Source: Paraspadella gotoi
Taxonomy: Eukaryota; Animalia; Chaetognatha
Assembly: GCA_051294375.1 (NCBI GenBank)
Contig: JBJCIZ010000653.1
Coordinates: forward strand, 1-20,045
DNA length: 20,045 nucleotides
Direction of reading: 5' to 3'
Position numbers and translations under genes: made by a program. Within the stretch, counting starts at the first letter, position 1. The number at the start of each line of letters is the position of its first letter. This document shows, in pieces, positions 1-20,045 of this stretch. The notes beneath the pieces were generated by a model. The model was given only the letters and a program-made list of their open reading frames with translations. It was not told the DNA's origin and did no database searches.

Positions 1-1446
1 CCATTTGACCTTACTACAAAATGTAGAATCCGTACATAAAAAATATGTCTCATAAATCCTATCGTAACTTTTTTCTGCAGCTCGCCCAAAATAATTCGAA
101 AAATCTTCCAATTTACTGTCAAATCTTGAACAAAAAATATTTATTCCGAGTCAGTAAGGGAGAATAGCACCAATATACAAAAATCGAAAATTATTAATAA
201 ATAAATTAAATTTTTTTAAAAACCCTACTTCCATGTCACTTAAAATTAATAATATACTTATCATTCTCTATATTTTAAGAATATCCTGGTGAAGTCAATA
301 ACCAATAAGCTAGCTCTCTAAGAAGTATGCAGTGTCTAACACTAGTAAAAATAAATACATCAAAAAAATTCAAATCTGAAAAAATAAATTATCATCTAGT
401 GAATTACGTGGTAAGGTACAATCCCTATGGGGAAAATTCGGCCGAAGCGAAAACTAAGCAAAATAAGGAAAAACGAATTTTCTTTTTTCGCCGAAGCCTC
501 TGTTAAAATAATTTCGGTTTTATGCATAGCAATAAAATGAAAAAATATAACATACAAAGAGTAAGTTCTTTGGAGGTGAGGTATCGTATTTTATTTTAAC
601 TTTCCCCTAACTAAATCAAAGCGGATGATTTATTGAAAATCGATCTGCAAGATCGCAAATTTTTTCATTCGGGCGATCCGCTTCACGAACGCGCGCCGCC
701 CGTACGAGTCGTTGCTAGGCACACCTTTCTGATAAACGCCGGGCCCCACATGCTCGTTCAACTTGGTTTTCGTCTACAAGAAGAGCGAGTAGGGCCTAGA
801 CCGACTCTGGGAATCTCAATGTGGATGAAGATGTCGGCTCCCGTGACGTTTTAAAGGTACTGATTAGATTCCCTGGCGCCGCAAGGCCGTGAAACGAATG
901 GAATCGCCTCACTAGATCGGAATGCTTCGCCCAGTCAGGAGGACAGCGATTGGAAGCCAGTCTTACCCCCGCAAGTCGAACTGAAGGAGACAAAACTAAC
1001 GAAGAGGCGAGAGTTTTCATACCAAGCACAAATTCGTCAAAGATGTCGAATGACCCGAAAATAAAAACATGAGAAATAAGTTCCATCTATTAAACCGAAA
1101 ATTATTTTTTACAATTAGCGAAGAGGCGTTTTCGCTGTCGAATGATATCGACGAGAGACTCGAGGGATGCTTCTTGCCGCAGATCACGTTGAAAACTAAA
1201 AAAGTTTATAACACGCGCGAACGAAATCAGCAATGACGATCCAGCATCCACGAGGCAACGGAAAACATGGGCGGAGAACGGGACACGCATCGACGAGGAC
1301 GGAGCCACCCGCGACAACTCGGCGACGAGACCGGATGTTCTTTGGTTTCCATGGAGACTAGACGCTCATTATTTGGCCACGTCGATCCAATATCCAAAGA
1401 AATCAGCCCGCATCATGGAATCATTCCATATCACCATTTTTCCGTG

Positions 1447-1468
1447 ATATATATATATATATATATAT
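1447..1468. repeat. (TA)n microsatellite
   Basis: Direct reading: atatatatatatatatatatat. Confidence 0.9.
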
Positions 1469-4400
1469 TCGTCTACCAAGACGATCCATGAATTTAGATA
1501 ATTCGATATTTGAAAAACGAGAAAAACGCGTTTTTTTTTTAACTCGAATTTACTATATTTGACGATAAGCGAAAATCGCCATTAAAAAATAACGAATTTA
1601 AAACATGAACTTATCTCGAACGGTGGGACGAATTAGGCGACATTATGGATAATAATTTTACTCAGACTAAACTTTGACGCGACGTAACATAACAACGCCG
1701 CAGGCATCTCGGAGGCATCCAGAATAAGAACATCTCCGGCGTCGTCTCTGTAGGCCTGATCGCGATCCAGAGACAATATCTCGATGGAAGAAAATTACAT
1801 TGCATCCAGTCCTCGGCCCGTTTAAACGTATCGTCGACCAAATTCGCTCCTCAGCGAAGCCACCCTGCACGTTGAAGACACGCTTCGCTGATGGCGCCGG
1901 AAAATATCGGCGTCGAAATGTCGCCGAAACTCACGGCTGAGCTGCACGTTGCCGACATCGATACGGAGTCAGGTTGCCAAATGAATTTCCACGGCGCTCG
2001 ACGACCCATGGCCGATCAGATCGTCGACGGTCCCGTCATCTTTGTAGAGAAGGAATCTTTCTACCGCGGCAAATTCGATTCTCGGACTCCACGAGATGAA
2101 TAAAAAGAGAGAAATCTTTTCTCGCGCTGGTGATGCGTCGTCACCACACGCAAGAACGTCGACGGCGAAGGACATCCTCCATATCCTGTTGGAACGCATC
2201 GTCAACTGAAGAATCTTCAATTTTCCACCTTTGGCCTAGGGAGTATAGACTCAGAGCCGAGATAAAAATATTTAACGAGACTAAGCTGAATTTTCAATCA
2301 CTTTGTAAAAATAGATATTTTTAAAAACAAAAACGCAATATCTCCATAATCCAAATAATACAAAGCTGAACACTGTCGTTGCTCAGACGACGATCGCGAT
2401 GGCGCGCAGGGCAGAAACGCGCCTCTGCTCGACGACCTAAACAGCAAAGTCACGTAGCCTTTCGCACGGCGCGGTCTGACCATTCTGGCGCGGCGTCAGA
2501 CTAGATTTCTCCCGCTGCTCTTCAATGCCGAATTGCTTGAAGATACTTTTGAAAATCCCACGATCTCGACGGGGCTCAATCCGTCTAGTGGAGAAGCGGA
2601 TGATGATTTCTTCCACAAAAGCAGCGCTCCTTTATCGGGCAGATTTCGACACCGATGACCGTTCCCAAGCAGTTGAAGCAGCGGGCTTGAGAGACGCACA
2701 GTTTTCGACATCTGCGGGCCACAGTCGTTGAAATTTTTCGCAGCTGTGCAAATAATGGCGTCCCTTGCAAAAGTGAGCATGGAATAAAAGTTTTCGATCC
2801 CGGCGTGGACGACGACGCCGACTCTGAGACGGCGTTCCGTTGATACAGGAACGGCTGCGGCGGCCACCGAAGCGATCTTTTTCTTCGATGCTTTGACCGC
2901 TGATGCGGCGTTGACCCTCGCCGCCATCTTCGTTCTGCTCGTCGCCGCTGAATCTTTTCCATTTTTCGCCGGTCTGAAATCGAGAACTTCTGATTTATGG
3001 CAAGAAAAGACAAAAATCAATAAAGGAGAGATGCGTCGATTCCATGATTCTGTCTAAAAATAACCACTTTTTTCGCCCACTTATCTGAAGGTGTGGCATC
3101 CGTTTGGAGAGCAGATCGCCATGACGGCCGCACGGTCGAGGTCTGCGAGTCGGTCCGTCTCCTTCGCGAGGTCGTACACCTGCTGCAAAGTGATCAGAAG
3201 ACCATGATGACCCGCTGAGTCCTTTCGATCGAAGCTTAGGACCGCCGAGGATCTGTTCAATCATTTCGTTCGCCGTCGTCCGCTTCATTCCCCACTTTCT
3301 CTTGAGAACGCAAGGGCGTCACTAAGAGCCGCGTAGCGTCTAACCGCAGATAGATATCGATCGATGGAACGCTTGGGAAGACCGTCGAACCAGTGAGGAA
3401 GCTCCTTCAACTTCATTGGATCCGTAGCGCCCTCCAACGCGCAGACGCTGACGTTAAAATCGCGAAGTTGGCGCTCAAGTCCTAAACGCGACGAAGTCTC
3501 GTCGACCTTGACCTTTGGCGCTGCTGCTGAAGCATTTGGTAGGCGAGCATTTGAGCTTGAATCTCCAAAAAACCCGTCGCCATTGCAGCGGAGCGGACGA
3601 AGGCTGCCTCGAACGGCGCCGCATCTGAGGATGACGCCGTTTGATGCCTTGAGGCGACAGAGACGTTCGTTACCGCATCAGTCGGCGAAACGTCCCTTTC
3701 AATAACGCCGGCGTTTCGGCGTTCAACGCCGCAGCGGCAGGAACGCCGGCAGGCGTGGCAGGCGTGAACTGGGGGGAGGATTCACTCCCCTCGTTCTCGA
3801 CGCCTCACGACGCAATCCATCATTGAAGAGGTCCTTATTGCGTCGCGCAAAAACTCCATTGAAACGAACTGCGGATTTGGCGGATCAGCGGCGGGCGGAA
3901 TGCCATCGGCTTCCGTTCCAACGCCCACCGCCTCCTCGCATCCAGGTTCCGGTTCGGCGGATGACGTTCACGTGTCGTCGACGAATTGACGCCGACTTCG
4001 TTGAGACGTGACGGCGATTCATGGCAGTGAATCGTCAAATCATTCGACGGAGATGGAGCTTGAAGACGGTTGACGAGCTGTTGGAGAGAGGGCTCATGAC
4101 GGGGGGAGTTTGACTGAGCCACGACCCACTCGGCCGTACGCGATGTCGCTGAAGCGTATGACGTTGAAACAGGTCTCTCTCGACTTCGCCAAGAACTCGT
4201 ATTACCGGCCTCTGCAAATCGCTTCTTCTCTCAATTCCTTTCCATTCTCGTCCTACTTGCGTTTTCGGCGGCAGCGGCGGCACACACGTCGTAGTCCGCC
4301 GATTCACACAACTCTCTCATCTATCCGACACTCCATGAAGATTCGAAACTGAACAAAAATCTTGCGCACTTCATCGACGCCGACGCGAGACGCTTCATCA

Positions 4401-5864
4401 ATAATCGAGCTACCATCCGAATTCTCGTTGGCGACAAGATTGATGTTTGTTGAAGACTCGTTCTCTCGTCGATCCAGATGTAATTGGCGACGTCGTCCCT
4501 GGAGATGCCGCGGCAGGCCGTGCTGCGATGCTGAGCAAAGCGCCAGACCGGCTGACAACTCCTGGGCTAACGCATCCACATCTTCGTTGTCGATAGTTGC
4601 ATGAGTGAAGTTGATATTTCTCTCTGTGCGCTGATCTTCCGTCAACGCCGAAACGGCGTCAAACGGGGTAATGATGGACGTTGCTGATTCGATGTCATCT
4701 TCAAGAGTCGGTGGAGGGGACGGTAATGGTCGGGTTGGACGCAGCGTAGTCATCGTCGGATGGTTTGCAGCTGAAGGACAGGTTGGGCGTCAAAGTCCCG
4801 ATTCCTTCTGCGTCGTCATCATCCGTGCTGCGGCGGATACGGAGCGTCTGTCGATCCTATGCTTTCAACCGATGAAACACGTGTCGACATAGAATTGGCC
4901 GCGAATCAAGCTGAGGCAATTGCCGAGGATGTTGCTGAGACGATCGAGGAACTCCGACAAAAGTTCCAACGCCTCGTCATTCCATCTACCTCTTTCAATC
5001 GTGGAACGGATGATTTCACAAGTTGCCTTTAGAGTCTTACAAACGAGCGGCGAAGTCCACAAAAGACGCCGAAAGGGGAGTTCCTTGAAGGCTTTCGGCA
5101 CTCGAGCTTCTCGACGTATTTTGATTGCTGGCGCGCTTATTTCTTCCCGTTCCTATTCGTCGCCGCGATGGCACAACTGACGGCGTTGAAGTTGAAGGAA
5201 GGCTTCACGAAGTTCGGTGGCAGCCAAAAACGCGAAAACGAAGAAATAAAACAAGTCGAAACCGGACTTCAATCTCACTGCCAGTTTTCGAGAAGGAGCG
5301 GCGATGCACAGTCCGTCAACGTCTCCAAAATACGTTCGACGGCGTCGTCGCTAGTCCGAGGATCCCTAATCGCAATGAAAGCAGTCCCGAAGGCGCCGCC
5401 GGATCCTTACGTCCGTCGAAGGCGTTGCAAGGGCCTTCGATTGATGGAAGTACGTCGACTCGTTCGACACCCTAGAGATCGACGCAGGTGGATCTTCTTC
5501 CCGTGGAATCCGCAAACTCCGCCGAGGATTAGAGAGCCTTCGACGAAGCACTTGAGCAGGTGTTCCGCAAAACGAAGACTTCTAATGTATTGAACTAAGT
5601 TCGGAGAAGTGGCGTCTTTGAATTCTAAACTGACTAGGCTAATTCTGCACATTGAAGACCAGATGGAATTGGGTATAAAATGGCGCAGAAGAGACGATGG
5701 CGCCGGTCCAGACGCCCTGGAGATGCTGACGACAAAGTCTCAGTAGACGACGTCGGCTAAGGCCGAAATGACGACTATCTACGAAGCCCAGGACTTGACG
5801 AAATGTCTGTAAGTCTGATGCGGTAAAGCTTGCTGAAGTAGAGTCTGTAAAGAGGTTAGAAGTC

Positions 5865-5935
5865 CTGGGCAAAGAATAACAAAACATTTAGTACAAACTC
5901 AGCAAATATATATAAATTTAAAGTGTCTTTCTTAC
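5865..5935 (-). other. Putative 71-nt spliceosomal intron
   Basis: Minus strand reads GTAAGAAAG...TACTAAAT...TTCTTTGCCCAG (donor, branch-like site, pyrimidine tract, acceptor). Removing it joins WFGGLFYEEKHLFLVNIGFRNK in frame to TSNLFTDSTSASF. Confidence 0.6.
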
Positions 5936-6419
5936 TTGTTTCTGAAGCCAATATTAACCAAAAAGAGATGCTTCTCTTCATAGAAAAGTCCACCAAACCA
6001 GCGATCACACAAAAATAAGATTCCGAGATATCTGATAAGAGTCTAAATAAGCTCTGAAAAGAACTAAAAACCCAGTGACAACTTTGAGATCTGAAGATGC
6101 ACGTGAGCAGAAATTTAAGAGGATGACGATTTAGAAATCTTAATCGACAATCTACTCGAAATCACGGGCACGCTATTGCTAGAAATCACTGTCACACTGC
6201 CTTCGGAATTCTGTACTTATAGGTATAACAACAAAAGAGAGATTTCCTAAATAGTATGTCGGAAATGGTCGATACGCTAGATAGGACGCAGCATTTTCGA
6301 TCGTCAGTAATTCAAAGAGCATATAAGAGCAACTGGGGAAAATGCGTAAGATGTGAAGCTGGATTTTCCTCGAAATATTAAAGATAGTTATTTCGTCAAC
6401 AAAGGTAGAAATCTCTTAA

Positions 6420-6585
6420 ACAAAAAATATCTTAAATCAATATGAACGATTGTGATTTTAAAAGTCTTGATGACTGATGCATGATGGATTATCTTACAAA
6501 ATAAAATATACAGCTTTTACATACTTTCAATTTGAAAAAATTTAACAATTTTCATTGTAAACAATTGTACTTTTTTTGTCTTTTC
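6420..6585 (-). repeat. Inverted diverged copy of the AT-rich repeat at ~13180-13345
   Basis: caaaaaatatcttaaatcaatatgaa...gtgattttaaaagt...ttgtaaacaatt matches the reverse complement of aattgtttacaa...acttttaaaatcac...ttcatattgattcaagtattttttg. Confidence 0.7.
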
Positions 6586-7019
6586 TTTCTCTTTTTTGGA
6601 AAAAGCTTTTAATTAGCGAAACTTATAGGCAATTCTAATTACAAAACTGTCTCGTGCGAATTACACGACAAATCACTCTGGCGTCCACAAGTCTTGATGA
6701 AAATCATTTGAAAAGGAAAATTTTTCTCTTAAAAACGAGAGAAAATGATAATTTTAGAAAGTCTTCATGGTCAGCATTTATTATTTCTTTAATTATATCT
6801 CTTTCTTTTTTTGTTTGATTTCTTTCTAATTATTTTTTAGTCACTTTTTTTTTTTCAGCCACGCGTCACTTGGCGACGAGTAAACGATGTTCCGCCTATG
6901 CAGTTCGTCTGTTTCAGCTTCTTTCTCCTCGCTCTCTCTTCTCTCTTTCTGTCTCTTCTCTTCTTTACGATCTCTTAGCGTGATCGTTCGTTTTTTTGAA
7001 AAATATCTGATTATTTTGT

Positions 7020-7290
7020 TTCCTCTAAAAATTTTATTAAATCGCCGATTTAATTCCGCGCTTGTTTTTTTTCAATACATAAATACAAATTTATTATCTG
7101 AGATTTCGTGGATCTTTTTTGAGAAATATGTGATGAATAACTTACAATTGACCTGGATTTCGTGGCCGTGTGCAGGGCAAACGAGTAGACAATGTCAAGG
7201 AACACTTGTACCTAAAAACGCGTTTTGATGGCAATGGACAACGTTAGTGTATAATAGGATCAACTTGACGCGAGATCACGCCGCCGTTGC
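7020..7290 (+). repeat. Dispersed non-autonomous repeat (MITE-like family) copy
   Basis: Core cgccatttattccgcgcttttttctcaatacaaaat recurs at ~7040, ~7400, ~7685, ~10470, ~13915 (inverted), ~14650 and ~17820. 7060-7255 aligns with 14650-14840 (acctggatttcgtg...acgagta..caatgtc..ggaaca...aacgcgttttgatggcaatgga). Confidence 0.75.
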
Positions 7291-7544
7291 CGGAGCCAAC
7301 GATATAATCTCGATATAAATTGGAAAGATAATACGGTTTTCTTTTTATTTTCTCTCTCTCTCTCTCTGATTATTTTTTCCTTCTAATAACTTTTATTCTA
7401 TCACCATTTTATTCCGCGCTTTTTTTCTCTTTTACCTGGATTCGTGGCCGTTGCGAACATGACCTAATAACGCGATAACGCGATATTTAATTATTATTAT
7501 TTGGAAGTCCCAACTATATATTTGTTAATAGGGATTGATATTTT

Positions 7545-8180
7545 TACAATGTACAAAAAATTTCTTACATGGCTTCTTTTTCTTGCTCGTCTCTCTCTCT
7601 CTTTCTCGTCTCGCCTCCTCTCTTCTCTCTCTTTTTAACTCTCTCTCTCTCTCTCTCTTTTTTCCTTCTAAAAAACTTTTATATCGCCATTTATTCGCGC
7701 TTTTTTCTCAAAATACAAAATCCAAATTTACATCCGAGTATTTTTCGTGATTTTTTCCTAAAAATTCTGATTTATTCTTTAATATAACGAAGAAAAAGGA
7801 AGACCATATAATGCGTTTCGTTGGCGGAAAACTGTCCAGCCTCTCTCTCTCAATCTCTCTCTCTTCTCTTCACTCATACACGCATTTGTTTGTTTTATTT
7901 ACGAATGAATGAATTCATCGCGTCAATGAATTACTATCATCGCATCAATGAATGACTATCATCGTATCATGAATGATTATTCATGCATATCAATGAATGA
8001 CTATCATCGCGATAGAACAATCATTTGATTATCATCACACTACATAATTTACCGTCATTTTGTTATCATCGCAATCAATTATTGGTTATCATACGCGTCA
8101 ATATATTGGATTAAACAATACAAGAGGCATCAATATACTTGAGTTATTACATCGCAAGTACAATAATTTTGGTTACCATG
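7545..8180 (+). repeat. Composite repeat copy 1: CT tract, MITE-like core and ~20-bp atcatcgcatcaatgaatgact minisatellite
   Basis: Collinear with 10199-10990 (caatgtacaaaaaatttctta.atggct ... cactcatacacgc..tttgttttatttacga...gtcaatgaat.actatcatcgcatca). Confidence 0.75.
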
Positions 8181-8440
8181 AAAGCGGCTCGAATCCTTAT
8201 GCTTTTAAGATATTTTTGTGACCTGTTTTTCTTTGCATTTACTTCGACAAAATGGAACTATGGTTAAGAAACAATGATGTAACCGAAATATATTGCCTCA
8301 TAATAATAAGCATATAATAGTATTGCGTTTTCCCTCATAAACGATGTTAATCACCAATACTATGTACTCATACCGCATATACGATGACGCTCAAGCAATA
8401 TAACTTTTTACACAGTAATTTTCTAAAGTTCTCGACTTCT

Positions 8441-8466
8441 GATTGGTCCAGTGAAGTCACGTGACT
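8441..8466. promoter_or_regulatory. Reverse CCAAT box (GATTGG) next to a perfect 12-bp palindrome AGTCACGTGACT (E-box)
   Basis: Motifs read directly at 8441-8446 and 8455-8466. Function is unproven and no linked gene was seen. Confidence 0.25.
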
Positions 8467-8649
8467 CATTTTTTCAACGTCGAAATTTGGAGTATGTTTA
8501 GTTTCTGGCTAATATTTTGAAACAAATTACCTGAATTATTTCAGTTCTTTTACTTTAATTCACACAATTTTCGAAAAAAATATTAAAAGTTGTTGCAAAA
8601 CAAAGATTCAAGAAATTAACAATGTTTTAACAAAGAAATTGGCACAAAT

Positions 8650-9633
8650 TCTCAACTGGATATAGTTACTAACCGAATAATATATTAATTTATAGAGGTT
8701 GGCTTTGATTTTGCCTTTAAAAGGATGTTTTGAGAGATAAAGCCGACCCAAACGGCAAGCCAAAGTCAACCAACGTGAATGCGAGATTGGGCTTTTAATT
8801 TGAGGTTCAATTGTTCCGCTTTGAATTGATTTAGCGACGAGGTATAGGTATTTTTGGTCGGAAGATAAATCCGAAAGAAGAACCTCTTCTTTTAACGGCG
8901 AAATCTTAGGAACATCTGAGACGGACAAAAATGTTTAATTCCAGTCTAAATTTTCGACTTTTGGCAAAATCTTTCCTATTGGTCCTTTAAATGAGTTATT
9001 CCCAGTAGTTGGGCCATCAACCGATTGAAAAAGGTGATGAAGACCTAACTCATTTGTATGCAAGCCGCACACGACCCAGTGAACTTTTTCTTCTCGTTCG
9101 TCTTCAATCTTTTTTACTATACCACCGTTTGGTCCAGTATTCACAGCAGTCGAGTCTACGCCGACAACTTTTAAATTTTTGGTCAGATCATTCTCATCAA
9201 GGAATTCCAGAATGGAGTCGGTCGTTGGTCCGGCTGCTTTCCCAGTTGGCGTCACGTGAGAGAGAAACCTTCCATCTGGCTGAGAGACCAAAACGATGTG
9301 CTCCATTTTTTCTTTTTGCTGCCGATGTTTTTCGTTTTCTTCGACGACTTTCAATGTTTTGATTTCTTTGCCGTCAAAGTATACGGCTTCAACAATGTCT
9401 TCCTTTAATCGTCGCGCTTCTTTTTTGCTGCAGTTTTCTCGGACTTTCTTCTTTTCATGTCGAATACGCTGGCGATCAATGACGCAGGAGGTGCTGTCGG
9501 ACGTGACGATGCCGAAGTCAATGAGGACAGCAGTTGCTATCGCCGCAGTCAAACGGTTTAACGCTCCCCATCGCATCGCTTCACGCGCTGTTGTAGGGAG
9601 AGGAGAGATTCGATACGAATCCTCGGAAATGGT
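8650..9633 (-). mobile_element. hAT-superfamily-like (hATm-type) DDE transposase fragment, pseudogenised
   Basis: Motifs AAIATAVLIDFG, VYFDGK, EHIVLVSQP, VDSTAVNTG, CGLHTNEL (CxxH), LSSDQKYL and SHSRWLT. ORFs 8935..9576 and 8608..8928 share a frame and are separated by one in-frame TAA. The frame is open upstream to 9633. The C-terminal part with the catalytic E appears to be missing. Confidence 0.8.
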
Positions 9634-10198
9634 TTATTATTCAAATTACTTCATGTGATAAAAGTTAAAAGTTAAGATAAAAGTTACATTTAAAAAAAAT
9701 CAAAATGCTCCAATCACTACTGTATAAGTATTCATGCAGTGTCATTCCACGGCCCCAAGGCGGCTTACGACCGTCTTCACACTTCCCACAGGGTAGGTAC
9801 CGGGTTGGGATTGAACCCGGTACCATCAAGCTCTTTAAAATTGTCATGTTTCATATCAATATTCCTATTTGTTTATGTTTTATTTACAAAACAAAAACCC
9901 GAGTCCTTCAGAATGGGAGGAGTTTGCGCTACCTCGGACGCCTTAGGTACTTACTTATTTGTTGAGCTTTTCTCTCTCTTAATAATATGTCGCTCTCTCT
10001 TCCTCTTTTTCTCTGTCGCTGCTGCTTCTGATTCCAGCGGCTGTCAGGCTTCTCTCTATCTCTCTTTTAATTATATGTCGCTCTCTCTTTCTCTCTTTTT
10101 TTCTTCTGAAAAGGGGAAGCCCCTCTCAATGGGGTGAATCTAAAATTTAGTATGGGAACATGCTCAAACAAAAATTTATGCATTTTTAAGTATACTTT

Positions 10199-10990
10199 CA
10201 ATGTACAAAAAATTTCTTATATGGCTCTATACCCAAATATTTATTTTTTAATATTTATTTTTAGAAAGGAAAGGAGTTCGACCCTATTCAGATTCGTCTA
10301 AAAACGAGTTCAGCTCTGAAGCGGCTGTCCAGCGGCTGTCCAGCTTTCTCTCTCTCTCTCTGTGTCTCTCTCTCTGTCTCTCTCTGTCTCTCTCTGTACG
10401 ATCTCTTGCGTGATCGTGCGTTTTTCGATAAATTCTGATTATTTTTCTCCTTCTAAAAACTTTTATTGTCGCCATTTATTCCGCGCTTTTTTCTCAATAC
10501 AAAATCCCAAATTTACATCCGAGTTTTTCGTGGATTTATTTTATGGCTCTGAGATTTAGTCAGAATATGTTTTATGTTTGGAAACAAAGTTCGTACACTC
10601 TCTCTCTCTTTCTCTCTCTCTCTCACTCATACACGCGTGTTTGTTTTATTTACGATGAATGACTCATCCCGTCAATGAATGACTATCATCGCATCAGTGA
10701 ATGACTATCATCGCATCAATCATTTGGTTATCTTCGCATCAATTATAGGTTATTATTGCATCAATTTTTGGTTATCATCGCATCAATTATTGGTTATCAT
10801 CGCATCAATTTTTGGTTAACCTCGCATCAATAAATTACTATTACATCAATCAATTACTATTACATAAATTAATCAATTACTATTACATCAATCAATCAAT
10901 TACTATTATATCAATCAATCAATCAATCACTATGGTTATCTTCACATCAATGAATGCTTATCATCATATCAGTGTATAATTATCATCGTA
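10199..10990 (+). repeat. Composite repeat copy 2 with expanded catcgcatcaat / atcaatcaattact minisatellite
   Basis: Collinear with 7545-8180. An inverted partial copy lies at ~12625-12707. Confidence 0.75.
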
Positions 10991-11091
10991 ACATAGTCGA
11001 GGTGAAACCAATGTCCTAAACTCGCTCGCCACTTCTCTTAAGTAGTCAATAATAATCTTCTCTCAAAAATAAAAAACAATTTCTATCTTTT

Positions 11092-11263
11092 TTTTGCCGG
11101 TTTATGGTTTAACTACCAAACAATATTTCTAGTTATCAAGATCCATTAGTGAGGCAGTGAAATATGTTTATATTTTCTTTGTTTCATATCGATTCAAGTA
11201 TTTTTTTTTGAATTTCCACTTCATTATGATTTACTGCAATATGCAAATTAGATTATAGTACTT
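11092..11263 (+). repeat. Left arm of a ~170-bp inverted repeat pair (partner 13424-13607)
   Basis: tttgccggtttatggt..aactaccaaacaat...tttactgcaatatgcaaattagattatagtactt is the reverse complement of aagtactataatctaatttgcatattgcagtaaa...attgtttggtagtt..accataaaccggcaaa. Confidence 0.8.
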
Positions 11264-11458
11264 TTTCATTAATTTTCTTTGATAGTAAGGTCTGTCGAGA
11301 TCCTTATACTTTTAAGATTTTTTTCATTGCCTTTGATAGATATTTACAAAATAAAAGTTTTTATTTGTAATAACCACGATCATTTAATAATTCGGATATG
11401 TTTTGCTTCTTGGTTTTTGAACCTTTATGGGGGACTAAAATCTACCAACCGTTCATCA

Positions 11459-11531
11459 GCGGCCATTGGTGCCGGAGGCAAGTCATTCGCCTCCCAACCC
11501 AAAGGTCCAGGGTTCTAGCCCGGTAGCCGCC
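11459..11531 (+). pseudogene. tRNA-Gly(CCC)-like sequence inside the 5' LTR (Pol III promoter-like)
   Basis: Acceptor GCGGCCA/TAGCCGC, A-box-like TGGTGCCGGAGG, TCGCCTCCCA anticodon region as in tRNA-Gly-CCC, B-box-like GGTTCTAGCCC. The anticodon stem is disrupted. Confidence 0.65.
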
Positions 11532-11532
11532 T

Positions 11533-11608
11533 AGCAGTTAAGAGGAACGGGGCGCTTAACCCGCCTGTAACATGGTGTTACAGTCTGATCCGAAGCTCAG
11601 GGACTGCT
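11533..11608 (+). ncRNA. Candidate P5-type twister ribozyme-like motif, copy 1 (G>A near the putative catalytic GA)
   Basis: P5 AGCAGTT/GACTGCT, P3 CTGTAAC/GTTACAG, P4 TCTGA/TCAGG with loop TCCGAAGC, T1 CCG/CGG, T2 GC/GC, TAA cleavage motif. Confidence 0.4.
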
Positions 11609-11656
11609 TATATTGAACGGTTCTGTCATTAACAACAATTATCACTGTCTTTTCAT

Positions 11657-11670
11657 TGGTGAGCCTGACT
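11657..11670 (+). other. Primer-binding-site-like sequence TGGTGAGCCTGACT
   Basis: Begins with TGG (complement of tRNA CCA) 1 nt after the LTR's terminal CA. Cognate tRNA not identified. Confidence 0.6.
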
Positions 11671-11822
11671 TTTGAACACAACAGCAACAACACTTTCAGG
11701 CGACGGGCCTCAATTGGGGATGCAATTTCCGCCAACAACATATCAGGTCACATGCCTCAACTTGGTGACGCACTTTCCACCAACAACAATTCACTGAAGA
11801 GACGCAACAGACTTCTCCCTAC

Positions 11823-11834
11823 GGGAGGGGGGGA
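11823..11834 (+). other. Polypurine tract GGGAGGGGGGGA
   Basis: Pure purine run directly abutting the TG of the 3' LTR. Confidence 0.8.
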
Positions 11835-11869
11835 TGTATGGTGGACTAAAATGCACCAACCGTTCATCA

Positions 11870-11942
11870 GCGGCCATTGGTGCCGTAGGCAAGTCATTCG
11901 CCTCCCAACCCAAAGGTCCGGGGTTCTAGCCCGGTGGCCGCC
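11870..11942 (+). pseudogene. tRNA-Gly(CCC)-like sequence inside the 3' LTR
   Basis: Perfect 7-bp acceptor stem GCGGCCA/TGGCCGC and T-arm-like CCGGG-GTTCTAG-CCCGG, tRNA-like length. Confidence 0.7.
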
Positions 11943-11943
11943 T

Positions 11944-12019
11944 AGCAGTTAAGAGGGACGGGGCGCTTAACCCGCCTGTAACATGGTGTTACAGCCTGAT
12001 CCGAAGCTCAGGGACTGCT
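11944..12019 (+). ncRNA. Candidate P5-type twister ribozyme-like motif, copy 2
   Basis: As copy 1 but with GA-CGG intact and P4 CCTGA/TCAGG fully Watson-Crick. P2 (CCC vs GAGG) is imperfect and P1 is minimal. Confidence 0.5.
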
Positions 12020-12334
12020 TATATTGAACGGTTCTGTCATTAACACATAATAATTATCACTGTCTCTTCACCTTCATCAACCAGTTTTAATAGTTTTAAT
12101 AAATATTTGGATACTAACTTTGAGAGATAAAGAGAGAGGCAATTTTAACCTTGATAACTCTCACTCTCTCCGAATTATTAAATGACCATTGTAATCATAA
12201 ATAAAAACTCTGTTACTTTATAAATACTATTATTATTATATGTTTTATAAATTTAATAATATTTAAATATTATTTTTTGAAATGTTGAATTATTGTATAC
12301 TTAAGCCGAAACTTAATTTTAAATTTAACTCAAA

Positions 12335-12445
12335 TTTACCCTTAACTTACCCCTAACCCAAACTTACCCTTAACCTAAACTTACCTCTACCCCTAACTTA
12401 CCCTTACCCCTAACTTACCCCTAACCCTAACTTACCCCTAACCTA
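12335..12445 (+). repeat. Degenerate telomere-like (CCCTAA / CTTACC) tandem tract
   Basis: ttacccttaacttacccctaaccc...ctaacttacccctaaccctaacttacccctaaccta. Confidence 0.75.
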
Positions 12446-12829
12446 TTTTTAACCTTAATTTTTTTTCTAGTCAACTTACACTTATTCTTAATTTATTCTT
12501 AACCATAATTTATTGTAACCTTAATTTTTACCCAAATATATATTGGTTGTACCAATTTCGTATAACAAAAATAAAAAATATGAAAAAAAAATCTTAAAAG
12601 CATAAGGATCGAGCCAGCTTTCGATGGTAACAAAATATTGATGCGATGATAATCATTCATTGATACGATGATAGCCATTCATTGACGCGATGAATCATTC
12701 ATCGTAATTTTTTTTTATCAATAGCAGAAAAGGCAACGCCTAACAAAAAAAATATATATATAATTTTAAAAAAATGTCACAACCGTTTACAATTTTTTTT
12801 TATTTAAAAAATTATAAAAACAGGGGATT

Positions 12830-13110
12830 CATAATGACATAAAGTGACGTAAAAGACAATGACCAAAACATGACCAAAAATGACATAACGATATAAAATG
12901 ACATGATGACACAATGACATATAAAAAAACAAATTTGACTTAAATTGATCCGGATATAATGATGTAATGACGTAATAGCTAAAAGACCAACCATGACTAA
13001 CCATGACCAACCATGACTAAAATGACTAAATGTGACTAAAAGTGATCTGAATAACGATGTAATGACATAAAGACTAAAATACCAACCATGACTAAAATAA
13101 CATAAAATGA
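12830..13110 (+). repeat. Degenerate ~10-bp ATGAC(T/C/A)-based minisatellite
   Basis: ccatgactaa / aatgactaaa / aatgacataa units. The block gatgtaatgac...aaagac...accaaccatgactaa occurs twice. Confidence 0.7.
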
Positions 13111-13423
13111 TGTATTTACTTAATAACACAATTGTTAATGCCTTTTTTGTTTGCTAATTAAAACTTTTTCCAAAAAAAACGAAAGACAAAAAAAGGTAAA
13201 ATTGTTTACAATTAGAAATTGTTACAATTTTTTTATTTGGAAGTTGTAAAAGTGTATATTTTTATTTTTAATAATAATCATCATCATCATCAATCAAGTA
13301 CTTTTAAAATCACATGTTTCATATTGATTCAAGTATTTTTTGTTTGAATTTCTATTTTATTATGATTTACTGCAATATGCAAATTAAAATATAGTTTACT
13401 ATATACTAATTTAAATATTGCAG

Positions 13424-13607
13424 TAAGTACTATAATCTAATTTGCATATTGCAGTAAATTATAATGAAGTGGAAATTCTAACAAAAAATACTTTAATCGA
13501 TATGAAACAAAGAAAATGGACACACATTTCAACTTCCTCACTGCCTCACTAATTGAACTTGATAACTAGATACATTGTTTGGTAGTTATACCATAAACCG
13601 GCAAAAA
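13424..13607 (-). repeat. Right arm of the inverted repeat pair (partner 11092-11263); also pairs locally with 13314-13393
   Basis: Reverse-complement match read by eye. Confidence 0.8.
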
Positions 13608-15554
13608 TAGGCAGTAAAAAAATGATCGGCATATAGCATACAATCCGGCATATTCAAATTGTGAAAAAATATTTAAGTTTTTTCGATCAACAACGTTGGA
13701 TAGAGTATGAAAAAGACTTCCTCTGGCAATGTAAATCTGTATTAAATATGCTATTTGTTTATTATATTATTTATTTCTTTGATAACAATCATGTTAATTC
13801 CTGTTACAGAGAGAGAAATAGAGAGTGTACAAATCAAACAAGAGAGAGTGAGAGAGAGAGAGAAGCTGCCCCGCAACGTCAACGAAATCTAGGCCAAGTA
13901 AGTTATTGTATTTTGGGATTTTGTATTGAGAAAAAAGCGCGGAATAAATGGCGATAATAAAAGTTTTTAGAATAAAAACAAGTTTGAGCAAACAATGTTG
14001 GATCTGCCCACGATCATTATCGGTAATTAATTAATTAATAATTAATTAATAATTAATTCAAGTTTATTAATTAGTCGTCGTCGTCGTCGTCGTCATGCTT
14101 TTTTTATATAAAAACTACTACGCTTTTATAGATTTGGCTGGGAATTACAGTTTTTTAAAATAAAAATAACTATGCATTACGATGAATTTTTATAAAAGTG
14201 TGCGATCATAGTAAGTTAAAAATTTAGATATGGCTTCTCATTTTGAAATAGCTTTGAAATTTTAATATTACATTTGGATTCAAATATTTTTTGTTTGAAT
14301 TTTGATTAGAACTTTTGATTTTGATTTGAACTTCATTATGATTTACTGCAATATACAAATGAGATTATAGTACTCATTATAATATCAAAATTAGTATATA
14401 GAAATACTTTATTCTACTTTACATATTGCAGTAAATAATATTGAAGATGAAATTCATAAAAAATCTTTGAATAAATAAAAAACATGTGAAATCAAAAGAC
14501 CTTTTTAATGAGAAGCTATATCTTAATTTTAATACAAATAAAAATAAAATCTTTTACAATTTCCAATTGTAAACAATTGTAACATTTTTTTCCTTTCTTT
14601 TATTTCTTTAAATTATATATATATTTTTTTCTCTTTTTAAAAAAAACGAGTTCGCGCTTTTTTCTCAATACAAAATCCAAAATTTTAATCTGAGATTTTC
14701 GTGGATTTTTTAAAGAAAATGTGAAGAATAACTTACTTGACCTGGATTTCGTGTTCGTTTCGAGGCAACGAGTAAACAATGTCGAGGAACATGAGCCATA
14801 ATAACGCGTTTTGATGGCAATGGAAACGTTACGTGTATAAAAACAAGTTTGAGCAAACAATGTCGGATCTGCCTACGATAATTAATTAATTAATTAATTA
14901 ATTAATTAATCGATTAATTAATTAATTAATTTTAAAATGTAATAATTAATTTTAAATTTATATTCAAATATCATCATCGATGTCCTTAAAATAGGTTTGG
15001 ACAGTTATTAAATATGTTTTTTTTTTACATTTTATCAAAACAAACAAATATCCTCTATTTTATTTTTGTGCTCCTTCTCTCTCTCTCTCTCTCACTCTCT
15101 CTCTCTTTTTATGCAATTGCGACGATCTTTATGCTTTAAGATTTTTTAACTTGCATCATTTTTTACCATTAATTAATTAAATTAAAACATTTATTAGTAA
15201 TCATTATTATTAGATCAAGTAATGTGACTTATGTTTTTTTCCATCTAAACTCATTTTCACTGGCACAATTCCGTCAAAACTTTATATAATTATTATATAT
15301 TAATAAATATTTAAAAGCTTCAGTGCAACAACCCAATGAACTAATTCAAAAAAGTTACATTGAAAATCGATTTAGTAGTAAAAAGAAAAAAAAAAAGTGT
15401 TCAATTTTAGCCCGCCTTACTAGATATATTGCATGTGATTAAACAATGTTATTGAAATAATAATTTTATTCATTTTATGTATTTTTGTAAAAGTATTTTA
15501 AGTATTTTTATTCAGTGAGTAAAATAACAACTTTTTTATTCGCTAATTTTTATC

Positions 15555-15618
15555 TTCGACTCTCTCTCTTTTCCTCTCTCTCTTTGCAATTGCAACAGAT
15601 CCTTATGCTCATTTTTCT

Positions 15619-15656
<38 letters not shown>

Positions 15657-15775
15657 CTCTTCCTCTCTCTTCTCTCTCTCTTTGCTTTAATTGCGATGAT
15701 CCTTAATGCTCATTTTTCTGGTCTCTCCTCTCTCTCTTCTCTCCTCTCTCTATACTCTCTCTCTCTCTTCTTTGC
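15555..15775. repeat. (CT)n-rich microsatellite cluster with spacer gatcctta(a)tgctcatttttctg
   Basis: Direct reading. Confidence 0.85.
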
Positions 15776-16689
15776 AATCTGCGACGATCTATATTGCTTT
15801 TAGGATTGTAACTTGGCATCATTTTTTGCTTTCCATTCATTTTTCACTTAATTAATTAATTAATTAATTAAAACAATTATAGAATCATCATTAGATATTC
15901 TAATAGAAATAATAAAGATTCAAGTAAATGTGACTTATGTTTTTTCCATTTTAAACTCATTTCCACGGCACAATTCCGTCAAAACTTTATATCTAGCTTC
16001 TTCACAACACTTTCCTACCCGCTCACAAAATTTCATCTCAATCTAATTATGGGTTAAAATAAGTAAAAAGTTTCAAGTAAATGTGACTCATATTTTTTCA
16101 TTTAAACTCATTCCACTCGTACGTTTACACCGAACTTTATATCAAGATCGTTACACATTTTTCTACCCACACAAAAAATTTGAACTCAATCTATCCATCC
16201 AATTATGATTAATTAGAGTACTTATTGGTTAAAATAAGTAAAAATATTTTAGTAAATGCGACTATGTTTTTTCCACTTAAACTCATTTCCACTCACACGA
16301 TTCCGTCGAAACTTTATATCCAGCTTTTATCACACACCCCACACACAAAACTTCATTCCAATCCAACCAGCCAATAACGAGTTATTGGAGCTTTTTGCTA
16401 AGGTGGACGGATGGACGGATGATTGACTGATTAATTAATTATGATTAATTAATTGACTAATTGATTAATTAACTGATTAATTATTTGATTTATTAATACA
16501 TCCTGCATATACATTTAATATAAAAGGAAAAAGAATCATAATCAATTAGTGAAACAGGTTTTTTGTTTTTCCATTTAAACTCATTTCCACTCAAAAGATT
16601 CCATCGAAACTTGGTTTCCTGTTCAATCACACACTTTTCTACCTACATACAAAATTCCAGGTCAATCGATAATTAAATGGTAAAAAGCT

Positions 16690-17025
16690 AACTTGGTCAA
16701 CTTGCAATATTAATCAACTTGCATAATTTGGTCAACTGACATAATTTGGTCTACTGACATAATTTGGTCAACTGACATAATTTGGTCAACTGACATAATT
16801 TGCTCAATAAAATAATTTGGTCAAACCGGCATAATTTGGTCAACTAGCATAATTTTATCAAACTGGCCTAATTTGGTCAACTGGCATAATTTGGTCAACA
16901 GGCATAATTTGGTCAACTTGCAGAACTTGATCAACTTGCAGAATTTGGTCAACTGGCATAATTTGGTCAACTTTAAGAATTTGGTCAACTGGCATATTTT
17001 TGTCAATTGGAATAATTTGGTTAAT
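16690..17025 (+). repeat. 18-bp minisatellite (cataatttggtcaactgg/ga), about 18 units
   Basis: Direct reading. It produces the repetitive NLVNWH pseudo-ORF. Confidence 0.9.
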
Positions 17026-17754
17026 CAATCAATCAATCAATCAGAGAGAAATAGAGAGAGAGAAACTTTAAAAAATTCAAATAAATGTGTCTTTTGGTTT
17101 TCTTATTTGAACTCTTTTCCCACTCCACGATTCCATCAAAAAATTTATATCCAGCTTTATCACACACAAAATTCAATTTCGATTTTTAATAAACATAATA
17201 ATTATGAGTAAATTTAAGTAAAAATACTTCAAGTAAATATTTTAACTCATTTCCACTCGCACGATTCCATCGACACTTAATATCCAGTTAAATCACACAC
17301 TTTCCTACCATCATACAAAATTTCAAGTCAATTGCCCTATCCACTCTTAAGCAATTGGCGTTCAAATAGTGAAATATATTTTTTTGTTTTTTCCATTTAA
17401 ACCCATTTCCACTCGCACGATTCCCTCGAAACTTCATATCCATCTCAATCACACAGTTTCCTACCCACACACAAAATTCCATGCCAATCCATCCATCCAA
17501 TCACGAGTAATTGGAGTTTTTTGCTAAGGTGGGACGGACGGACGAACGGACGGACAGACGGACGGACGAAGATCGTTTTTTTTTTTGCATAATTAATCAT
17601 AATTCGATGTTCTGTCATGATATAAGTGTGTGCCCGACAATATTGAGGGGGCGGACCGACGGACCGACAAAGTGAATTATAGAGTCGGGATCTGCTGATA
17701 AGCAGATCGAATAAAAATCAATTTGACCGAGATCACGCCGCCGTTGCGAGGCCA

Positions 17755-17791
<37 letters not shown>

Positions 17792-17839
17792 TTTTTTTCC
17801 TTCTAAAAACTTTTATTATCGCCATTTATTCCGCGCTGA

Positions 17840-20045
17840 GATGAAAACGTTAAAAAAACCGAAAAACGACTTCTCCGTTTTCATTTCCTATGTAAAAAGA
17901 GCTAAAAACGTTAAAAACAACGAAAATGACTTTTCCAATGTCAAAAAAAAAACGTTAAAAACATCAAAAAACGTCTTTTCCATTGTAAAAAAGGATAAAA
18001 CGTTGAAAACACCAGAAAACAACTTCTTCAATGTAAAAGGAGATAAAAACTTTAGAAACAAAGAAAAACGCTTTTTCCAATGTAAAAAGAGATAAAAACG
18101 TAGAAAACACCGGAAAACGATATTTTCGAAGAAAAAAGAAATAAAAACGTTAAAAACTTCTGAAAACAAGATCATCGAGGTTGTTAAAATTGGGTGAGGA
18201 CAGTTACTTAAATACTTGTTTTTTTTACATTTTATTCAAAACAAACAAATTTCTCTTCTTGTTGACTTTTTATGTCTCCTTCTCTCTCTCTTTTCCCTCT
18301 CGTTTAATTATAGATGAGCCTTTCTCTCACCTCTTCAAAAAACTATAAGACGTTAAAAAACACCGACAGAACAACGCGACTTTTCCTTTGTAAAAAGTAC
18401 ATTGAAAACGCGAAGTACAAACAGATATACTAGAAACGATCTTTTTTTTCCCACCGATGGTAAAAGACATAAATGCATTAAACAACACCGAGACAACACG
18501 AAACTTTAACACAACTAAAAAAGACGATACAAAACTTTTAAAACAAAGACAAATACGGCTTTTTGCCACAATGTAAAAAACGACGATAAAAACGTAGAAA
18601 CACAAGCAACGACAGGCAATTTGATATTTTTCTCAATGTAAAAACAGAAATAAAGACACGTTAACAACTTTTCGGCATAGCAACTTTTTCAATACATAAA
18701 AAACGAGAATAACAAGGTTTAAAACGAATGGCGACAAACGACTTTTTCATACTGGTAAAAAGAGATAACAAACGTTACAATACACAAAAGCCGAGCACGA
18801 CGACACTTTATCCTATGTAAAGAACGAGAGAAACGTTGAAACACTAGCNNNNNNNNNNNNNNNNNNNNNNNNNNNNNNNNNNNNNNNNNNNNNNNNNNNN
18901 NNNNNNNNNNNNNNNNNNNNNNNNNNNNNNNNNNNNNNNNNNNNNNNNNNNNNNNNNNNNNNNNNNNNNNNNNNNNNNNNNNNNNNNNNNNNNNNNNNNN
19001 NNNNNNNNNNNNNNNNNNNNNNNNNNNNNNNNNNNNNNNNNNNNNNNNNNNNNNNNNNNNNNNNNNNNNNNNNNNNNNNNNNNNNNNNNNNNNNNNNNNN
19101 NNNNNNNNNNNNNNNNNNNNNNNNNNNNNNNNNNNNNNNNNNNNNNNNNNNNNNNNNNNNNNNNNNNNNNNNNNNNNNNNNNNNNNNNNNNNNNNNNNNN
19201 NNNNNNNNNNNNNNNNNNNNNNNNNNNNNNNNNNNNNNNNNNNNNNNNNNNNNNNNNNNNNNNNNNNNNNNNNNNNNNNNNNNNNNNNNNNNNNNNNNNN
19301 NNNNNNNNNNNNNNNNNNNNNNNNNNNNNNNNNNNNNNNNNNNNAAATGATTTTTCCAATGTAAAAAGAGATAAAAAACACCGAAAAATGCTTTTTCCAA
19401 TGTAGAAAGAGATAAAAACGTTAAATACACCGGCAGAGGACATTTCCTATGTAAAAAGAGATAAAAACGTTAAAAACACCAGCAAACGACTTTTCCAAAA
19501 AGATAAAAACTTTAAAAACAAAGAAAAACGCTTTTTCCAATGTAAAAAGAGATAAAAACGTTAAAAACACCGAAAAAGAGCTTTTCCAATGTAAAAAGAG
19601 TTAAAAACGTTAAAAACTTTGGCAAACGACTTTTCCAATAAAAAAAGAAATAAAACCGTTGAAAAACTCGTCAAACGACTATTCCTATGTAAAAAAAGCT
19701 AAAAACGTTAAAAACATCAAAAAACGACTTTTCTTTTGTAAAAAGAGATTTAAACGTTAAAAACACCGAAAAACGACTTCTCCGTTTTCTTTTCCTATGT
19801 AAATAGAGCTAAAAACGTTAAAAACACCGGAAAACGACATTTCCAATGTCAAAAGAGATAAAAACGTTAAAAACATCAAAAAATGTCTTTTCCATTGTAA
19901 AAAAGGATAAAAACGTTGAAAACACCAGAAAACAACTTCTTCAATGTAAAAGGAGATAAAAACTTTAAAAACAAAGAAAAAGGCTTTTTCCAATGTAAAG
20001 AGAGTTAAAACGTAGAAAACACCGGAAAACGATATTTTCAAAGAA
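17840..20045 (+). repeat. ~49-bp satellite (ttttccaatgtaaaaagagataaaaacgttaaaaacaccgaaaaacgac), interrupted at ~18170-18330 and by the gap
   Basis: tgtaaaaagag recurs at 49-bp spacing (e.g. 19541, 19590). Units are more degenerate at 18340-18848. Confidence 0.9.
18849..19344. other. Assembly gap (496 N)
   Basis: Run of N. Confidence 0.99.

Follow-up and report, generated by a model that had tools for sequence, protein, structure and literature searches.

Helenus elements are TRIMs (TRIMp3) that carry a tRNA-like sequence in the LTR, have a 4-bp TSD in animals and use a PBS common to Gypsy elements (Kojima 2024, PMC10886601). Plant LTR retrozymes are non-coding elements with a ribozyme in each LTR, a PBS, a PPT, a 4-bp TSD and a Gypsy partner (Cervera 2016, PMC4918200), and LTR retrozymes are presented as primarily plant elements with type III hammerheads (10.64898/2026.07.22.740005). 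Hammerheads of the axolotl that have one pair and a palindromic tetraloop show poor cleavage as monomers but cleave well once dimeric (PMC7229834), and the retroelement twisters reported so far come from the 5' ends of non-LTR elements (PMC8501958; PMC7761336).

The window analysed in this study (the whole stretch of DNA, 20,045 nt) contains a TRIM of 645 bp at 11426-12070, with all of its features described here lying on the plus strand. It comprises two LTRs, a PBS and a PPT and is without coding capacity, the longest ATG ORF anywhere in it being 66 aa. The 5' LTR (230 bp, 11426-11655) and the 3' LTR (234 bp, 11837-12070), delimited by alignment and by the family ends seen at contig break points, are identical in 220 of 234 alignment columns (94%) and differ by 10 substitutions and one 4-bp indel (K2P 0.045). 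The direct-repeat offset between them is 411 bp in a repeat search of the window, as the first-pass annotation had it, but the repeat lengths given there (232 and 236 bp, with a left end set 2 bp beyond the actual one) needed correction, as did the length of its non-coding interior, which is 181 bp (11656-11836, by alignment and ORF lengths) and not 179 bp. The interior starts with one T followed by a TGG-type PBS (11657-11669) and ends with a 12-nt purine tract, the PPT (11823-11834), and the two bases TG, after which the 3' LTR begins; both the PBS and the G-rich PPT had been recognised previously. TG...CA ends had also been claimed for the 3' copy, but this TG, at 11835-36, is part of the interior and lies outside the integrated LTR, the ends of which are TA...CA. 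Integrase processing would remove two bases such as those separating the PPT from the LTR. The PBS is nearest to the tRNA-Trp type in a by-eye comparison with Fig. S2 of PMC10886601, matching at 11 of 13 letters in the window copy, with bee tRNA-Trp and not that of the host as the reference, and at 12 of 13 if 11666 is given the letter that predominates there (90% of run X2 depth). The element is flanked by CCTT at 11422-11425 and 12071-12074.

Evidence for a family was drawn from public contigs from sequencing runs, in which contigs are not equal to copies and depth is not copy number. Part of the TRIM was present in 12 of the 14 runs listed, nine of the 12 being from one organism, and four runs had from 1,186 to 20,746 contigs each aligned on 11200-12300, repetitive flanks included. 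Contigs from other insertions stop matching abruptly ahead of 11837 (89, 91, 53 and 21 of them in the four runs) and past 12070 (112, 98, 53 and 32), so the LTR ends of the family are TA...CA. Two of the four runs also have contigs that join 11420 to 12070 and skip 649 bases, the 645 of the element plus 4, which bears out the CCTT TSD that had been thought possible, with the qualification that the flank is itself repetitive and that these joints may be paralogous empty targets. The shared ends and the 649-base joint together mark the element as an interspersed family with a 4-bp TSD. By the contig evidence, the interior is multi-copy in its own right, with several private changes in the window copy relative to the family contigs, and LTR positions are deeper than interior positions, although depth cannot be read as copy number. 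That the element is a TRIM is regarded as practically certain. In each of the four runs, a low-agreement consensus of the flanks has ATAT next to both junctions, as its last letters on the left and its first on the right, a hint that ATAT may be preferred as a target. Run X10, from a second organism, contains 100 LTR bases with 3 differences and an identical 3' end at low depth, which may represent a sister species or contamination.

Around the element, arrays of a 22-bp repeat lie in inverted orientation at 10642-10993 and 12622-12707 (arms 10650-10726/12631-12707, 90% complementary); the TRIM, whose flanks are multi-copy, may be nested in a larger element with inverted repeats. Two adjacent ORFs of 232 and 108 aa occupy the minus strand at 8608-9633, the former with 32 unnamed homologs (up to 66% identical) and no Pfam match, and may represent a broken DNA-transposon gene. 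A 17-bp tandem array of CCCTAA-like units at 12306-12458 resembles degenerate telomeric repeats, and further tandem arrays occur at 16678-17072 (18-bp units) and 17838-20034 (49-bp units, broken by an N gap at about 18.85-19.35 kb). The region from about 700 to 5900 is GC-rich; it has numerous open frames that overlap, and those tried matched neither Pfam nor a homolog. Pfam gave no match for nine ORFs of the window, and one ORF had no homolog. The host is eukaryotic and, judging from the type of TSD, probably an invertebrate.

In its layout, the element is similar to Helenus, being shorter than 1 kb with two LTRs, a box A/box B unit, a PBS, a PPT, no ORF and a 4-bp TSD, and its PBS belongs to the Gypsy-type tRNA class (PMC10886601). 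TG...CA ends, which are usual but not universal in Helenus, are absent, and TA...CA ends are also seen in Helenus-3_MeDo (PMC10886601). On these sequence features, the tRNA-headed LTR layout is one already known as Helenus, and the element has the defining Helenus features that were examined. The head is a tRNA-Gly(CCC)-like unit at 11459-11531 in the 5' LTR (box A 11467-11478, box B 11511-11521; ARAGORN at 85% of threshold and a box scan) and at 11870-11942 in the 3' LTR (box A 11878-11889, box B 11922-11932; ARAGORN at 90%). ARAGORN at default called no tRNA gene; at 90% of threshold its sole call in the element was the 73-nt unit of the 3' LTR, and at 85% both heads were called, together with one overlapping spurious call. 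Shuffled LTRs gave any call in 3/1000 (90%) and 15/1000 (85%) cases, and box A with box B at tRNA spacing arose in 20 of 20,000 shuffles. The proposal of a tRNA-derived head thus survives, on the ARAGORN calls at 85-90% of threshold and the box spacing. The head of the 3' LTR has a perfect 7-bp acceptor stem and broken D and anticodon arms, the latter being expected for a promoter rather than a working tRNA, and box A reads TGGTG, departing from TRGCY. Judged from these signals, the head is likely a Pol III promoter. Runs of four T occur in the window copy at 11650 and 11670 only, with none on the plus strand of the 3' LTR, and both are interrupted in 95-98% of run X2 depth, so the family seems to be without a Pol III terminator. 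A 9-bp helix (11858-11866/12025-12033) is predicted to enclose both the head and the ribozyme motif that follows it (11858-12033; pair probability 0.91 in the isolated LTR).

That motif resembles a P5-permuted twister and lies at 11534-11607 in the 5' LTR (predicted cut 11557/11558; descriptor and covariance model) and at 11945-12018 in the 3' LTR (predicted cut 11968/11969; descriptor, folding and covariance model). Each LTR has, in order, P5, P2', GACGG, a 6-nt linker, UAA, CCC, GC, a 7-bp P3, a 5-bp P4 around UCCGAAGC, and P5. The helices of the 3' copy are P5 (11945-50/12013-18), P2 (11955-56/11971-72), P3 (11976-82/11988-94) and P4 (11995-99/12008-12), and its strands are GACGG (11957-61, with the general-base G11957), UAA (11968-70), GC (11974-75) and the loop UCCGAAGC (12000-07). 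Roles of individual residues are in part those we assume twisters to have in general. The core of the 3' LTR is intact, including the general-base G, both post-cut adenines, the pseudoknots T1 (CCG/CGG) and T2 (GC/GC), P3, P4 and P5. The third pair of P2 is C.A, leaving P2 with two of three pairs, and the 5' LTR of the window copy has A at the general-base position 11546. The twister-like fold described in the first-pass annotation is thus present as a motif in both LTRs, but with the general-base G lost from the 5' one. For type-P1 twisters, a high-throughput study found a drop in mean cleavage from 0.76 to 0.54 on changing the general-base G to A, together with tolerance of imperfections in P1 and P2 but not of pseudoknot mismatches (PMC11662667).

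The motif was compared with the type-P5 consensus model of PMC5408937, and searches used a permissive descriptor that was composed after the sequence was known. Within the window, this descriptor matched the 3' LTR alone, or both LTRs when the general-base G was not demanded, and it matched none of 30,000 LTR shuffles and none of 72 unrelated loci. A twister-core pattern matched one viral locus and 71 metagenome loci, and not one of them aligned to the element (blastn, E 0.1) or passed the descriptor. Rfam returned no twister match for the window or the element at E up to 10, only unrelated chance-level ones, and no hammerhead in the element. An independent covariance model, made from 43 of 81 well-paired phage twister motifs from viral contigs and giving rough E-values, ranked the 3' LTR motif first in the window (E 0.00072) and the 5' LTR motif second (E 0.014), with the next match at 0.18. 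A perfect 3-bp P2 is present in 59 of the 64 distinct phage motifs whose P2 spacer is 3 nt and whose T1 is complementary, and Rfam Twister-P5 was called at 19 of 20 such phage loci (17 above the gathering score), which indicates that a 3-nt P2 with a CCG/CGG pseudoknot is natural in P5 twisters. Phage contigs are rich in P5 twisters with a 3-bp P2, with up to five per 1.5 kb. The LTR motif shares with type-P5 twisters (RF02684) the strand order, the UAA cut site, the GC and CCN pseudoknot partners, the loop UCCNAAGC and the GANGG strand, and with many phage representatives the 3-nt P2. It differs from phage P5 twisters in a P1 of 6 nt, versus 14-24 nt in the 81 well-paired motifs, in the C.A pair of P2 and in inner P4 pairs that are not GG/CC (required by the phage search patterns), and, unlike RF02684 members, it falls below Rfam detection. 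Taken on its sequence, the motif is very probably derived from a twister.

The 6-nt P1 linker is self-complementary (11551-11556 in the 5' copy, which could pair with 11962-11967; GGCGCT at 11962-11967 in the 3' copy) and consists of one G.U pair capped by a palindromic tetraloop. Only 5 of 229 LTR hexamers self-pair as strongly, the chance of such a palindrome being about 0.02-0.05. Nested folding keeps P3, P4 and P5, and a hairpin (11959-62/11971-74) displaces P2, whose probability is 0.0. The nested fold compatible with activity costs 8.2 kcal/mol, a value equalled or exceeded in 2 of 96 phage twisters (median about 4; pseudoknots unscored), and this cost and the competing hairpin lead to the prediction that a lone twister copy is slow or off. 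The dimer fold costs 7.6 kcal/mol per site versus 8.3 in cis (pseudoknots unscored), and when the swapped P2 pairs are enforced in an LTR-interior-LTR transcript, a shared P1 of 6 bp arises unforced. The two LTR linkers could therefore share a 6-bp P1 that serves two strand-swapped twisters, a structural possibility with a precedent and a small predicted energy gain. That precedent is found in the hammerheads of amphibian non-LTR retrozymes, in which the cut-site helix is also one pair with a palindromic tetraloop and two copies occur on one RNA, although those elements carry hammerheads, form tandem arrays without PBS or PPT, and have dimer cleavage that is shown there and predicted here (PMC7229834). 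It was also considered that the upstream leader might switch on the 3' ribozyme alone and leave its 5' counterpart off, but folding gave no support for this, removal of the leader hardly altering the predicted ribozyme stems. Cleavage at both predicted sites would yield exactly 411 nt (11558-11968, by arithmetic on the predicted cuts), in agreement with the monomer length first suggested. This monomer is 58% paired and folds unremarkably relative to shuffles (z -0.89, with -2.18 for the LTR alone and -0.16 for the interior); a high degree of pairing is reported for the retrozyme RNAs of metazoans and plants (PMC4918200).

Variation in the ribozyme region was taken from 8,845 run X2 contigs on 11925-12045, with variants unphased. 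The differences listed at 1% or more number 21, all within 11956-12013, and are mostly transitions at 1-8%, many of them at CpG. Three of those listed exceed 10%: two in the P3 loop (11983 and 11984), and 12003 G>A, a change that disrupts a T1 pair and accounts for 13% of run X2 depth and 4.2% of X9 depth. No listed change in run X2 falls at G11957, the two cut-site adenines or the AAGC of loop 4, and at G11957 no alternative letter is as high as 1% in the runs aligned. Three common changes just upstream of the motif (11938, 11941 and 11944) retain G.U pairs. The pattern fits constraint on the twister core, with little power given a young-looking family and unphased contigs. Compensation within T1 between 11959 and 12003 was considered, at 7.5% and 13% in X2 but 0.3% and 4.2% in X9, and was not counted, the variants being unphased. 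Neither run X9, which is RNA only by guess and covers the flanks too, nor the marine metatranscriptome X12, with one 48-base contig match, shows transcription.

Unlike described Helenus, the element has a twister motif after the tRNA head and a box A of TGGTG versus TRGCY (PMC10886601). A ribozyme is named in a reference title only in the available text of that paper, and none for Helenus; five motifs of the element (loop 4, PBS, box B, anticodon arm and cut strand) found no resembling Helenus in the available Data S1 (PMC10886601). A 10-nt motif in common with Ajax LTRs was taken as chance. Core motifs of ribozymes were also sought in the Helenus data file of that paper (PMC10886601), where line breaks may hide matches. 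With that caveat, the file contains no twister loop in any LTR. Helenus-2_SyJa-LTR and Helenus-2_SyUm-LTR each carry, 3' of the tRNA head, what we take, by eye and from its core motifs, to be a complete type III hammerhead. This putative Synergus wasp hammerhead is letter-identical in the two elements while their tRNA heads differ, it has a 12-nt loop-loop complement, and it is unmentioned in the available parts of PMC10886601. The present element resembles these two in having a tRNA head followed by a self-cleaving-ribozyme motif, which in the wasps lie in a 277-bp LTR, a tRNA-Trp PBS and a 4-bp TSD, whereas they have a type III hammerhead (by eye), an interior of 485-487 bp and TG...CA ends. 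Ribozyme-bearing Helenus may be recurrent on this comparison. Of the combination of tRNA and twister that the first-pass annotation put forward as new, TRIMs with a tRNA in the LTR are already known as Helenus (PMC10886601), but a twister in an LTR was not found described. A literature search of mainly open-access papers, PMC13570524 and PMC12859917 among them, turned up neither a twister in an LTR nor a natural dimeric one, nor any mention of a ribozyme in Helenus, and the twister module in LTRs is apparently undescribed in the literature covered.

With plant LTR retrozymes, the element shares LTRs with a ribozyme motif in each, a PBS, a PPT, a 4-bp TSD, a non-coding sequence and the prediction, made here, that double cleavage would yield a unit-length RNA. 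Plant LTR retrozymes differ in having a type III hammerhead, LTRs of about 350 bp, a tRNA-Met PBS, no tRNA head and circRNAs that have been shown (PMC4918200). As it has neither a hammerhead nor a compact monomer, the element is not placed among the LTR retrozymes, but it may work like one. The idea of a new retrozyme class is not supported as stated, the Helenus layout being known and the monomer not unusually structured.

The preferred reading, to which a probability of about 0.38 is given, is that of a TRIM with a Helenus layout that is driven by Pol III, undergoes double twister cleavage in both LTRs and forms a 411-nt circle for reverse transcription. Transcription by Pol III would begin from the tRNA head at 11459, the two LTR twister halves would pair through the palindromic P1 that they share, and the 411-nt RNA would be released by cuts at 11557/8 and 11968/9. 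If cleavage depends on two copies, the circle, having one ribozyme, would stay uncut, which would account for how it could persist. Host ligation of the RtcB type would join the 5'-OH and cyclic-phosphate ends into the circle, which would be primed by tRNA-Trp and reverse transcribed by a partner that is likely of the Gypsy type, still the best guess as it was in the first-pass annotation. Copying round the circle would rebuild two LTRs, and integration with a 4-bp TSD would follow. The twister probably cleaves in the active copies of the family, and, given cleavage, the model slightly favours the circle as the replication intermediate; the Rfam miss, the hairpin, the folding cost, the ordinary monomer fold, 12003 G>A, the A in the 5' LTR and the chance probability of the palindrome were all counted against this reading. 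A wider claim, that this is a non-plant and probably animal LTR retrozyme, namely a Pol III-driven TRIM with a natural double twister and a spared circle which, with the wasp Helenus, would mean that ribozyme-bearing TRIMs recur in animals, is considered unlikely.

Some of these features can be read in other ways. Two SINE copies, or a local tandem duplication, could mimic an LTR element, and the LTR is indeed SINE-like in its tRNA head, body and A/T-rich tail, with more depth on it than on the interior (not copy number). This explanation is largely refuted and very improbable, because a single 4-bp TSD brackets all 645 bp, the repeats are abutted by the PBS and PPT, the interior is multi-copy and other insertions stop sharply at the identical two positions; the initial identification of an LTR retroelement is upheld on the same grounds. 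It is possible, if doubtful, that the twister is carried along as a passenger with little or no activity, a tRNA-headed SINE with a ribozyme-derived body having been caught in the LTR of an ordinary Helenus TRIM that replicates via a linear, terminally redundant RNA. An origin of Helenus by SINE insertion into an LTR has been proposed (PMC10886601), twisters are known from the 5' ends of non-LTR elements (PMC8501958; PMC7761336), and the collapsed P1, the P2 of 2 bp, the competing hairpin and the high folding cost agree with loss of function, as does a family that looks young, in which an intact core need not imply selection. Yet the family majority retains all catalytic and pseudoknot positions and three helices, the motif's two commonest changes fall in the P3 loop, and a hammerhead occurs in parallel in wasp Helenus; the retention of G.U at 11938, 11941 and 11944 points the same way, if weakly, since transitions often preserve wobble pairs.

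It is also conceivable, though rather unlikely, that an active ribozyme makes one RNA end, with the cut in the 3' LTR replacing a terminator or that in the 5' LTR setting the 5' end, so that about 100 nt of terminal redundancy would permit normal strand transfer with no circle. The prediction of a slow, attenuated ribozyme, the seeming lack of a Pol III terminator in the family and a monomer without the compact fold of retrozyme circles would all suit such a use, but with two LTRs that start out identical at integration and a double fold that is predicted to be symmetric, nothing in the analysis speaks for one cut over the other, and the predicted ribozyme stems hardly change on leader removal.

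Should the twister be active in the LTRs of a high-copy TRIM, this would be a new biological job for twisters, and the preferred reading, if true, would extend the circular-RNA route of LTR retrotransposition beyond plants and link it with Pol III promoters. A twister that depends on dimers would, if true, parallel the double hammerhead, and it would resemble the engineered tandem-twister constructs with which circular RNA is produced in mammalian cells (noted in PMC7229834). The putative hammerhead in two published Helenus consensus sequences suggests that TRIM libraries merit screening for ribozymes. If the reading as an animal retrozyme is true, ribozymes would be interchangeable among recurrent ribozyme-bearing TRIMs.

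Follow-up and report, generated by a model that had tools for sequence, protein, structure and literature searches.

Twister ribozymes have few assigned biological roles, and the DNA analysed here, a stretch of 20,045 nucleotides that we call the window, raises the question of what a pair of twister-like motifs could be doing when one is placed in each LTR of a miniature, non-coding retrotransposon. The twister fold of these motifs in the P5 order is well supported, both as a structure and by ancestry. Our main reading, to which we give roughly an even chance (probability of approx. 0.5) and which leans on calculated RNA folds, is that a P5-ordered twister in both LTRs cuts only when the two LTRs pair, and would in this way release a 411-nt RNA that is turned into a circle and reverse-transcribed.

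Anatomy of the Element

Both motifs lie within a 645-bp high-copy TRIM at 11426–12070, one in each LTR (all features of the element are on the forward strand). The 5′ LTR (11426–11655, 230 bp, with TA…CA ends) and the 3′ LTR (11837–12070, 234 bp) share 94% identity, the differences being 10 substitutions and one 4-nt indel. Loose contig ends are found at both edges of the 3′ LTR, with 98, 99 and 21 of them at 11837 and 112, 126 and 33 at 12070 in runs X1, X2 and X9, respectively, and since approx. 100 contigs per larger run break there, the LTR ends are fixed at these two positions. The LTR start is TA and not TG (at 11837 and 11426 alike), and the loose ends show that the TG preceding the 3′ LTR is not part of it but a spacer that follows the polypurine tract (PPT). 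A 4-bp target-site duplication (TSD) flanks the element, the 4-mer at 11422–11425 being repeated at 12071–12074, and in each of two runs there is one contig that passes from 11425 directly into the downstream flank and has the 4-mer only once.

The internal region (11656–11836, 181 bp) is non-coding and includes a repeat with a 48-bp period at 11685–11788. It opens with a tRNA-Trp-like primer-binding site (PBS; 11656–11669), 12/14 bases of which equal the PBS of tRNA-Trp-primed Gypsy and Helenus elements in Kojima's Fig. S2; at position 11666, most aligned contigs have the base matching the tRNA-Trp-type PBS. The PPT, as read from the sequence, is at 11823–11834, 2 nt 5′ of the 3′ LTR. The TRIM hallmarks are present together (two LTRs, PBS, PPT, 4-bp TSD and absence of coding capacity), and, judged by its sequence anatomy, the element is a tRNA-bearing miniature LTR retrotransposon built like Helenus. 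A TSD of 4 bp and a PBS of the tRNA-Trp type would be in keeping with an animal host.

The tRNA-derived module occupies 11459–11531 in the 5′ LTR, where it is a putative Pol III promoter with A-box-like and GGTTC B-box-like motifs, and 11870–11942 in the 3′ LTR; its acceptor stem is paired at 7/7 positions, its anticodon stem is broken and its box A deviates from the TRGCY of Kojima. No tRNA was called in the window by ARAGORN, or by Rfam at the gathering score or at E ≤ 10. Being intact, the acceptor stem might be recognised by tRNA-processing nucleases. Self-priming by the LTR module was considered and rejected, its 3′ end having, by eye, no complementarity to the PBS. Two T4 runs are present in the window copy and missing from 98–100% of the aligned contig depth, so that Pol III read-through is possible; by a composition-based estimate, however, 411 unique bases would contain only about one T4 run by chance, and the absence of such runs is weak evidence. 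A common subfamily has linked changes at 11938, 11941 and 11944, i.e., in the 3′ acceptor strand and at the first P5 base, each of which gives a G·U with the window's partner base. The box A region at 11875–11886 resembles, possibly by coincidence, an LTR end joined to the beginning of the PBS with which the internal regions of many fish and bivalve Helenus elements open.

An autonomous partner element was not found, no family scoring above the curated Pfam cut-off among the 8 + 38 window ORFs and 5 homologs. On the reverse strand, 8608–9633 holds an interrupted ORF, which by impression we take to be possibly a transposase; it has 17 homologs of 408–833 aa with 32–66% identity, and no Pfam family above cut-off. 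The names of the 17 homologs of its 8935–9633 ORF are uninformative. Upstream of the TRIM, a separate short high-copy repeat at 11262–11324 has sharp ends and a T-rich upstream flank, with loose ends at 11262 and 11322/11324 in 7–51 contigs per run; one contig in each of three runs joins it to TRIM position 11786. The window also has tandem arrays at 16689–17021 (18 bp), 17884–18157 (49 bp), 19374–20032 (49 bp) and 10655–10841 (22 bp), the last of which has inverted copies at 12631–12707.

Structure of the Twister-Like Motif

A sequence-only reading of this DNA had proposed a P5-type twister-like structure at 11944–12019 and again at 11533–11608, and all of the elements that it listed were recovered at both sites in the same order. 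In the 3′ copy (11944–12019), P5 is formed by 11944–11950 and 12013–12019, the catalytic G is at 11957, T1′ at 11959–11961, P2 at 11971–11973, T2 at 11974–11975, P3 at 11976–11994 and P4/L4 at 11995–12012. L1, which supplies the general base G and the general acid A of twisters, has its conserved GA at G11957/A11958 and its N^AA as U11968-A11969-A11970; L4 has the form U-NNN-AA-GC. Watson–Crick pairing is complete in T1 (3/3) and T2 (2/2), with helices of 7 bp (P5), 7–8 bp (P3) and 5 bp (P4), and the 3′ copy is intact at the catalytic G and A, UAA, L4 and both pseudoknots. The U^A sites at which cleavage had been expected, 11968/11969 and 11557/11558, are also those that we predict. The 5′ copy (11533–11608) is 411 nt upstream and carries a G>A at the general-base position 11546, which the earlier reading had rightly seen as GGAA in place of GGGA; the window copy is, to this extent, partly decayed. 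In P1-type twisters, a G>A of the general base lowers mean cleavage from 0.76 to 0.54 (PMC11662667).

The motif departs from the twister consensus in several places. In P2, two Watson–Crick pairs are accompanied by either a C·A mismatch or a bulged A. P1 in cis is a single G·U pair and not a hairpin stem; its near absence, pointed out before, together with a palindromic tetraloop, is a more serious caveat than the shortness of P2. P4 is closed by A11999-U12008 in place of G-C, a pair that is essentially invariant in twisters according to a review (PMC5408937). The outer T1 pair is C-G here vs G-C in 34/36 and A-U in 2/36 phage motifs, the latter two pairs having been dictated by the search patterns. 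On the aligned letters, these two core departures (the outer T1 pair and the P4 closure) are two-sided, with Watson–Crick pairing kept. The C-G vs U-G difference in P4 between the LTRs, previously read as preserved pairing, is real but does not count as covariation evidence, being one of 10 substitutions.

Comparison with Phage Twisters and Tests against Chance

No Rfam twister model, RF02684 included, matched the window at the gathering score or even at E ≤ 10, so the database search that had been proposed for the motif returned nothing, and the motif is not an Rfam-grade P5 twister. As comparators, P5 twister patterns were scanned over viral contigs. Those with a 4-nt P2 yielded 26 loci, and of 20 tested, 19 matched RF02684, 18 of them above cut-off. 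The pattern with a 3-nt P2 gave 31 loci with 33 distinct motifs, in which P2 pairs 3/3 in all except one (32/33), and 19/20 tested loci were above the Rfam Twister-P5 cut-off. Since phage motifs share the spacing and pass Rfam at this rate, a 3-nt P2 spacing is natural; P2 is indeed short, as the sequence-only reading cautioned, but with 33 distinct phage motifs of the same length this carries less weight than was given to it. Such 3-nt-P2 twisters are common in viral contigs, and one viral contig (L223:81–1523) has five P5-type pattern matches within 1.6 kb. The P1 span is 6 nt here vs at least 14 nt in every true phage motif retrieved. Searching the phage sequences for P5 twisters in which P4 closes with A-U gave two loci, both chance matches, and two looser twister patterns gave 25 + 25 viral loci that look chance-like by eye; these were discarded.

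A covariance model (R1) of 36 phage P5-type motifs, with one misaligned row retained, gave eight matches in the window; the scores are weak, and the two LTR copies rank first (3′ copy, 14.3 bits, E 0.033, in another register) and second (5′ copy, 11.3 bits), the next match scoring 6.9 bits. The other register, which MAFFT and R1 prefer, uses a second UAA at 11979–11981; we rejected it, as its P2 pairs 2/4 and its T2 has a wobble besides one G-C, the 8-bp P3 must melt and the commonest family variant (at 11984) disrupts its P2. A relaxed P5-twister descriptor, scanned over both strands of the window, had the 3′ copy as its one match, the 5′ copy being missed because of the G>A. The same descriptor found 0/30,000 dinucleotide shuffles of the LTR, and 0/200,000 shuffles in which P3, P4 and P5 were held and only the 33 junction and loop letters were permuted.

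An ordinary multi-helix junction in the LTR, with twister-like letters arising by chance, would agree with the Rfam result, with the MFE z-score of the motif region (only −1.9) and with the descriptor having been composed with the motif already in view. The helix-preserving shuffles and the top two ranks given to the LTR copies by an independently built P5 model make this explanation highly improbable. In addition, the P2-T2-P3 segment is, in a by-eye comparison, closely like Schistosoma retrotransposon twisters in the part of PMC8501958 consulted (Table 1). We regard the twister ancestry of the motif as very probable, and self-cleavage of its intact copies as probable.

Folding of One and Two LTRs

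At 11962–11967, P1 is reduced to a lone G·U pair closed by a palindromic tetraloop, and the same self-complementary segment is present in the 5′ copy at 11551–11556; folding calculations predict that the two segments can form an inter-LTR P1 of 6 bp (−8.3 kcal/mol). Self-complementarity of this kind is found in 4/229 LTR 6-mers and in 2.5% of random 6-mers of the same composition. Since a P1 stem is missing, a competing hairpin at 11956–11976, with the cut site in its loop, is predicted to take up T1′, the catalytic G and T2. Predicted pair probabilities of this blocking hairpin are 0.73–0.99 in the monomer and 0.60–0.98 in the 411-nt circle, and it is 8–9 kcal/mol below the nested twister-compatible fold. 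In the monomer, T1′ has a predicted unpaired probability of ≤0.01, and in 18 distinct phage P5 motifs the first two T1′ bases are 0.62–1.0 free. The stand-alone monomer implied by the sequence-only reading is, on these predictions, probably not the working form, its T1′, catalytic G and T2 being sequestered.

In an RNA with two LTRs, the strand-swapped twister-compatible fold (−151.3) is 17 kcal/mol lower than two monomeric ones (−134.1), and a double twister with swapped strands can be drawn for this RNA as a nested fold. For an ideal dimer, the energy by which the best blocked fold is favoured shrinks from 13.4 to 5.6 kcal/mol, with four pseudoknots uncounted. The unconstrained two-LTR fold (−166.4) retains the blocking hairpins, with a palindrome pairing probability of 0.0, and P5 swapping is possible for any direct repeat and is not peculiar to this element. 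According to the folding, the RNA ends are held together by P5 and the blocking helix, both in the linear monomer and in the circle.

A comparable arrangement has been described for axolotl retrozyme hammerheads, which have a one-pair helix III with a palindromic tetraloop and cleave much better as dimers (PMC7229834); the same work reports that RtcB can close RNAs with these hammerheads into circles in vitro. Dimeric minimal hammerheads of animal non-LTR retrozymes and Penelope-like elements (PMC7229834, PMC6765202) share with our motif the one-pair stem by the cut site and the palindromic tetraloop, through which two neighbouring copies can share a stem; they differ in ribozyme class and in residing in tandem repeats or pseudo-LTRs, and not in a true LTR element with PBS and PPT. 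On the modelled folds, it is more likely that the motif works as a strand-swapped pair than as a monomer.

A different way to understand the motif is as a slow, cis-active monomer twister that mainly forms the 3′ end of a linear Pol III transcript, with no circle; an RNA cut only at the 3′ LTR retains a repeat of ~99 nt (from the tRNA module to the cut) and could use ordinary strand transfer. P1 has been reported as dispensable in twisters (PMC11662667; PMC5408937), and among 1,948 P1-type twisters assayed, imperfect P1, P2 and P4 were tolerated (PMC11662667). Moreover, most copies are without a T4 terminator, therefore something else must end the RNA. We nevertheless consider such a monomer unlikely, as the predicted occlusion of T1′ is so unlike the phage motifs and the palindromic P1 loop is left without explanation; as the LTRs are identical at insertion, cutting selectively at the 3′ LTR would also depend on kinetics alone.

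Variation among Genomic Copies

Genomic copies were viewed as pile-ups of public contigs aligned to the region, with 9,825, 20,229 and 1,189 contigs in three runs of organism A. The bin with the 5′ motif is ~30-fold shallower than the matching 3′-LTR bin, and because of this difference most copies resemble the 3′ allele and the G>A of the 5′ copy looks private. In a 95-bp alignment (6,777, 886, 380 and 1 contigs), variant rows were obtained only for 11971–11994, the catalytic G, T1′, the palindrome and L4 being probably outside this callable stretch. The three commonest variants there are all in the P3 loop: 11984 (54, 30 and 43% of depth), 11983 (12, 3 and 4%) and 11985 (4, 0.6 and 1%); the remaining seven rows are transitions below 3%, and there is no indel among the rows. 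In a longer alignment, the sole further row within the 3′ motif among the 40 of 159 rows listed is an A>G at the P5 end, giving a G·U. Within the callable stretch and these listed rows, the common variants spare P2 and T2, and no compensatory changes were seen among the copies, the family being highly homogeneous.

Elsewhere, run X10 (organism B) had two aligned contigs, neither covering the core, and run X11 had one, identical to the window; shares as small as these say nothing about habitat. A 16-mer scan of metagenome contigs gave 119 loci, two of which had a 25-nt blastn match and neither of which had the motif; a 20-mer scan gave no match in viral contigs, and one chance match, apparently inside a protein-coding gene, in prokaryote genomes.

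The joint departures from the consensus (a 1-bp P1, C·A in P2 and A-U for G-C in P4), the blocking hairpin being more stable than the nested twister-compatible fold, the negative Rfam search and the want of compensatory changes in the rows just described could all be explained if this twister descendant is by now catalytically dead in this TRIM family, with a structural or packaging role or as the passenger of a young, homogeneous family. We regard this as rather improbable, since the 3′ copy keeps the catalytic G and A, UAA, L4 and both pseudoknots, the T1 and P4 departures are two-sided with pairing kept, and the common variants fall in the P3 loop, or make a G·U at the P5 end, and miss P2 and T2.

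Proposed Mechanism

If the twister does cut only across paired LTRs, the cycle of the element may run as follows. Pol III would initiate in the 5′ LTR, on its tRNA-like module, and transcribe through both LTRs, and a single motif would adopt the blocked hairpin. As soon as the second LTR has been transcribed, the two motifs would exchange strands between their halves, with the palindromes sharing the 6-bp P1, and both U^A sites (11557/8 and 11968/9) would be cut as a pair, giving a 411-nt RNA without an R repeat. This RNA would then be ligated into a circle unable to re-cut efficiently; the circle would stay intact because only one motif is within it. A Gypsy-type element would prime with tRNA-Trp, reverse-transcribe the circle and integrate the cDNA with a 4-bp duplication. 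A similar route of circle reverse transcription and integration has been proposed for plant LTR retrozymes (PMC4918200).

Relation to Known Elements

Two groups of known elements come closest. Plant LTR retrozymes (Cervera et al. 2016; PMC4918200) are likewise non-coding, with a self-cleaving-type motif in each LTR, a PBS, a PPT and a 4-bp TSD; for both, a double cut would give an R-repeat-free RNA, and predictions have the ribozyme blocked as a monomer or in the circle. They have a type III hammerhead where our element has a twister fold, and a PBS of the tRNA-Met type where ours is tRNA-Trp-like; the tRNA module in the LTR is particular to our element, which is also smaller (645 bp, with a 411-nt unit) and has a less-paired circle. 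The predicted circle is 58% paired, below the >70% reported for metazoan retrozyme-like RNAs. No hammerhead was found in the window by Rfam, and in a 2026 preprint, seen in part, LTR retrozymes are the hammerhead-bearing, mainly plant elements (10.64898/2026.07.22.740005).

The likeness to Helenus/TRIMp3 (Kojima 2024; PMC10886601) lies in a TRIM of <1 kb, a tRNA-like sequence in each LTR with a GGTTC box B, PBS and PPT, a 4-bp TSD as in animal Helenus and a tRNA that is non-functional. The Helenus LTRs examined usually have the tRNA module close to their 3′ end, in many cases with a T run behind it, whereas here it is near the 5′ end of the LTR and followed by the ribozyme-like motif, with TA…CA termini. 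The element is accordingly Helenus by anatomy and, if the modelled folding holds, LTR-retrozyme-like in its working, and it is placed outside LTR retrozymes as defined, since it is without a hammerhead.

As for the ribozyme itself, the motif shares with type-P5 twisters (RF02684) the order P2′-GA-T1′-P1-UAA-P2-GC-(P3)-P4-L4, the catalytic G and A, both pseudoknots and, with many phage members, the 3-nt P2; it differs from them by the 6-nt P1, the A-U closing P4, the C-G swap in T1 and the 7-bp P5 that closes the motif. The Perere-3 T-variant twisters of Schistosoma mansoni, in the part of PMC8501958 consulted, are also retrotransposon-borne, with a weak P1 and a similar P2-T2-P3; they are of the P1 type and located at the 5′ end of a non-LTR element, while ours are P5-ordered and within both LTRs.

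The words 'twister' and 'self-cleav' occur 0 times in the Helenus paper (PMC10886601), and no twister-like motif was found in the LTRs of its supplement in parts 1, 5, 6 and 7 of 11 and by motif-term searches, in a text where line wrapping may hide matches. A twister-bearing LTR element was not found in full-text searches of the open-access literature. The parts described here are each known already, and it is their combination that these searches did not find.

Significance

We tentatively propose that the element is an LTR retrozyme outside plants, driven by a tRNA-type Pol III promoter and by a twister that acts only as a dimer; through its palindromic P1, cleavage would require the transcription of both LTRs, and the circle would be protected. 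The engineered Tornado system is a twister/RtcB cassette for the expression of circular RNA, and by analogy an element of this kind could, with similar reserve on our side, be seen as its natural counterpart. To our knowledge, there is no account of how TRIMs with a tRNA promoter end their transcripts when the same signals are present in both LTRs. If it is true that a twister pair cuts only across two LTRs, this would bear on the roles of twisters, on the range of LTR retrozymes and on the ending of TRIM transcripts; it would also be a natural dimeric twister, pointing to a class of ribozymes missed by Rfam.
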